Of a stretch of 64,000 nt of DNA, positions 1 to 64,000 are shown in pieces. Origin of the DNA: Microcoleaceae cyanobacterium. Its GTDB lineage: Bacteria; Cyanobacteriota; Cyanobacteriia; Cyanobacteriales; Microcoleaceae. The stretch covers positions 1 through 64,000 of the forward strand of contig JBOFUV010000022.1 of NCBI GenBank assembly GCA_051652765.1, read 5' to 3'. The notes under the pieces are model-generated. The model was given only the letters and a program-made list of their open reading frames with translations. It did not search any database and was not told the DNA's origin. The position numbers and the translations under genes were made by a program. The number at the start of each line of letters is the position of its first letter. Within the stretch, counting starts at the first letter, position 1.

Positions 1-1780
1 CCTGATTGAGGGGGGTAATAATCGTTTGTACCGTGTCTCCAATACTCGCTAAAGTCGAACGATTAACAATAATCACATCATTATTTTGCAAGGCCGGATT
101 GGATTCACTGTTTAGCCCTTGGGCAAAATCAAGATTAACTTTCCGTTTTTCAACCTGACCATTGGCATCAAACCGGATCAGCTCTATAGAATCCTGGTGA
201 GCCCGATCCGTAAATCCCCCAGCCGCTAAAAGCGCCCGATTCAACGGGGTATTGGGGGGAATTTCTAGTGACCCAGGTTGTTTGATTTCTCCTACAACAT
301 TGACTCGAATACTATTCGGGGAAAAACTCGCCTGAGCCACCTGAGCCATTTCTGCTGAACTAACTACTTCTGCCTCTGGCACAAAAACCGTATCCCCCTC
401 CTGGAGAATCGCATCTTGATTGGCATCTCCAGCCTGGAGGAGTTCCCAGAGGTTGATATTAATCACCTGAGTTGCTCCAGCGTTGGTTGTCCGACGAATT
501 TCAATACTACGAATGTCTGCCATCGGCTTCACGCCGCCTGCAACTTGAATCGCACGGGTGACGGTAGGAGTGCTACTGGCTTTACTGTCCCCACTACCCG
601 GAATCCCTGCCGCTCCCGTCCGGGCCGTTCCAGTCACCGTATAGGGGCCGGGACGAAATACTTGCCCAATCACAGCCACATTCAAGGACTCAGCATTTTC
701 AGGGGCAAAACTCGCAGTCTGTAAACGGGAAATGGCCACCAAGTTAACATCGGGCACGGTGGGCACAAAAATACTATCCCCAGTTTGGAGGATTAAATCT
801 TGCTGTAAATCGCCTCCGGTCAACAGGGGCATCAGATTCACCTCAACGATTTGCTCAAAGCCAGTTTTGGTAATCCGACGCACCTGAATCCGCTCAATGT
901 CAGCCAACAGTTTAACGCCCCCTGCCGCTTGCAAGGCTTGAGTCACCGTAGACAGACTCACCCCTGCCGTTGCTGCTGCCAGGGTATAAGGGCCGGGGCG
1001 CACCACTTCTCCAGAAACCCCAATATTCACAGGTTGACCTTGATCGGGGGCAAAATTAGCAGTCGCCAATTGAGGCCCAATGGCTGGATTAATCAGGGTC
1101 GCCGTGGGGACAAAAATAGTGTCTCCATCTCTCAACGTGAGGTCATAGCGCAAATCTCCACTTTGAAGCAACTGAAACAGGTTAATCATCATGACCTGGT
1201 CTGATCCTCCCCGTCGGGGGCGACGAACCTGCACCTGTTGTAACTCCGCAGACTGAGTAATCCCGCCTGCGGTTTTGAGAGCTGTTGTCAATGTGGGCAA
1301 CTGAGATCCAGTCAGGGCCAAGGTATAGGAACCGGGGCGATTGACTTCCCCAGCAACCCCAATCCGAAGGGAACGAGCGATCACTAGGCTCACTGTGACC
1401 TTCGGATTGCGAAGCACTCGAGCCTGTTCGTAACGGGCTGTAATGGCTGCTGCGACTTGTTCTAGGGTCATGCCTTGAACCGAAATCCCTCCCACTTGAG
1501 GCAGGTTCACCGTGCCATTGACTAATACGGTTTGCTCCCCACTGTATTGGGTCAGTTGAAAGATGATGATTGAGATGCGATCGCCCGGCCCCAATGTATA
1601 GGGTTCCTCAACAGGAGCTTGATTAGAAGTTGAGTTGGGAACAGTTGAGTTGGGAACAGTTGAGCGGGGAGGTGCAGAACTTGAACCTTGAGCCAGAACT
1701 GTTGGGGGGTGAGCCACAAGCACAAGCAAGGTAAAGTTCAAAACTAGCCAGTCTCGACGGCAATTAACACGTTGATTCAT
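1..1780 (-). CDS. Polysaccharide export protein (Wza-like; Poly_export plus repeated SLBB domains); 3' end runs off the window
   Basis: Not in the ORF track. Manual translation from ATG 1780: MNQRVNCRRDWLVLNFTLLVLVAHPPTVLAQ...YTLGPGDRISIIIFQLTQYSGEQTVLVNGTVNLPQVGGISVQGMTLEQ...GEVNRPGSY, followed by repeated GEVxRPGxY/AGG SLBB motifs. Confidence 0.85.
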   Translation of the reverse strand, partial: MNQRVNCRRDWLVLNFTLLVLVAHPPTVLAQGSSSAPPRSTVPNSTVPNSTSNQAPVEEPYTLGPGDRISIIIFQLTQYSGEQTVLVNGTVNLPQVGGISVQGMTLEQVAAAITARYEQARVLRNPKVTVSLVIARSLRIGVAGEVNRPGSYTLALTGSQLPTLTTALKTAGGITQSAELQQVQVRRPRRGGSDQVMMINLFQLLQSGDLRYDLTLRDGDTIFVPTATLINPAIGPQLATANFAPDQGQPVNIGVSGEVVRPGPYTLAAATAGVSLSTVTQALQAAGGVKLLADIERIQVRRITKTGFEQIVEVNLMPLLTGGDLQQDLILQTGDSIFVPTVPDVNLVAISRLQTASFAPENAESLNVAVIGQVFRPGPYTVTGTARTGAAGIPGSGDSKASSTPTVTRAIQVAGGVKPMADIRSIEIRRTTNAGATQVININLWELLQAGDANQDAILQEGDTVFVPEAEVVSSAEMAQVAQASFSPNSIRVNVVGEIKQPGSLEIPPNTPLNRALLAAGGFTDRAHQDSIELIRFDANGQVEKRKVNLDFAQGLNSESNPALQNNDVIIVNRSTLASIGDTVQTIITPLNQ

Positions 1781-1897
1781 ACGCTAATCTAAATTCAAGT
1801 GTTGTGGACTAAGCCCGCAACACTTGAATCCCAGCTCTTGAAAGTTGCAGTTTAAATGCATATGGCAACCTGATTTGAAGGGTGGACAGCAAGAGGA

Positions 1898-4519
1898 TCA
1901 CAAGCTAATTAACTCTGCTGGGAGACGTTTAAACGCTAAGCGTTCATTGGTAATATCGACAAAAATCGTGTCGCCGTCGTTAAATTCTCCTCGCAGAATT
2001 CCCTTGGCAATTGGCGTTTCAAGTTCCCGCTGAATTGCCCGCTTCAGCGGTCGGGCCCCATAAACCGGATCAAAGCCGACTGCTGCTAAGAAATCAATCG
2101 CAACATCAGAGAGTTTTAATGCGATCTTGCGATCGCCCAAGCGACTTGCCAATAGTTCTACCTGCACCAATACAATCTGCCGCAGTTGATCCCGTTGCAG
2201 AGCATGGAAAATAATCATCTCATCGATCCGGTTGAGAAACTCTGGCCGGAAACTGGTGCGGAGGGAATCAATCACTCGACTTCGCATTTCTTCATATTTA
2301 GAATCATCCCCAGCAATGTCCAGAATATATTGGGAGCCAATATTACTGGTCATGATAATGATTGTGTTCTTGAAGTCAACGGTGTGACCTTGAGCATCGG
2401 TAACTCGACCATCATCGAGAATCTGCAACATCACGTTGAAAACATCGGGATGGGCTTTCTCAATTTCATCAAACAGAATCACCGCATAGGGACGGCGGCG
2501 AATCGCTTCTGTAAGCTGGCCCCCTTCATCGTAGCCCACGTATCCAGGAGGCGCACCAATCAGGCGAGAGACGGCGTGCTTTTCCATATATTCAGACATG
2601 TCAATTCGCACCATCGCCTCTTCGGTATCAAACAAGTAAGCAGCAAGGGCTTTGGCCAGTTCTGTTTTTCCGACCCCCGTTGGCCCCAGGAAAATAAAGC
2701 TAGCAACTGGACGTTTGGGATCGGACAGCCCGGCCCGCGATCGCTGAATCGCGTCAGCAACAGCCGTCACGGCTTCATCCTGGCCGATGACTCGTTTGTG
2801 TAGTTCATCTTCTAGATTGAGCAGCTTTTCTTTTTCCGACTCCACTAACTTGCTGATGGGAATACCTGTCCATTTGGAGATGATTTCGGCAATGTCAGCT
2901 TCTGTAACCTCCTCCCGCAATAGAGTTTGGCCACTGGTTTGGGTGGCTTGCAAGTTGGCCTCTGCGGCCTTCAATTGTTTGTGCAGTTCCGACATCTTGC
3001 CAAATTTCAGTTCGGCGGCGCGATTCAGATCGTAGTCTCGTTCTGCTTGCTGAATCTCAATATTGACCCGATCAATTTCCTCTTTCAAGGCTTGGATTTG
3101 GTTGATTACACCCTTTTCTGATTCCCACTGGGAGTTGAGGGAGTGTTGATCTTGTTTCAGGAGGGTCAATTCTTGTTCCAGTTTGCCTAACCGTTCTAGG
3201 GATGCAGGATCACTCTCTTTTCGTAAGGATAACCGCTCCATTTCAAGCTGCAAGATTCTCCGGTCAATCTCGTCCAATTCCTCGGGCTTGGAGGTAATTT
3301 CCATTTTGAGCTTGGCGGCGGCTTCATCGACGAGATCAATGGCTTTGTCTGGGAGGAAGCGATCGCTGATGTACCGTGTGGACAGGGTTGCCGCTGCGAC
3401 TAAGGCGCTGTCAGAAATCTTCACCCCGTGATGCACCTCGTAGCGTTCCTTCAGCCCCCGCAGAATTGAGATCGTATCGGTTACGTTAGGCTGATCTACG
3501 AAAACCTGTTGAAACCGCCGTTCTAAAGCCGCATCTTTTTCAATATACTTGCGGTACTCATCTAGGGTTGTGGCCCCAATGCAGCGCAATTCACCTCGGG
3601 CCAACATCGGTTTGAGCAGGTTCCCCGCATCCATTGATCCTTGGGCAGCTCCTGCCCCCACAACGGTGTGAATTTCGTCAATGAACAGGATAATTTGGCC
3701 GTTAGAATCAGTTACTTCCTTGAGCACTGCTTTCAGCCGTTCTTCAAACTCCCCCCGGAATTTAGCTCCGGCAATCAAGGCCCCCATGTCTAGGGCAATC
3801 AACTGCCGATCTTTCAAGGATTGGGGCACGTCTCCAGCAATAATCCGTTGGGCAAGTCCTTCAGCGATCGCAGTTTTTCCCACCCCAGGTTCTCCAATCA
3901 GCACCGGATTGTTCTTGGTGCGACGGCTGAGAATCTGAATCGTCCGCCGAATTTCATCATCTCGCCCAATCACGGGATCAAGCTTGCCCTGACAAGCTGC
4001 TTCGGTTAAGTCCCGGCCATATTTTTCTAGGGATTGGTACTTGCCTTCAGGGTTTTGATCGGTTACTTTTTGAGTGCCCCGCACTTGAGCGATCGCTTGT
4101 TTTAGCTTGGCCTCATCCAGCTTGAGATCTTGGAATAGAGCCTTGCCAAAGCGGTCATCTTTGGTATAGGCCAAAACCAGATGTTCAATGGAGATAAATT
4201 CATCGCCATACTCTTTGCGATAGGCTTCTGCATTGTCCAGCAAGCTGTCTAGACTCCGGCCCAGATAAACATTGCTGCCACTACCTGTAACTTTGGGCTG
4301 ACGATTGATGAACGCATCAGCTTGTTCCCGCAGTTGGGCGGTAGAAACTCCCGCTTTGCTGAATAGTTTGGCCGCTAGCCCATCATTCTGTTCGAGGAGT
4401 GCCTTCATCAAGTGTTCACTTTCAAGCTGTTGGTTCTGGGCTTGCTTCACCAGTTCTGGAGTTCGGGCCAGAGCTTCCCAAGCTTTTTCGGTAAACTTAC
4501 TGGGATCTGTAGGTTGCAT
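1898..4519 (-). CDS. clpB: ATP-dependent chaperone ClpB
   Basis: Two AAA+ modules ([16 protein letters not shown]), coiled-coil middle domain and GARPL motif; start moved to [10 protein letters not shown] (ATG 4519). Confidence 0.97.
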
Positions 4520-5070
4520 AAGAGTTAATTGCCTCCGCGTTTTCTGATTTTTTGCAACAAGTTCTCGTAACAATTTCTCGGTACAGTTTTTGCCTGTTTA
4601 TCCTCAAGGGATCTGAGTAGCCTGCCCTACCCTTAACGCAAAGATGAGGGCAATTTTGTCACAACTCACCTTTGATTACAACATATGATTACAACATATA
4701 AAGTCTAACGTTAACCCTAATCCTAAGCCTTAACTATTATTAAACTGTAGCTTAACCCAAACAGAGGGAGAGTACAATCTACCGTCCTTAAAAGTAAGGA
4801 TTCCCGTAGCCAGAAGTTCAAGAATGACGTTTAAGAATGAATATTCAAGCTAAATCTGAAAAAGCCAGGAGAAATACATTGAAAAATCCTTTTTGAGGGT
4901 TCTATTGTTGAGGGTTCGATCTGATTTGAAGGGTAAATGTGAAATGGTATCTTGCCCATGTAGGCTTCTAACCTGCATCAAAGTTTCAGTTTAATTTCTA
5001 TTAATTTAGGTAAGGGTAAACATCCTATTCCCATAGGCTAGAAGCCTGCACCACAGGTCAGAAGCCCAGA

Positions 5071-6780
5071 TTATAATCGAACATGAGCAGGCAACCAAAC
5101 GGTGAAGGTAGACCCTTTGCCGGGTTGACTGCTGACACTAATTCCACCTCCTAAAATTTCACATAGGCGCTGGCTAATTGCCAACCCTAATCCAGTTCCA
5201 CCAAATCGTTTTGTGGTAGACGCATCTGCTTGAGTAAAGGCTTGAAAAATATGTTGCTGCTGTTCTTGTGTCATCCCAATTCCCGTATCGCCAACTCTAA
5301 AGACCAGGAACTGTTGGGAGCCGAGCGATGTCTTTTCAACGCCTTTTGTATTACCAGTCCGAGGTTTTCGCTTAACTCTTTCCACGGATAGCGTAATCGT
5401 TCCATCTTGGGTAAACTTGCAAGCATTGCTCAGGAGATTTAACAAGATTTGTCGCACTTTCGGCAAATCTGCATACATATTACCCACATTACTTTTGATG
5501 TCAACTTTGAGACGATTATTGTTTTTTTGAGCCAGGGGATTTGCTGTGATAATCACATCCTGAATTAATTGTTTTTCAATTGAAAAATCTTCAAGATACA
5601 AAGTGACATGACCCGCCTCAATTTTAGAAATATCCAAGATGTCACTGATCATATCTCGCAGATGTTTTCCGGCGGTTTGAATCCGCTCTAAGTCGGGAAT
5701 AAAGTCATCATATCCCAAGTCTTCAGATTCATCATGGAGGATTTCACTATAGCCAATGATGGCATTTAAAGGAGTCCGAAGTTCATGGCTCATATTAGCG
5801 AGAAAAACACTTTTAGAACGGTTTGCGGCCTCGGCATCAATTTTGGCTTTTTCTAGTTCTTCAGTGTAGTCGGCAACTTGCTGAATGAGATGGTTGAGAG
5901 CCTGAGTCAGGGTGCCAATTTCATCACGAGCCATCATTGGAATCTGAATCCCAAAGTCGGCTTCATCTCCAACGCGCTTGATTACTTTTGTCATGGTTTC
6001 AATCGGAGACGCGATCGCCCAACTGGTATAAGTTGCTAAGACCAAAGCTAAAAACGCTGAAGTGAGCAGGCTGAGAAAGAGTACCTTGTGACCTAAAGTC
6101 TCTGCTTTTTGATTGGCTTCTAAGGTCTGATCCACTTGTTGGCCAAAGTCTACCGCTGTATTGATCAATTCTCTGGATAGATCATAGAGTTCGGCTGCAG
6201 TCGAACTCTGTCCAAACTGAGTTAACTCTTGCTGGAGAGCTGTCTGGGCTTTGGGATTTGTTCGGGTTGATTCTGTCCGATCGAGCAGGGGATTAATTTC
6301 TGTTCTGTACTTTAATCGAGCTTTATCGTAGCGTTCAATTAGAGTGGTCAACTGTTGAGTGACTTCGGGATCAGTTGTCTTAGCAGAAGCTGCAATAAAC
6401 TCATTAAATTGGTCAATTTTCTGAGCAATTTCAAAGTCCAAATCAGAGTAAATCGCAGAAACTATCTGTCGTCGCTCTTCTGCCTGATCTAGAACGGTAG
6501 GTAGTTTTGCTTGATTTACTTCAACATCTTCGATGCTTTGAGTCAGTTGGGTCAGGAGTTGAGATTTAGTAAAATTTGTTTCGAGTTGCTGTCGCCGTTG
6601 AGCTTGATAATATCCTTGAAGAATAAAGGCTGCGGTTGCGCCAAGCACTGCAATTCCGACAACAAGGGCATAACCAATGCCAATCTTCTGCCGAATTCCT
6701 AAGCGGCTGAATCCCGGCAAATGTAGTCCAACCATAGCAGGAGATGTGACAGGTTTGTGAACTGGTTTGGTGCGCGGCAT
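5071..6780 (-). CDS. Membrane sensor histidine kinase (2 TM, HAMP, HisKA, HATPase)
   Basis: [15 protein letters not shown]-box, [11 protein letters not shown]-box, DTGIG, GGTGLGL; RDEIGTL HAMP motif. Confidence 0.93.
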
Positions 6781-6976
6781 TCGTGAAGTTGCAGGCTGTT
6801 AGGGCATTATTCTTATTTTAAGCTGAGTTGTTAAGGGAGGGTTGAAGTTGCAGACTCAGTCGGTCAAAAAATTAGTCCAAAAAGTGAAACGAACCGTTGA
6901 ACGAGTCGTTTGCGTCAGTTGGCCCTGAGTTGGCAAGACCCAGCACACCCAGATTAATCTGCTCAAGCTAACACGT

Positions 6977-8266
6977 TCAAAGAAATTCCCGTTTGAGATA
7001 GGGTTGTAACACTTCAGGTACGCGAACCCGACCATCTGGCTGTTGATAATTTTCTAGAACGGCTGCCATCGCCCGCCCAATAGCGACCCCAGTACCATTT
7101 AGTGCATGAACGAATTCTGTTTTTTTCTTTTTTTTATCTCCTTTAGTATCCTTGAACCGAATATTGGCCCGTCGTGCCTGAAAATCTCGAACGTTAGAGC
7201 AACTGGAAATCTCTCGATAGGTTCCAGCCGAAGGCAGCCAAACCTCCAAGTCGTAACATTTGGCCGCTGAAAACCCCAAATCCCCTGTACAAAGCTCAAT
7301 CACTCGATAAGGCAGCCTTAATGCTTGCAAAATACCTTCGGCATCCTGAACCAATTTTTCATGTTCCAACTCCGAAGTTTCAGGTGTGACCAGCTTGACC
7401 AGTTCCACTTTGTTGAACTGATGGAGGCGAATTAATCCTCGGGTATCCTTGCCATAACTTCCGGCTTCTCGCCGAAAACAGGGCGTGCAGGCACAGTGAT
7501 AAATTGGCAATTGTTCTGCACCCAGGATGTCATCCCGATAAAAATTCACTATTGGAACCTCTGAAGTGGGAATCAACCACAAATCATCCTCACTGCACTT
7601 AAAACTTTCTTCGGCAAACTTGGGCAGTTGTCCCGTTGCATTTAACGACATGCTGTTCACCAACAACGGAGGAATCACTTCCACATAGCCATGGGCGGTA
7701 TGTTGATCCAGCATAAATTGAATCAAAGCCCGTTCCAGAGCTGCCCCAGCCCCAACTAACGCGACAAAACGACTCTGGGCAATTTTAACCGCCCGCTCAA
7801 AGCTAAACAGTCCCAAAGTCTCGCCAATTTCCCAATGGGGCAACAGCGCCTCCCCCTGGGGAATATATTCCTCTCCCCAACGCCGTACCTCAACGTTTTC
7901 AGTCTCATTTTTGCCCACTGGTGTTGACTCGCTGGGCAGGTTCGGTAAGGGCAAGAGCAAGGACTCAATTTCGGCATTCAATCCTTTTTCCAAGGGATCT
8001 AACTCACTCAATTGAGCCTTGAGCTGTTGTCCTTCATCCCGCAGCCCTTGAATCTCTTGTCCCCTCGGATCGCTGCCCGATTGAATCTTCTCACCGACCA
8101 ACTTCCCGACTTCATTACTCCGGGTTTCAAGCTGAACCCGGTCTTGTTCCAGTCGTCGCCGCTTTTCCTCAAGATCTAAAATGGGCTGGAGGTCATAGGT
8201 TCCCCGCAGGTTCAGGCGGGCCTGAACAGCCTGTGGATTCTCCCGAATTTGCTTAATATCTAACAC
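6977..8266 (-). CDS. serS: Serine--tRNA ligase
   Basis: MLDIKQIR start, [21 protein letters not shown] motif 2, EISSCSN, HALNGTG. Confidence 0.97.
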
Positions 8267-8446
8267 AACGCTTTACTTTGAACCCTCTTTATGGCCAACC
8301 TTTCCTGAATCTTACTGGTGATCGCGCCCCAACGTCTAGATTCGGTAACTTGAAAAGTGATTGTTCAGACTCACTCCAAAACTGACTAATTATCTTAACC
8401 CGCAATTTTAACTTACAATCTAAGTCGAGAGGTCAGAGTTTTCCAG

Positions 8447-10126
8447 ATGCTACTGATAAAAAATACCCCCCGACCCTTGCGGTGGCAACGCGCGAGATAC
8501 TCCCCAATCACTCGGCAACTGGACATCTTCTCTGCCGCTGGGAAACTGATGTTTTTTTTGTGGTGGGATCGGTTCGTCCTCAACAATAGCTCAGAGCAAC
8601 GACGTAAGCGAGCTCAATGGTTGGTCAAGACCCTGCTAGACTTGGGGCCAACCTTTATAAAAATCGGGCAGGCCCTGTCTACCCGAGCCGATATTTTACC
8701 CCTAGAATACGTCGAAGAACTTGAAAAACTCCAGGACAGAGTTCCTCCCTTTGGAAGTCAAGAGGCAATTAGTATTATTGAGTCCGAATTGGACAATTCT
8801 CTGTTTACTTTATTTCGCGACTTTAGCGATCGCCCTATTGCCGCAGCGAGTTTAGGCCAGGTTCATAAAGCTCGTCTACATACTGGAGAAGAGGTCGTCG
8901 TCAAGGTTCAGCGACCTGGATTGAAGCAACTTTTTGACCTAGACGTTGAGGCCATGCGGAAAATCGTTCGATTCTGCTACAGGCATTTTGACTGGGCAAA
9001 GTTGTATAACCTGGAAGCAATTTATAATGAGTTTTTCATTATTTTATATCAAGAAATCGACTACGTTCACGAAGGAAAAAACGCAGATCGATTTCGAGAA
9101 AACTTCAAAAATAGTCCTGGGATTCTTGTTCCGAAAGTGTACTGGCAATATGTCAGCTCCAAGGTTTTAACAATGGAGTATCTCCCTGGAATTAAAGCAG
9201 ACGATAAAGAAAAAATTGAAGCAGCAGGGCTAGATATTCAACGCATTAATCAATTGGGAATCTGTTGTTATTTAAAACAAATTCTTCAAGATGGTTTCTT
9301 TCAAGCCGATCCTCATCCTGGGAATATTGCGATTGACCCCAAAGGGAATTTAATCTTTTATGACTTCGGCATGATGGCTGAGATCAAGGCCATGGACAAG
9401 GATCAAATGGTACGTACTTTTTTTGCCGTGTTGAGAAAAGATACCGATGAAGTGCTCGATAGCCTGATTCAAATTGGTCTGATTGAGCCTATTCCTGACA
9501 TGACTCCTGTTCGGCGGATGGTTCGGTTTTTGTTAGAAGAATTCACGGACAAACCTGTTGATTTTCAAGCCTTTAATCAACTGAAAGAAGAAGTTTACTT
9601 GATGTTTGAGCAGCAGCCGTTTCGGCTTCCAGCTCAAATGACTTTTATTTTGAAATCTCTGACTACCCTGGATGGAGTAGCTCGAACTTTAGATCCCAAA
9701 TACAACTTGGTGGCCAGCGCAACTCCTTTTATTAAGAGTGTTACCCTGAGTCGCGGGCGCGGGAATATGGTGGGTGAGCTGGCGAAGCAAACCCGAGAGT
9801 TCATCAAGTTCAGGCTGCAACAACCGAATAAGGGAGAGCTCTTAATTCGACGGCTAGAGGAACGGATTGAAGAAGGAGAACTCAAGTTTCGAGTCCGTTC
9901 CGTTGAGAGCGATCGCGCCCTGCGACGGATTAATTTGGCCCTGAAAAGCTTGATTCATGGCTGTTGGGCTGGGTTCATGTTCCTCTCCGGGATTGTTTTG
10001 CTGGCAACTGACTATCATCGATGGGCGATTATCGTATTAAGCATTGCTGGATTGGGTGCATTTTTATTTGTGCGATCGCTGGTAAACTTGTCCCTGCGAG
10101 AACGTCTTGACCGGATGGTAGAGTAG
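8447..10126 (+). CDS. AarF/ABC1/UbiB family atypical kinase
   Basis: LGPTFIKIGQ, AAASLGQVH, VKVQRP, ADPHPGN and DFGM motifs; two C-terminal TM helices. Confidence 0.93.
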   Translation: MLLIKNTPRPLRWQRARYSPITRQLDIFSAAGKLMFFLWWDRFVLNNSSEQRRKRAQWLVKTLLDLGPTFIKIGQALSTRADILPLEYVEELEKLQDRVPPFGSQEAISIIESELDNSLFTLFRDFSDRPIAAASLGQVHKARLHTGEEVVVKVQRPGLKQLFDLDVEAMRKIVRFCYRHFDWAKLYNLEAIYNEFFIILYQEIDYVHEGKNADRFRENFKNSPGILVPKVYWQYVSSKVLTMEYLPGIKADDKEKIEAAGLDIQRINQLGICCYLKQILQDGFFQADPHPGNIAIDPKGNLIFYDFGMMAEIKAMDKDQMVRTFFAVLRKDTDEVLDSLIQIGLIEPIPDMTPVRRMVRFLLEEFTDKPVDFQAFNQLKEEVYLMFEQQPFRLPAQMTFILKSLTTLDGVARTLDPKYNLVASATPFIKSVTLSRGRGNMVGELAKQTREFIKFRLQQPNKGELLIRRLEERIEEGELKFRVRSVESDRALRRINLALKSLIHGCWAGFMFLSGIVLLATDYHRWAIIVLSIAGLGAFLFVRSLVNLSLRERLDRMVE

Positions 10127-10146
10127 TTTTCCCCCGCCAAGGTTGC

Positions 10147-12072
10147 TTATGAATCATTGAAGATCCGAACCCGTTCCAAGCGATTCCGAATTCGGCTGGC
10201 TAGGTCTTGGGCAATCACAGGTTTACTTAAAAAATCGTCTGCTCCTACTGCAAACGCTCGATTCTGAGTCACCCCATCAGCCCGATCACCCAGAAACAGA
10301 ATCGGTAAACCCTGCCAGCGAGGATGACTACGTAATACCTGGCAGAGTTCAATTCCACTAATATGAGGCAGCTCGATACTGAGCACCAAAAGCTGAGGAT
10401 TGATCGCACAGAGAACATCCCAAAACTGCCGAGAGTCTCCCAGGGTGGTCAGCTTGAATCCCCACGGTTGAAGCATTGCAGGCAATTGGCTCAACCATTC
10501 TCCATCCGCGTCTACGATCATAATTTTTTCTCCAGCTTGACCCATTTGTAATAACCGTGAAATGGCAACGATCACCTCAGTTGGGGCAATGGGCTCTGGC
10601 AGGAAAAACCATCCTCCTCGACGAGTTACGGTCAACCGCTCCTCAAATTGATCCCGATCGGCAATCACCAGAATGGGTAGGGTAGGCGATCGCAACTTGA
10701 GTTCGGAGATCAGGGTCAAACGTTCGGAGAGGCTGAAATAGCCAGACCCAGACTCAACCGCAGCACTAAACGACAATTTCACTAAGACCAGATCAGGGCG
10801 CAGGGGCGTTGTCCGCCATGCCAGGGAACCTTCTGGATACAGCAAGGTTTTTGCCATGGCCAAGGTAGGGGCCAAAAAAACTTGAAATCCTACAGCGTGA
10901 GCCGCAATCTGCAAAGATTGGGTGAACGGATTCTCCTCTTCAACAATCAGAATCGCGGCAGTAACGGCGGTCGGTCGTTTCAGACAGGGCTCGGCTTCAA
11001 GTTGTTCTGACAATTCCTGGTGTAAAGCGGTCAGTATTGTTTCAAATTCTGTTTCAAGTTGGCATCGCGGTTGATTTTGAGAGTCGGGGAAATTCTGCAA
11101 CAAGTGTTCAAGGGACTGAGCCAGTTGTGATCCCTGCTCAAATCCAAACAGTCCCAAATTTTCAGCCAGATGATGGGCCGCCAACCAAGCCTGTTCGAGT
11201 TCAGCTAAACTCGGGTTGCCATGGCGAATGGCGGTGACCACTTGATCCAAAAGCCCCAACTGATGATGCCGTTTCTCCCGATACTTTCCCCAAGTAGCCA
11301 CGATCACGGCTGAGTCTCTAGTCTGTTTAGCCTTCGAAGTGTCCGCTCGCTCTGACTGATCTGGAGTTGCGGGAGTTGAGGGCTGAGAATTCACTGGATT
11401 CAGGAACTTGAGTCGATAGCCTACCCCTCGAACCGTTTCGATCAAGTCTTCGGGCGCACCTGCCTGCTTCAACTTTTGGCGCAGGGATCTGAGGTGCGAT
11501 CGCACCGTAGCTTCTGCAGGATATTCCTCCGATGACCACAGATTGTCAATAATTTCCTCGACCCCAAGCACGTAATGCCGATGACGCAGCAACAGTTCTA
11601 GCAAACCATACTCCTTTGCCGTAAGGCTCAGAATCTGACCGCTGTAGGTCACTTCACAATTGCGAGGGTCAAGTTGGATGTTCTCCCAAACTAGCACAGG
11701 AAGAGGATCAGAATTGCCCCGACGTAACAAGGCCCGAATCCGAGCTGTTAATTCTTCAATCTCAAACGGTTTGCCCAGATAATCATCGGCCCCTGCATCT
11801 AGCCCTTTCACCTTATCCTGGCTACTATTTCGGGCGGTGAGCAACAGGATCGGAACGTCATATCCATTCACTCGAAACCGTTGGCACAGGCTAATGCCAT
11901 TCATACCGGGCAATATCCAGTCCAAAATCACCAAATCATAGGGATAAGTTGAACCATACTGCCACCCGGCCTCCCCAGTCGTTACCGCATCAACAACATA
12001 GTTTTGCTGGCTCAGGCTGTGTTTGAGCAACTCGACTAGGGATTCATCGTCATCAATCAGAAGAATTCGCAC
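10147..12072 (-). CDS. Multidomain response regulator (REC - OmpR wHTH - Hpt-like - REC - REC; RcaC-like architecture)
   Basis: MRILLIDDD/LDW/KPF receiver; IETVRGVGY wHTH; AHHLAENLGLFG Hpt-like segment; two further receiver folds. Confidence 0.88.
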   Translation of the reverse strand: MRILLIDDDESLVELLKHSLSQQNYVVDAVTTGEAGWQYGSTYPYDLVILDWILPGMNGISLCQRFRVNGYDVPILLLTARNSSQDKVKGLDAGADDYLGKPFEIEELTARIRALLRRGNSDPLPVLVWENIQLDPRNCEVTYSGQILSLTAKEYGLLELLLRHRHYVLGVEEIIDNLWSSEEYPAEATVRSHLRSLRQKLKQAGAPEDLIETVRGVGYRLKFLNPVNSQPSTPATPDQSERADTSKAKQTRDSAVIVATWGKYREKRHHQLGLLDQVVTAIRHGNPSLAELEQAWLAAHHLAENLGLFGFEQGSQLAQSLEHLLQNFPDSQNQPRCQLETEFETILTALHQELSEQLEAEPCLKRPTAVTAAILIVEEENPFTQSLQIAAHAVGFQVFLAPTLAMAKTLLYPEGSLAWRTTPLRPDLVLVKLSFSAAVESGSGYFSLSERLTLISELKLRSPTLPILVIADRDQFEERLTVTRRGGWFFLPEPIAPTEVIVAISRLLQMGQAGEKIMIVDADGEWLSQLPAMLQPWGFKLTTLGDSRQFWDVLCAINPQLLVLSIELPHISGIELCQVLRSHPRWQGLPILFLGDRADGVTQNRAFAVGADDFLSKPVIAQDLASRIRNRLERVRIFNDS

Positions 12073-12288
12073 AGGGCAGACTGTTTAGGCAAACGGCTAA
12101 TGTCCCAGATGTGACTGGAGTCTGGGTTCACAAAGATCAATCCAGGTTTAGCCCGCGAAACTTGAATGCAGATTAGCTTACCGCCATAATAACAAATCTG
12201 TTTTAAACAAAAGGGCAGTTTTTGAGGGCATTTTTGAGGACAATAGTAAGGTAAGAATTGTATTTGTTTCAACTCAACAACTCTAACA

Positions 12289-13038
12289 ATGACTAGTGTA
12301 GAAGGACTTTGGCCCCATAATATTAGCCCAAATCGCCTTGCGGTATTAGAACGTAAGTTGGGAATTTGGCTGCGATCGCAACAGATTACCACTGATATCC
12401 CCGCCAAAGATTTATCGGCCTTCACCCAGCAAGCAGCCGCAAAAGGATGCGACTTTAGCGCTTTACGAAGGGTCATTCAAGTTGTTGCTGAAGCGCCAAC
12501 TGACAACTTTAGAGAACTGGCTGAGCTAGCAGAGTTAGACGCAACGGCAGACTTTGCTGGTGCTAGGCTTTTGGGAGCTGATCTAGCGGGGTTGGATTTG
12601 AGTGGAGCCAAATTCCAAGGCACTTATCTCCGAGGTGCTAATTTGAGTGATGCTGATTTGAGTGGAGCAGACTTGAGGGCAACCAACCTCAGCGGAGCAG
12701 ACTTGAGTGGGGCATTGTTGAGTGATGCCGATTTGACTGATGCTGACTTGCATCGGGTGAGTTTGGCCCTGGCTAATGTCAGCGGGGCAAACCTGAGCCA
12801 GGTGAACTTAAGGGATGGCAATTTAAGTAACTGCAACCTCAGCAACGCCAATTTGAGCAATGCTAGTTTGGTCAATGCTGACTTGCATCAGGCGGGCCTA
12901 GCTCTAACGAATCTCAGTGGTGTGGACTTTACAGGGGCAAATGTCAACCAGGCAAGATTATGGCACGATGCCGGATTATCCGAAACTGTTAAGCAAGATC
13001 TGATCAGCCGAGGCGCAATCTTCGAACACTCCCTCTGA
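12289..13038 (+). CDS. Pentapeptide repeat protein
   Basis: Long A(D/N)LSG-type repeat run in the C-terminal two thirds. Confidence 0.9.
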   Translation: MTSVEGLWPHNISPNRLAVLERKLGIWLRSQQITTDIPAKDLSAFTQQAAAKGCDFSALRRVIQVVAEAPTDNFRELAELAELDATADFAGARLLGADLAGLDLSGAKFQGTYLRGANLSDADLSGADLRATNLSGADLSGALLSDADLTDADLHRVSLALANVSGANLSQVNLRDGNLSNCNLSNANLSNASLVNADLHQAGLALTNLSGVDFTGANVNQARLWHDAGLSETVKQDLISRGAIFEHSL

Positions 13039-13067
13039 CAAACACCCTTAAACACAATCTTGCATCG

Positions 13068-13505
13068 CCCCCCAAACCCCCAGAATTGGGGGCTTTAAAT
13101 TCCCCAGTTTCTTCAGTAGTGCTAGACCTACCTAAAATTTGGAGAGCCTGAAGCGTTGTGTGCCAGTTCAGGTTGAGTTTAGGTCATGTTTAGATTGAAC
13201 TTAGGTCATGTTCAGGTTGAGTTTGATCTAACTTCAACGTGGACATGAAGAGAGTTAGCGTTGATCTCACTCTAAACCCGCGTTGATCTTTCTCTAAAAT
13301 GAAGTTATCATTTGAGCCTTTCAATTCTCCAACCAAGAGCCCCCAAACCCCCAACATTGGGGGCTTTGATCTAATTCCCCCCAGAATTGGGGGCCTTAGG
13401 GGGCTAAGGGGGGCCTAACCAAGAGCCCCCAAACCCCCAACATTGGGGGCTTTGAACCCCAGCCACTCTTCAGTCCCCCCCCAATTCTGGGGGGCTAGGG
13501 GGGCC
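13068..13505. repeat. Cluster of cyanobacterial short palindromic repeats (CCCCCA-N3-TTGGGGG family) plus 11/22-bp periodic repeats
   Basis: CCCCCAAACCCCCAGAATTGGGGGCTTT at ~13069; AACCAAGAGCCCCCAAACCCCCAACATTGGGGGCTTTGA duplicated at ~13331 and ~13417; TTCAGGTTGAG/TTTAGGTCATG periodicity at 13167-13225. Confidence 0.8.
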
Positions 13506-13579
13506 TAACACTCTGCATAACCCAACACCCCTCAGACATAGATAATAAATAGCGACTCTAACCCTGAAGGAAACTGGTA

Positions 13580-16194
13580 ATGCCGACTGAACCCTCGCTG
13601 AAATGGCTGGCAGCTTGCTGTGGAGCCATGAGCCTCTTCCTAACAGCACCCGGAATCCTCACCGCTCAGAACACCCCAAACCCAACAATCCCCCGCAGAC
13701 GAACAAGCTCTAACCGAAGCCACAGAACTGAACCAGCAAGCATTTCAGCTCTACCAACAGGGAAAGTATGATGCAGCAGTTCCCTTGCTAGAAAAGTCCT
13801 TAGCAATCCGAAAGCGAGTTCTAGGCCCAGAGCATCCCGATGTCGCCACCAGCCTGAACAATTTAGCTGCACTCTACTCATCCCAAGGACGGTATGCCGA
13901 GGCCGAACCCCTGTACCAACAAGCCCTGGCAATGTATCAGAAGCTCTTAGGAGCAGACCATCCCGATGTCGCCTCCAGCCTCAACAACCTGGCAGCACTC
14001 TACTATTCTCAAGGACGCTATAGTGAAGCGGAACCCCTGTATCAACGTTCCTTAGCCATCCTTGAGAAAGCCTTGGGAGCAGACCATTCCGATGTCGCCC
14101 AAAGCCTCAACAACTTGGCAGAACTCTACCGTGCCCAAGGACACTACAGTGAAGCGGAACCCCTGCATCAACGTTCCTTCGCCATCCGTGAGAAAGCCTT
14201 GGGAGCAGACCATCCTGATGTCGCCCAAAGCCTCAACAACTTGGCAGAACTCTACCGTGCCCAAGGACACTACAGTGAAGCGGAACCCCTGCATCAACGT
14301 TCCTTCGCCATCCGTGAGAAAGCCTTGGGAGCAGACCATCCCGATGTCACACTCAGCCTCAACAATTTAGCGGGACTCTACCAAGCTCAAGGTCGGTATC
14401 CAGAAGCGGTTGAGTTTCTGCGGCAGGGAACGGGGGTGGAGGAAGTGAATCTGGATCGGTTGTTGGCGATTGGTTCGGAGCGGCAGAAGCAGGACTACAT
14501 GAATACCCTTTCGAGTACGTTAGACTGGACGCTTTCTCTGCACCTGCAATCGGTTCCCACTGATTCCCAGGCGGCTCGTCTCGCCCTGACGACGCTACTG
14601 CGGCGCAAGGGTCGGATTCTGGATGCGGTGACGAACAACCTGCAATTGTTGCGTCAGAATCTCACCCCAGAGAATCAGAAAGTGTTGGATGAGTGGCAAA
14701 CCACGAACACTCAGCTTGCCAACTTGATTTACAAGCAACCCGAAAATTTGTCGCTGGAACAGTACCGTCAGCAGGTTGGAGCCTTGAAAGCCACAGCCGA
14801 GAAACTCGAAGCCGAACTAGCCCGTCGCAGTACTGAATTCCGGGTGGAAACCCAGCCCGTTGAGATCGAGGCGGTTCAGCCCTTGATTCCTGAGAATGGG
14901 GCCTTGGTAGAGATTGTTCAGTACCAGCCCTTCGACCCGAAAGCCAAACCCTCAGAACGTTTTGGTGAACCCCGTTATGCGGCTTACATTCTCAAGTCCC
15001 AGGGTGAGCCAGAATGGGTGGAGTTAGGGGCAGCGAAGGCGATTGATGAAGTGATCTTCCGATTGTTCATGAGGTTTTTAAAAGATCCACAGCAGGCTAG
15101 ACGGGGCGAAACTGAAACCATTAAAGCCTAGGCCCGGAAGTTGGATGAGGTGTTGATGCGACCGATTCGGCAGAAGTTGGGGAACAAAACCCATCTGTTA
15201 ATCTCCCCCGACGGCAACCTGAATCTGATTCCCTTCGAGGCGTTGGTGGATGAGGGCGGCCAGTATTTGCTTGAGAAGTACACTATCACTTACCTGACCA
15301 CCGGGCGGGATTTGTTGAAGTTGCAACTAGACATCCCCAGCCAACAGCCTCCGGTGATTGTGGCCGATCCGATTTTTGACCAGGAAGGCAAGCCCACAAA
15401 GGTTGTGGTTCAGGCCAGTTCGACCCGGGGTGTTCCATCCAGTGACCTGTCCAGAGGTGCTATTACCCGTTTCTATCCCTTGCCCGGAACGGCGGAGGAA
15501 GCCCAGGCCCTTCAAGTCTTGTTCCCCTGCCACGGTCTTCACCCAAGCCGCAGCCACCGAAAACGCCATCAAAAACCTGACCGTTCCCCAGATTCTCCAC
15601 ATCGCCACCCACGGCTTCTTCCTCCAGAATTTGGAACAGGTGGCTCCTCGCACTCCTGAGTTTGGGTCAATTGCCGCTGCTGCTCCCGCAATTCCCCTCC
15701 AGGAAAATCCGTTACTCCGTTCGGGGCTGGCCTTGGCGGGTTACAACCTCCGCAAAAGCGGTTCAGAAGATGGGGTGTTAACAGCGTTGGAAGTCGCGAC
15801 GAACCTGAATCTGCGGGGAACGGAGTTAGTGGTGCTTTCCGCCTGTGAAACTGGATTGGGGGCAGCGGAAAATAGCGAGGGTGTTTACGGGTTGCGGCGA
15901 GCATTAGTCATAGTAGGAGCGAGAAGTTCCGTCTTGAGTTTGTGGTGGGTGAATGATGCCGCCACCAAAGACTTGATGGTGAAGTATTACCAGCGGTTAC
16001 AACAGGGCATGGGACGTTCAGAGGCGTTGCGCCAAACCCAGTTAGAGATGTTGCGGAGTCCCGAATATCAGCACCCTTATTATTGGGCTGCGTTCCTACC
16101 TGCGGGGGATTGGAACCCCTTGAGACAGCAATCTGAAGTCAATGTTGTCATCCTGGCGTTGCTGAATGTAGAGATGAATCTGTCTGAGTTGTAA
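13580..16194 (+). pseudogene. TPR-repeat CHAT (caspase-like) domain protein, disrupted
   Basis: Signal-like N-terminus, HPDVAxSLNNLA TPRs, ISPDGNL, LHIATHGFF, VLSACETG, HPYYWAAF; frameshift at ~13680, in-frame TAG at 15129-15131, frameshift at ~15527. Confidence 0.88.
14091..14342 (+). repeat. Near-exact 126-bp tandem duplication of one TPR unit
   Basis: GATGTCGCCCAAAGCCTC... starts at 14091 and again at 14217; one difference seen. Confidence 0.9.
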
Positions 16195-16299
16195 GTTTCC
16201 TCGCCCCTTAAATCCCCCAACCTTGGGGGCTATGAGAAATTCAACTCCCCCAGAATTGGGGGCCGGGGGGCGAATTCATCCTAAGATTCAGCAACAGCC
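16155..16299. mobile_element. MITE-like element (~145 bp) with imperfect terminal inverted repeats and an internal CCCCCA..TTGGGGG hairpin
   Basis: Left end GGCGTTGCTGAATGTAGAGATGAAT; right end ATTCATCCTAAGATTCAGCAACAGCC; the same GGCGTTGCTGAA end precedes the IS1 remnant at 46717. Confidence 0.7.
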
Positions 16300-16313
16300 A
16301 AAATTCTTCGCTT

Positions 16314-16354
16314 TGTTTTTTGAAAGCCCTGCACTGCAAGACTTTCAAAAAACA
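16314..16354. terminator. Hairpin between convergent genes, likely a bidirectional terminator
   Basis: TGTTTTTTGAAAG ... CTTTCAAAAAACA, a perfect 13-bp inverted repeat. Confidence 0.55.
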
Positions 16355-16393
16355 TCTATAAAACACGCCTCAACGGAATTCTAGCTGCTGCCA

Positions 16394-18427
16394 TTAGACT
16401 CGATCCCGAGTTTTTCGTTCCGTTGAAGTTTCAGGGGCTGCTGGAACATGAACATGGGGAGAGCGAGCCACCCTGAGCCAGCGGCCATCATCTGTAATGT
16501 ATCCCAACTCAACCAAATAGTCCCGACCACTTTCGTAAACTGGCATGTGGCGATCGCTATCGATCTCAGAACAATCAAACTCACGAACACTGTGGGGCTG
16601 CTCTTGGTTGATATCAATGCCAGTCACATCGTAGAGCCGGAGCTTCAGATCCCGACCTCCCTGATCCCGTAGGACTGCCTTCTCTGCCTCGGAAATCTCC
16701 CAGTATGCATAGACATCTGAGAAATCACGAGCTACCAGAATCAGCCGATCTTCATCTGTTGGACGCACAGGCGGATAAGGGGTTGTAGTCTCCACTTGAG
16801 GTCTGGATTGAGCAATTCCCAGGGTTGCTGCAGTTGCCGCAGTTGCCGCTGTTGCAGTCGCAGCAACAGTTCCAATTGTAGTTCCAACACTACTCTTCAC
16901 CGCATCATCCAGCGGCGTACACTTTGGAACTCGAACATGTTCCGAGCGGGCGGTCTTCACCCAACGACCATCCTCTGTGGTATATCCCAACTCAACCAGA
17001 TAGTCCCGATCGTCTAGGGCAATCGGCAAATGCATATCCTGGGCAAAAGCATCACACTCAAACTGCTTGACACTGTGGGGTTGCTGATTGTTAATATCAA
17101 TGCCTGTGACATCGTATAACTTCAGCGCAGGCCGATTTTCGGAGCGCCGCAGGGCAGCTTCATCAGCATCAGATAGTTCCCAATACGCATAGGCATTCCG
17201 ACAATTGCGAGGAGTCAGAATAATTCGCCCTGGACGAACCGGTGGTGGGGGTGGAGCAACTGGAGGAGGAGCGGCGACCGGAGCGACCTGTCCTCTACGC
17301 ATGAACAAGAAGGGTAATCCTAACAATGGCAAGAGCAATATCCACCAAGGAAACCCACCACGGCGCTCCGATTCTGTGGTCACAGTCGTCGAAGTTCTGG
17401 TATCTGCCGGAGCCGTTTCTACGGGCGTTGAAGTTTCAGTCGCTTCAACCGTGGGAGTAGCAGTTGCAACTGGAGTGGGGCTAGCAGTCTGAGTTCTAGC
17501 TTCTGCAATCACGCGCTCATTTTCAGGCGTTGTTGCGTAGCCTAGGTAGGCTTTGACATTGTCGCTAGGTTCAGGGCCTTTGTAGACATAGGCCAAAGGC
17601 TGAGAAAAGGGATATCTGGGATCATCGGGAAGGGTCAGGTGCATTTGGATGATCCGAACACCCGGTTGGTTCTGCACTTGATCGGCGATCGCATACCCAA
17701 CGCCATCAGCTCCTAGAGCCTCAATCACGGCCTTCGTGTCATCCTCAACCTGGGTTGCATTTGGGCCAGCTTCAAAAGGAGCCACTTGAAATACTGGGTA
17801 ACCGGCAAAGGCTCGACGAGTATCACTGGTTTCAGGACGATCAACCAGTTTCACAGGGGCAGACGGCCCGCCTACCTGTTCCCAATTGTCTACTTCGCCT
17901 CGGAAAATTTGAGCAAACTGGTCAATCGTCAGATTGCCATCAAAAGGGCTATCCGGCGCGACTAGAATTGCAATTTTATGGCGGGAAATAGGAACCTCTA
18001 CAAACCCTTCTGCCTTTTCTTCATCCGTCAAAGGGCGACCAATTGCAGCCAAGTCAACCTGGCTGTCTCTGAGGGCTTGCAGAGCCGCATCAGTTCCATT
18101 GGCAGATAGGGTAACTTCTGTACCCGAATACTGACCCTCAAACTTTTGTTTCAAAGCTTCGTTAATGGTCTCCATGCTGGAGGAACCATCGACTGTGATC
18201 TTTGTGCCTTCAGTAACACTTTCAGGCAAGGAAAAGGTGGACGTTGAAGAGGCAGGTGTTGCAGAAGTGGGCGTTTCAGAAGTGGGTGTTTCAGAAGTAG
18301 GTGTTTCAGATTGGGCAAACACAGGCTGAGTGGTCAACAGGGTCACCTGAAGCTTGGGAAATGCCTCAAAAGCCAAGAGCAAAGCTAAGGAGGTGACTAC
18401 AGTTTGGCCAATGCGGAATATTTTCAT
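16394..18427 (-). CDS. PstS-like periplasmic binding domain + TM + two DUF4912-like domains
   Basis: VDGSSSM, DLAAIGRPL, RPETSDT and YPFSQPL (PBP-like); FPWWILLLPLL TM; two copies of AYAYWE...LYDVTGID...RDYLVELGY...ARS; start ATG 18427. Confidence 0.8.
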   Translation of the reverse strand: MKIFRIGQTVVTSLALLLAFEAFPKLQVTLLTTQPVFAQSETPTSETPTSETPTSATPASSTSTFSLPESVTEGTKITVDGSSSMETINEALKQKFEGQYSGTEVTLSANGTDAALQALRDSQVDLAAIGRPLTDEEKAEGFVEVPISRHKIAILVAPDSPFDGNLTIDQFAQIFRGEVDNWEQVGGPSAPVKLVDRPETSDTRRAFAGYPVFQVAPFEAGPNATQVEDDTKAVIEALGADGVGYAIADQVQNQPGVRIIQMHLTLPDDPRYPFSQPLAYVYKGPEPSDNVKAYLGYATTPENERVIAEARTQTASPTPVATATPTVEATETSTPVETAPADTRTSTTVTTESERRGGFPWWILLLPLLGLPFLFMRRGQVAPVAAPPPVAPPPPPVRPGRIILTPRNCRNAYAYWELSDADEAALRRSENRPALKLYDVTGIDINNQQPHSVKQFECDAFAQDMHLPIALDDRDYLVELGYTTEDGRWVKTARSEHVRVPKCTPLDDAVKSSVGTTIGTVAATATAATAATAATLGIAQSRPQVETTTPYPPVRPTDEDRLILVARDFSDVYAYWEISEAEKAVLRDQGGRDLKLRLYDVTGIDINQEQPHSVREFDCSEIDSDRHMPVYESGRDYLVELGYITDDGRWLRVARSPHVHVPAAPETSTERKTRDRV

Positions 18428-18576
18428 AAGAACAATCCTGTACAAGTTGGCGGGTTAGGTCAACATCACCCTGAAGATATGGCTGTAAGCCACCATAGTT
18501 GCAACTGCGATTTCAATCGTGATTTCAGCAGTGACTTCAGGGGATGCAAATTAGCAGAGTAGGTAGGGTAGGTTTA

Positions 18577-19095
18577 TCAGCTAGGATTGATAAACCGACT
18601 GGCAAACTTGAACACATCTCCTAAATCTGTGCTTCCATCACGATTGCCATCCATGAACGCGGTGAGGAGTGAGTTGGCACCTGTGGTTCCAGGCCGATTT
18701 CCCATATTCATTAGACCCATAACCGAGGAAAGCAGCCCTGGCAACATGGTCTGTAGGGCAGAGGCATTGAGCCCTGTCTTCTGGGAGATCCCCTGAATCA
18801 GTTGTTGCTGCAACTGGGGTGTAATGAAAGAAGGCAACCCTCCGCCTGAATTTGCACCCGTAAATTGACCTACTAGGTTATCCAGAGATCCAAGTCCCCC
18901 GGCTGCCCCCTGTTGCTTTAAGACTGGGCCCAGAAATCCACCCAGGCTTGACATGACTGTCTGCATTGTTGAGGCGCTAACGCCCTGCCCTGCGCCTAAC
19001 TGCTGAACACCATTGAGCACATGACTCAGTTGATCAACATTTCCTTGTTGATTCGGGTCATTGATTGATTTTAAAACGTCAAAGAATAGTCCCAT
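18577..19095 (-). CDS. DUF937-like protein (cyanobacterial)
   Basis: MGLFFDVLKSINDPNQQG start, Gly-rich body, C-terminal DGNRDGSTDLGD. Confidence 0.7.
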   Translation of the reverse strand: MGLFFDVLKSINDPNQQGNVDQLSHVLNGVQQLGAGQGVSASTMQTVMSSLGGFLGPVLKQQGAAGGLGSLDNLVGQFTGANSGGGLPSFITPQLQQQLIQGISQKTGLNASALQTMLPGLLSSVMGLMNMGNRPGTTGANSLLTAFMDGNRDGSTDLGDVFKFASRFINPS

Positions 19096-19545
19096 TGTTC
19101 TGAACCTTGCTAGAAGTTAATTAGAAAATTTACTCAGAGTAAAACGTCAGCCTATTCTAGGGTAGAAAAATAATGAACTGATAACGCTCGAACATACACC
19201 AACCTGGCCCACTGAACTGAATAAGTCAGAACAATCGCATCTGGTCGGCTCTCCTAGCTTTGGCTTGAGGGTGGAAATTGCAGTATGAGCCTCTGGTTGC
19301 TCTCTTGGCCTAGCAATGTCAATACACGGAAGGATACCGCATCTCAAGAAATTTCCGAATAAAATTTCATTGTTCTGATTGTCTAAAGCTTAAGAGAGCC
19401 CTTTGGTCAATGCACACCACTTGTCATACTCCAAGATTTTAATCACTCTATCCTTTTGATGAAAGCCACCCTCCCTTTTGTTATTTTTTTGTTATTTTTC
19501 ATACCTATGCTGAGTTCAGATTTTTGTAAATAATACTAGGGTCAT

Positions 19546-20022
19546 ATGGCTGAAAATTATACGCCTGAAGAACTGACAGCGATCGCCCAAGCTCCGATGA
19601 TGACAGGGCTATCTGTAGCAATGGTTGATATGGGGATTGTTTCAACTGCGGTTGAAGCGGCGGCTCTGTCCAAGCAAATTGCTGGGGTTGCGGAAAAGTA
19701 TCCCAACAACTCAGTGATTCAGTCTGTCTTTTCAATGGAGGCTCTCAAGAGCGGAAGAGCCAAAATGCAAAAGCCAGATATCAAGCCAGAAGAGGTTCAG
19801 TCTGGCGCTTTAGTCGCTAAAGCAATTGACACTATAAATTCCACTGTGGCAATGTTGAACGGAAAAGCGACTCCTGAAGAAATTCAGCAGTATAAAGAGT
19901 TTGTCTATGCCTGTGGCGAGGCTGTTGCCAATGCAGCGGGAAGTGGACTATTTGGATCTGGAACTAAGATCTCTGAGAAGGAAGCAGTCGCTTTAGAACA
20001 GTTCAAAACAGCCCTAGCCTAA
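19546..20022 (+). CDS. Conserved hypothetical protein
   Basis: 158-aa ORF ending in VANAAGSGLFGSGTKISEKE. Confidence 0.75.
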   Translation: MAENYTPEELTAIAQAPMMTGLSVAMVDMGIVSTAVEAAALSKQIAGVAEKYPNNSVIQSVFSMEALKSGRAKMQKPDIKPEEVQSGALVAKAIDTINSTVAMLNGKATPEEIQQYKEFVYACGEAVANAAGSGLFGSGTKISEKEAVALEQFKTALA

Positions 20023-20255
20023 GGGTAATCTGCGTTGATCTCAGTTGATCTAGCTTGATGTGGGTGTTGGCTGGTCTTGAATTTGCGAGGCCAACACCCG
20101 CAAATTAAGGTTTTTACAGATGTGTTGAGTTGATGCTAAGAAGTCCAACTTACAAAGTTTGTCCAGACAAGTCACTAGTTCGGAAAGTTCCTTTTTGGAA
20201 AGTTCCTTAGTAACAATCTCTCTGAATGTTTGAATCACTTGAAGGAGTTTCTCAG

Positions 20256-20936
20256 ATGAAAGTTAGATCTGTGTTCAGTCGAACTGTTATGGTTGCCTTG
20301 GTGGGCCTAGTCTTTACAATTAGTTTCTTCGTCGGTGGTGTCGCTCAGGCCCTGCCGATTCGCACTCCCGCTGTTCCTGCTGCGCTAACAGACACGCTAA
20401 CAGATGCGATGACCGATGTTCTGACCTCTTCAGGCAAAAGCTTCCTCAACTCTGTGTTGGGTCAATACGCAAAGGCAGCCGAGGGTAGTTTTGATGAGAA
20501 TTTCAAGGCAGCCAAGCAAACCGTGAATGAACTGGCTGATGAGCTAGAGCGTGCTGCTAGCCCAGACCTCAAGCCTACTGAACGAGAGGCTATCCTTCGC
20601 AAAATTGGGGATACTCAGAAGTCTCTCCAGAAGATTGCTGCTTCCTTCACTGGACTAGCAGAAAATACAGAGAAGTTTGACCAGAAACTCCAGGGTTCTG
20701 TTGAAGACTTGTTGACCAATGTTAAAGGGCCAGTTCAAGCTCAATTCAAGAAAAACGAAGATGCTTTCAGCCAAGTTGCTAAGGCAATCTCCGCGATCGC
20801 GAATAATACTGACAATGTGAATCCAGATAACCTGACCAACACGATTAATCAGTTGGGCAGCAGTATCAAATCCTTGAACCAAGCGTTTGGTCTGGGTAGC
20901 AAGGCGCTTCAAGCAATCTCAGCCTTCACCAGCTAG
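20256..20936 (+). CDS. Hypothetical secreted helical protein
   Basis: AAGGAG Shine-Dalgarno before ATG 20256; signal peptide ending AQA; amphipathic helices. Confidence 0.7.
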   Translation: MKVRSVFSRTVMVALVGLVFTISFFVGGVAQALPIRTPAVPAALTDTLTDAMTDVLTSSGKSFLNSVLGQYAKAAEGSFDENFKAAKQTVNELADELERAASPDLKPTEREAILRKIGDTQKSLQKIAASFTGLAENTEKFDQKLQGSVEDLLTNVKGPVQAQFKKNEDAFSQVAKAISAIANNTDNVNPDNLTNTINQLGSSIKSLNQAFGLGSKALQAISAFTS

Positions 20937-21017
20937 CTAAGTTTGTTTGCTCTAAGTTTGTCTGCTCAGTGACTTGGCTAAGTCAGGTAAGTTTAGCAGG
21001 GTTAAATTAGCAGCGTT

Positions 21018-21048
21018 AAAAGAGGTATGGCAACGTACCTCTTTTTTT
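21018..21048 (+). terminator. Rho-independent terminator
   Basis: AAAAGAGGTA-N8-TACCTCTTTT followed by a T run. Confidence 0.7.
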
Positions 21049-21145
21049 ATGTCTTAGTTTTTGTCTATCTTGATTTTTTTGTGTCTTAAGTTTTTATGTC
21101 TTAACTTTTGGATTAAAATTAGTCCAACAATTACATCTTGTAGAA

Positions 21146-22021
21146 ATGATGAGTCAAGTCAAAATTGGCATTATTGGAGGCAGTGGACTCTATAAAATGG
21201 ATGCCCTCCAAAACATTACAGAAATTACAGTTGAAACCCCATTTGGTAGCCCCTCAGACCAGATTATTGTTGGAACCTTGGCGGGGATGCAGGTGGCTTT
21301 TTTGGCTCGGCATGGACGTGCCCATCGTTTGATCCCGACAGAATTACCCTACCGTGCCAATATTTATGCTTTGAAAAGTTTGGGTGTTGAATACATTATT
21401 TCAGCTTCTGCCGTAGGTTCACTCAAAGAAGATATAAAACCATTAGATATGGTGATCCCAGATCAATTTATTGACCGTACTAAAGCCCGCATTTCAACTT
21501 TTTTTGGCACTGGAATTGTTGCCCACATTGGGTTTGGAGACCCGATCTGTTCTGCATTATCAAAAGTGCTTTCTGAGGCCATTGAGAGTTTGAATCTTGC
21601 AGAAGTTAAGCTACATCAAGCGGGGACTTATGTTTGTATGGAGGGGCCTGCATTCTCGACCAAAGCCGAATCGAATCTCTATCGAAGTTGGGGCGGGACT
21701 ATTATTGGTATGACCAATTTACCGGAAGCAAAACTAGCAAGAGAAGCTGAAATTTCCTACGCAACTTTGGCACTAGTAACAGACTATGATTGTTGGCATC
21801 CTGACCATGATAGTGTCACCGTTGAAATGGTTGTGGGCAATCTCCAACGCAATGCAGTAAATGCTCAAAAAGTTATTCAAGAAACAGTCCGACGTTTGAG
21901 TGAACATCTGCCAGAATCCGATGCTCATTCTGCCTTGAAATATGCTATTTTAACTTCCTTAGATCAAGTTCCCGCTGAACGAATAAAGCAGCTAGAACTC
22001 ATCCTCAAAAAGTATTTGTAG
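21146..22021 (+). CDS. mtnP: S-methyl-5'-thioadenosine phosphorylase
   Basis: [46 protein letters not shown]. Confidence 0.95.
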
Positions 22022-22040
22022 TTTCAATCTTAAGGTGTTG

Positions 22041-23663
22041 CTACTTTCTAATTTTATCTTGTTTAATTTGATAAAGGCTCACTTCTGAGCTCTGAACTTC
22101 TGCAATTAAGTTAAGCGTATAACCCGAATGATCTGCTTTTAACTTCTTCCAAGTTGCTGAAAGGGCTCCACCTTCAAACCAGTAGATTGATTGGAAATTA
22201 GATTGAGGAGGCGGAATCTTTGCAACCTCTTCAAGCGGTACCCATAGTACTGATGTTGTGGGTTTGAGCTGATAGCCTAACGTCATCAAACCTTGTAGTG
22301 AAATACTACTGATCAGCAATGGATTCTCACTACTGTTAATCATATAAGCTATTTGACTGATATCTTCCGCATCGCCTTTATTCCACCAAAAGGTCGCTTG
22401 AGAACTGCTATAGCACGAAAAGATGCCTCCCGCAAAAAAAGACATGATCGCGATCAATTGAACTGCTCTCTCTAAGGAGAACTTCTGCAGAAACAAACTA
22501 GGAATTTTTATAATCTTTTGGCCCATCCAGTAGATAATTGGCAGTTGAAGTCCCACACATACCGGAATTAGATATCGAGCTTGAGATAATACTTTGCCAG
22601 ACACGAGTTCAATCCCAAAGATCACAAGTAATGGAACTAAAATCAGCGTAAGAATAAATAATTTTGTCTCTCGATTCGCCAACTTTAATGTGTAGAGCAG
22701 GCAGTAGGTAATGAAAAATAATACTGTTAAAATCAGCAAAAATTCAGTGGGTGAGTCCAGCAACGTCGTCTTTTCATCAAGACCTAGATCCAGAAATGTG
22801 CGGATAATACTTCCTAAGAATCTCCGGGTAATCTTGAGTATACTGAGGTTTTCACTAAACCATTGAAATTGATTATTTGTTTTTGTTGATTTAAACCAGA
22901 GCAAACTGAGCCAAGGCAGAAAAATGCCAATACTGAATGCTAATGACCCTAAATAGTTCTGTAATAATGGCTTGCCTTTAGAGTAAATCTGAAGTAGAAA
23001 AACATACAAGCTTTGGGCAGCAATAACTAGCAAGAAAAACAAATGTGAATAGAGTGCAATAATAGATGTTATACTATACAGAGCCCAGCTTTTCTGAGTG
23101 TTTTTCTTTAAAGTTTGGATTAAAGCAGCGCTACAAAATAGAATTGTCACAATCCATAAGCTGTATTGCCTTGCCTCCTGAGCATAGAGAACATATAGTG
23201 GGGAAACTGCAATTACACCCATTCCCACCATACCAAAAATGAATGAACCGAAGAGTTCGACACATAACCAATAAATGCCCGGAAATGCGAGTAGGCTAAT
23301 ATAAGCAGATACACTTCGCAGTGTGGCAATCTGGTTATCAGACCATCCAGCCACCATTCTTGCCATGAGATAATACAATGGCGGATGTTCTGGCTGCTGG
23401 ATTAGCTTTTCTGTTAGGAGGTAAAGGAAAGATTGATGGGGTTGCTGTTCTAGTTGTTGTTTTAGATTAGCAATTGTAACGATTTCTCCCTTCAGCATCG
23501 GTTGCCAATCCTCTGCAGAATACCCAAAATCAGAAATCCTAACTTGAGTAATACACTCATCAATCCAAGGTTTTTTTAAATCAATGTTGTAAAAACGAAA
23601 AAAGATTCCTACTGCTAAAAGCAGTGAGCCTAACACAAAAATCAATTGATTTTTTCTTGACAT
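22041..23663 (-). CDS. GT39/PMT-like membrane glycosyltransferase
   Basis: WIDE, EHPPLYY and YAQEARQYSL motifs; many TM segments. Confidence 0.82.
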   Translation of the reverse strand: MSRKNQLIFVLGSLLLAVGIFFRFYNIDLKKPWIDECITQVRISDFGYSAEDWQPMLKGEIVTIANLKQQLEQQPHQSFLYLLTEKLIQQPEHPPLYYLMARMVAGWSDNQIATLRSVSAYISLLAFPGIYWLCVELFGSFIFGMVGMGVIAVSPLYVLYAQEARQYSLWIVTILFCSAALIQTLKKNTQKSWALYSITSIIALYSHLFFLLVIAAQSLYVFLLQIYSKGKPLLQNYLGSLAFSIGIFLPWLSLLWFKSTKTNNQFQWFSENLSILKITRRFLGSIIRTFLDLGLDEKTTLLDSPTEFLLILTVLFFITYCLLYTLKLANRETKLFILTLILVPLLVIFGIELVSGKVLSQARYLIPVCVGLQLPIIYWMGQKIIKIPSLFLQKFSLERAVQLIAIMSFFAGGIFSCYSSSQATFWWNKGDAEDISQIAYMINSSENPLLISSISLQGLMTLGYQLKPTTSVLWVPLEEVAKIPPPQSNFQSIYWFEGGALSATWKKLKADHSGYTLNLIAEVQSSEVSLYQIKQDKIRK

Positions 23664-24061
23664 TTCTAGTCAATTACTACAAAGATAATATCTCCCTGAT
23701 TTAGAGTGCGTTCACTTGAAAACAGAGAGAACAAAGCTTGCGATAGATTGTTCAGAACTCTGTGGTTGGTACCCGGAAATTTATATGAATCCCAAGGTGC
23801 TAATCAAGATGTTAGTCACCAAGATTTAGACAGAAGAATTACTATCTTCTTGATCTCTACACGTTAATCTCTACAAAAATCTCTCTCTACAAAGCTGCGA
23901 TTGCTCCCAAAAGATGCTTAACTAGCAATTCACCCTGAAAGTCCAATAAAACTCTAGGAAGCAAATCCCTACCTTGCTTCAACTGGTAAGACACTGGTTT
24001 AAAACGATACCTGTAAATAAATGCTACCCCAAATTGAGGGGTTATGTCCATCAAGCTTTAC

Positions 24062-25597
24062 TTACTGAGGCGAATGAACTCCTACTTTCTCCCCATCTGG
24101 TTTGTATACCTCAATCGCAATCTTGGCATTATCGCTGATAGATGCCAGTGCAACTTCTAAAGTTTGGACATGCTTTTCTGCCTCAACTCGGGTTTTGCCG
24201 CCTTGGGATTGAGTGGGCGCTGCCGTTTTTTGCAGCCGTTCAACATACTCTGAAGTCAACTGAACGGTAATCAAATCAGGAGTGATGTTATACTGACAAA
24301 CTTTAAGAGATCCGCCACAAATATTGCTCAGATCTTGACGGGCTTGATTGATCCGATTTGCTGCCTTGTTTTGAGCCTCTGCTTGCTTCCAGGCTTGAGT
24401 GTAGGAATTCACAAGAGATTTTGCTTGGAGATGGTAAGAACTAGTTTGGGGAACTCGCTTGGCATAGCTAACGGCCCGACTCCAATAGCGGGCTGCATCA
24501 GACCAAGTGCCCCGTTCCTCAAATAACTTTGCTTGATCAGCACTACTAACCGCGCGGTCATAAGCTTCCTGCCCAACCGTCTCGATGGTTTTGCGATCGC
24601 GGGCTGCCTCCAGTTTAGGCTGATATCGCGCCAGTAAAACTTGAGCAGATTCATGGGCGGTTGTGCCATTAGGAATCAGGGCCAAAGTATTGGTTGTTGT
24701 TTCCCAGGTTTCGTAGACCTGCTGCCAACTCTCCGAGTACTTTGCTACACCCTGACGAGCCTCGGCAACTTGAGCTGTTTTTTTCGCTGCTTTCAGGGTT
24801 TGGTCGGCTTTCTGTTCAAGGGTCACCCGTTGACGGATATCCGCAAGATTAGCCCGGTACTGTTGTAGCCGTTGTTGGGCAAAGGGATAGGCAAGGCTAT
24901 CACTCGACACCTGTTCAAGCTGAACCACTGCGTTTTCCCAATCCGATTTCACCTTGGCCCAACTTTCTAGAGAATAGGGAGGATTCTGGGAATTCTGCGC
25001 TGCAGTTCCAGCAAATCTGAGGCCATTCACCGTTGCCTCTAAGTTTTGAGAATCTTGTTCGTAAGCGGACAGCAAAGAACGAGCTTCTCGATAGTAAGGT
25101 GACCAAAAGGGAACGCGCTGGAGTTCCTGGATCGCACTATCAAGTTGCTGTTGCGCCAAACCCGGTGCTTTAGAAGATGTGACGGTTTGCAACGTCTGTT
25201 CTGACTTTTGAGCCAACTGCTTCGCGGTGTCAACAACACGACATTCTCCAACAACGCAGGGACGAGTCAGGACATACAGGCAACCCAGGAGAACAGCGGC
25301 AGCGAGTCCGGTTTGAGGGGTGAATAGCAACTCTCGCCAAGGTGTTCCTGGTTTACTACTCTGGTTGTCCAAGACGTTTTCTGGAGCAGACAGAGGTTCC
25401 TCAGCCTCGGTTGAGGAGGCTTCAACCGGATTGGAAATCTCGTCCAAGTCCTCAGGGCTAAAAGGGTTGCTCTCCCATTCAGAAAAGGGGTTGGTACCAT
25501 TCCAGTCAGTCGTCGAGAAAGCGGCTGCAGAAGAATTCTCAGGGGAGGAATCTAACTGTCTAGTCTCAACAGATTTGTCTTTAAGGGCTGTTTTCAT
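24062..25597 (-). CDS. Conserved hypothetical membrane-anchored protein with TPR-like helical repeats
   Basis: Acidic N-terminus, TM ending LTRPCVVGEC, recurring W...A...VP motifs. Confidence 0.75.
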   Translation of the reverse strand: MKTALKDKSVETRQLDSSPENSSAAAFSTTDWNGTNPFSEWESNPFSPEDLDEISNPVEASSTEAEEPLSAPENVLDNQSSKPGTPWRELLFTPQTGLAAAVLLGCLYVLTRPCVVGECRVVDTAKQLAQKSEQTLQTVTSSKAPGLAQQQLDSAIQELQRVPFWSPYYREARSLLSAYEQDSQNLEATVNGLRFAGTAAQNSQNPPYSLESWAKVKSDWENAVVQLEQVSSDSLAYPFAQQRLQQYRANLADIRQRVTLEQKADQTLKAAKKTAQVAEARQGVAKYSESWQQVYETWETTTNTLALIPNGTTAHESAQVLLARYQPKLEAARDRKTIETVGQEAYDRAVSSADQAKLFEERGTWSDAARYWSRAVSYAKRVPQTSSYHLQAKSLVNSYTQAWKQAEAQNKAANRINQARQDLSNICGGSLKVCQYNITPDLITVQLTSEYVERLQKTAAPTQSQGGKTRVEAEKHVQTLEVALASISDNAKIAIEVYKPDGEKVGVHSPQ

Positions 25598-25891
25598 ACC
25601 ATTTTCCTTGGAACAATATCATGCTACCGCAATCTAATAGCGATCTGATCTGAATTAGACTGATCTGAACTGTAAATGTGGAGCAGGCATTGTGCCCGAA
25701 CAGGTTAGAAGCTTGCGCCACAGGCATTGATAACTTGGAACCGCCATCGCTTAGTTAAAAGCTTAAGTAAAGCCTAACAATTTAAAGCCTAGCAACTACA
25801 GACTGTCAGACCTCAGACAAACAAGATTACCCACCAGTTAGGATTAGCATCAGTATAATACACAGCGGTTTTTTAAATCAGGGCGGGACAT

Positions 25892-26875
25892 CTACTTCAG
25901 TCCCAGTTCTCGCTTGAGCAAGCTGATAGATTCTGCTCCAATATAGTTTTCACACCGAATTAACTGAGGGGGACGAATAATTTCATCCCGGTTGTCATGA
26001 ATGGCCTCCCGAATCACCTCAGAACTGGCCTGATCACAGAAAATCATCCGAGCGCTCCGGACAATTGCGTTAATCTTGTAAACATCGCTCAACTGAGCCG
26101 TCATGACCAAGACCTCTTCCCCCCGCAAGCTATGAATAATCACCTCTACAGCCCGGAGTAAGCCAGAACTCAAGCTAACAATTCCTAAATACGTTCCCTG
26201 GGGCAAGCTCCGGATCACTTCGATTTCCTGAGCATAGTCATAGATATCGATTGGAATCACTCGAACCGAGCGAGGAGAGGTAATTTCCTCCGCATCCCCG
26301 ATGAAATAACGGCTCGTAATGACCGTTCCTGATGGCATTTTGTCCAGGGTGGCGGCAAGTTGTTCCATGGGAACAAGCTGAATTGGAATGTTTAACGCTT
26401 CCTCCAACTCTTGGGCCATAATTTGGCCGATTCCAATATCCTGTGATGTTGCGGTCACCAGCACACGAGCACTACAGCGGAGTCGCCAATCGATCTCAGC
26501 CAGGAACAACTCTCGAGCTTCGTTCAGCGTGCAACCCAAATTCAGCAAATCATCCAGACTGCGCTGAATCACCTTACTAGCCTCTGGATACTGTTCCAGA
26601 ATAGGGGAATTTAGCCGAGAGCCCCCTTCATGCCCCAAAGCCCTCACATAGATTCCTGAGCCTGCTTGAGCTTCGACCAAACCACTGTCTTCAAGCTGAC
26701 GGTAGACTTTGCTGATCGTATTACGGTGCAACCCAGTTTGCATGGCGAGCTGACGGGTGCTGGGCAAACGATGGCCAGGGGGATACTGACGGGAAGCGAT
26801 CGCAAAACGAATCTGGTTGAATAGCTGATTCGAAGCAGGAATATCACTATCTGGCTGGATGTAGAACTGAACCAT
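25892..26875 (-). CDS. plmA: GntR-family regulator PlmA
   Basis: MVQFYIQPDSDIPASNQL...LPSTRQLAMQTGLHRNTISKVY; EIDWRLRCSAR; LLKRELGL end. Confidence 0.88.
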   Translation of the reverse strand: MVQFYIQPDSDIPASNQLFNQIRFAIASRQYPPGHRLPSTRQLAMQTGLHRNTISKVYRQLEDSGLVEAQAGSGIYVRALGHEGGSRLNSPILEQYPEASKVIQRSLDDLLNLGCTLNEARELFLAEIDWRLRCSARVLVTATSQDIGIGQIMAQELEEALNIPIQLVPMEQLAATLDKMPSGTVITSRYFIGDAEEITSPRSVRVIPIDIYDYAQEIEVIRSLPQGTYLGIVSLSSGLLRAVEVIIHSLRGEEVLVMTAQLSDVYKINAIVRSARMIFCDQASSEVIREAIHDNRDEIIRPPQLIRCENYIGAESISLLKRELGLK

Positions 26876-27158
26876 AACACGTCTCCAGAAGTCTACCCTC
26901 CAATCGGAAGGAAATGCCCATTAAAACTCGGCTCAAAACACCGAGCAAAAAAATAACACCGCTGAGATTTTTTGGCAGGGTTCACCTGTAGTATAGAAGA
27001 GTTTGCTAAAAAGTTTGCTAGGGAGTTCCCTCGGTAGCTCATAGCTGTCCAAGAGGCTTGCTGAAAGCCTGTAGTGTAGACCTCTAGTCTGCATGGGCAA
27101 GAGACCTACATCACGTTACGACTCAAATCGGTAAAGATCTTCAAGACTCTAAAGAACC

Positions 27159-27890
27159 ATGGCAGTAGAGATTCAAACCGCTCAAGTCCATATTTCCAAC
27201 GGGGATCTTCAGATCTCAGCATACCTCGCCCAACCCACAACAGGCCCATCCTATCCCAGCGTGATTGTGATCCAGGAGGTCTTTGGCGTGAATGCCCATA
27301 TCCGAGATATTACAGAACGAATTGCTCAGCTTGGCTACGTCGCGATCGCCCCTGCCATTTATCAACGACAAGCCCCTGGATTTGAAGTAGGGTACAGTGC
27401 AGAAGACCTAGCCCTCGGTCGCAAGTATAAGGAACAAACCCAAGCCAGTGAACTATTAAGTGACATTCAAGCGGCCATTGCCTATCTTAAAGGGTTAGAA
27501 CGGGTCAGTGGCGGCTGTGGCTGCATTGGATTCTGTTTTGGGGGTCATGTTGCTTACTTGGCCGCAACTTTGCCTGAGATCAATGCAACGGCCTGTTTCT
27601 ATGGCGGCGGAATTGTGACTGGAACTCCGGGAGGCGGAGAACCTACCGTCACCCGCACCCCAGAAATTCGGGGTGTGCTTTATGGCTTTTTTGGCACGGA
27701 AGATGCCCTAATTCCAAATGAACAGGTTGATCAGATTGAAACCGCACTAATCCAACATCAGATTCGCCATCGAATTTTTCGCTATCCGGCTGACCATGGA
27801 TTCTTCTGTGATCAGCGACCTAGCTATCACCCTGAAGCGGCGGCAGCTGCCTGGAGCCAGGTACAAGAGCTATTTGCTCAGGAACTCTAA
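27159..27890 (+). CDS. Dienelactone hydrolase family protein
   Basis: QEVFGVN, GFCFGG nucleophile elbow, HGFFCD. Confidence 0.93.
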   Translation: MAVEIQTAQVHISNGDLQISAYLAQPTTGPSYPSVIVIQEVFGVNAHIRDITERIAQLGYVAIAPAIYQRQAPGFEVGYSAEDLALGRKYKEQTQASELLSDIQAAIAYLKGLERVSGGCGCIGFCFGGHVAYLAATLPEINATACFYGGGIVTGTPGGGEPTVTRTPEIRGVLYGFFGTEDALIPNEQVDQIETALIQHQIRHRIFRYPADHGFFCDQRPSYHPEAAAAAWSQVQELFAQEL

Positions 27891-28104
27891 CTCTTGGATT
27901 CCGGGTCAGGTTCCCCCGTCAGGTTATTGAAGAAATTGGCTATAGTGGAATATCTAAGAACGTTTACTTTGCCCCTTGGGTAATCGAAGCCCAAGCTTAA
28001 GGTAGGTTCAAGCGGATCAGTTTAGCCAGACCCGTTCAGTCAGATCCGTTTAACAATAGGGATAAGGGTACGGTTGCCCCATCGTTTTTCATGAGTCAGA
28101 TTCT

Positions 28105-28992
28105 ATGAATAAAAAAGATATCGCCTTCTCCATGGATGATTTTGCACAAGCCTTGGAAACGCATAGCTATGCATTTAGCAAGGGGCAGATTGTGCGAGGT
28201 CAGGTTTTAGAACATGACAGCAATGGCGCTTATATCGATATTATTGGCGGGAAGTCTACGGGATTTCTGCCCCGTCAAGAAGCGGCCCTAGTGGTGGTTG
28301 AAGATTTGGCAGATCTATTGCCCCTCAAAACGGAGCGAGACTTTCTGATCATCCGGGAACAAAATGATGATGGCCAAATTCTCCTCTCCCTGAGACAACT
28401 CGAACTCAAACAACGCTGGGATGCCCTTGAACAGGAACAAGCCACAGGCATCACCCTCAGAGCACAAGTTACGGGCGTGAACAAAGGGGGCGTTACCGTT
28501 GATGTTGACGGCTTGCGAGGATTTATTCCCCGATCCCATCTCTCAGAACGGAATAATTTGAATGCTTTGATCGATCAAGTGCTGACGGTCAATATTTTGG
28601 AGTTGGATCGCGATCGCAACAAAATCGTTCTGTCCCAGCGCCTTGCGTCCCAATCCTTGAGTTTTGGTCAACTTCAAGTTGGTCAATTGGCAGAGGGACA
28701 GGTTAGCAGCGTCAAGCCTTTTGGAGTGTTTGTGGATCTCCAAGGGGTAACGGGCTTAATTCATATCAAGGAAGTCAGTCAGAAGTATGTTGAATCCTTA
28801 GCTGATCTCTTTCCCCTTGGTCAAGCAATTAAGGCTATGGTGATTAGTCTGGAAGAAGGTCGTCATCGAGTTTCCCTCTCGACCCGAGTATTGGAAAACT
28901 ATCCCGGAGAAATTGTGGAAAAGTTACCTGAAGTGATGGATTCGGCAGAGGCTCGGGCTGAACGGGCGAAAAAGCTCTTGCCATCTCTATAA
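28105..28992 (+). CDS. S1 RNA-binding protein (cyanobacterial 30S protein S1 homolog B)
   Basis: Three S1 domains (GAYIDI, GLRGFIPRSH, GVFVDL...GLIHI). Confidence 0.85.
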   Translation: MNKKDIAFSMDDFAQALETHSYAFSKGQIVRGQVLEHDSNGAYIDIIGGKSTGFLPRQEAALVVVEDLADLLPLKTERDFLIIREQNDDGQILLSLRQLELKQRWDALEQEQATGITLRAQVTGVNKGGVTVDVDGLRGFIPRSHLSERNNLNALIDQVLTVNILELDRDRNKIVLSQRLASQSLSFGQLQVGQLAEGQVSSVKPFGVFVDLQGVTGLIHIKEVSQKYVESLADLFPLGQAIKAMVISLEEGRHRVSLSTRVLENYPGEIVEKLPEVMDSAEARAERAKKLLPSL

Positions 28993-29306
28993 CTTTTTCT
29001 AGTCAGAGCAAATCCGTTTGAATAACCGTAGTTTAGCAACGCCAAGAATTAAACGGGGGTTGGGAGACCCTGTTTTCAAGAACATTAGTCTTCAAGAGTA
29101 TTAGTCTTCAAGCAGGGGTAACACCCCTGTGCCCTAATCTCACCACTCATTGAGGATGGCCGTGTGGAGCTTGCGGGCAATGTAAGAGGGCGATTAAACC
29201 GGATAATTATTAAGCTAATTATTCAAGGGAATTTCAAACCTTTGCCTGAAACAGTTCCTCTACAATTGAAGTAACATGTTGTTGCTTGCTATCATCTACT
29301 TTTCCT

Positions 29307-30956
29307 ATGATTACTTCAGTTCCTCAGATGAGACTCCCAACCTCATCTCGAGATCAGGATCGAATTTTAGCTGCTATCGACCTGGGGACAAACTCTTTTC
29401 ACATGGTCATTGTTCGAATTGACCCAGCCTTGCCTGCGTTTAGCATTGTTGCAAGTGAGAAAGATATGGTGAGGCTGGGGGATTGCGGGCCGAGGGGGCG
29501 GCTGAAGCTAGAAGTCATGGAGCGAGCCATGACTTGTCTGCAGCGATTTCAGACTATTGCCAAGGCCCATAACGCAGAGCAAATTGTGGCTGTGGCCACC
29601 AGTGCTGTACGGGAGGCCCCAAACGGACAAGAGTTTATCAAGCAAATTGCGGATGAATTAGACCTAGAGGTTGATCTGATTTCTGGCCCAGAGGAAGCCC
29701 GCCGGATTTATCTCGGTGTGCTCTCAGCCATGGATTTTGGAGTGCAACCTCATGTCATCATTGATATCGGGGGAGGATCAACAGAGTTGATTCTAGGAGA
29801 TGGTCGAGAGCCAGCCTTTCTCAGCAGCACAAAGGTCGGAGCTGTGCGTCTAACGAAGGAATTTGTCCACAGTGACCCGATTACTTACAACGATTTTTCT
29901 TGCCTTCAAGCCTACATTCGAGGAATGTTGGAGCGAGCAACCGACGAACTTCTAGGCCACCTTGGGAATACTCGTGAAAATGGTAAAGTCCTGCGATTAG
30001 TTGGAACGTCTGGAACCATCGAAACGATAGCAATTATCAATGCCCGCGAGAAATTTGGGATAGAACCCACCCCGTTAACCGGGTATGAATTAACTCTGAC
30101 TGATTTACAGAATTTTGTGAACCGTTTACGAAAACTCTCCTATGAGGAGCGTTTGGTCATTCCAGGCATTTCTGACAAGCGAGCTGAGATTATTCTAGCA
30201 GGGGCCTTAATCCTGCAAGAAGCAATGATTTTGTTAGGTCTAGATTCCCTGATGGTCTGCGAGCGCAGCCTGCGAGAAGGCGTTATTGTTGATTGGATGC
30301 TGACCCACGGACTGATTGATGATCGCTTGAGTTACGGGAGTACCATTCGTCCTCGCAGTGTCCTAAAAACAGCCCAAAAGTATAACGTTAATTTGGAGCA
30401 TGGTGAACGGGTTGCTGCTTTTTCCCTAAGTTTATTTGACCAAACTCAACGGATTTTACACAACTGGGGCGCAGACGAACGAGAGCTTTTGTGGGCTGCA
30501 GCCATTCTGCACAACAGTGGTTTATACGTGAGTCATTCTGCCTACCACAAGCATTCCTACTACTTGATTCGGAATGGAGAACTACTCGGATATACAGAAA
30601 CCGAGGTTGAAATTATTGCAAATATTGCCCGTTACCATCGCAAAAGCACCCCAAAGAAAAAACATGATAGCTATCAGAACTTGTCGAAAAAGCATCGACA
30701 GGTTGTTGATCAACTGAGCCCTTTGTTACGCCTTGCAGTGGCTTTGGATCGCCGTCAAATTGGGGCGATCGCTCAAGTTAAAACTCAGTGCCATTGGGAG
30801 ACGAATGAGTTTCACCTCACCCTTAAGCCGGTTCATCCCAATGACAACTGTGATTTGGAACTCTGGAGCTTGGATCTGAAGAAAGATGCCTTTGAAAGTG
30901 AGTATGAGCTAAAGCTTGTGGCTCAGTTAGAATCTATGACTTCTGCTTTAAATTAG
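29307..30956 (+). CDS. ppx: Ppx/GppA exopolyphosphatase
   Basis: IDLGTNS, ATSAVREA, EEAR, DIGGGSTE, LREG; HD-like C-terminal domain; start uncertain (29286/29307/29328). Confidence 0.9.
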   Translation: MITSVPQMRLPTSSRDQDRILAAIDLGTNSFHMVIVRIDPALPAFSIVASEKDMVRLGDCGPRGRLKLEVMERAMTCLQRFQTIAKAHNAEQIVAVATSAVREAPNGQEFIKQIADELDLEVDLISGPEEARRIYLGVLSAMDFGVQPHVIIDIGGGSTELILGDGREPAFLSSTKVGAVRLTKEFVHSDPITYNDFSCLQAYIRGMLERATDELLGHLGNTRENGKVLRLVGTSGTIETIAIINAREKFGIEPTPLTGYELTLTDLQNFVNRLRKLSYEERLVIPGISDKRAEIILAGALILQEAMILLGLDSLMVCERSLREGVIVDWMLTHGLIDDRLSYGSTIRPRSVLKTAQKYNVNLEHGERVAAFSLSLFDQTQRILHNWGADERELLWAAAILHNSGLYVSHSAYHKHSYYLIRNGELLGYTETEVEIIANIARYHRKSTPKKKHDSYQNLSKKHRQVVDQLSPLLRLAVALDRRQIGAIAQVKTQCHWETNEFHLTLKPVHPNDNCDLELWSLDLKKDAFESEYELKLVAQLESMTSALN

Positions 30957-31166
30957 TACTTTTTAAACAAGTTTTTTAGGTGAGTTTTTTAAGTGGTTTT
31001 TTTGGGTGAGTTTTTTAGGTGAGTACGTTCTTAAGCTGGCACAGCCAGATGAAAGTTCAGTCACCATAGCGCAGGCAAGATGCCTGCTTGCAGTTAAGAC
31101 GACTGTGCCCCAAAGTGGGATCTCAGCTCAGAGTATTGGCTTGGGCTATCTGGGAGTGTGGGGGTG

Positions 31167-31784
31167 CTATGAACTTGCCTTCCGGGATTCTAGCCAAATT
31201 GGAATGGCAAACCAAGCTACGACCAACCCCAAGGCAACAACTGCGAACTGGGCAACCCAGGCAATTAGCTCTGCTAATGGCACCACTTGTCCCACAAAAA
31301 AGCTGAGGCTAACCATCACAGAGGCCCACGTTGCCGCTCCCACCGCATTACACAGCAAAAATTTCCAGTAGGGCATTTTGGCAATTCCAGCCAGTGGCCC
31401 TGCAAAAATTCGTAGGAGTGCCACAAATCGACCCAGCAAGACGGCACGAGCTGAATTTTGACTAAACCGCTCCCTCACCTCAACTAACTGGTCTTCTCGC
31501 AGGCGAAAGATTTGACCCACCCACAGTAAAAAGGGCCAACCTTTCCAGCGCCCCAGCCAATACCCGCAGTTATCACCAAAAATTGCTCCAACGGTTGCAC
31601 ATCCCAGGACAAACCAATAATTTAGCTCTCCACTGCCCGCCAAAAATCCACCAACCAGGGTAATCGTTTCTCCAGGCAGGGGAATTCCAGCATTTTCCAG
31701 AGCAATTCCCCCAAAAACAGCCCAATAGCCATACTGATGAGCAATATTTTGGATAGTTTCCAGGGAAACAAATTCTAGGGCCAT
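31167..31784 (-). CDS. DedA family membrane protein
   Basis: ENAGIPLPGE, GDNCGYWLGR, GRFVALLR; start may be 31796. Confidence 0.9.
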   Translation of the reverse strand: MALEFVSLETIQNIAHQYGYWAVFGGIALENAGIPLPGETITLVGGFLAGSGELNYWFVLGCATVGAIFGDNCGYWLGRWKGWPFLLWVGQIFRLREDQLVEVRERFSQNSARAVLLGRFVALLRIFAGPLAGIAKMPYWKFLLCNAVGAATWASVMVSLSFFVGQVVPLAELIAWVAQFAVVALGLVVAWFAIPIWLESRKASS

Positions 31785-31988
31785 AGGACGTGACATTCTT
31801 ATATTTTTTGCAAAGCTTTATACTCCTATAGTATCTTGATGTAAATCTTGAGACTTACATCAGCTGGCTGTTTTATTTGCTTTCTTAGACCTTGAGGAAC
31901 TTTCACAAAGGCAAACTTTGTCTAAGGTCTTAGAATCTAGGGGTAAAGATCAGTCCATGTGGTAGTTCGACTGAGTGAAGGAGTGCTT

Positions 31989-32339
31989 ATGATCAGAGTG
32001 TTGGATTTGGGTGAGTATGTTGTGATTCGGCTTCAGAACCCTCTGAATGCATATGCTAACGGTATTTTAGAAGAACAACTGAGAGCGATCGCCTCAACAC
32101 CCCTGCGACTTTGGGTGATTGATCTCGCTGAAGTTGACTTTATTGATAGTGTAGGGGTTACCGTTTTGGTGTCAGCGTTTAAGTTAGCGCGTCGTCATGG
32201 ATGTCGCCTGACCCTGTGCAATCCGTCTTCGACAGTAAAGCTAGTACTTGAAATTACCCAACTCGATCAGGCTTTAGAAATTGTGGAGGAATCCACTTTC
32301 TTATCGTCGTATCCTGTGGAGCCACAACTTTCTGCCTAA
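31989..32339 (+). CDS. STAS-domain anti-sigma factor antagonist
   Basis: IDLAEVDFIDSVG, LEITQLD; AAGGAG upstream of ATG. Confidence 0.88.
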   Translation: MIRVLDLGEYVVIRLQNPLNAYANGILEEQLRAIASTPLRLWVIDLAEVDFIDSVGVTVLVSAFKLARRHGCRLTLCNPSSTVKLVLEITQLDQALEIVEESTFLSSYPVEPQLSA

Positions 32340-32459
32340 GAATTTCTGCTTAAAGCAGTAAGCGTTAAGCACAGGTGGCTAATAATATTAGGGACTAACG
32401 CAAAAAGACCTCTCTCATCAGAGAGGCCCCAAATAAGACCTAGAACTTTTAACAACCCC

Positions 32460-33017
32460 TTAAGCGTTCTTCAAAGCTGGAAAGTCAGCAGAGCCAGACA
32501 CTCCAGGGGAAAAACTGGGCAGATCCAACCCACTAGGCCGACGACTCTTCTGAGCCAATCGATAACTCACACTCTGAAGTTCAGCATGAAGTTGGCGGTT
32601 TTCCTTCTGAAGCTGCTCTACCTTTTCCATCACATCCTGCAGGCGCTCTGCAAATTTCTGACGATAAACACCAGGCAGTTCTTGAACGACTTGCTCCAAC
32701 ATCCGAGAGCGCTCAGTCAGCTCTTCTACTGATTGCTCTAATTGATAAACTTCAATATCTCGCTCGGCAATCTGTTCCTGATAGAACTTCACTTGTTGTT
32801 CTACTTCCTGCAATTGATCTCGCAGGGCCTTGACTTGAATCTGATTGCGCTCAGAGGTTTCAGAATCGAGTAATGCAGGAGTACCATTTCCTTTCACAAG
32901 CCGAAAAAGCTCTTGAGAAAGTTGCTGTACCAATTGATCTCGCATTTTCAACTCTTCGTTGAGGCGAGTCATCTCCGTTTGTAGTTCTTTGGGAGTTGAG
33001 TTACTAGGTTGGCTCAC
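32460..33017 (-). CDS. Cyanobacterial coiled-coil protein (Npun_F5560-like)
   Basis: RDQLVQQLSQELFRLVKGN, ELQSVSYRLA. Confidence 0.75.
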   Translation of the reverse strand: MSQPSNSTPKELQTEMTRLNEELKMRDQLVQQLSQELFRLVKGNGTPALLDSETSERNQIQVKALRDQLQEVEQQVKFYQEQIAERDIEVYQLEQSVEELTERSRMLEQVVQELPGVYRQKFAERLQDVMEKVEQLQKENRQLHAELQSVSYRLAQKSRRPSGLDLPSFSPGVSGSADFPALKNA

Positions 33018-33188
33018 GATGACTAACAGCTCCTATCAGCTTAAGACATAGGTGTCCCTATAAAATACTCTCATAGCACCCCACTAGGCAAGAGGTTTCA
33101 CAGGGAATTCCGGCAAAATTTGAGTTGAGACAGGTTTTGATTGAATCCTAAGGGAAGACTTATGCAGTTCTTGCACCGTTTTTTACCG

Positions 33189-33557
33189 TTACTTAAGGAT
33201 TGGAGGAACTTCTATGGTTTCCTGAAGCTCCAATTCAGGTTCGACTGGCAGCGCTTTTTCGACGGTGACTTCGTTCTTAATGGTGAGATAGCGTATCACT
33301 TCTTCACTCAACCGCATTGCCCGCTCTAACACGGCAATTTGCTGACCTGGGCCTTCATAATTCATTTGGATATAAGTGCCCTCACGGTGCTTTTGAATGT
33401 CATACGCTAGACGGCGCTTCCCTAAATTCTGAACCTTGATATTCTGACCGCCCTGTTCCTGCAACAGATCTCGGTGTTTTGTAATCAGTTGCTCAACCTG
33501 TTCCTCTGTCAAATCAGGACGCAGGATGTACATCGTTTCATAGATGAAAGACTTCAT
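33189..33557 (-). CDS. rpsF: 30S ribosomal protein S6
   Basis: [27 protein letters not shown]. Confidence 0.96.
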
Positions 33558-33687
33558 TGAATCACTCTCCTTGTGGACATAATGGCCTCTATCTTAGAAG
33601 CAAGGATCTCTAATTCTATCCCATTTCTCCTAAAGTTTTGCCCTAAAGTTTTGCCCTAAAGTTTTACTGGGCGATTCGAGAAGGATA

Positions 33688-34119
33688 TCAACGCTCCCCA
33701 ACACTGGCTTGTTCATAGCAGCCAAAAATTGCCTGGGCTTGGCGGTAATACTTGAACTCCAGCAAGTTCTCAAACGGGTCTTTGAGAAAAAAGGTTAAAT
33801 GTTCCATGGGTTCCCCAGGAAACCGTCGCTTGGGTTCTTGATAAAACATAAGCTGTTGTTGTTGCGCCCGTCCTAGTAAGGTTTGCCAATCTGTTTCCAC
33901 GGTGAAGACCAACCCAAAGTGTCTGGGGTAGATTCCCTGTTGGGGGGCCAAAGGTTCCTGAACAACGTGGGCCACAATTTGATGGCCATACAAGTTCATG
34001 ATCAAGGCTGTTTTTGACTCTCGCCCCAATTCACAGCCCAGACCGTCTCTGTAAAATTTTTTTGCTGCTGCTAAATTTGTCACCGGAAAGGCAAGATGGA
34101 ATAGAGTTGGATTGGTCAT
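33688..34119 (-). CDS. VOC/glyoxalase family protein
   Basis: FHLAFPV, YPRHFG, FFLKDPFENLLEFK; start ATG 34119. Confidence 0.88.
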   Translation of the reverse strand: MTNPTLFHLAFPVTNLAAAKKFYRDGLGCELGRESKTALIMNLYGHQIVAHVVQEPLAPQQGIYPRHFGLVFTVETDWQTLLGRAQQQQLMFYQEPKRRFPGEPMEHLTFFLKDPFENLLEFKYYRQAQAIFGCYEQASVGER

Positions 34120-34132
34120 CGCAAATCGTCCT

Positions 34133-34993
34133 ATGGAAAGTTTAGAGTTGTTAAAGTTAGCAGGTTTAGCAAATTTATTCGCAGATTCAACTACATATGC
34201 TTCACTCTGGATGAATCCTTGGCTATTTGCAGTTATCCTCAACACCATTTTGTTGGGTATTGTCGCAGTTCTCCCCAAAAAACTGCTTACTCCGGCTGGG
34301 CTACTCCATGCTGGAATTCTGGGAGTATTGATCTGGGGATGTCTGGGCTGGCAAGGCTACCTGATCGTCGCATTTTATTTCGTAATTGGTTCAGGAGTCA
34401 CTCGCATTGGTTTAGCCGAAAAGGAGGCCGCTGGAATTGCCGAGAAACGTAGTGGTGCTCGGGGGCCAGAGAACGTTTGGGGTTCAGCATTAACCGCAAC
34501 CTTCTGTGCCCTCGGGGTGCAAATCAGCTCCCTGTTAACCTCATCTGGGGAAACTCTAGAACCGACAATACTGCAGCAGATTTTGCCGCTGTTGCTCCTG
34601 GGCTACGTTGCCAGCTTCAGCACCAAACTCTCAGATACCTGTGCTACTGAGATCGGCAAAGCCTATGGCAAACGCACATTTTTAATTACCACCTTGCAAC
34701 CTGTCCCCAGGGGAACAGAAGGAGCCGTGAGTTTGGAAGGCACGCTAGCGGGGGTTGGGGCTTCAGTGGCGATCGCCATTGTCGGATGGAGTGTGGGTTT
34801 TGTTGATGGTCTTGGGATACTGTGGTGTATGGTCGCAGCGTTCATGGCGACTAGCCTGGAAAGCGTGATTGGGGCAACGATTCAAAGTCGATTGAGTTGG
34901 TTGACGAATGAAGTTGTGAACTTTATCAATACTCTGATAGGGGCGATCATTGCTATGGGACTTGGGTTGGGCTGGAGTTATCTGCCAATTTGA
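34133..34993 (+). CDS. DUF92/TIGR00297 membrane protein
   Basis: RSGARGPENVWGS, SDTCATEIG, GTEGAVSLEGT; start uncertain (34133 or 34211). Confidence 0.88.
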   Translation: MESLELLKLAGLANLFADSTTYASLWMNPWLFAVILNTILLGIVAVLPKKLLTPAGLLHAGILGVLIWGCLGWQGYLIVAFYFVIGSGVTRIGLAEKEAAGIAEKRSGARGPENVWGSALTATFCALGVQISSLLTSSGETLEPTILQQILPLLLLGYVASFSTKLSDTCATEIGKAYGKRTFLITTLQPVPRGTEGAVSLEGTLAGVGASVAIAIVGWSVGFVDGLGILWCMVAAFMATSLESVIGATIQSRLSWLTNEVVNFINTLIGAIIAMGLGLGWSYLPI

Positions 34994-35090
34994 CCCTTTT
35001 TTGAACCTGGCTGACTTCACTTGTCAAACAAGGTTTGCAGGCGGGTTGGATGATCAATTACAAGGGCTACCCAAGGGCTACTTCATCCAG

Positions 35091-36866
35091 TCAGTCGCGA
35101 TGAACGAAGCCACCCCCAATTCCCTGATTGGGATCACGTAGTCTAACGTTCTGATGAACAGGAACAGAAGCGCAGGGCAACTCTGCCGCCCAACACTTGA
35201 GGGCTCGGTTAGCAGGGCGAGAATACTGCACATCATTCACCTGTTCGGTTAAGAGTTTGGTTCTTGGCAATTCAGGAGGGAGGAACAAACGATGACGAGA
35301 TTCACTACTCAGCATGGCTACCAGAGTCAAACCTGCTAAAAATAGCGATATAAAAGTCAATGGTTTTAGCAATTTTTCGTCGGTATTCGGATTGACCTTG
35401 TGCGGGCTCCTATTGAAGAACCTCGCCCAAATATCCCGGATTACTTTGGCACTGATCAAGGCTGGAACCAAAACAAAGTATCCCAGGCCAAACCTCAATA
35501 AAGGACTTTGGGTCATGATCAATGTGATACCTAGCAAACCCAAACCGATTAGCCAATACCGTCCAGGAATTTGATCGCGGTTAGCTCTCAGCAAACTCCA
35601 GGGAATACCAAAGATTGAGATGATCGTTGCCAGGATCATGGCTTGAGACTCGCTGGAGCCAGAAAACCAGTTTAAAAATGGTGCAATTGGAGTTAAAAAA
35701 GAAGTTGGATCTAGAGATGCGTCAGAACTATTTAGCTTCCACCAAAAGCGAATTTCATTTACTTCATTGGTAACAATCCTTTGATTGTCTGTAATTGACC
35801 AGGGGACATCCAGGCACATTGCTGTCGATGGATAAAGGGGGCATCCCGAAGTTGTTATCGCAAAGGCCACCATCGGCAATAACCCTATGATGACAATCAG
35901 AACAGCCCAAACAATTCTTGGATGTTTAACTGTTTCTTTAGAAATTCCCGTAAAACTTGACGGAGTAAAAATAAAGTAGAGAAAGCCAATCACTAAAAGA
36001 GGCAGAGCAGAAAGTTTAATGCTGACGGCTCCAACAGACAAGACCAAGGGAATTACAGCAGGATCTAGATAGTGATTGAAAATCAAAGAATTCTTATCTC
36101 TATCCTTGCTAATTATTAGAATTGACCAGGCCGTTATGATAGTCAAAAATGTGATAGCTATATCGGCAGAAAATGAAATTAAAATTGGTGCGCCAGTGAC
36201 CGCAGTTAAGAGATAAACCACCAAAGCAACCCCTGAAGCAATACTTAAAAACCAGTCAGGAAAATGAGAGTTGCCTTTCCAGATCCGAGTCAGAGTCATG
36301 CAGGTCTGTACAGCAGCAATAAAAAAAATAAATCCATTGGTAACCGCACCAACCTGAGACCCCAAGAAATCAGGTACTAAGGGTGCTGCTAAAGCAAACC
36401 AGGACGACGTAAATCCAAACTTGGCATTAATTAAAGCGACACCAGGAACAGCACCAAATTGTGATAGCCAACGAATTATACCAAAGTGATAGAGGCCGGT
36501 ATCAAACCAGACAATTTTCTGACTGGTAAAAGCTGCTGCCATGATCGCTAAACCCAGGCATCCTAGAATTGAATAAGGAGATAAATCAGATAAAAATTGA
36601 ATAACATCTCGTCGAGTTTTTGCAACTATTCCAGATAGCAAAACCATCAGGATTGCCACTGTTGCTCCTACCCAGGGAGCTAAAGGTAAAACGAGAGATG
36701 TTGCCAGTAGAACCACACAAATAGTGACTAGTCCTAGCCCAATAGAAGCAATAAAGCGATCGCCCAATCGATCGAAACAATTAGCTTGTAAGATGTTTAG
36801 CCAGGTTAGCCCAATAGGAAAGCAAGTAACAATTAGTAACGCCCAAACAATCAAAAAATATACCAT
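35091..36866 (-). CDS. Multi-TM membrane protein (LIC_10190-like, possible GT-C fold)
   Basis: DTGLYH, GFTSSWF, SGCPLYP, PLLRFGLG and CWAAELPC motifs; lies in the glycan cluster. Confidence 0.7.
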   Translation of the reverse strand: MVYFLIVWALLIVTCFPIGLTWLNILQANCFDRLGDRFIASIGLGLVTICVVLLATSLVLPLAPWVGATVAILMVLLSGIVAKTRRDVIQFLSDLSPYSILGCLGLAIMAAAFTSQKIVWFDTGLYHFGIIRWLSQFGAVPGVALINAKFGFTSSWFALAAPLVPDFLGSQVGAVTNGFIFFIAAVQTCMTLTRIWKGNSHFPDWFLSIASGVALVVYLLTAVTGAPILISFSADIAITFLTIITAWSILIISKDRDKNSLIFNHYLDPAVIPLVLSVGAVSIKLSALPLLVIGFLYFIFTPSSFTGISKETVKHPRIVWAVLIVIIGLLPMVAFAITTSGCPLYPSTAMCLDVPWSITDNQRIVTNEVNEIRFWWKLNSSDASLDPTSFLTPIAPFLNWFSGSSESQAMILATIISIFGIPWSLLRANRDQIPGRYWLIGLGLLGITLIMTQSPLLRFGLGYFVLVPALISAKVIRDIWARFFNRSPHKVNPNTDEKLLKPLTFISLFLAGLTLVAMLSSESRHRLFLPPELPRTKLLTEQVNDVQYSRPANRALKCWAAELPCASVPVHQNVRLRDPNQGIGGGFVHRD

Positions 36867-36908
36867 AGCTGTGAAGATTAAAAACAGGATCTAGTCACAA
36901 ATTTCAGA

Positions 36909-37829
36909 TTAACTATTCTCAGGGGAAAACCGATTAAGTGAAGCATTGGATTTCTGATGATTTCGCTCCCAGAAAAAGCCTGAAACATTTGCCACCTGCG
37001 AAAGCAAAAATAAGGCGGAAATTAGCAGTCTGAACTGTTGTAAAGATTGTTGAAATGGATAGGTGAGTAACTTAAAATAGAATGATAAAGGTTCAACCTG
37101 GATTTTTCCTGTACCTCTTTGGGCTCGTAGTTGATGAAAGTGAAATGCCCCTCGACCGTAGTTAAAGTGTTGTCGCCAGAACTTAAATAAGGTCAAATGA
37201 TGGGCATGGTAGACTTGAGCTTCTGCAACAGAAACCATGGAATTACCGTGGTGAAGCCAGCGATCGCAAAATTCTCGATCTTCACCTGCAGCCAGAGGAA
37301 AAGTAGTATCAAACTTCCCAATTTGGTTAAAAATCTCGCTTGGTAAAGCAAAGTTATTTGAGGCAAAAAAAGTTGCCTGTTGAGGATTGAAATTATAATA
37401 ATCATACAGAAAGTCAATCAAAACCTGGCTTGCTGTGGAGAACAGGTTCTCCGGCAAAGCATTCAAGGTTTTCCCTCCCAAGAGAGAGTTTGGGGTTAGG
37501 GTAAACTGAGTTTCTAAGTGTTTTAACCAGGTTTTTGTGGGCTGACAATCATCATCTGTAAATACAATGTATTTTCCCCTAGCATGGGTTGCCCCAGTAT
37601 TTCGAGCGCTGGCTGGGCCTGAATTTTTTTGAGTGACGAATTCAATATTGAGAGACTGATAAAATGGCTCAACGACGGGGGTCAAAGTCATAGAACTACC
37701 ATCATCTACAACAATCACTTCAAAGCGATCGCGAGGGTAGTCTAGCTGGCTTAAAGCTTGTAGACAACTAGTCAATCGTTCAGGTCGATTATAGGTTGGG
37801 ATAACAATTGAAAAACTAATCTGACTCAT
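36909..37829 (-). CDS. Glycosyltransferase family 2
   Basis: SIVIPTYNR, VDDGS, FTDDD, GED. Confidence 0.92.
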   Translation of the reverse strand: MSQISFSIVIPTYNRPERLTSCLQALSQLDYPRDRFEVIVVDDGSSMTLTPVVEPFYQSLNIEFVTQKNSGPASARNTGATHARGKYIVFTDDDCQPTKTWLKHLETQFTLTPNSLLGGKTLNALPENLFSTASQVLIDFLYDYYNFNPQQATFFASNNFALPSEIFNQIGKFDTTFPLAAGEDREFCDRWLHHGNSMVSVAEAQVYHAHHLTLFKFWRQHFNYGRGAFHFHQLRAQRGTGKIQVEPLSFYFKLLTYPFQQSLQQFRLLISALFLLSQVANVSGFFWERNHQKSNASLNRFSPENS

Positions 37830-37860
37830 GGTTTTTATTCAAAGTTTCATTCAAAGTTTT

Positions 37861-39534
37861 CTAGGGTTTCTGATCAATTTGTTGAGCTAAATACACAATG
37901 TAAGTACTCTCTTCCGATGCCATAGAATGTTTGCTGAATCGTTTAAGTTCAGTAACCCTTACAGAAGATTGGGCAAACAAATCTGGATCTAACTGTTGAG
38001 TTAAAACCATCAAGATTCCTTCGGGTCTTTGCTGGGTTAACCATTCTATTTTCTGCAAGAGATCTTGTTGACTTATCTTTTCTCCCCACCCTCTCCAAAA
38101 GCTACCAAATCTGTCGACTTCAAGATAATAAAGTTTCTTATTTAGATATCCTGATATGACTGATGTCAGTCTATCATCCATTCCTAGTATCTCCAAATGA
38201 GACAGGCTATTCTTTTGAATGAATTGAGCTGTCTCTCTTCCCATAGAAAAAGGATAGAATGTATCTATACTATAAGCATGAAGTCCAGCAATGAAATGAA
38301 CAGAAAGTAAAATCGTTAAAGCTTTCTTTCTAAGCTGATTTCTAGGCGTGGTACAGCATTCTAATTGATAATCTAATTTTCGATTTAAACGTTGATGATT
38401 TAAGTATTTTGCTTCAAATATCCACAAGCAAGCAATGAGTAAAATAAATAAATGACCGTGATGTCTAGTTGATCCAGCAAAGATTAATCCGCTGAAAACA
38501 ATTAGACTGAAACTGCCGAAAATATAGATCCAAAGAACCAAGGGTTTCTCAGACAATAATCTAATACAAATGACTGCAATTATACTGGAGATCAGCAATG
38601 CAATTAGGGTTCCTATCACAACACCTTCCCCTCCAAGATAAATTTCAGAAAGTGAAGGATTTCGGGTTAGAATATTTGACCTCCAAAATTCTGTACCAGA
38701 TTCAGATGGGATTGGAAAATAACTCGACCATATATTTACAACTGCTCTCAGACATGACTTAATTCCACGACTTAAACCTGGGTTAGATTGCATCTCCGCT
38801 GTTGCCGTTGTGATAGAATTGAATAGCTTCGGAGCATAATCTTTCAAAATTGTAGGCCGCGCAATTTGTACAATTGAAAGTCCCCATCCTGAAACTAAAA
38901 TGATCAGACTCATCCATGATTTTTTCCTCGCAAAAAGTTTGGTTTTAAGAGCATAGACGGCATCCTGAGTAAAGACGAGAGCAAGAGCAAAACTAATAAT
39001 CAGGGCATAAACATTTGCATTTGCCATCAGAGCGAGGATAGCAGCTAATAACGTAGGCTTCTTGGTTCCATATCTAGAGTAAACTGCACAGAATAGAAAG
39101 ATAAACAGAACCCCTAAATTATAATTTCTACTAATTACGGTATATTCATAAAAAATGAAGTAGCTAAATGTGAGTAAAAATCGATGCAGTAGTAAAAATG
39201 GAGAATGTTTAACAATTAAATAAACAATCAGACTTGATATCAAGAGATGAAAAACCTGCATGATCAGAGGGTTGTGACTAATATGGTTTAGTCCATATAG
39301 GCAAAGATGCCATAAGCCCGGATGCCCCTCATAACGCATATTATTAAATAGTTCAATTATTGAATGGCTATCTCGTGCGAGTGACCAAGATTGCAACTCA
39401 TCTCGCCACATTTCGTGATTGAGAATGCCGAAAAATCCAAAAATAATAAATGCAGCAATAATACTATTCTCAATCACAGATTGATTAGTGGGAATATAAG
39501 ATGTCTTTTTATAAGTTGTGGGCGGATTTAACAT
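37861..39534 (-). CDS. Multi-TM protein, putative GT-C glycosyltransferase
   Basis: HEMWRDE, YEGHPGLW, YEYTVISRNY; AT-rich gene. Confidence 0.7.
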   Translation of the reverse strand: MLNPPTTYKKTSYIPTNQSVIENSIIAAFIIFGFFGILNHEMWRDELQSWSLARDSHSIIELFNNMRYEGHPGLWHLCLYGLNHISHNPLIMQVFHLLISSLIVYLIVKHSPFLLLHRFLLTFSYFIFYEYTVISRNYNLGVLFIFLFCAVYSRYGTKKPTLLAAILALMANANVYALIISFALALVFTQDAVYALKTKLFARKKSWMSLIILVSGWGLSIVQIARPTILKDYAPKLFNSITTATAEMQSNPGLSRGIKSCLRAVVNIWSSYFPIPSESGTEFWRSNILTRNPSLSEIYLGGEGVVIGTLIALLISSIIAVICIRLLSEKPLVLWIYIFGSFSLIVFSGLIFAGSTRHHGHLFILLIACLWIFEAKYLNHQRLNRKLDYQLECCTTPRNQLRKKALTILLSVHFIAGLHAYSIDTFYPFSMGRETAQFIQKNSLSHLEILGMDDRLTSVISGYLNKKLYYLEVDRFGSFWRGWGEKISQQDLLQKIEWLTQQRPEGILMVLTQQLDPDLFAQSSVRVTELKRFSKHSMASEESTYIVYLAQQIDQKP

Positions 39535-39551
39535 GACTTTAACGAGTAGCT

Positions 39552-41018
39552 TTAATGAAGAGCCTTCTTTGGTTTTTGAGGCTTTAAGGTTTTGAACAGA
39601 TTTAACAGTTGATGAAACAATTCTGGATCAATAATTCGTACAGCAAGTCCATAGATAATCATGCCAGTAGCCGTTCCAATGATCAGTAACAATCCTGGGT
39701 GAACTGAACTGCCCAAACAGTACTTCAAGACTAAAACACTGATCACCATTAAGTAGGTGCTAATCAGAGGAGTAACAAACTGCTTTAAGTAAGTGATGAT
39801 CGGAACATGAATCAATTGACTGACCGCGATCTGACTCACTGGAAAAACCAGATATAGACTGATTGTATAAGCCAATGCCACAGCAATAATTCCTGACTTC
39901 ACGGCGACTAAACAGGCAACTGAACTTAAAATTGCTTCCAAAAAATTAACCCGAAGTCGCCAATCTGGTCTGCCCATTGCTGTTAAAACAGAGGCATTGA
40001 AATAGGAGAGAGAGTGCAGAATCCCGACGAAGGATAGCACCTGCATGATTGGAATAGAGGGAATCCACTGTTCCCCAAATATAACTGTAACCACTTCAGG
40101 AGCCAGAGTTGCCATGCCCAAAAAAGTTGGAAATGCAACTAAACTTGTGAGCTGAGTGACGCGGTAAAATGCATGACGAAAACGTTCGGGCTCTGCTTGT
40201 AACTTAGAAAAAGTCGGTAGCGCAACTTGATTGCTGGTGCTAACCAACAACTGAGTCATGACTTCCAAAACCCGATAGGCGATCGCATAGTAACCTAAAG
40301 CAACTTCCCCCAGAAAAAAACCAATAATCAAATTATCGGAACGTTTGCTGATAAACCGGAGGAATTTAAACCCCATAACATTGATGCCAAAGCTGGATAA
40401 ATCTTGAAAGTGTTTGCTTGAGAATTGGAACTGAGGTCGCCAACTCACAGCTTGCCATAATACCAGAACGGCAACGGATTCAAAGACAATTTGTTGACTG
40501 ACTAAACTCCAAACCCCAAACCCTGAAATCGCCATGACAATTCCAACAATGCCCCCAAAAAGAATAGCAATTAAGGTTCGGATTGCCATTACTTTAAATG
40601 CCATTTCTCGACTGAGAATTGCTTCATGAACGTGCCGCAAAGCATTGACGCAGAAGAGAATAGAAAAGCATCTCAAGATGGGAGCTAAGTCAGGCTGATT
40701 AAACATTCCAGCGATAGAATCGGCTAGCAACAAGCTCAAAGCTGTCAGGCAAATTCCAATCAAAACATTTGTCCAGAATGCCGTATTCAAATGCTCAGGT
40801 TCTAAATCCTGTCGCTGAATTAAGGCTTGGGTAAATCCCTGTTCCAACAAAATCTGCATGAATAGTAAAAATGTATTCGCCAATGCTACTAGGCCAAAGG
40901 CTTCAGGTGTCAGCAACCGTGCCAGGACTAAGAATACAATCAGGGAGCCCGCTTGACTTCCCCAGTTTTGAATGGCTGACCAGATGACACCCTTAAATAC
41001 TTTTTGCTTGATGCTCAT
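39552..41018 (-). CDS. Wzx-like flippase (polysaccharide biosynthesis protein)
   Basis: LARLLTPEAFG, GFGVWSLV, LGYYAIAY; about 12-14 TM segments. Confidence 0.9.
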   Translation of the reverse strand: MSIKQKVFKGVIWSAIQNWGSQAGSLIVFLVLARLLTPEAFGLVALANTFLLFMQILLEQGFTQALIQRQDLEPEHLNTAFWTNVLIGICLTALSLLLADSIAGMFNQPDLAPILRCFSILFCVNALRHVHEAILSREMAFKVMAIRTLIAILFGGIVGIVMAISGFGVWSLVSQQIVFESVAVLVLWQAVSWRPQFQFSSKHFQDLSSFGINVMGFKFLRFISKRSDNLIIGFFLGEVALGYYAIAYRVLEVMTQLLVSTSNQVALPTFSKLQAEPERFRHAFYRVTQLTSLVAFPTFLGMATLAPEVVTVIFGEQWIPSIPIMQVLSFVGILHSLSYFNASVLTAMGRPDWRLRVNFLEAILSSVACLVAVKSGIIAVALAYTISLYLVFPVSQIAVSQLIHVPIITYLKQFVTPLISTYLMVISVLVLKYCLGSSVHPGLLLIIGTATGMIIYGLAVRIIDPELFHQLLNLFKTLKPQKPKKALH

Positions 41019-42264
41019 CGAATGATTGACCTAAAGCCATTAATTCATTGGGCTTGAGTGTCTCTGTTTGATAACACTTGGAATTGACGATGAGATTCTG
41101 ATAAATTCTTAGAAATTGGTCAGTTCGACGCGCTTCGCTAAAGTGATCAATTGCCCGTTGACGACCTGCTTGACCCATCTGTTCACACAGGATTCGATCT
41201 TGTAGCAGACCCAGTAAAGCTTGAGCGAGAGCATTCACATCACCTGGAGGAGTGAGAAATCCGGTTTCGCCCTCTGCAACAATTTCAGGTTGAGCGCCAA
41301 CAGTGCTAGCGACTATAGCGGTTCCCCGCATCATCGCCTCTGTGGTAACGTTGCCAAATGGTTCTGCCCAGAGAGAGGGCACAACCTGAACCCAGGCTGA
41401 ATCAAATACCGCTTCCATCTGAGGTCGGGGGAGATGACCCAGCCAGGTGACGGATTCAGTGATGCCTAGGTTTTCCGTCAAACTTTGCAAGCCCGCCAAC
41501 TCAACCCCTTGACCTGCGATTAACAGCTTGGCTTGAGGAACCCGATCCCGAACCTGAGCAAACGCCTGGAGCAATACATCCACTCCTTTTTCAGGAACCA
41601 ATCGCCCAGCAAAAGTAACTGTGGGTGGGTCACTCAAAGGGGGTCGGAGCGAACGTTCTGGCACGCCGTTATGAACGACTTGAATGGGCTCAATCCCCTC
41701 TGCTGCAAGCTTTGCCTTCATCCCGTGACTGAGGGTAACCACTAAGTTAAAGGCGCTTTTCCATTGTTGCCAAAGTTGGTGCTGTATCATCAACACTGCC
41801 CAGGATTGGGGGGTAAGACAGCCACTTTTCAAGCAAGCCAGTCCAGCCTGCTGTTCACAATCAGAGCCATCCGGGAGTAGCTTCGTTCCTAGGGGACAAA
41901 TTGCCTTGTAAACTGCCGTTTGATACAGACAGGGAAAGTTCTGTAACAAGGGCAGAATCGCTGGAGAAATTTGCCAGAGAAACATCCGAACATGAATCAC
42001 ATCGGGCCGAAATTCCCGCAGAATTTGCCGGAGCTTGAAATACGCCGAGGGATTGACCGTTTGGGAAAGCACCTGGGTTAAGGTATTGGTTCCAAAACAG
42101 TCGTAGTCCGCCAGGAACTCACTTCCCGCCACAGGCATTGCCCGACTGGAAAACAACCGGGCATCATGACCGCGATCGCGCAATCCTTGGCGCAGGGACA
42201 ACATTTGCAATTCTGCGCCTCCGGTTGGCGTTCCCAGATCGTGAATCAGCAGGATTTTCATCAA
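40993..42264 (-). CDS. Glycosyltransferase family 4
   Basis: GGAE, GRLVPEKG, EPFGNVTTEAM. Confidence 0.92.
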   Translation of the reverse strand: MMKILLIHDLGTPTGGAELQMLSLRQGLRDRGHDARLFSSRAMPVAGSEFLADYDCFGTNTLTQVLSQTVNPSAYFKLRQILREFRPDVIHVRMFLWQISPAILPLLQNFPCLYQTAVYKAICPLGTKLLPDGSDCEQQAGLACLKSGCLTPQSWAVLMIQHQLWQQWKSAFNLVVTLSHGMKAKLAAEGIEPIQVVHNGVPERSLRPPLSDPPTVTFAGRLVPEKGVDVLLQAFAQVRDRVPQAKLLIAGQGVELAGLQSLTENLGITESVTWLGHLPRPQMEAVFDSAWVQVVPSLWAEPFGNVTTEAMMRGTAIVASTVGAQPEIVAEGETGFLTPPGDVNALAQALLGLLQDRILCEQMGQAGRQRAIDHFSEARRTDQFLRIYQNLIVNSKCYQTETLKPNELMALGQSFDEHQAKSI

Positions 42265-43316
42265 GATTTTCCAGCCATAGCAGGAGTTTGAGAACGCTTC
42301 ACTACGGTTGGCTGACTTTCGGGCTGAAGGTGCTTCTGAGCATATTGGCTAGTCAAGTAATTGTTCAGTATCTTCTCCAATGGAGCCAGGAAGCCAAACA
42401 TTACCAGTTTTTGCAGGAAGATATTCTGGGTATTGAAGGTCAACCGTTGCAGGATTGGTTTTAGGATAGTGTCCCGTCGCCGCCAACCCAGGGCTTTGTA
42501 CTTGTGCTGGAAGTAACCATCTTCGGCCAAATCCCACTTCTCCCGAATCCGACTTAAACTGTGCAATTCCCAGGCATCACTCCAGCGCAGCATATAGAAA
42601 TGGAGATCTGACCACTGCAGGGGCGAAGTTGGTACATAGGTGACCAAACTCTCCGGTTCAAAGTAAACTGAGCCTCCAGCTTGCATTACCGCCATACAAA
42701 AGTCCACGTGCTCCTTGGTATTCAGCATGGTTTCATCGAAGTAGCCCAGTTGCTCAAAAATTTCAGTCCGAGCCAACATGCAGTGAAACTCACACAGCTC
42801 TGTTTCGGTGCGTTGTAAGTTCGGCAAGACACCAACAACCTGTTGCCCCTGTTTATACATTTTTTCTCGCAACCGCCTTCTGCCTCTGGCATCCACAACT
42901 ACACGGGATTCCCCTCCCGCAAAGTGAATTTCAGTGTGAACGGGTTCAAATTGACACATCAGTGGGCCAACAATAGTTGCATTCGTGGCTTCAGCGCAGT
43001 CGATCAGCGTTTCTAACCAACCAGGGGAGGCAATCACATCGTTATCAACAAAGGCAACGTATTTCGTGTCAACCTCAGCCAGACCGATATTTCTGGCCCG
43101 GTTGGGGAATAGATAATAATCCGTTCGGATGAGTTTAAATCCTTTGGTCTGGGCCTGGGTTTCTAAATACTGCTTGACTTCCGGCGGGGAATTCCCGTCT
43201 ACATAAACCAACTTGAACGAAATTGGGGTATGTTCGTAGATGCTTTCCAGGGATTCACGGGTATAGCTAAAGCGTTCACGGGGCACAACAATAATGGTTA
43301 CAATTGGGTCGCTCAT
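42261..43316 (-). CDS. Glycosyltransferase family 2
   Basis: IIVVPRE, YVDGNS, ARNIGL, FVDND; start ATG 43316. Confidence 0.85.
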   Translation of the reverse strand: MSDPIVTIIVVPRERFSYTRESLESIYEHTPISFKLVYVDGNSPPEVKQYLETQAQTKGFKLIRTDYYLFPNRARNIGLAEVDTKYVAFVDNDVIASPGWLETLIDCAEATNATIVGPLMCQFEPVHTEIHFAGGESRVVVDARGRRRLREKMYKQGQQVVGVLPNLQRTETELCEFHCMLARTEIFEQLGYFDETMLNTKEHVDFCMAVMQAGGSVYFEPESLVTYVPTSPLQWSDLHFYMLRWSDAWELHSLSRIREKWDLAEDGYFQHKYKALGWRRRDTILKPILQRLTFNTQNIFLQKLVMFGFLAPLEKILNNYLTSQYAQKHLQPESQPTVVKRSQTPAMAGKS

Positions 43317-43338
43317 CGGGTTAATCTCCTGATTGTTA

Positions 43339-44805
43339 CTATCCTGGTTGGGCAGCCACTTGAGGTTTTTGCCGTTTTTGCCATTCCTCTTTGGTAAATT
43401 CTTCGTGGTAAGACCGTTCAACATTCACATTCCACAGATCGTAATGCTCACCCAATAAATTTCGAGCTGCCAGATATCCAGTCAACATTGAGTGATCCTG
43501 GTTATTGTAGCGATGCATCCCATTGCGACCGACGGTTTGCAAGTTGTCAAACCGGGCCAGATATTCCTGAATCACCTGCAAATGTTGGCGATACTCGCGG
43601 TCGTAGACTGGATAAGCCTTCGGTTGGCGGATGATGGTGCCATCTTCCACGTCACTGGCCTGGGCTAGCCCCAATGTCTCGATTTCGCGGGTTGCCAGAT
43701 CTAGCAATTCGGTATCTGAGGCTTCCCAGATTGGATCGCCAACTGAACAAAAATACTCCATACCAACACAGGTTTTACTCAGGTCAGGCACCATCTCCGG
43801 ACTCCAGTTTTTAAAATTCTGAATCCGACCCACCTTTGCTTCTGGACTGTGAATATAGATCCAGTTATCGGGAAATAAATGGCGCTTATTAATCACTAGG
43901 GCAACAATCAAAAAATCTCGGTAGGATAGGGATTGGGCAGCATAAAGCACTTCCTCTGGGGGTAGAGGATCGAGCCGATTGATCAGAGCTGTGACTGGCA
44001 TACTGGAAATAAAGTTATCTGCCGTCAGCCGAGTCTGTTGTCCGCCCTGATCCGCAATCACCTCAGTAATTTGATAGCCTTTTCGTTTGATGCTAACTAC
44101 TCGGGTATTCAGGGAAACCTGACCCCCATTGGCATCTACCTTTTCTTGAAACCGTTCCCACATCATTCCTGGCCCGAGGCGAGGATAGTCAAATTCCTTA
44201 ATCAAGGTTTTCGTATCATTACTGCCAAATAGGGCATTAATTACCGCTTTCTTCAAGGACAATCCTTTGATGCGTTGAGCAGCCCATTCTGCTTCAATTT
44301 TATTGCAGGGAATGCCCCAAACTTTCTCGGTGTAGGTTTTAAAGAACGTGCGATACAGCCGCGCCCCAAAACAGTTTGTCACCCAATCCTCAAAGGTTTC
44401 AGCTTCAAGATCAGGCTCTAACCTGGCTTTTACCTTGGCCTTCAGGTAGCTTAATAAGATCAAAACACTTTCGATTAATCCCAGGTTGGTTAATGTCTTG
44501 AAAATTGATAGGGGATAGTCGTAAAACTTGTTTTGGTAATAAATCCGAGACATTCGCGGCACCTGAATGAAATCATCTGCCAGAACTTCTCGCCAGAGCT
44601 GATTAACAATATCAACTTTAGTAAAAAATCGATGACCACCAATATCAAACCGATAGCCTTTATAAACCTCCGTGCGAGAGATTCCCCCAACTTGAGCCGC
44701 CGCTTCTAAAACGAGCGGATGCACGCCATTTTTCGTCAGTTCATACGCAGCAGTCAAACCTGCAGGGCCAGCCCCAACGATAACCGTTGAATAATGATTA
44801 GACAC
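43339..44805 (-). CDS. FAD-dependent oxidoreductase (UDP-galactopyranose mutase/protoporphyrinogen oxidase-like)
   Basis: GAGPAGL, DIGGHRFF, GRNGMHRYNNQDH; probable GTG start at 44805. Confidence 0.85.
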   Translation of the reverse strand: MSNHYSTVIVGAGPAGLTAAYELTKNGVHPLVLEAAAQVGGISRTEVYKGYRFDIGGHRFFTKVDIVNQLWREVLADDFIQVPRMSRIYYQNKFYDYPLSIFKTLTNLGLIESVLILLSYLKAKVKARLEPDLEAETFEDWVTNCFGARLYRTFFKTYTEKVWGIPCNKIEAEWAAQRIKGLSLKKAVINALFGSNDTKTLIKEFDYPRLGPGMMWERFQEKVDANGGQVSLNTRVVSIKRKGYQITEVIADQGGQQTRLTADNFISSMPVTALINRLDPLPPEEVLYAAQSLSYRDFLIVALVINKRHLFPDNWIYIHSPEAKVGRIQNFKNWSPEMVPDLSKTCVGMEYFCSVGDPIWEASDTELLDLATREIETLGLAQASDVEDGTIIRQPKAYPVYDREYRQHLQVIQEYLARFDNLQTVGRNGMHRYNNQDHSMLTGYLAARNLLGEHYDLWNVNVERSYHEEFTKEEWQKRQKPQVAAQPG

Positions 44806-45110
44806 TTTAAGAAACCTCTGTAAACTTCTCTGTAATGTTCCTGTAAACTCCAAGAGCCAATTGCTACACAGTTCAGTAGTGCTAGAAAATGTGTACTAGG
44901 CTAAATTGCGATTTATCAGTACTCAGAACCCTGGCTATCAATCACTGATGCTAAACCCGGATAGAGCCATCTCAGATGACTTGTGAATCTTTGTAGTACA
45001 GCTTCCAGCCTGTTCAGTCAAGAAGCTCAACCTGTATTCACAATTCAAATAGGACGCTACAAATCCAGAAAACTAATTAAATCAATCAATACCAATGAAC
45101 TCCTAAAAGT

Positions 45111-46148
45111 TCACAGTGTTGTAACACGACTGAAAGCTCCAGAACCTATTGATTGCTGAAGCCAATGTCGAACTAAACCGACAGCAAAAGCTAGACCACT
45201 ATAGAAGTAATAAAGCCAGTGCCAGGGAATTGTTCTAGCCATGAATAATAGTCCTCGCTTTTCATAGAAAAATTGATAGACAGGCGCATTTAAAGTGAGC
45301 AATACAATTCCCAATATCGAAGCAACAACTAGATTTTGAGGGACTAGAATTGCCAGAATTAAAGCACCTATTGCTGCATAGACTAGAACAACACTGAGAC
45401 GACTGGAATACTGTAAATTCAAGTCATTACTAAACTGGCGATCGCGCAATAATAAAGCAGTCCAGGGCAGGGCTCGATAGAAAAAATCAGCCCTGAGCAT
45501 AGAGATCGGTCGCCATTCCTTCAGGTGCTTGACCTGAATATCTTTTCGTAGATCAATTCTGTAACCTGCTCGCTTGATCCGATAACCCAACTCAATATCT
45601 TCAATGCAGGGAAGACGATATTTCTCATCAAATCCACCAACAGCCAGGAAGGTTGCTCGACGAATTGCGCCACAAGCTCCCCAAAACGTTGAAGCTTGCT
45701 GACTACTGATCTGATGGGTATAATGATGCAGCAAATTGCGGTACTGGGATAGAAAATTATTGGCACCAGGCTGATCATCGTAGGAACCAATCAGAGCGTT
45801 GAGCTCAGAGTCTTCCGCAAAAGCAGCAGCAACCTGATCGATCGTGTTAGAATGCACTTCCACATCAGCATCGATGAAAAGAACAATATCTCCCTTGGCA
45901 GCCTTAGCACCCAAGTTACGGGCTCTGGCTGGGCCTCCGGATTCCGCAAGACAGATCACCCTTGCACCAAATTGTCTGGCCGCGTCACGAGATCCATCTG
46001 TATCCCCATCTGCAACAACAATGACCTCCAGCGGCATGAGCGCAGATCTGGTCAAACTTTGTAAACAGCGATTAAACTTGCTACCACCGTTATAAACTGG
46101 GATGACGACTGAAAGCGTAAGACCAGACCATTGAAAGGAATTATTCAT
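45111..46148 (-). CDS. Glycosyltransferase family 2
   Basis: SVVIPVYN, FIDAD, GGFDE, IEDIELG; C-terminal TMs. Confidence 0.92.
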   Translation of the reverse strand: MNNSFQWSGLTLSVVIPVYNGGSKFNRCLQSLTRSALMPLEVIVVADGDTDGSRDAARQFGARVICLAESGGPARARNLGAKAAKGDIVLFIDADVEVHSNTIDQVAAAFAEDSELNALIGSYDDQPGANNFLSQYRNLLHHYTHQISSQQASTFWGACGAIRRATFLAVGGFDEKYRLPCIEDIELGYRIKRAGYRIDLRKDIQVKHLKEWRPISMLRADFFYRALPWTALLLRDRQFSNDLNLQYSSRLSVVLVYAAIGALILAILVPQNLVVASILGIVLLTLNAPVYQFFYEKRGLLFMARTIPWHWLYYFYSGLAFAVGLVRHWLQQSIGSGAFSRVTTL

Positions 46149-46716
46149 GTCTTTTAGCTATATTTCACGACTGACAAACTCCTAGATGCCCCTGATTAAT
46201 CAGACCATTGATCTATAAAACTAGCAGTGCAACCTTCAAATCCAAATCTGCCCCGAGAAAATCAGAACTGACAGCTAAGCCCTACTTTAGTATGGTGTAA
46301 GTTCGTGAAGAAAACATGAGGCTTTTATGAAGAAAAGTAAAGTTTTCTAGATTTTTCTTACCCAGTTGCAGGACTGTGTTGTCGCAGTTCTTGTTTCCTG
46401 TAACCTTCTGTCAAAGCTACACAAAGCTATGCCAATCATAAGTATTGATGTAGCTAAAAACTAAAATCTTTGATTATTTGTGTAGCTTCGCGCCAAATCC
46501 TTAATAAAAAGAATCTGTGTAACACTTGATACCCTTAAGACAATTGTATTCAAAAAACTTGATGTCAGCCCACAATTTTATAAAGCTCTTGTAAAGAACA
46601 GAAGCAAAAGTGTGAAGCTTTTGTAAAAGTGCTTTTTTCATCTTCACGGTTTATTTGTCTCTGGTCATTGGTGGTGTGCCCTGCTAACTTCCTGAGTACT
46701 CACTGTAGTTTGATTC

Positions 46717-47060
46717 GGCGTTGCTGAAAGAGTAATGCTTGGTTTGGTATTACATATAGTGGGATGAAATGTCCTTAATGTGATTCAACTCAAACAAGCA
46801 AAAACAGACACCGTCTTGACAGACAAGGCTTACAAGTGTAAGCAGTGTGGTCGTCAATTCCTCAAATCTTACAGACCTTGGCACTACTCGCAGGAAGTCA
46901 AGCAACCGTGTATCAAAATGTATCTCAACGGTATGGGACTGCGAGGCATCGAACGAGTCATCAAGATTGGATTCGAGCAACCAGACATCAAATAGAGGAT
47001 GCCCCAGAGGTAGAAGAGATTCCAGAACTCACTGACCTCGATGAACTACAAAATTATCTT
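46717..47060 (+). mobile_element. IS1-family transposase remnant
   Basis: YKCKQCGRQF zinc ribbon, YSQEVKQPCIKMYLNGMGLRGIERV HTH, then a frameshifted EIPELTDLDELQ; GGCGTTGCTGAA end at 46717. Confidence 0.85.
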
Positions 47061-47097
47061 GAAGCAGGCGATCTATTAGATGAATTCTTAGATCATT

Positions 47098-47153
47098 TTC
47101 TAAGTGTTAAGTTCTAAGTGTTAAGTTCTAAGTGTTAAGTTCTAAGTGTTAAG
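47098..47153. repeat. Tandem repeat, 4 x TTCTAAGTGTTAAG
   Basis: Four exact 14-mers. Confidence 0.95.
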
Positions 47154-47220
47154 TGTGAGCAAGCGATCGCCGAATTAGACCCTGGAAAAGTAGCTGTTCA
47201 AGGTTGGGTGAAATGCGAAT

Positions 47221-47286
47221 GCGGGTTTAGTATGAGATCAATGCGGGTTTGGTATGAGATCAACGCGGGTTTGGTATGAGATCAAC
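47221..47286. repeat. Tandem repeat, 3 x 22 bp GCGGGTTT(A/G)GTATGAGATCAA(T/C)
   Basis: Units at 47221, 47243 and 47265; related reverse-strand copy at 13258-13289. Confidence 0.9.
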
Positions 47287-47486
47287 GGGCAAATGCTCTG
47301 CCATCAACTTGATCTGAGTGTGAGATCAATGGGGATTCGATGAACGATCAATCTGAACTTAAACGTAACCCACTATGGATCTATTCAATGATTGATCTAG
47401 AAATAGCTTCTTCCATCATAGTGCTTGAGTCGAATCACATCGAGCACCTGATCCAACAGCTTTTTGGGGCGTTGTTCCATTGCGGA

Positions 47487-47716
47487 ATAGACGGAAAGTT
47501 TCAGTCTAAAATTTATAAATCGATGCTAAGCCGAAAAAACCTGAATAACCTGAGGAAATATACGGAAAATTTCCATCTAATCCACTATTTTGGACTGGTT
47601 AGACTGCAAGTTTCAGCCTAATCTGCTTTAAAGTGCGCGTTAGACTGAAAAAGTCAGACTAACGTACTCAAATAGTGCGGTTAGACTGAAAATTTCAACC
47701 TAATAACTAGTTATGC
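47487..47716. repeat. Array of 23-bp imperfect palindromes (TTAGACTGAAAnTTTCAGnCTAA consensus) at 41-bp period, ending 6 nt before a GTTATGC cassette junction
   Basis: Units at 47558, 47599, 47640 and 47681, plus one at 47487. Confidence 0.85.
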
Positions 47717-47914
47717 CGCAAGTCCTCGGTGGGGACGTAATCTAGAGACAATGGGTGAGATGAGATCGCTCAACCCGCCCTAGAGGATTATCGGCATTAC
47801 TTGCTATATTTGTTGCTCTGGGATAGCAATATGTAAGTCAGAATCAAGAATAAGTGGCAATATTAGGAACTAGCCCTCAATGTGCCCAAGCTTCATGATT
47901 CTAGGAGTCGCGAT

Positions 47915-49645
47915 ATGTCTAGATTGCTGGTGACACAGTACCAGGCGGAGGTTGAAAAGATCATTCGCTATGGCGGTTCCAAGAAGGAAACCAGCATTCG
48001 CAATGCCTTTGAGCGATTGTTGAATGACTATTGCAAGCCCCGCAACTATCTGCTGATCCCAGAACTGGCCTTTAAGACCAAGTTCAATACGACAGTTGTT
48101 CCCGATGGCACGGTGAAGGATGCCATTCGTCTGGAGCATGGCTGGTGGGAAAGTAAAGACCCATACGACAAGCTTGATGTAGAAATCGAGAAGAAGCTAG
48201 AGAAGGGCTATCCCGATGAAAATATCCTGTTTGAAGACTCCCAAGCAGCGGTACTAATTCAGCACAGTCGAGAGCAGTTGCGCGTTTCTATGCGGGATGC
48301 GGCAGCGCTAGATGGGCTAATCAGCACGTTTGTAGACTACGAACGACCCGAAGTGCGCGACTTTCGGGCGGCGATCGTCAAGTTTAAGGAAGATGTCCCG
48401 CATATTTTGGAAGCCTTGCGGAGCATTATTGCTCAGCAGGAGGAGAGTAATTCCCAATTTAGAGAACGCCGCAACACCTTCCTAGAGGTGTGTCGCCAGT
48501 CGATTAACCCGGAAATTGAGATCTTCGATATCCATGAAATGTTGATTCAACATATTCTCACGGAGGATATTTTCACCAATATTTTCCATGAGTCGCAGTT
48601 TCACCGGGAAAACAACATTGCGCGCGAACTGTCGGAGATAATCAACACCTTTTTCACCGGAGCGACCCGCAAAAACACGCTCAAAAGCATCGAACACTAT
48701 TATGCGGTGATTCGTCGCCATTCGGAAAACATTGTCAACCACCACGAAAAGCAGAAGTTTCTTAAGGCGATCTACGAGAATTTTTACAAAGCCTATAACC
48801 CTAAGGCGGCGGATCGGTTGGGGATTGTCTATACGCCCAATGAAATCGTCCGCTTCATGATTGAAAGTGCGGATTATTTGACCCATAAGCACTTTGGCAA
48901 GTTGTTGAGCGATCGCGGAGTGGAGATTCTTGACCCTTGCACGGGGACAGGCACCTATGTGACGGAACTGATTGAATATTTGCCAGCGGATAAGCTAGAG
49001 CATAAATATAAGCACGAAATTCACTGCAATGAAGTGGCGATTTTGCCCTATTACATTGCTAATTTGAATATTGAGTTTACCTATCAGCAAAAGATGGGTA
49101 AGTACGAAGAATTTAAAAATATTTGTTTAGTGGATACATTGGATCACTGCACCTCTGAAGGACATCAATTTGATCTATTTGCCATGAGTGTGCAAAATAC
49201 GGCACGGATTCAGCAGCAAAATGAAAAGACCATCTCGGTCATCATTGGCAATCCACCCTATAACGCCCACCAGGAAAACTTCAACCAGCGCAACGCCAAT
49301 CGCCTTTACAAAGGGATTGATAAAGCCATTAAGGAAACCTACATTAAAGAGGGAACGGCTCAAAATCAGATCGTTGTTTACGATATGTACACCCGCTTCT
49401 TTCGTTGGGCATCAGACAGGCTCGGTCAAAATGGCATTATTGCCTTTATTACCAATCGATCGTTTATTGATGCTAAAGCATTTGATGGCTTTCGTAAGTG
49501 TATTGAAAGAGAATTTGATTATGCATACATTGTCGATATTGGCGGGGATATTCGTTCTGGAGACACCAGTGGTAATGTTTTCGATATTAAACTAGGGGTT
49601 GCGGTGATGTTTTTAGTAAGAATAAAAAAGGAGAAAAGAGTATGA
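47915..49645 (+). CDS. Restriction-modification enzyme, N-terminal part: PD-(D/E)xK nuclease-like domain + N6-adenine methyltransferase (Type IIG/IIL, Type ISP-related, no helicase)
   Basis: VPDGTVK...WWESKD; GIVYTP; ILDPCTGTG; IGNPPY; AGGAG before ATG 47915. Confidence 0.85.
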   Translation: MSRLLVTQYQAEVEKIIRYGGSKKETSIRNAFERLLNDYCKPRNYLLIPELAFKTKFNTTVVPDGTVKDAIRLEHGWWESKDPYDKLDVEIEKKLEKGYPDENILFEDSQAAVLIQHSREQLRVSMRDAAALDGLISTFVDYERPEVRDFRAAIVKFKEDVPHILEALRSIIAQQEESNSQFRERRNTFLEVCRQSINPEIEIFDIHEMLIQHILTEDIFTNIFHESQFHRENNIARELSEIINTFFTGATRKNTLKSIEHYYAVIRRHSENIVNHHEKQKFLKAIYENFYKAYNPKAADRLGIVYTPNEIVRFMIESADYLTHKHFGKLLSDRGVEILDPCTGTGTYVTELIEYLPADKLEHKYKHEIHCNEVAILPYYIANLNIEFTYQQKMGKYEEFKNICLVDTLDHCTSEGHQFDLFAMSVQNTARIQQQNEKTISVIIGNPPYNAHQENFNQRNANRLYKGIDKAIKETYIKEGTAQNQIVVYDMYTRFFRWASDRLGQNGIIAFITNRSFIDAKAFDGFRKCIEREFDYAYIVDIGGDIRSGDTSGNVFDIKLGVAVMFLVRIKKEKRV

Positions 49646-49968
49646 TACAACCAACCATTCTAGAAAAGCTGGAAAAGCTACCTGAATCACTCCAAACAGA
49701 AGTACTCCATTACATTGAATTTCTGCTGGAGAAACAGACAACACGACCTATCCAAGAAGAAACGCCAAAGAAACGCCGTTTGGCTGGTTCTATGAAAGGC
49801 ACTTTCGTTTTACCATTACCAGAGGGTTTCGGTGCATCTTTGGAACTAACGAACCCTGCCGATCAAGCTGCTGACGAAAAAAAGTATGGCTATGGGAGCT
49901 TAGCTGGGAAAATTGTGATGTCTGATGATTTTGACGACCCTTTAGAAGACTTGAAGGATTATATGTAG
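49642..49968 (+). CDS. DUF2281-like antitoxin
   Basis: LEKLPESLQTEVLHYIEFL...GKIVMSDDFDDPLEDLKDYM. Confidence 0.85.
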   Translation: MIQPTILEKLEKLPESLQTEVLHYIEFLLEKQTTRPIQEETPKKRRLAGSMKGTFVLPLPEGFGASLELTNPADQAADEKKYGYGSLAGKIVMSDDFDDPLEDLKDYM

Positions 49969-49969
49969 T

Positions 49970-50359
49970 ATGACAGTCCTTTTAGACACTCATGTCGTGC
50001 TTTGGTATATGACAAAGAATCCTAGATTAAGTCTGAAAGCTAGAGAAATAATTGAAGCGAAATCTGGATTAATTTTCAGCATGGCTAGCCTATGGGAAAT
50101 CACCATTAAGCTCAATATTGGAAAGCTTCAGATTGATTGCTCTTTCGATGATTTAGTAGATCGAGTAGCTGTCATGAGGGCTGAGATTTTGCCAATTGAT
50201 ATTGAAGACACCCGAACTTATCTTGGTTTACCTTTGCTGTCTGATCACCGTGATCCCTTTGACCGAATTTTAGTGGCTCAAGCAATGAATTATTCGCTAG
50301 ATATTGTGAGCGGAGATAACAAGTTTGATCTGTATCCAATTCAGCGTGTGTGGTCATGA
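49970..50359 (+). CDS. PIN-domain (VapC-family) toxin
   Basis: LLDTH, SLWEITIK, HRDPFDRILVAQA, SGD. Confidence 0.92.
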   Translation: MTVLLDTHVVLWYMTKNPRLSLKAREIIEAKSGLIFSMASLWEITIKLNIGKLQIDCSFDDLVDRVAVMRAEILPIDIEDTRTYLGLPLLSDHRDPFDRILVAQAMNYSLDIVSGDNKFDLYPIQRVWS

Positions 50360-51693
50360 GCAAAGCGAAGATCTTTTACTTTACGTTGCAGGATAAGCAG
50401 ACGAAGGAAGAAAAGCTCGACTGGTTTGAACGGACGCGGTTTGAGCAAATTCCGTTTGATCACATTACGCCCGATCAGAAGGCGAATTGGATTAATTTAA
50501 CCGATAACGATTTTGATATTCTTTTGCCGTTAATTGATAAAAGTGTAAAAGATGGTAGTTCAGAAGAAGCCATTTTTGTTCTCTTTTCAAGAGGAATTGA
50601 GACTACTAGAGATGAATGGGTTTATGACTTTAATCAATTAAACCTTGAGACAAAAATAAAATTCTTCATTGAGAAATATAATCTATGCATAAAGGAGGGT
50701 GAGTATAACTCAGAGATTAAATGGAGTTCATCACTAGATGAGCATCTGAAGAATAAACTCAAATTAAGTTTTCGAGCGAATAAGCTGATTACTATTGCAT
50801 ATAGACCTTATACTAAACAGCACTACTATGCTGATAAATTGTTGAGTCATAGATTAACGCAAAATCATTATGAAATTTTAGGGAAAGAGCTAAATGGTGA
50901 GAACCTTGTAATTTGGTTTAAGGTTGGTAGTGCTTGGGACTTTTTTGCTCTTAGTGTTAATTCTCTAAGTGATCTTTTGCCTCAAAGCGGGTCTCAATGT
51001 CTTCCCCTCTGCCGCTACGACGAAAACGGAAACCGCATCGACAACATCACAGACTGGGGCTTAACGCAATTCCAGACCCACTACAGCGACCCCACCATCA
51101 CTAAAGAAGCCATTTTCCACTACACCTACGCCGTTCTCCACCATCCCGCCTACCGCACCAAATACGAACTCAACCTCAAACGCGAATTTCCTCGCCTGCC
51201 CTTCTATGCCGACTTCCACCAATGGACAACCTGGGGCAAAGCCTTAATGGACTTGCACCTGAATTATGAAACCGTCGAACTCTATGGATTACGACGGGTC
51301 GATGTGGGACGCAAACAAGCAACCAGTGACTCGCCAATACAAGGAACATTGATCCTCACCGACCCACGTGATTCAGCCAAACCCACTAAACGCACCACAC
51401 CCAAAGCCAAACTCAAAGCCGACAAAACCGAAGGCAAAATCATCCTTGATACCGAAACCACCCTGGAAGGAGTCCCCGCCGTTGCCTGGGACTACAAACT
51501 CGGCAACCGCTCTGCCTTGGAATGGATACTTGACCAATACAAAGAAAAGACACCCAAAGATCCCACGATCGCCAAACTCTTCAACACTTACAAGTTTGCC
51601 GATTACAAAGAACACGTCATCGATTTGCTGCAACGGGTTTGCACCGTCAGCGTCAAAACAATGGAAATTATTCAACAGATGCCAACAGAGTGA
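50356..51693 (+). CDS. Restriction-modification enzyme, C-terminal specificity part (Type ISP/LlaBIII-like C-terminal domain)
   Basis: GIETTRDEWVY, YRPY, DNITDWGL, IFHYTYAVLH, REFPRLP, WDYKLGNRSALEWILDQY. Confidence 0.85.
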   Translation: MSKAKIFYFTLQDKQTKEEKLDWFERTRFEQIPFDHITPDQKANWINLTDNDFDILLPLIDKSVKDGSSEEAIFVLFSRGIETTRDEWVYDFNQLNLETKIKFFIEKYNLCIKEGEYNSEIKWSSSLDEHLKNKLKLSFRANKLITIAYRPYTKQHYYADKLLSHRLTQNHYEILGKELNGENLVIWFKVGSAWDFFALSVNSLSDLLPQSGSQCLPLCRYDENGNRIDNITDWGLTQFQTHYSDPTITKEAIFHYTYAVLHHPAYRTKYELNLKREFPRLPFYADFHQWTTWGKALMDLHLNYETVELYGLRRVDVGRKQATSDSPIQGTLILTDPRDSAKPTKRTTPKAKLKADKTEGKIILDTETTLEGVPAVAWDYKLGNRSALEWILDQYKEKTPKDPTIAKLFNTYKFADYKEHVIDLLQRVCTVSVKTMEIIQQMPTE

Positions 51694-51753
51694 GGAAGCA
51701 ACCATTGAATTGATAAATCAACCACTTGAAACATTAGGAACTGAACCCCCACC

Positions 51754-52332
51754 ATGACACAGGCACTTGAACAGCGAATCTACACCCCCGATGAGTACCT
51801 TGAACTTGAACTTGCATCTGAAACCCGAAGTGAATACCGCAATGGAGTTATTATTTCTATGACCGGGGGCACGCCTGACCATAATGAATTAGCAATTAAT
51901 CTTGCATCCCTCCTCAAATCTGCTTTGCGAGGCAAAGCCTATAGGATTTTCGGAGCCGATCAACGGCTTTGGATTCCTAATCGCAATCTTTACACCTATC
52001 CCGATGTTATGATTGTCGAAAAACTGCTACAGCTTCAAACAGGGTGTACCGACACCGTGACAAATCCCTGCTTTATTGCTGAAGTGCTATCCAAATCAAC
52101 CCAAGATTATGATCATGGCGAAAAGTTTTCTGCTTACCGTACTATTGACAGCTTTCGCGAATATCTGCTCATCGATCAGTACAGTATCCATATAGAACAC
52201 TATGTGAAAACGGCTGCTAATCAATGGCTGCTATCAGAATACGATGATCCGAATGTCACATTGTCCTTGAGTGCATTTGAAGCTCAAATCGAAATCACTG
52301 CTCTCTATGAAAACATTGACATTGATGCTTGA
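51754..52332 (+). CDS. Uma2-family endonuclease
   Basis: RSEYRNG, YTYPDV, AEVLSKST, DHGEKF, EYLLIDQ. Confidence 0.9.
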   Translation: MTQALEQRIYTPDEYLELELASETRSEYRNGVIISMTGGTPDHNELAINLASLLKSALRGKAYRIFGADQRLWIPNRNLYTYPDVMIVEKLLQLQTGCTDTVTNPCFIAEVLSKSTQDYDHGEKFSAYRTIDSFREYLLIDQYSIHIEHYVKTAANQWLLSEYDDPNVTLSLSAFEAQIEITALYENIDIDA

Positions 52333-52357
52333 TAAAACAGTGAGGGCGATCGCAGCG

Positions 52358-52462
52358 GCATAACAAGTCGTTGTAACGGAATTTTGAGAGCGGATTTGAG
52401 ATTGTGGGTGGGTTTCAAAAATTATCGCCGCTCTCAAAATCCGCTGAAATTGGTCGTTATCT
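52358..52462 (+). other. attC-like integron cassette recombination site 1
   Basis: R'' GCATAAC ... R' GTTATCT; stem CGGAATTTTGAGAGCGG / CCGCTCTCAAAATCCG with one unpaired extra base; 105 bp. Confidence 0.8.
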
Positions 52463-52586
52463 TGCCAGCGCACCACAGTTCCCTGTGGAGTTGAACCGAA
52501 GGGCGACTGACTATGTTGAGAGAGGGTTTGCATCATCTGCGCTGGTCGTTTTGCTGAGTTAAGAAACAGTCAGCTCGCCCAAGTCA

Positions 52587-52673
52587 AGCTAACCAATCAC
52601 TGCACTCGACCCGCAATAGTATTATTGGATTAATTCTGAAGCTGTTGGCGGCGGGTGAGTTCAACCGTTGGGC
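52587..52673 (+). other. attC-like site 2
   Basis: AGCTAAC-CAATCACTGCACTCGACCCGC ... GCGGGTGAGTTCAACC-GTTGGGC; 87 bp. Confidence 0.8.
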
Positions 52674-52717
52674 TGCTTTCTTGTTTTAATGACATTCATA
52701 TTAGATGGTGAACAATT

Positions 52718-53113
52718 ATGAGTTCAAGTCAGCAGTTTCTGCAAAATTTATACGAAGCCTTCAACAAAGGCGAGATTGAAACAATCATCTCGGTGATGCA
52801 CCCGGACGTGAAATGGGCGAACGGGGTGGAAGGCGGTTTCGTTTATGGACGCGACGCGGTGCGCGAATACTGGATCAATCAATATAAGGTTATTCAAGTG
52901 CAGCTTGAAACCTTAAAATTCGAGACAGATGAAAACAATCGAAATGTCGTTACCGTTCATCAAATCGTCAGAGATTTGCAAGGCAATTTGCTCGCGGATG
53001 CAACAATTCAGCAAATCTTTACCATTGAGAATAGTTTGATTAGTCTTTATGAAATTGGCGAAACCGAAACAATCCAAGAGATGATTCAAAAGACGAGAAC
53101 TCCCAATGAGTAA
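52718..53113 (+). CDS. SnoaL/NTF2-like protein (cassette gene)
   Basis: LYEAFN...MHPDVKWAN...GRDAVREYW...VHQIVRDLQG. Confidence 0.85.
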   Translation: MSSSQQFLQNLYEAFNKGEIETIISVMHPDVKWANGVEGGFVYGRDAVREYWINQYKVIQVQLETLKFETDENNRNVVTVHQIVRDLQGNLLADATIQQIFTIENSLISLYEIGETETIQEMIQKTRTPNE

Positions 53114-53115
53114 TT

Positions 53116-53220
53116 GGGAAGGCAGTTACAATTCGAGCCGTTGCTTTTACCGATCGCAATGAAGAGGGGTTAGTAACTTCGGTCAGATTCTATACAGACA
53201 CTTCACCGCTATTTGCATAA
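53116..53220 (+). pseudogene. C-terminal fragment of a second SnoaL-like gene
   Basis: GKAVTIRAVAFTDRNEEGLVTSVRFYTDTSPLFA*, no start, stop just before attC 3. Confidence 0.5.
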
Positions 53221-53225
53221 TCGCA

Positions 53226-53313
53226 GCCCAACAATCCGCTTGCACTCGACCGTTTAGAACCTTTTCGTTGAATCCGAGAGGGTACTGGCGGCGGGTGAGT
53301 TCAACCGTTGGGC
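53226..53313 (+). other. attC-like site 3
   Basis: GCCCAAC ... GTTGGGC; 3' ~30 bp identical to site 2; GCAGCCCAAC complements the cassette start GTTGGGCTGC at 52667. Confidence 0.85.
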
Positions 53314-53375
53314 TGCTTCATATCTCGGTAGAGACAGTGGCGAGAGATAGACTGTTAGTATTTCCAAGTGAGTAG

Positions 53376-53849
53376 ATGAAGTACAGAACAGCCGATGAAA
53401 GTGATGTAGTTACTCTCGCAGAGATGCGGTGGGAATTTCAGACTGAGGACAATGACAACCCACCCATTGTTAGCAAGACTGAATTTGTAGAAGTTTGTAG
53501 TAATTTCCTACGACAGGGGTTGATCCAGAAGAACTGGGTTTACTGGATAGCCGAGGTAGAGAGAGAAATCGTTTCTCACATCTTTGTACAACGGGTTAGG
53601 GGAGTTCCAAGACCGTTCTGGCTAAACAATGCCTACGGCTATGTTTCAAATGTCTATACCAAGCCTGCCTACCGCAGACAAGGGATTGGAACAGAATTGA
53701 TGCAGCAAGTGCTGAATTGGGCAAGGCATCAAGAGATCGATGTTCTCATCGTCAGTATCAGTGAAGAGAGCGTAACCTTCTATGAACGTGCAGGCTTCAC
53801 AGCCAAGAATGAATGGATGGAGTGCATAATTAAGAACTATCCCGGTTGA
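53376..53849 (+). CDS. GNAT family N-acetyltransferase (cassette gene)
   Basis: NVYTKPAYRRQGIG, FYERAGF. Confidence 0.9.
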   Translation: MKYRTADESDVVTLAEMRWEFQTEDNDNPPIVSKTEFVEVCSNFLRQGLIQKNWVYWIAEVEREIVSHIFVQRVRGVPRPFWLNNAYGYVSNVYTKPAYRRQGIGTELMQQVLNWARHQEIDVLIVSISEESVTFYERAGFTAKNEWMECIIKNYPG

Positions 53850-53857
53850 GAGAGCAA

Positions 53858-53924
53858 ATGTTCCAAATTGATTTCACACCAGATGCGTTAGAGGATTTAC
53901 AACTTTTTAGACCATATGAACAAC
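53858..53924 (+). pseudogene. 5' fragment of a RelE/ParE-like toxin gene, cut at an inverted attC
   Basis: MFQIDFTPDALEDLQLFRPYEQ ends at the minus-strand GTT of attC 4. Confidence 0.6.
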
Positions 53925-54006
53925 GGCCTTGAGTTGAGCCGACGCAGATAGACTTTGGAACTCAGCCGATCACTTTAATACGTTCGGCTCCAACGATTGG
54001 TTAGCT
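53918..54006 (-). other. attC-like site 4 (inverted)
   Basis: Minus strand AGCTAAC-CAATCGTTGGAGCCGAACG ... CGTCGGCTCAACTCAAGGCC-GTTGTTC; stem with one extra A; 89 bp. Confidence 0.78.
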
Positions 54007-54221
54007 GGCTGGCGCTGAGCAACCTGCATCAATAGTCGTAATGCCTCGTTTACAGATTCTTCCGTAGGAAAAGCTTGAGATACGTCAGAATCAAGAAGAA
54101 CTAGATTTGTACCTGCTCGATAACGTTCAACATATTTTCCTCTTACGCCCCCACTGAGATGAGAGAAGTCATACTCAGGACGTAACTCATCTTCCATTTC
54201 GGCATCAATTTTCCTGTTCAT
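53970..54221 (-). CDS. BrnA-like antitoxin
   Basis: EDELRPEYDFS...GVRGKY...VLLDSDV...SVNEALR; overlaps brnT. Confidence 0.8.
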   Translation of the reverse strand: MNRKIDAEMEDELRPEYDFSHLSGGVRGKYVERYRAGTNLVLLDSDVSQAFPTEESVNEALRLLMQVAQRQPANQSLEPNVLK

Positions 54222-54480
54222 AGAACCTCCTTTCTGGTCGAGTCGCTTTTCGGGCGCTAATAATTCGTATGGTTTCTCCTCGGTCAGCATGAGCAACCAT
54301 TAGAAGCTGTTCAAACCTAGATACACCAATAATAACGTAACGGCTCTCTTCAATCGAATGATCTGGGTCGGGAAAGGTTACTGACAGCGAATCGTTAAAT
54401 ACAGTCGCCGCTTCTTCAAAGGAAACACCGTGTTTTCGATAGTTTGACTCAGCTTTGTCTGGGTTCCACTCAAATTCCAT
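54205..54480 (-). CDS. BrnT-family toxin
   Basis: MEFEWNPDKAESNYRKHGVSFEEA, IRIISARKAT. Confidence 0.92.
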   Translation of the reverse strand: MEFEWNPDKAESNYRKHGVSFEEAATVFNDSLSVTFPDPDHSIEESRYVIIGVSRFEQLLMVAHADRGETIRIISARKATRPERRFYEQEN

Positions 54481-54651
54481 GCGACATTGCTCACTATCCA
54501 TCAACCAAGTCTACCAACTAAATTTTCAGTCACACAATATAAATTTCATCTTTACGCAAAACTCTTACAAAGCACCCTGAAACACGATCTAGCAAAACGT
54601 CAAACTCGCTGTTTGGCATTCTCAGATCAAATGGAATCATATTAATTGGGA

Positions 54652-54837
54652 GTTCTGTATCCACGGCGAGGAATATGATTTATGAAAACCATTACCCTTC
54701 CAGAAAATCTTGCTGAGATTCGCTTGGTGTTTGAGCAAGCCAATGATGAAGACGTAATTATAAAATTGGCTGACGGGCGACAGTTCATGTTAAGTGCAAT
54801 TATCGTTTTGCAATTCAATTGTTTCAGCCTCTTATGA
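54652..54837 (+). pseudogene. 3' tail of the relE-like toxin (…IHGEEYDL*) and its truncated antitoxin (MKTITL… from 54682)
   Basis: ATGA overlap at 54682; MKTITLPENLAEIRLVFEQANDEDVIIKLADGRQFMLSAI, then loses similarity. Confidence 0.5.
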
Positions 54838-54851
54838 TACTAAACCAATTG

Positions 54852-55871
54852 CTAGCGTAGTAATTTCATTCCAGATGCTTTAGGGTCAAAGCCATCAGGA
54901 AAACGAGTAGGGCAAGGGTAAGCAGGAGAGGAAGTAATATCTAGACAGATGTTTTTGGGTGTTTTTGCGTCGGAGTAAAACGCCCCTTGCAGGTTAGCTC
55001 CATCCAGTTTTGCCCCTTGCAGATTGGCTCCACCCAGTCTTGCCCCTTGCAAATTGGCTTCCAACAGTCTTGCCCCTTGCAGATTAGCTTGCCACAGGAC
55101 TGCTCCTTGCAGATTAGCTTCAACTAAGCTGGCTCTGGGCAGTCGAACCTTTGCTAGATAAGCCTTTGCCAAGTCCACCCCATCTAAACTTTCAGCTTCC
55201 CACTTGGAACATAGCCAATCTTCAGATACACAGATCCAGGGGAAATGCAAACGCCAATTAGCCCCTGGTGAAGCATTCAAAAACTCTAGAGCAAGTATTC
55301 GTCCTCCGTTGCCACTTTGCCCTTGGGCGTTAGTTATCGTCTGCCACGCCAAATAAACTTGAGACTCACGACGCTGTTCCTCTAAACCGATATAAGTGAG
55401 TGCAGCAAATATAAGACCTAGGTTACCCAACAAACCCAACAAGCTGAGCAATGCCTGGTTCTCTCCCCAAGACAGTATGGGTTCCCAGATCCGCTTCTCC
55501 ATCTGGGTGAAAGGTTGAACGATGGAGTAAAGCTTTGACTTTAACGGAGGTTGTTCTGTCTCTTGCAGGCGCTGCTGAGAATCGATCAAGGTTTCAGAAT
55601 AATCAGGCTTGAGCTTTTTGGGGGTTGGCGTAGATGGCTGTTCATTACCTTTAGCATTAGCTGAATGGCACTGATCACGATCAGCCGCAAACTCCAAGCA
55701 GGCTCTTATATCAGTTTCTGTCAACTCCGGAAAATCGTCCATAATATCAGCGATAGACATACCAGCTGCAAGCCAAGCTAAAACCTCGTAAGCTGTAATC
55801 CGCGTCTGGCGAATGCAGGGCTTACCACCACGCTTATCGGGCTCAATCGTAATAATGTCGCGATAGCTCAT
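54852..55871 (-). CDS. DUF433 domain fused to a TM + pentapeptide-repeat protein
   Basis: IEPDKRGGKPCIR...DFPELTETDIRACLEFAAD; TM; ANLQG repeats. Confidence 0.8.
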   Translation of the reverse strand: MSYRDIITIEPDKRGGKPCIRQTRITAYEVLAWLAAGMSIADIMDDFPELTETDIRACLEFAADRDQCHSANAKGNEQPSTPTPKKLKPDYSETLIDSQQRLQETEQPPLKSKLYSIVQPFTQMEKRIWEPILSWGENQALLSLLGLLGNLGLIFAALTYIGLEEQRRESQVYLAWQTITNAQGQSGNGGRILALEFLNASPGANWRLHFPWICVSEDWLCSKWEAESLDGVDLAKAYLAKVRLPRASLVEANLQGAVLWQANLQGARLLEANLQGARLGGANLQGAKLDGANLQGAFYSDAKTPKNICLDITSSPAYPCPTRFPDGFDPKASGMKLLR

Positions 55872-55911
55872 AATATGGATAGGTTGTTTGTATATGCCTG
55901 AGTCTAGAGCA

Positions 55912-55998
55912 GGCTAACACCTCGCCGCAACGGACGGACGTTAGTTGGTCGGTCGAGAGCTGGAAGTTACTTGCCGCCGCTGAAGCGGAACGTTAGCT
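55912..55998 (+). other. attC-like site 5
   Basis: GGCTAAC-ACCTCGCCGCAACGGACGG ... CCGCCGCTGAAGCGGAAC-GTTAGCT; 87 bp. Confidence 0.72.
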
Positions 55999-56008
55999 GG
56001 ACAGGATC

Positions 56009-56470
56009 ATGACGAAGCTCAAAAATCGAGTCGGTAGCCAGGTCACCCTCTTCGGTCTGATAGCCTTCCTTCTCGTAACTCCAGCTTGTAATGGGAGTGA
56101 TGACCAACACCTCGCTGGACTCATCGCCGCTGAAGCTCAAAGAAGTGACCCTTCTATTGTTAGAATGTCTGCGCTGACTTCGTTTCCGTGGGAAAGGCTC
56201 TTCGTCTTTGCACCCTACACGACTGCTGAGGCAATCGAGGACGACCTAGGTTTTCAGTGGTCTCGATCAGACATGATCGAGATGGCCGACCATTTCTCTC
56301 TTTTGGTCTTCGTGAAGGACAAGAGTGTGGTGCGCTTTGTCGCGAAGTCCCGTAGCGGTGGAGACTTTGCGGAGTCATACCGTCAGGGTGGATTCTCGCG
56401 GGATGAAGCAGTGTTCCGTTGTTCAAAGGATTCGGCTGGGTGGCTACACTGTGTGGGAGGAGCCAGCTAA
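56009..56470 (+). CDS. Hypothetical lipoprotein (cassette gene)
   Basis: Lipobox-like LVTPAC; starts 8 nt after GTTAGCTGG; stop TAA lies inside the complementary CCAGCTAAC. Confidence 0.78.
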   Translation: MTKLKNRVGSQVTLFGLIAFLLVTPACNGSDDQHLAGLIAAEAQRSDPSIVRMSALTSFPWERLFVFAPYTTAEAIEDDLGFQWSRSDMIEMADHFSLLVFVKDKSVVRFVAKSRSGGDFAESYRQGGFSRDEAVFRCSKDSAGWLHCVGGAS

Positions 56471-56527
56471 CAGGCGGGTATAGTTCTGCACACATCTCCT
56501 CTGTCCACTCGCACCACAGGTCATGGC

Positions 56528-56564
56528 TTGGGAAAACTATTTGGGAAAACTATTTGGGAAAACT
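56528..56564. repeat. About 3 x 13-bp tandem repeat TTTGGGAAAACTA
   Basis: TTGGGAAAACTATTTGGGAAAACTATTTGGGAAAACT around a stop codon. Confidence 0.8.
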
Positions 56565-57209
56565 GTAGGATAACAGAACTGAGGTGGATTGCACCCCATT
56601 GGAATCGGTCATGGACTTAACCAACCCTAGATGATTGACATACCAGTAAGTCTTCTTCACTAAGGCTCCCCCTTGAATGACATCTGTCACCACTTTCATG
56701 GCCTGAAACTTACCCGCAGGAACATTCACTTCTTCAGCGGCTGCAACCTGGCTACTTTCAGAAATCTCAATTTGGTTCATACCTGTGCCTTGCCATTTCC
56801 AGGTATCGGCAACTGCCAAAGGATTCCGCAAGTACTGCCGAGTTGGCTGGAACACAGCTTCCTGCTTATTATTCACATAAAGCTCTTTGTGCATCAGCAC
56901 CCATCCGGGCGGCTTAGAATACCAGTCCTGAATGGGAAAACCAGAGCTAATTTCAACTTGGTAAAGAAAAGAGCCATCCGGTTGCTTTTCAAGTTGCAGA
57001 ACTTTTTGCGACCAGTTGGATTTTCCCCCGGTGTGACTTGTAGATTCATAGTTCCAAACTGCACCGACGGGCAACGGAAAATAATCTGGAGGGGGAACTT
57101 CGGGATACTGTGCTGAGGTTGTGGTGATCGTTAGCAAGAACATTGTCACAAACAAAACAACCCAAATCCAAAATTTTTTGATGAAAGAAATCAAAGAATT
57201 TTTCTTCAT
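56550..57209 (-). CDS. Hypothetical secreted beta-rich protein
   Basis: Signal peptide; DYFPLPVGAVWNY, EEVNVPAGKF, YWYVNHLGLVK. Confidence 0.75.
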   Translation of the reverse strand: MKKNSLISFIKKFWIWVVLFVTMFLLTITTTSAQYPEVPPPDYFPLPVGAVWNYESTSHTGGKSNWSQKVLQLEKQPDGSFLYQVEISSGFPIQDWYSKPPGWVLMHKELYVNNKQEAVFQPTRQYLRNPLAVADTWKWQGTGMNQIEISESSQVAAAEEVNVPAGKFQAMKVVTDVIQGGALVKKTYWYVNHLGLVKSMTDSNGVQSTSVLLSYSFPK

Positions 57210-57699
57210 AAGCTCCCATGCGAATAATCTTAGGTGATTCCCAACGACTTGATCTCTAGCATTCACGGATCGTCTCTCAACTTACGGCTCTCATCGTCAA
57301 CTTGCTGGTGCTTTCACAACTACAGACAAGGCCCAAACAACTGCCGAGAACGCTCTGAGCATTGTCCGATTGACAGATGACCTTGAAGAACAAGTGCAAG
57401 GATTGATGCGGAACTGTCGGGTCAAGAAGTAGGTTTTATACAGATCCGATTCCCTCTCCTCAGAACCATGCATACAACGTTCACTGTACATTAGCTCAAG
57501 AATATCTTGAGATTCAGTGTCTCGATTCTTAACAATCCTTGTGGATTGTCCTGATGGTTACCCTCGCAAACTCATTAGCTATTGAAAGTCAGTAAATTGA
57601 ATCTAACTGCTTCCTGATGAAGCCCACAGTCACTCGTTTGAGTGACAGAATTTATGGCTGGCCCAGAACGTATTCAAGGTTGTTCTAATGTCTTCGCAG

Positions 57700-57818
57700 T
57701 CCATCTTGGCGCAAAAATCTACCAAAATTACATCCATCTTGGCAAATTTCCAGGAAGTTAGTATATTGATTACTAGATCAAGCGCAAAAATCTACCAAAA
57801 TTACATCCATCTTGGCAA
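57700..57818 (+). promoter_or_regulatory. Duplicated 37-bp upstream element, putative regulator-binding direct repeats
   Basis: GCGCAAAAATCTACCAAAATTACATCCATCTTGGCAA at 57709 and 57782; TCCATCTTGGC occurs three times. Confidence 0.55.
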
Positions 57819-57869
57819 CTCCGATTCATGGAGCGCTCGGTAACCACTGATTTACTTAAGGAGAAGACC

Positions 57870-58295
57870 ATGCAGTTAAATCCCTATCTCAGTTTCAATG
57901 GACAATGCGAGGCTGCCTTCACGTTTTATGAGCAGTGTTTGGGTGGCAAGATTGAAGCGATGATGCCCTTTAAGGGTTCGCCCATGGCAGCGGAAACGCC
58001 TCCTGAATGGCACGATAAAATCATGCACGCTAGTCTCAGAGTCGGTAACGCAGCAGAGTTAATGGGGTCTGATTCTCCCCCTGAACATTACCAGGAACCC
58101 CAAGGTTGCTCTGTGTCGCTGCAATTTAATGATCTGGCAGAAGCAGAGCGTATCTTTTACGCCTTAGCCGAGAATGGAACCGTACAGATGCCGCTTCAGG
58201 AAACTTTCTGGGCTATCCGGTTTGGTATGCTTGTGGATCAATTTGGCATTCCGTGGATGATTAATTGTGACCACCCCGCCAACAGTGCGTCATAA
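57870..58295 (+). CDS. VOC family protein (PhnB-like)
   Basis: LNPYLSFNGQCEAA, IMHASL, ETFWAIRFGMLVDQFGIPWMIN; AAGGAG SD. Confidence 0.9.
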   Translation: MQLNPYLSFNGQCEAAFTFYEQCLGGKIEAMMPFKGSPMAAETPPEWHDKIMHASLRVGNAAELMGSDSPPEHYQEPQGCSVSLQFNDLAEAERIFYALAENGTVQMPLQETFWAIRFGMLVDQFGIPWMINCDHPANSAS

Positions 58296-58323
58296 AGATG
58301 CATCATAAAGATGCAAAATCGCT

Positions 58324-58349
58324 GATTCCCTACCCTAGGGTAGGGAATC
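58324..58349. repeat. Perfect 26-bp palindrome
   Basis: GATTCCCTACCCTAGGGTAGGGAATC. Confidence 0.85.
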
Positions 58350-58557
58350 GCTGGGAACGCCTGGAAATTCCTACATTTTGCCAGCGACGCGATCGCGGTC
58401 ATGTTAATCGCTCTGACTTCAAACCCTTAACATGCGGTACGGGTGTGATTCTTTTTTGCTCCCCCGCTGATCCCATTCTCCCTCACAAACAACTATCAGG
58501 CTAGTCAAGCAAATGTAGACAACAGGGGTTAACCTGGAAAAAGAATCATCTGGTCTT

Positions 58558-61500
58558 ATGCCGCTGAACCCCTCTGAGTTAGATCCCGTAACCTCCCCAC
58601 TGCGAAGCGTTCACACAACAAACTTTCCCGTGATTTTGTCTCAGTTGGGGATCTCCCTGGCAGTTTCCACCTATCAAGCGGGGAAAGTCATTCTGGTTCG
58701 GGCCGTTGACGACACCCTGAATACCCACTTTCGCCTGTTCAATCGACCCATGGGGTTAGCCGGGAACCAGGAAAAACTGGCCATTGGCACCGCCTTTCAA
58801 ATTATTGACCTGCGGAACGTGCCCGATGCAGCGGCGAAGCTCGAACCTGCGGGGAAACACGATGCCTGTTATCTGCCCCGTCAAATTCACATGACCGGTG
58901 ACATTGATATTCATGAGATGGCTTGGGCTGGAGACGAACTCTGGTTTATTAACACCCGATTTTCCTGTCTCTGCACCCTCGGGCATCCCAACAGTTTTGT
59001 GCCCCGCTGGCGACCCCCATTTGTCACGGCCTATGATTTGACGGATCGCTGTCACCTCAACGGTTTGGGGTTACGAGATGGCAAACCCAAATATGTGACA
59101 GCCCTGGGAGAGACAGACACCCCAGCGGGATGGCGACAAAATAAAGTCAATGGTGGGATTTTGATGGAGATCGACACCAATGAAATCCTGGTTCGAGGAA
59201 TTTCCATGCCTCACTCCCCTCGGTGGCATAGCAATCAACTTTGGGTGCTAGAATCGGGCAAAGGTTACCTCTCAACCGTTGATTCAAATCAGGGTCAATT
59301 AACCTCCGTTACCCAACTTCCAGGCTTTACGCGGGGCATTGATTTTTGGGGAGATCTTGCGTTTATTGGCCTGTCTCAAGTGCGGGAAACAGCGGTATTC
59401 AGCGGCTTAGAAATTGCCCAACATCCAGAGCGAATTTGTGGCATTTGGGTAGTGAATTTACAAACCGGAGAAATCCTGGCATTTCTCAGATTTGAAGCAG
59501 GGATACAAGAAATTTTTGCCATTACAATTCTCCCCAATTTGCGCTTTCCTGAAATCATTGAATGGGATGAAAACTTACTGTCCAGTACTTATGTCCTTCC
59601 AGATGTGGCTTTAGCCCAAATCGTCAAACCAACAGCAGAAAATATTGCCGCTGAGCAACATTTTATCCTGGGAAATCATCTGCATACCCAAGGAAAACTG
59701 CATGAAGCCGTTGTCCAATATCGCAATTGCTTAACCCTTAAACCCGACTTTCTCAGGGCTCAATACAACTTGGGAGTTGTGTTAGGAGATTTAGATCAGT
59801 ATCCAGAAGCAATTGAATTATTAAATCAAGTGATTGCTATTGAACCCCACCATGCCGAAGCCCATAACAGTTTGGGTTATGTTTACAGTAAACAAAGAAT
59901 CGTAGAAAAGGCGATTGAACACTATACAAAAGCTGTTCGTCTGGATGGTAGCTATGCCAAAGCTCACTTTAATCTGGGGATGAATTTGTTACAAGTTGGC
60001 GAGTTTGAACAGGGTTGGGCAGAATCCGAATGGCGTTGGAAAACAGCAGAATTTACCCCCTTTCAATGTCCTCAACCCCTCTGGCGTGGGGAGGATATTT
60101 CAGATAAAACGCTGCTTGTACATACGGAACAAGGGGCTGGAGATGCCATTCAGTTTAGTCGCTATCTTCCAATCGTAGCCAAACGATGTCAGCGGTTAAT
60201 TCTAGTTTGTACTCCATCATTAATAGAATTGTTTAAAACAGTAGAAGGAATTGATCAAATTCTCAATGCTGGAACATTAGGACTGAGGGAATTTGATGTC
60301 TATATTCCTTTGATGAGTTTACCCTTTGTCTTCAAGACAACTTTAGATACAATTCCAGCCGAAGTTCCTTACTTAAGCGTTCCTCAAACTCAGAATCAAC
60401 TTGAAATATTAAGATTAAATCAATCCTCTACAACCTTCAAAGTTGGCATTGTTTGGGCAGGTAGTCCAACCCATAAAAATGATGCTAATCGTTCTTGCCA
60501 ATTGACAGATTTTCTACCCATTTTACAACTGACTACTCAGATTCCAAATCTGGAATTCTACAGCTTGCAAAAAGGCGATCGCGCTTTGGATCTCCATCAG
60601 TTGTCGCCAGAGACTTCAGTGCATAACTCCGTTCATAACCTAGATTCTGTTCTGGAAACCTATGCAGATACGGCAGCCATTATTCAACAACTGGATTTAG
60701 TCATCAGCGTAGATACCTCCGTGGTGCATTTAGCGGGGGCCCTTGCTAAACCCGTGTGGACGTTGCTCTGTTACAATCCAGACTGGCGTTGGTTATTAGA
60801 TCGATCCGATACCCCCTGGTATCCCACCATGCGCTTGTTTCATCAGCCCCAACCGGGGGATTGGCAGAGCGTATTTCAACAACTTCGGCAGGAGCTAGCT
60901 CAACAGCTTGAAGGCGGTCTGCCACCTATTCAGCCCCCTGCGCCAACTTCCCGCCAACTCGGCATCACTTGGCCCATTGCCCTCCAGTCCGGTTGGGGAA
61001 CCTACGGCCTCAACTTAACCCTGGAGTTATGCCGAGCCAACTGGAAACCTGTTCTGCTAGCGCCAGTTGCAAATTGGGAAACCTTACAGCCGACCCATCA
61101 ATTTCAGCTTCAGTCCCTACTCCACAGTTCCCCCACTCGGCAAGTCCCGTTAGACCCATCCGGAGAGAAGGCTCTGAACTTGGATTTTCCAGTCCTCTGT
61201 GCCCTAGGCAATCAGTTCAATACTGCCGAGGAAATTGCTACACTTTCAAGCCCTAAGAAAATTGGATTAATCTTCTTCGAGGAGACTCAGATCACTCCAG
61301 CAGCAATTGAACGGGCCAAACAGTACCCGTTGATCGTGACGGGCTCTACATGGAACCAGCAAATTCTACAACACCAGGGAATTACTCATAGTGTCAAGGT
61401 GTTTCAGGGTATCGATCCAACCCTGTTCCATCCGGCTCCTAAATCCGGCTTGTTTGGCGATCGCTTCGTCATTTTTTCAGGGGGCAAGCTAGAATATCGC

Positions 61501-62115
61501 AAAGGCCAGGATATTGTGGTGGCAGCGTTCAGAGCCTTCCAGCAACGGCATTCGGATGCTTTGCTGGTTACTGCCTGGTACAACCATTGGCCCCAGTTTA
61601 TGGTTGGATTAGAGCAGGCAGGCCATGTGGTTGGAGTACCCCAGATCAATTCGAATGGTTCCTTGAGGCTGAAGGAATGGTTGGTCAGGAATGGCATCTC
61701 GGCAGCGGCTGTTGTGACTTTGGACGCTTTACCCAATGCACAAATGCCACAATTTTTGCGAGAAGCAGATGTTGCTCTGTTCACCAATCGGGCGGAAGGG
61801 GGCACGAATTTAGTTGCAATGGAGAGCTTGGCCTGTGGAATTCCAACGATTCTATCTGCCAATACTGGGCATCTTGATTTACTGGGTGAGCACTGTTATG
61901 GCTTGCATGATCAGACTTTAGTAGAATCTTCTGCCCTGACCTTCGGAACTGAAGGCTGGGGAGAGTCAGCCGTGGATGAAGTGGTAGAAGTTTTGGAGCA
62001 GGTTTATCAGAATCGCTCAGATGCAAATCACCGAGGTCAGCATGGGGCCGAGTGGATGCAGCGCTGGAGCTGGAAACATCAGGTTCAACAGTTGCTCCAG
62101 TCCCTTTCAGAATAG
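58558..62115 (+). CDS. TIGR03032-like domain + TPR + GT9-like + GT4-like glycosyltransferase fusion
   Basis: STYQAGK/DRCHLNGL/SMPHSPRW/PGFTRG; TPRs; EQGAGDAIQF and SVDTSVVHLAGAL/DWRW; GGKLEYRKGQD, EGGTNLVAMESLA. Confidence 0.85.
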   Translation: MPLNPSELDPVTSPLRSVHTTNFPVILSQLGISLAVSTYQAGKVILVRAVDDTLNTHFRLFNRPMGLAGNQEKLAIGTAFQIIDLRNVPDAAAKLEPAGKHDACYLPRQIHMTGDIDIHEMAWAGDELWFINTRFSCLCTLGHPNSFVPRWRPPFVTAYDLTDRCHLNGLGLRDGKPKYVTALGETDTPAGWRQNKVNGGILMEIDTNEILVRGISMPHSPRWHSNQLWVLESGKGYLSTVDSNQGQLTSVTQLPGFTRGIDFWGDLAFIGLSQVRETAVFSGLEIAQHPERICGIWVVNLQTGEILAFLRFEAGIQEIFAITILPNLRFPEIIEWDENLLSSTYVLPDVALAQIVKPTAENIAAEQHFILGNHLHTQGKLHEAVVQYRNCLTLKPDFLRAQYNLGVVLGDLDQYPEAIELLNQVIAIEPHHAEAHNSLGYVYSKQRIVEKAIEHYTKAVRLDGSYAKAHFNLGMNLLQVGEFEQGWAESEWRWKTAEFTPFQCPQPLWRGEDISDKTLLVHTEQGAGDAIQFSRYLPIVAKRCQRLILVCTPSLIELFKTVEGIDQILNAGTLGLREFDVYIPLMSLPFVFKTTLDTIPAEVPYLSVPQTQNQLEILRLNQSSTTFKVGIVWAGSPTHKNDANRSCQLTDFLPILQLTTQIPNLEFYSLQKGDRALDLHQLSPETSVHNSVHNLDSVLETYADTAAIIQQLDLVISVDTSVVHLAGALAKPVWTLLCYNPDWRWLLDRSDTPWYPTMRLFHQPQPGDWQSVFQQLRQELAQQLEGGLPPIQPPAPTSRQLGITWPIALQSGWGTYGLNLTLELCRANWKPVLLAPVANWETLQPTHQFQLQSLLHSSPTRQVPLDPSGEKALNLDFPVLCALGNQFNTAEEIATLSSPKKIGLIFFEETQITPAAIERAKQYPLIVTGSTWNQQILQHQGITHSVKVFQGIDPTLFHPAPKSGLFGDRFVIFSGGKLEYRKGQDIVVAAFRAFQQRHSDALLVTAWYNHWPQFMVGLEQAGHVVGVPQINSNGSLRLKEWLVRNGISAAAVVTLDALPNAQMPQFLREADVALFTNRAEGGTNLVAMESLACGIPTILSANTGHLDLLGEHCYGLHDQTLVESSALTFGTEGWGESAVDEVVEVLEQVYQNRSDANHRGQHGAEWMQRWSWKHQVQQLLQSLSE

Positions 62116-62122
62116 AAACAGA

Positions 62123-62366
62123 CTGATGAAGAACTTGTTCATTTCTGGTAGATGCCCCACCACTAAAACTTGTTACTCCCCCAGTAATTGTCAGCCCGTC
62201 AATTGTGACTATTTGGAATGTGACACTATTGCTATCGTTGATACTGAATAAAAGATGACGCTGGCTACAAAATTACCTGCCCCAATAATAATGTCATCAA
62301 AGCCATCCCCGTTCACATCTCCAGCACCACTCACAGAAAAACCAGAGCGGTCGTTCTCATCAATAT
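62123..62366 (-). pseudogene. Remnant of a large surface protein (FG-GAP repeat joined to a beta-helix-like fragment)
   Basis: IDENDRSGFSVSGAGDVNGDGFDDIIIGA; in another frame FSINDSNSVTFQIVTIDGLTITGGVTSFSGGGIY. Confidence 0.65.
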
Positions 62367-62443
62367 TCCGCCGTTTAAAATTTGTGTTTACCTTTTGCTG
62401 AACGGTGATCGCTGTAGTGTGGGGAATTTTTTGAATGGGATTC

Positions 62444-62605
62444 CACCGTCAATTCGTCGGTGGAATGTGGGACGAGATTGGGAAGTTACAGTTTGACTTT
62501 CTCTTGGCCAACAACTTGAAACCTAGCTCCAAGTTTCTCGACGTGGGTTGCGGGGCGCTCCGAGGTGGCATTCCTTTTGTACCTTATTTGGACAAAGGGA
62601 ATTAG
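62444..62605 (+). pseudogene. Class I SAM-methyltransferase fragment
   Basis: HRQFVGGMWDEIGKLQFDFLLANNLKPSSKFLDVGCGALRGGIPFVPYLDKGN*. Confidence 0.65.
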
Positions 62606-62815
62606 CGGACTGAACGCTCTATCCTCCATTCAGCAAGTATCTCAGCTATCTTGTCACCCTTAAAGCCGGATTTGATATGAAAATTTTGCGAAAGGCCAAT
62701 CATCGAGGGTTCACGGACAGCAGTTAGGACAGGGAGTTGGAAGTTAGGAGTTGAGCACGGGGGTTAAATCAAGCAAAACGGCTGTGAATGACTGTCACTT
62801 CAGAAACCAGAACTG

Positions 62816-64000
62816 CTAATCCCGAAGTTTTTCAGCCCACACGCGAGTCGGCAGACCCCAAACATAAATGAACCCTTCGGCGGCTTTGTGGTCAAAGACA
62901 TCCTCTCCACCGTAGGTGGCCAGACCAAAACTATAGATGGAATTTTCAGACTGGCGACCAACAATTGTGGCATTGCCCTTGAACAATTTAATCCGAACTG
63001 CTCCGGTGACCCGTGCTTGAGTATTCTGAACAAAGGCATCCAGGGCTGCCTTCAGAGGACTGAACCAAAGCCCATTGTAAACAAGCTGGCTGTAGGTTTC
63101 TTCAATCCCCCGTTTGTAGCGAGTCACATCAGCGGTGAGCACCAGACTTTCTAAATCGCGATGGGCTTGAACCAGCACCACCATGGCAGGACACTCATAA
63201 ATTTCCCGAGACTTAATTCCCACTAAACGGTTCTCCACCATGTCAATTCGACCCACGCCGTGACCTCCGGCCAGGATATTTAACTGACTGATGAGTTCCA
63301 CTCCGCCTAGTTTCTGCCCATTTAAACTGACTGGAATCCCCTGTTCAAAGCCAATTTCGATATAATCTGGTTCATTCGGGGTATTGGCGATTCCCTGGGT
63401 CATGGTATAGATTTCTTCCAAGGGCTCCGTCCAGGGATCTTCCAAATGTCCCGCTTCAATGGCTCGACCCAACAGGTTCAGGTCAATGCTGTAGGGAGAA
63501 GACTTTTTCACAGCAAAGGTGATGCCATGTTTTTCACCATAGGCGATCGCCTCTTCCCGACTCATGCCCCATTCCCGAGCCGGAGCCAGGATTTTCAGAT
63601 GGGGATTCAGGGCGGCGATGGAAACATCAAACCGCACCTGGTCGTTGCCCTTGCCCGTACAGCCGTGGGCGATCGCATCTGCTCCATATTTCTCTGCCGT
63701 CTCGACCAAAAGCTGGGCAATCAAGGGCCGAGCCAGGGCCGTAGATAAAGGATAGCGATTTTCATACAGGGCATTGGCCTGAATCGCCGGAAAGGCAAAT
63801 TCTTGCACAAAGCGGTCTTGAACATCAATGACTAGGGACTCACTGGCCCCTGAATCTAGGGCTTTTTGTCGGACGGGCTCGAGTTCGGCCCCTTGGCCCA
63901 AATCAACGGCAAGGGTAATCACCTCTTGAACCCCGTACTCATTTTTAAGATATGGAATACAAACAGAGGTATCAACCCCTCCGGAATATGCCAGTACTGC
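62816..64000 (-). CDS. argG: Argininosuccinate synthase (5' end beyond the window)
   Basis: [42 protein letters not shown]. Confidence 0.97.

Follow-up and report, generated by a model that had tools for sequence, protein, structure and literature searches.

A phased array of alternating boxes between an integrase gene stump and integron cassettes in a cyanobacterium is best explained as an extended attI site

In a 64,000-nt stretch of DNA from a Microcoleaceae cyanobacterium (termed the window, always meaning this whole stretch), a series of palindromes with a 41-bp period stands where a recombination site would be expected, just ahead of a cassette that begins at GTT. Is this array a recombination site and, if so, of which kind? 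A sequence-only reading had offered two answers, a branched attC variant of about 240 bp with a decayed R'' box, or an attI-like site with iterated recombinase-binding repeats, and had raised the possibility of a new class of long, multi-hairpin recombination site. Its description of the DNA is accurate, and the fold scores, recurring homologues and shuffled controls given below show that the pattern is no product of chance. Five 23-mers begin at 47487, 47558, 47599, 47640 and 47681 (start spacings of 71, 41, 41 and 41 bp), and the three spacers between units of 41-bp period are each 18 bp long. The terminal unit ends 6 nt before GTT (47710), and the first unit likewise begins 6 nt after CAT (47478-47480). 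Against their own reverse complements the five 23-mers match at 18, 16, 18, 16 and 18 of 23 positions. The 71-bp gap is occupied by a degenerate sixth unit at 47526-47548, flanked by spacers of 16 and 9 bp. The features of the locus are as follows.

47163..47170 (no strand): GCGATCGC octamer, which we take to be HIP1; left-flank identity with contigs C45, C50, C97 and C101 stops here
47218..47417 (no strand): dispersed 22-bp tandem repeat with a head of ~70 bp; abuts the intI stump, and the repeat is found alone elsewhere too
47418..47480 (minus): intI 5' stump, codons 1-21 (MEQRPKKLLDQV...RLKHY), with CAT at 47478-47480 as its ATG
47487..47509: array unit 1, 6 nt to the intI ATG; its boxes are at -223 (forward) and -200 (reverse), counted from the crossover
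47526..47548: degenerate sixth array unit; forward box 5.9 bits, reverse box -2.6 bits
47558..47662: three array units of 41-bp period, with boxes at -152/-129, -111/-88 and -70/-47
47681..47703: terminal array unit; forward box at -29 (the attI1 DR1 position, there -31) and reverse box at -6, the L box of an attI simple site
47704..47716 (plus): 6-nt spacer and R box, with the crossover G/TT at 47710/47711
47711..52462 (plus): first cassette, 4.7 kb; type ISP RM in two ORFs with DUF2281/PIN between them, and Uma2; attC at 52358-52462
52457..55999 (plus): further cassettes, namely one without an ORF (attC 52587), SnoaL (attC 53226) and GNAT, then an inverted BrnT-type toxin-antitoxin and a DUF433/pentapeptide gene; attC 55912

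The left boundary of the array is the start of an integrase gene. The CAT at 47478-47480 had been regarded as the place of a decayed AAC, but it is the start codon of a 21-codon intI stump. From 47480 leftward, the minus strand encodes MEQRPKKLLDQVLDVIRLKHY, the N-terminus of integron integrase. We assign this start codon because the stump is 90% identical to nt 1-63 of a near-full-length intI (one internal TAA) in the same-genus genome G002, where that gene directly adjoins a homologous array. The stump also matches residues 1-25 of IntI P0001 at 68% (tblastn), and longer sister stumps in its own genome match TIGR02249. Near-full-length or full intI genes lie beside homologous arrays in G002, G017 and G506, and the own assembly carries stumps only. 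Its 158 contigs yielded no intact intI with PF00589, TIGR02249 or tblastn, and the fragments reach residue 117 at most. No array was found in G001, another genome of the same genus.

The right boundary is a cassette junction. Of 22 array ends identified genome-wide, 20 carry GTT; the other two carry GCT and GTC, respectively. The sequence beyond differs among copies. In the window, the reverse complement of the R box sequence recurs at 52356 as the R'' box of the first attC. An exact reverse complement of the first 9 nt was found farther downstream for 9 of the 22 own sites, compared with 24 of 462 cross-pairings; the other 13 sites have no exact R'' match. Sites of the attC type were located with an nhmmer profile seeded with 16 own-genome sites, which gave 89 matches in the genome and none in the reversed genome. 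Two hand-made heuristics were dropped, the first for missing known sites and the second for noise (224 matches, and 54 in a 1.5-Mb control). With the profile, a same-strand attC lies within 15 kb downstream of 17 of the 22 own sites and upstream of 3. Five sites have no downstream match, three of these being no farther than about 2 kb from the end of their contig. Four more attC follow the first cassette in the window. The R'' recurrence, together with the downstream attC and cassettes, identifies G/TT at 47710 as the integration point. Cassette core sites resemble the array as well: 29 of 78 carry both the C and the G of the box described below, versus 6.2% of 102,759 genomic GTT.

Since the array occupies the interval from the intI start to the G/TT of the first cassette, its position is that of an attI. 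All features of an attI that could be looked for are present, in a defective integron: an adjoining, divergent intI 5' end, a simple site with a 6-nt spacer and G/TT, and attC cassettes with a matching R''. The intact intI of a complete integron is absent from the own assembly.

We examined whether this architecture recurs at other integrase genes by comparing 89 regions, comprising 88 intI-upstream regions and the window. Loci with a short upstream sequence or an N-terminally cut gene were left out, and one of the three source sets of intI-upstream regions contributed 69 of its 80 loci. A box of ~19 bp with the consensus GGG-nn-RTTA-KR-C-R-GAAA was derived from 250 boxes of 40 regions. Successive boxes face opposite ways and follow one another at intervals of about 20.5 bp, which generates 23-bp palindromes and a 40-41-bp period. 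A junction could be called in 40 of the 89 regions, where the boxes occupy conserved offsets of -6, -29, -46/47, -69/71, -87/90, -109/113, -127/130 and -150/153; the other 49 regions had no junction at the chosen threshold. Boxes of one unit are most often spaced 23-24, and those of adjoining units 16-18 or, occasionally, 9.

When a junction was not required, at least four phased boxes were present in 49 of 86 intI-upstream regions, a count that is partly circular because 40 of the loci scored had also supplied the matrix; 20 shuffles per region never reached four. All but two of these 49 regions fall in one essentially cyanobacterial IntI clade of 55 rows (SH-aLRT 89 in a quick tree), and the two outside it belong to Anaerolineae and Nitrospinota. 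IntI relatives in named records are also mostly cyanobacterial. A box score of 0 was returned by five loci of family f33 (small genomes with GC-rich upstream DNA), by class 1 and by most non-cyanobacterial loci; because the matrix is in part circular and clade-specific, such zeros indicate the absence of this particular box only. When searched for as a pattern, the terminal unit was found in 62 of 401 genomes of the class, versus three control matches. Eight copies were counted in G730, six each in G216, G758 and G806, and five on the single contig of G506. The one match among viral contigs lies in an ORF without an array and was judged a chance hit. In G016, three full or near-full intI genes (L026, L037 and L040) occur within 12 kb; they belong to a different IntI clade and have a shorter upstream region.

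A textbook integron attI contains two to four integrase boxes. The array shares with attI1 its place, flanked by a divergent intI and by the first cassette, and the TAA-N6-G/TT geometry of the simple site. In attI1, as read from a plasmid record (locus L166), forward boxes lie at -50 and -31, a reverse box at -6 and a further box at +1. The terminal unit reproduces the DR1-L-R arrangement with a shift of 2 bp (-31 in attI1, -29 here), and on our box matrix the attI1 DR1 scores 5.6 bits, DR2 -2.9 and L -2.6. In other respects the two differ. The four boxes of attI1 span ~65 bp, whereas about 12 boxes with a 40-41-bp period span ~230 bp here. At -50 attI1 has a forward box, whereas a reverse box lies at -47 in the array, whose orientations alternate. 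Finally, the array site is dispersed in many copies.

The array is likewise distinct from other known elements. It has the palindromic look and the GTT crossover of attC; in contrast, it has neither an R'' box nor a single long hairpin, and the attC profile built from its own genome has no match on it. In CRISPR arrays, unique spacers of ~26-72 nt lie between near-identical repeats, whereas the spacers here measure 9-18 bp and are conserved between loci. A plasmid iteron region is contradicted by the alternating boxes and by the neighbours, which are an intI stump and cassettes; no rep-like ORF was seen on inspection. No Rfam family matched within 46500-57000.

Published accounts of attI describe a simple site accompanied by at most two direct repeats (10.1101/2022.02.06.479319, PMC8946536, PMC3146285, PMC8876359, PMC3108266, PMC4889954, PMC4792948, 10.1101/2022.09.11.507474, PMC12901181, PMC12614218), and recombination of attI1 with attC is favoured by DR1 and DR2 (PMC8946536). 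A further likeness is to the attG sites of IntI1, which are double-stranded targets that carry GWT where crossover takes place and, at positions 6-9, CRGM (10.1101/2022.09.11.507474). The C-R-G-A of our box aligns with that CRGM, which was tested there for attG hotspots; it is present in 142 of 250 boxes, although these were picked by a matrix that favours CRGM. According to the same paper, the motif is dispensable in the right half of attI1 (10.1101/2022.09.11.507474). In contrast to attG sites, which are single scattered genomic spots, the motif is here arrayed in phase beside a true crossover. Finally, CALINs and delta-attI-type cassettes (PMC4889954; PMC12901181) are comparable as integrase-less cassette clusters and displaced attI-derived sites, but the clusters found here keep a full attI array and often the intI 5' stump.

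Taken as a whole, these features are very probably those of an extended attI of a mainly cyanobacterial IntI clade that acts as double-stranded DNA. Of the two alternatives first proposed, the attI-like site with iterated recombinase-binding repeats thus appears correct, given the intI-to-cassette position and the conserved alternating boxes, to which integrase would bind. The notion of a new class of multi-hairpin site gives way to that of an attI variant. On duplex DNA, every box is predicted to be occupied by an IntI monomer. The terminal two boxes and the R box would form the DR1-L-R set that recombines with folded attC. The upstream boxes may load or hold extra integrase as an enhancer or synapse scaffold, in the manner of DR1/DR2, and would rarely be cleaved; neighbouring boxes are separated by some two helical turns, and the gaps between units exceed the active spacer by roughly one turn. 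Boxes fill the whole interval between the intI start and the crossover, so IntI bound to them may also repress its own promoter and that of the cassettes.

A different assignment of the upstream boxes should be considered. The site could be an attI of which IntI uses only the terminal L and R boxes, with the upstream boxes serving as operators through which a host protein of regulatory or architectural type (LexA-like, CRP-like or nucleoid-associated) controls the divergent promoters. The array does span the whole promoter region, and GGG and GAAA, at the two ends of the box, lie outside the classical 7-bp IntI core. Such an arrangement would also accord with a near-consensus TTGACA-N16-TATAAT that overlaps the terminal unit in loci L025 and L036. 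The upstream boxes, however, show the consensus also seen in the L box and in the R boxes of cassettes, and in G506 a cassette junction lies at an internal reverse box (see below). The cyanobacterial LexA motif was found in 6 of 172 loci, none of them holding own-genome arrays, and a LexA box in these arrays was therefore rejected. On this evidence we regard host operators as unlikely. The TTGACA-N16-TATAAT sequence is found in other genera (L025, L036 and L029), where it replaces part of the -29 box; no sigma-70-like promoter was called within 47400-47900 of the window.

The palindromic units might instead make the array a single-stranded, multi-hairpin substrate, either branched like attC or cruciform. 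The 256-nt array region does fold better than 200 of 200 shuffles on both strands (z of -3.1 for the bottom and -4.0 for the top); of the two strands the top folds better, and the minimum-energy structures have an ensemble frequency of 0. We then compared the complementarity of arms within and between units. For 88 units in 29 arrays, same-unit arms were complementary at 2.24 of 4 variable positions and other-unit arms at 2.16 (P = 0.10), and arms from different arrays at 1.61. A de-duplicated set (69 units, 22 arrays) gave 2.22 versus 2.13 (P = 0.048; positions 3-4 alone, P = 0.032), a slight same-unit excess that speaks for hairpins, as does the presence among homologues of perfectly palindromic units of different sequence. 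No such excess was detected in the spacers (P = 0.22-0.81). Since same-unit arms scarcely pair better than other-unit arms, the symmetry is mostly an array-wide consensus read both ways, and any hairpin-type excess in these alignments would be slight at most. In addition, an attC-like fold would need an R'' partner; the array has none, the CAT at its place being the intI ATG, and the attC profile passes it over. A hairpin substrate, including the branched attC of about 240 bp, is thus highly improbable. Similarly improbable is that the DR1-L module was merely expanded in tandem, without selection and under concerted evolution, so that the terminal unit alone matters. In its favour, own-genome copies vary from about one to six units, with shortened ones also heading cassettes, and accessory repeats are absent from most attI sites (PMC3146285). 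Against it, many cyanobacterial families retain the offsets and both half-boxes although the intervening sequence has diverged, and the shortened copies adjoin dead integrase genes.

Returning to the extended attI, its history in this genome can be outlined. Here the site would have outlived its integrase, a stump-plus-array unit having been copied to about 20 loci that each head their own cassettes. The own assembly contains 18 intI 5' stumps, of which 12 end at nt 63, fused to the dispersed 22-bp repeat. This common junction points to copying or conversion after truncation. None of the 18 stumps is cut at a GTT site, and this origin of the truncations was discarded. The left ends of the array copies vary, falling within the 22-bp repeats or at the GCGATCGC octamer, which is frequent in host DNA. 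As speculation, we favour a spread of the unit in which IntI acted at the right end and the left end recombined through repeats. The array flanks are not syntenic in G001 and G002, where the left-flank gene has no attC match after it. The network would be dormant unless IntI is supplied by unassembled or incoming DNA.

Own-genome arrays comprise two sequence subtypes with apparent hybrids (C103, C67) and unit deletions, which suggests recombination between copies. Exchange of cassettes among the dispersed sites is suggested by the ORF-less cassette of ~210 bp (window 52457-52667), which also occurs in C50, C67, C116, C34 and C103 and thus in at least six arrays, twice in first place.

The left flank has peculiarities of its own. 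The non-coding 22-bp tandem repeat, with its conserved head, is present in the window and at ~25 other loci, either alone, near attC clusters or on intI stumps. Farther left, a remnant at 46780-47153, presumably of an IS1-like transposase, has no Pfam match and is followed by a 14-bp tandem repeat.

The genome of G506, assembled as a single contig, gives the most direct sign that an internal box has been used. It carries one intact intI with an array (L204) and four copies without intI (L203, L205, L206 and L207). All four satellites part from the intact copy exactly at one G/TT, that of the reverse box near -168, beyond which a leftward cassette follows. Two of them extend to the attC of that cassette (E = 1.7e-12; R'' complementary at 9 of 10 positions), and the other two are interrupted after 300 nt by an ORF, in our judgement IS1-like. 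A cassette inserted at an internal, reverse-facing box therefore seems to have detached the four satellites from intI, as a single event in one genome. The same route was rejected for the satellites of the window's genome, where 0 of the 22 sites have an opposite-strand attC within 4 kb upstream. A related case of another kind is locus L079 (G002:C63, about 1939-2029), in which a complete attC is fused to intI exactly at a G/TT inside the gene (nt 209); judged from this junction, the integrase gene appears to have been cut by its own type of reaction.

These observations permit a broader but tentative reading for many filamentous cyanobacteria, which as a joint proposition we consider possible though somewhat doubtful, in which a distributed integron, a two-faced array and an autoregulatory IntI operator are combined. 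One IntI, possibly acquired transiently, would serve many dispersed satellite attI platforms. Integration at reverse-facing boxes would also free a platform from intI and thereby aid its spread, and the array might double as an IntI operator where LexA control is missing.

We found no description of such arrays or of cyanobacterial attI in the literature covered, which lies mostly outside subscription journals and excludes supplements. What is new in the attI family is an array of this length, with phased boxes of alternating orientation, and the many copies in which it is dispersed. As attI is the least predictable part of integrons, a conserved phased array provides a searchable signature, and it reveals that many integrase-less cassette clusters of cyanobacteria keep a full docking site. 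According to PMC4889954, IntegronFinder identifies attI by exact match to classes 1-3 only and pseudogenes through C-terminal and catalytic profiles; in this mode it would miss both the array and the intI 5' stump. The natural series of one to six units is suited to the study of accessory IntI sites such as DR1/DR2 in their possible roles as enhancer, topological filter or autoregulatory element.

Among the first cassettes at these sites are genes for restriction-modification and toxin-antitoxin systems, and the network may thus reshuffle defence functions. In the window, the type ISP restriction-modification gene (47915-51693) consists of two ORFs around a DUF2281/PIN toxin-antitoxin-like pair. 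The cassette at 53918-54504 carries a BrnT-type toxin-antitoxin, and its attC (53918-54006) is on the minus strand, opposite to the rest of the cassette array.

Follow-up and report, generated by a model that had tools for sequence, protein, structure and literature searches.

Integron cassettes carrying anti-phage genes have been catalogued by Darracq et al. (10.1101/2024.07.02.601686), and the systems described in that survey never have more than two components and are encoded by shorter genes. Arrays lying behind a truncated intI, either as CALIN or as integrase-dead integrons, have also been reported, and cyanobacteria are among the bacteria described as harboring integrons (Cury et al., PMC4889954; for Xanthomonas, 10.1101/2025.06.18.660453). 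The default distance for clustering attC sites given in the 2016 work (PMC4889954) is 4 kb, double the ~2 kb of the biggest cassettes known at that time, and cassette size is considered to be limited by the way in which cassettes form and recombine, the mode of formation itself being an unsettled matter (PMC5371416, PMC8618304). The locus analyzed here resembles the cassettes in the description of Darracq et al. (10.1101/2024.07.02.601686) in presenting defense-type genes between an attI and an attC site in a chromosomal array. It lies in a 64,000-nucleotide stretch (the window) of contig JBOFUV010000022.1 from a Microcoleaceae cyanobacterium, where a giant first cassette of 4,746 bp with five genes occupies positions 47711-52456 of the forward strand.

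Extent and ends of the cassette

The original prediction had delimited this cassette through its complementary ends, and these were recovered: GTTATGCCGC occupies 47710-47719 and is complemented without a mismatch by 52355-52364. The restriction-modification (R-M) gene was correctly placed about 200 bp downstream of the 10-mer (205 bp from 47710 to the start codon at 47915), and the following cassette begins, as proposed, with GTT at 52456. The R'' end pairs with the 5' end of the cassette at ten out of ten positions, as do approximately 1% of non-cognate start/R'' pairs. Base composition would predict 8.0 copies of the GTTATGCCGC 10-mer across the 5.04-Mb genome; there are 21, at least 14 of which were located by eye in att sites, and 3 of the 60 attC sites in the genome share an identical R'' end with the attC that closes the cassette (attC1). 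As a stand-alone proof the 10-mer was hence rejected, given that it is common at att sites of this genome. The concern that it might match by chance is justified for the 10-mer alone, but an attI crossover falls at position 47710, which takes the match beyond chance and backs the cassette boundary. Complementary ends were also confirmed for the smaller cassette bounded by GTTGGGCTGC/GCAGCCCAAC (52667/53223). The second pair put forward, GTTAGCTGG/CCAGCTAAC, holds for 55992/56463, although the last attC in that region retains only its R'' end.

The attC1 site (52358-52462, forward strand) is 105 bp long and of a long-stem type common to the two other giant first cassettes of the genome. It presents the R'', L'', L' and R' boxes along with extrahelical bases, and its bottom strand folds into a hairpin (z=-3.99), with an invariant unpaired C and a covarying L box in which the alignment reveals one C.A mismatch. 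It scores 52 bits in a covariance model in which 85% of cells pair and covariation reaches 0.32, against 0.13 after shuffling; both this model and the nhmmer profile were trained on the attC sites of this same genome, including those of the window and attC1 itself. The covariance model detected five attC sites in the last 24 kb of the window, none of them inside the giant cassette. With filters off, its sole internal match reached 7.8 bits (E=5), compared to 52-66 bits at the five true sites, and the nhmmer profile returned no match within the cassette at E<=10. A hand-made stem scorer gave an internal maximum of 13.7, against 17.5-21.8 for true sites, in a weak scan in which shuffled sequences reach 19.6. 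The profile and covariance model searches thus bear out the claim that no attC lies between the two ends. The absence of any attC between the attI crossover and 52358-52462 makes 47711-52456 a single cassette.

These results bear on the alternative that two or more cassettes, carrying the R-M, toxin-antitoxin (TA) and Uma2 genes, were fused after loss of internal attC sites. TA pairs and lone nucleases are usual contents of small cassettes in the survey of Darracq et al. (10.1101/2024.07.02.601686), and 60 bp separate the R-M stop codon from the Uma2 gene in the window. Against such a fusion, neither the nhmmer profile nor the covariance model identified an attC remnant inside the cassette, the TA pair is embedded in a single enzyme and joined to it by ATGA overlaps, the R-M to Uma2 distance is 7 bp in two orthologous cassettes (L098 and L126), and the 5' end of the cassette matches the R'' that follows Uma2. 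A fusion of several cassettes therefore appears extremely improbable, and is largely refuted.

We also considered whether the 105-bp attC type folds better and licenses giant cassettes. This was unsupported, since folding probability showed no association with cassette size (rho 0.12, p=0.49, n=37), and the three 105-bp sites have computed folding probabilities of 0.08, 0.007 (attC1) and 0.0009. Constrained folding energy did correlate with cassette size (rho -0.53, p=7e-4), a relationship confounded by site length and by repeated cassette families. The attC body differs among orthologues, with the 105-bp type in the window and an 85-bp type in L098 and L126, and the use of 85-bp sites by orthologous giant cassettes counts against the 105-bp type licensing size.

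The attI platform and the remainder of the array

The cassette starts at the G|TT crossover (47710|47711) of an attI site spanning 47598-47716 on the forward strand, with GTTAGAC-started repeats at 47598, 47639 and 47680. Genome-wide, 22 such crossovers were identified, and 17 of the 18 copies anchored by intI present the same attI core followed by divergence. This core also adjoins an intact intI in a congener (G002), to whose intI-attI region positions 47418-47713 show 83% DNA identity. At the window locus, only the first 21 codons of intI are found next to attI (47418-47480, reverse strand), divergent from the array. The rest of the gene is replaced, here and in many other platform copies, by a tract of 22-bp tandem repeats and shared junk (47218-47340). 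The region 47130-47340 has 121 blastn matches in the genome, the leftmost shared coordinate is 47218 in 8 of the 22 platform copies, and a single intI truncation point is common to 12 of the 18 intI-anchored copies.

No intact IntI was detected in the assembly, with no TIGR02249 match above cut-off and a longest intI remnant of 110 aa, which is frameshifted. The array is absent from the syntenic site in both congeners (G001 and G002), and neither an excised circle nor an empty attI of the window locus was seen. The description of the cassette as excisable consequently stands in a historical sense only, set against the lack of an intact IntI, the L-box mismatch of attC1 and its low folding probability. 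Given an assembly without intact IntI, and a slightly decayed attC1, the cassette is probably fixed in this strain unless an integrase arrives in trans.

Downstream of the giant cassette, a second cassette of 211 bp without an ORF (52457-52667, forward strand; attC 52587-52673) is also found at about ten other arrays, and is followed by a third cassette carrying a SnoaL-like gene (52668-53307, forward strand; attC 53226-53313). The remaining array (53308-56471) encompasses a GNAT gene, an attC in inverted orientation (53918-54006) accompanied on the minus strand by a BrnT-family gene and a partner, an attC at 55912-55998 and a last cassette with its attC reduced to R''. Elsewhere in the genome, two further giant first cassettes were identified, of 6.2 kb and, encoding Lamassu, of 3.8 kb.

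Orthologous cassettes in other genomes

Three other genomes present the same restriction gene and Uma2 in a unit of 4.0-4.8 kb that begins at the same GTT, closes with an attC and lies between different neighbors. The L098 cassette (4,029 bp) has an attC both before and after it and encodes an unsplit R-M enzyme; that of L126 (4,097 bp) is placed at the sixth attC of an array, and its R-M gene is TA-split with a partly deleted target-recognition domain (TRD), the only broken TRD among the three closed orthologues; and that of L109 (4,776 bp) is preceded by an attI-like site. The match between R'' and cassette start extends to the tenth base in L098 and L126, and comprises nine of ten bases in L109. 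Orthologue boundaries, proposed originally as a means of refutation, thus coincide with the GTT start and the attC end, and together with the absence of an internal attC they support the grouping of the five genes in one cassette. The non-coding leader (47711-47914, forward strand) is alignable from GTT to start codon in the orthologous cassettes, and a sigma-70 promoter scan that returned 7 sites, against 10 expected, placed none in it.

The first ~28 nt of this leader also open unrelated cassettes (L183 and L185), and hence are no mark of orthology by themselves. In addition, 76 of the 80 homologous R-M loci are without a model-detected attC, and the R'' of the giant cassette is preceded, at a distance of 1 bp, by a HIP1 octamer. 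These features would also fit a scenario in which a small cassette frame, made up of the GTTATGCCGC leader and an attC, was invaded by a chromosomal R-M-Uma2 operon via other recombination, so that the whole was never moved by IntI; a capture screen is reported not to have recovered a Vibrio cholerae cassette whose attC sites were separated by 4 kbp (10.64898/2026.03.17.712381). The unit from leader to Uma2 to R'' is nonetheless found behind attI in the window, behind attC in L098 and L126, behind attI-like sites in L109 and L182, and, in L090 and L115, behind halves of attC sites that have decayed. The recurrence of the whole 200-bp leader and of both ends disfavors independent invasions, and we regard this scenario as quite improbable for the locus, although it may describe how the cassette first arose.

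A search with the window query found no close R-M orthologue in the two congeners. The tree of R-M loci was a quick one, leaving out 4 of the 80 loci for want of one long match; its label groups set the PIN rows with cassettes apart from the others, and change counts were hence not used.

A DrdV-like enzyme split by a putative toxin-antitoxin pair

The first gene (47915-49645, forward strand) encodes the 576-aa N-terminal half of a DrdV-like Type IIL enzyme, with the nuclease, a helical connector and most of the N6-adenine methyltransferase (MTase). This half matches residues 1-583 of PDB 7LO5 (E=1e-196) and positions 6-584 of the 1024 in the PADLOC IIG model, and presents the PD..ExK-like motif, motif I and NPPY. 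The 445-aa C-terminal half (50356-51693, forward strand; PF18135) comprises the last MTase strand and helices and the TRD, and matches 7LO5 residues 588-1027 (E=9e-109). The order of domains and catalytic motifs is therefore that of Type IIL enzymes, distributed over two ORFs with two genes between them in place of a single polypeptide. The original prediction had named a nuclease-MTase and a specificity gene; both domain types are present, but as halves of one single-chain enzyme. The two intervening genes encode a DUF2281 protein, a putative antitoxin (49642-49968, forward strand; PF10047, E=7e-25), and a PIN-domain protein, a putative VapC-like RNase toxin (49970-50359, forward strand; PF01850, E=5e-16). 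As in VapBC-type pairs, the small gene is directly upstream of the PIN gene, at 1 bp. ATGA overlaps join the R-M stop to the DUF2281 start and the PIN stop to the start of the C-terminal half. The fifth gene encodes a Uma2-family putative nuclease (51754-52332, forward strand; PF05685, E=2e-33), a PADLOC candidate (PDC-S03).

The same split point carries an insert in 30 of the 80 homologous loci; 28 of these inserts are TA pairs and 20 are DUF2281-PIN pairs, with several different TA families occupying the same enzyme loop across loci. The original view of an R-M and TA module in a cassette is hence accurate as to content, but the combination is not particular to cassettes, the TA split being common outside integrons.

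The position of the cut raises the possibility that the cassette is real and the R-M gene a pseudogene killed by TA insertion, so that an addiction module would remain within a defunct enzyme. The cut interrupts the MTase domain of what is otherwise a single-chain enzyme, and the second half is broken in 3 of the 30 insert-split loci (L114, L126 and L154). In favor of a functional enzyme, comparison with six split orthologues yielded dN/dS values of 0.05-0.09 and 0.07-0.25 for the two halves, although these pairwise estimates also reflect time before the split. Also against a dead enzyme, the loss is limited to about four loop residues (DrdV 583|588), both halves are open and coupled (downstream frame of at least 415 aa) in 25 of the 30 insert-split loci, with two more cut by contig ends, and six loci are split with a short gap only. 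Furthermore, the predicted complex of the two halves scores 0.87, against 0.00 for the best control, and passes a threshold that 51 of 78 solved pairs attained, as did 2 of 108 mismatched ones; at least 69% of contacts are common to the runs, with partner pLDDT of at least 85. The model sets the first strand of the second half back into the MTase sheet, although its passing score may be explained by likeness to the solved DrdV. Overall, a pseudogene appears unlikely, and the data are suggestive of two halves that would re-associate into a working DrdV-like enzyme.

Proposed origin and comparison with known systems

The attI and attC sites, the complementarity of the ends and the recurrence of this cargo at different array positions in further genomes form the observed base of our interpretation. 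From this sequence evidence, we consider it very probable that the segment 47711-52456 is a genuine integron gene cassette which IntI placed at one attI among the roughly twenty integron platforms of this genome, with its five genes constituting one translationally coupled operon. The re-associated halves would methylate one strand of host sites and cut unmethylated foreign DNA. The DUF2281-PIN pair, lodged in a surface loop of the enzyme, would be an exchangeable passenger, most likely stabilizing the locus or aborting infection, and Uma2 a putative accessory nuclease. The R-M and Uma2 unit may once have been a ~4-kb cassette without TA, with TA modules coming and going at the loop, probably via recombination between homologues.

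More tentatively, some cyanobacteria might possess a dispersed integron system, in which many integrase-less attI platforms are served in trans by rare intact IntI, routinely moving operon-sized defense cassettes of 4-6 kb that the 4-kb default of surveys misses. Under the same tentative proposal, att erosion after insertion would be a main route for DrdV-like R-M systems into cyanobacterial chromosomes, and the enzyme would be a working two-piece R-M with its loop as a reusable TA slot.

The occurrence of a 4-4.8-kb cassette after attI, attC and decayed sites in several cyanobacterial genera, along with the 3.8-kb and 6.2-kb ones, indicates that whole operons can be packaged. Its many non-cassette homologues make it possible to compare donor and product base by base. 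A phrase search returned no published accounts of very large cassettes, and larger published ones may exist. Since the largest cassettes reported in 2016 were of ~2 kb and the giant first cassette is longer than the 4 kb set as the default for clustering (PMC4889954), surveys using that distance may under-count giant cassettes; if so, the rule that cassettes carry only streamlined systems might partly be an artefact. Compared to the survey of Darracq et al. (10.1101/2024.07.02.601686), the window cassette packs five genes into 4.75 kb, and its Lamassu sister has three. In contrast to the CALIN and integrase-dead integrons of earlier reports (PMC4889954; 10.1101/2025.06.18.660453), this genome presents about 22 separate attI platforms, many with one shared intI truncation point.

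The locus and its homologues also reveal a Type IIL enzyme in which varied TA pairs have repeatedly split the chain at a single loop. DrdV, as described (PDB 7LO5/7LVV; 10.1101/2021.01.06.425610), has the same domain order and is collinear over nearly its full length, but is one 1029-aa chain, whereas the window enzyme is encoded by two genes with a TA pair between them. The Type ISP enzymes LlaBIII and LlaGI (PDB 4XQK, 5FFJ) have a homologous coupler, MTase and TRD; their matches to the window enzyme begin at residue 187, and no helicase-like ATPase was detected among the Pfam, PADLOC and PDB matches of its halves. The pneumococcal tvr locus (SpnIV), as described (PMC6265443), likewise has a TA-like pair, tvrAT, among the specificity parts of an RM locus, with no clear addiction effect reported there for TvrAT. 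That locus is Type I and has its own recombinase and repeats (PMC6265443), whereas the locus in the window is without a local recombinase.

Boundaries of the giant cassette

The original prediction of a single giant cassette drew on a 10-mer complementary at the two ends of a five-gene operon (two halves of a DrdV-like Type IIL restriction-modification, RM, gene enclosing DUF2281 and PIN genes, followed by Uma2). Its coordinates are correct, with GTTATGCCGC at 47710, the complement at 52355 and the next GTT at 52456. The 10-mer, whose rarity was to exclude a chance match, is nonetheless not rare, with 21 copies in the host genome (G000) against 8.0 expected; visual inspection places at least 14 of the copies in att sites. 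An R'' end identical to that of attC1, the closing attC, occurs in 3 of the 60 attC sites of G000, and about 1% of pairs of non-cognate cassette ends match at 10/10 positions. Since the 10-mer is common at att sites and non-cognate perfect matches occur, the case for a cassette rests on other evidence: an attI on the left, an attC on the right, nothing attC-like between them and recurrence of the unit in other genomes, all of which favor the one-cassette reading of 47711-52456 (4,746 bp).

At the left end, a minus-strand ORF starting at 47480 encodes integron integrase codons 1-21, followed by junk sequence and 22-bp repeats. Of 18 genomic copies anchored on this intI stretch, 17 close in the same core plus GTT and diverge beyond, and 12 are truncated at one common point beside a tandem repeat of 22 bp. 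Adding a pattern search brought the crossovers in G000 to 22, spread over 19 contigs. The nine bases preceding the G are conserved in 19-22 of the 22, and conservation drops to 7-13 of 22 starting ten bases past it; these figures are partly circular, as part of the crossovers were selected by pattern. The congener G002 carries an intact IntI beside the same region (83% identity) with the same core. Taken together, these features identify the left end as attI, with the crossover at 47710|47711. The truncated intI-attI platform (47218-47716) has itself multiplied in G000. Three platform copies coincide in their left edge, which lies at a HIP1 octamer (47163), and a weak IS1-like remnant lies immediately to the left of the platform (46780-47117; PF12759, E=0.0065). 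Nine platform matches and one intact IntI were observed in G002, and a tandem trio of intI copies, with attC sites near each, in another genome (G016:C1:4486109-4498212; L179-L180).

At the right end, attC1 (52358-52462) is of the 105-bp long-stem type (fold z=-3.99), with a C.A mismatch at a position paired in both paralogous sites; its computed probability of folding is 0.007. A profile built on 31 G000 sites detected 85 attC (E<0.001), and a covariance model from 37 sites detected 80 (E<=0.01) among 150 candidates scored. In the aligned sites the unpaired C is invariant, 85% of cells are paired and covariation reaches 0.32, versus 0.13 in shuffled and at most 0.11 in slid alignments. Run with filters off over 40000-64000, the covariance model identified five sites (52-66 bits) and no internal attC, the best match inside the cassette scoring 7.8 bits. 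The array also holds an inverted attC (53918-54006) and a minus-strand BrnT-family pair (53970-54504). A cassette of 211 bp with no ORF (52457-52667) recurs with 92-98% identity in some ten arrays, often directly after attI or other cassettes; its content may be a promoter or small RNA.

Large cassettes in the host genome

Ends match at 8/10 or more positions in 43 of the 61 att-to-attC segments of G000, and against the median of these (1,058 bp) the 4,746-bp unit is indeed far larger than typical. Each of the three largest (6,203, 4,746 and 3,796 bp) is a first cassette with a 105-bp-type attC and 10-11 bases matched. The 6.2-kb cassette (G000:C34:179773-185982; L059:1773-7982) carries eight antisense genes, including an MTase, a type I-like S subunit, nucleotidyltransferase-HEPN, UPF0175-DUF3368 and HTH genes, with TA-like pairs among them. 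The 3.8-kb cassette (G000:C34:143941-147743, minus strand; L060:7941-11743) encodes a three-gene Lamassu system (LmuA, LmuC and LmuB) whose effector is a Cap4 nuclease. Two Lamassu orthologs were found in 300 genomes, one followed by a different attC (G338) and one without an attC after it (G244). A 4.3-kb segment between two attC of G000:C50 encodes a single 1331-aa protein combining NACHT-like ATPase, TPR and CHAT (L061:1826-5821).

Recurrence in other genomes

Among the best 80 of 370 relatives, the covariance model detected attC in four loci and none in the other 76, the model being lineage-trained and many loci short. The same start and a closing attC, the boundaries expected of orthologs, are present in three. 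In L098, an attC precedes GTTATGCCGC, an unsplit RM gene, Uma2 and an attC (4,029 bp; ends 10/10). In L126, the same start follows the array's fifth attC and leads into an RM gene containing DUF2281-PIN with a partly deleted target-recognition domain (TRD), Uma2 and an attC (4,097 bp; 10/10). In L109, an unsplit RM gene, a different toxin-antitoxin (TA) pair, a TRD remnant, Uma2 and an attC follow an attI-like site (4,776 bp; 9/10). L144 has an attC just upstream, a different leader and a truncated locus. By eye, the same starting point, behind decayed or attI-like sites, is found in L089, L090, L091 and L115. A decayed attC closes L096 and L091. The full 200-bp leader (non-coding 47711-47914) is alignable in the loci with the same start.

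A metagenome scan with the first 24 nt of the cassette returned four matches: L182, with the full leader behind an attI-like site; L184, behind intI and attI, where similarity ends after 31 nt; and L183 and L185, unrelated cassettes with the same first nucleotides. The first ~28 nt are hence common to the starts of different cassettes and do not mark this cargo. The array is missing at the syntenic site in both congeners.

A split Type IIL enzyme with a TA slot

The two large ORFs match residues 1-583 and 588-1027 of DrdV (PDB 7LO5), a single-chain Type IIL enzyme of 1029 aa with its MTase domain at 295-635 (10.1101/2021.01.06.425610). The cut therefore falls in a loop inside the MTase domain, and the ORFs, previously read as separate nuclease-MTase and specificity proteins, are collinear with one DrdV chain, which here is encoded in two pieces. 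Nuclease, motif I and NPPY residues are retained, and both outer junctions of the insert are ATGA overlaps.

The RM gene is fused in 37 of the best 80 loci, insert-split in 30, split by a short gap in six and left unassigned in seven. DUF2281-PIN occupies 20 of the 30 inserts and DUF4258 with an MqsA-like gene nine; one has both and two neither. ParE, ParD, HicA, HicB-like and DUF4926 genes occur at the same place in a more distant clade. A quick 76-row tree repeatedly pairs fused with split forms as sisters (L095/L108, L111/L118, L101/L113), and likewise different inserts (L104/L154), with SH-aLRT of 96-99. The second half is open for at least 415 aa in 25 of the 30 insert-split loci, cut by a contig end in two and broken in three, and dN/dS against six split orthologs is 0.05-0.09 for the first half and 0.07-0.25 for the second. 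Complex prediction for the two halves gave a score of 0.87, against 0.00 for the best control, with runs agreeing on 69% or more of their contacts and a partner pLDDT of 85 or higher. Among solved pairs 51 of 78 reach the mark on this measure, as do 2 of 108 mismatched ones, and split-gene halves can pass it through likeness to solved DrdV.

Downstream of the RM gene, additional incomplete copies of its C-terminal half (L109:9131-9361, L105, L120, L142) suggest TRD exchange by recombination. In L091 (10454-12361) the TRD contains an in-frame insertion, a RAYT-like segment with an HUH motif between short palindromes, and the same palindrome is also found at the RM split point in L088 and L147.

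Proposed mechanism and comparison with known systems

IntI recombines the attC of a circular cassette, as a folded bottom strand, with attI. By this route, IntI would have joined the giant cassette to attI; the operon would be read as one message, the RM halves would reassemble and TA modules would swap at the loop. Sequence comparison shows a cassette at attI that moved as a unit in the past. The predicted excisability stands to that extent, but present mobility is doubtful without integrase in trans, as a search of the G000 assembly found no IntI above the curated cut-off (longest remnant 110 aa, frameshifted); 3 of 121 genomes of the family have one. Judged from sequence, the giant cassette genuinely belongs to a known class, within which it is unusually large, and has a putative defense role; two side findings accompany it: many integrase-less platforms and a Type IIL enzyme with a slot for TA modules.

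A search of mostly open-access literature returned no description of TA-split IIG enzymes or, with Getz et al. 2025 outside its reach, of such very large cassettes. IntegronFinder, which names Cyanobacteria among integron hosts, groups attC within 4 kb, double the length of the biggest cassettes known at that time, about 2 kb (PMC4889954), and a RefSeq survey built on it reports cassette defense systems of never more than two components (10.1101/2024.07.02.601686). The sole cassette not recovered in a capture screen had attC sites 4 kbp apart (10.64898/2026.03.17.712381), while synthetic cassettes were tried with inserts of up to 3,060 bp, whose authors regard the limit on length as not stringent (PMC5371416). 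In Xanthomonas, frozen arrays accompanied by dead integrases are described (10.1101/2025.06.18.660453), cassette-borne RM functions are already known (PMC8618304), and the pneumococcal tvr locus likewise holds a TA-like pair within an RM locus (PMC6265443).
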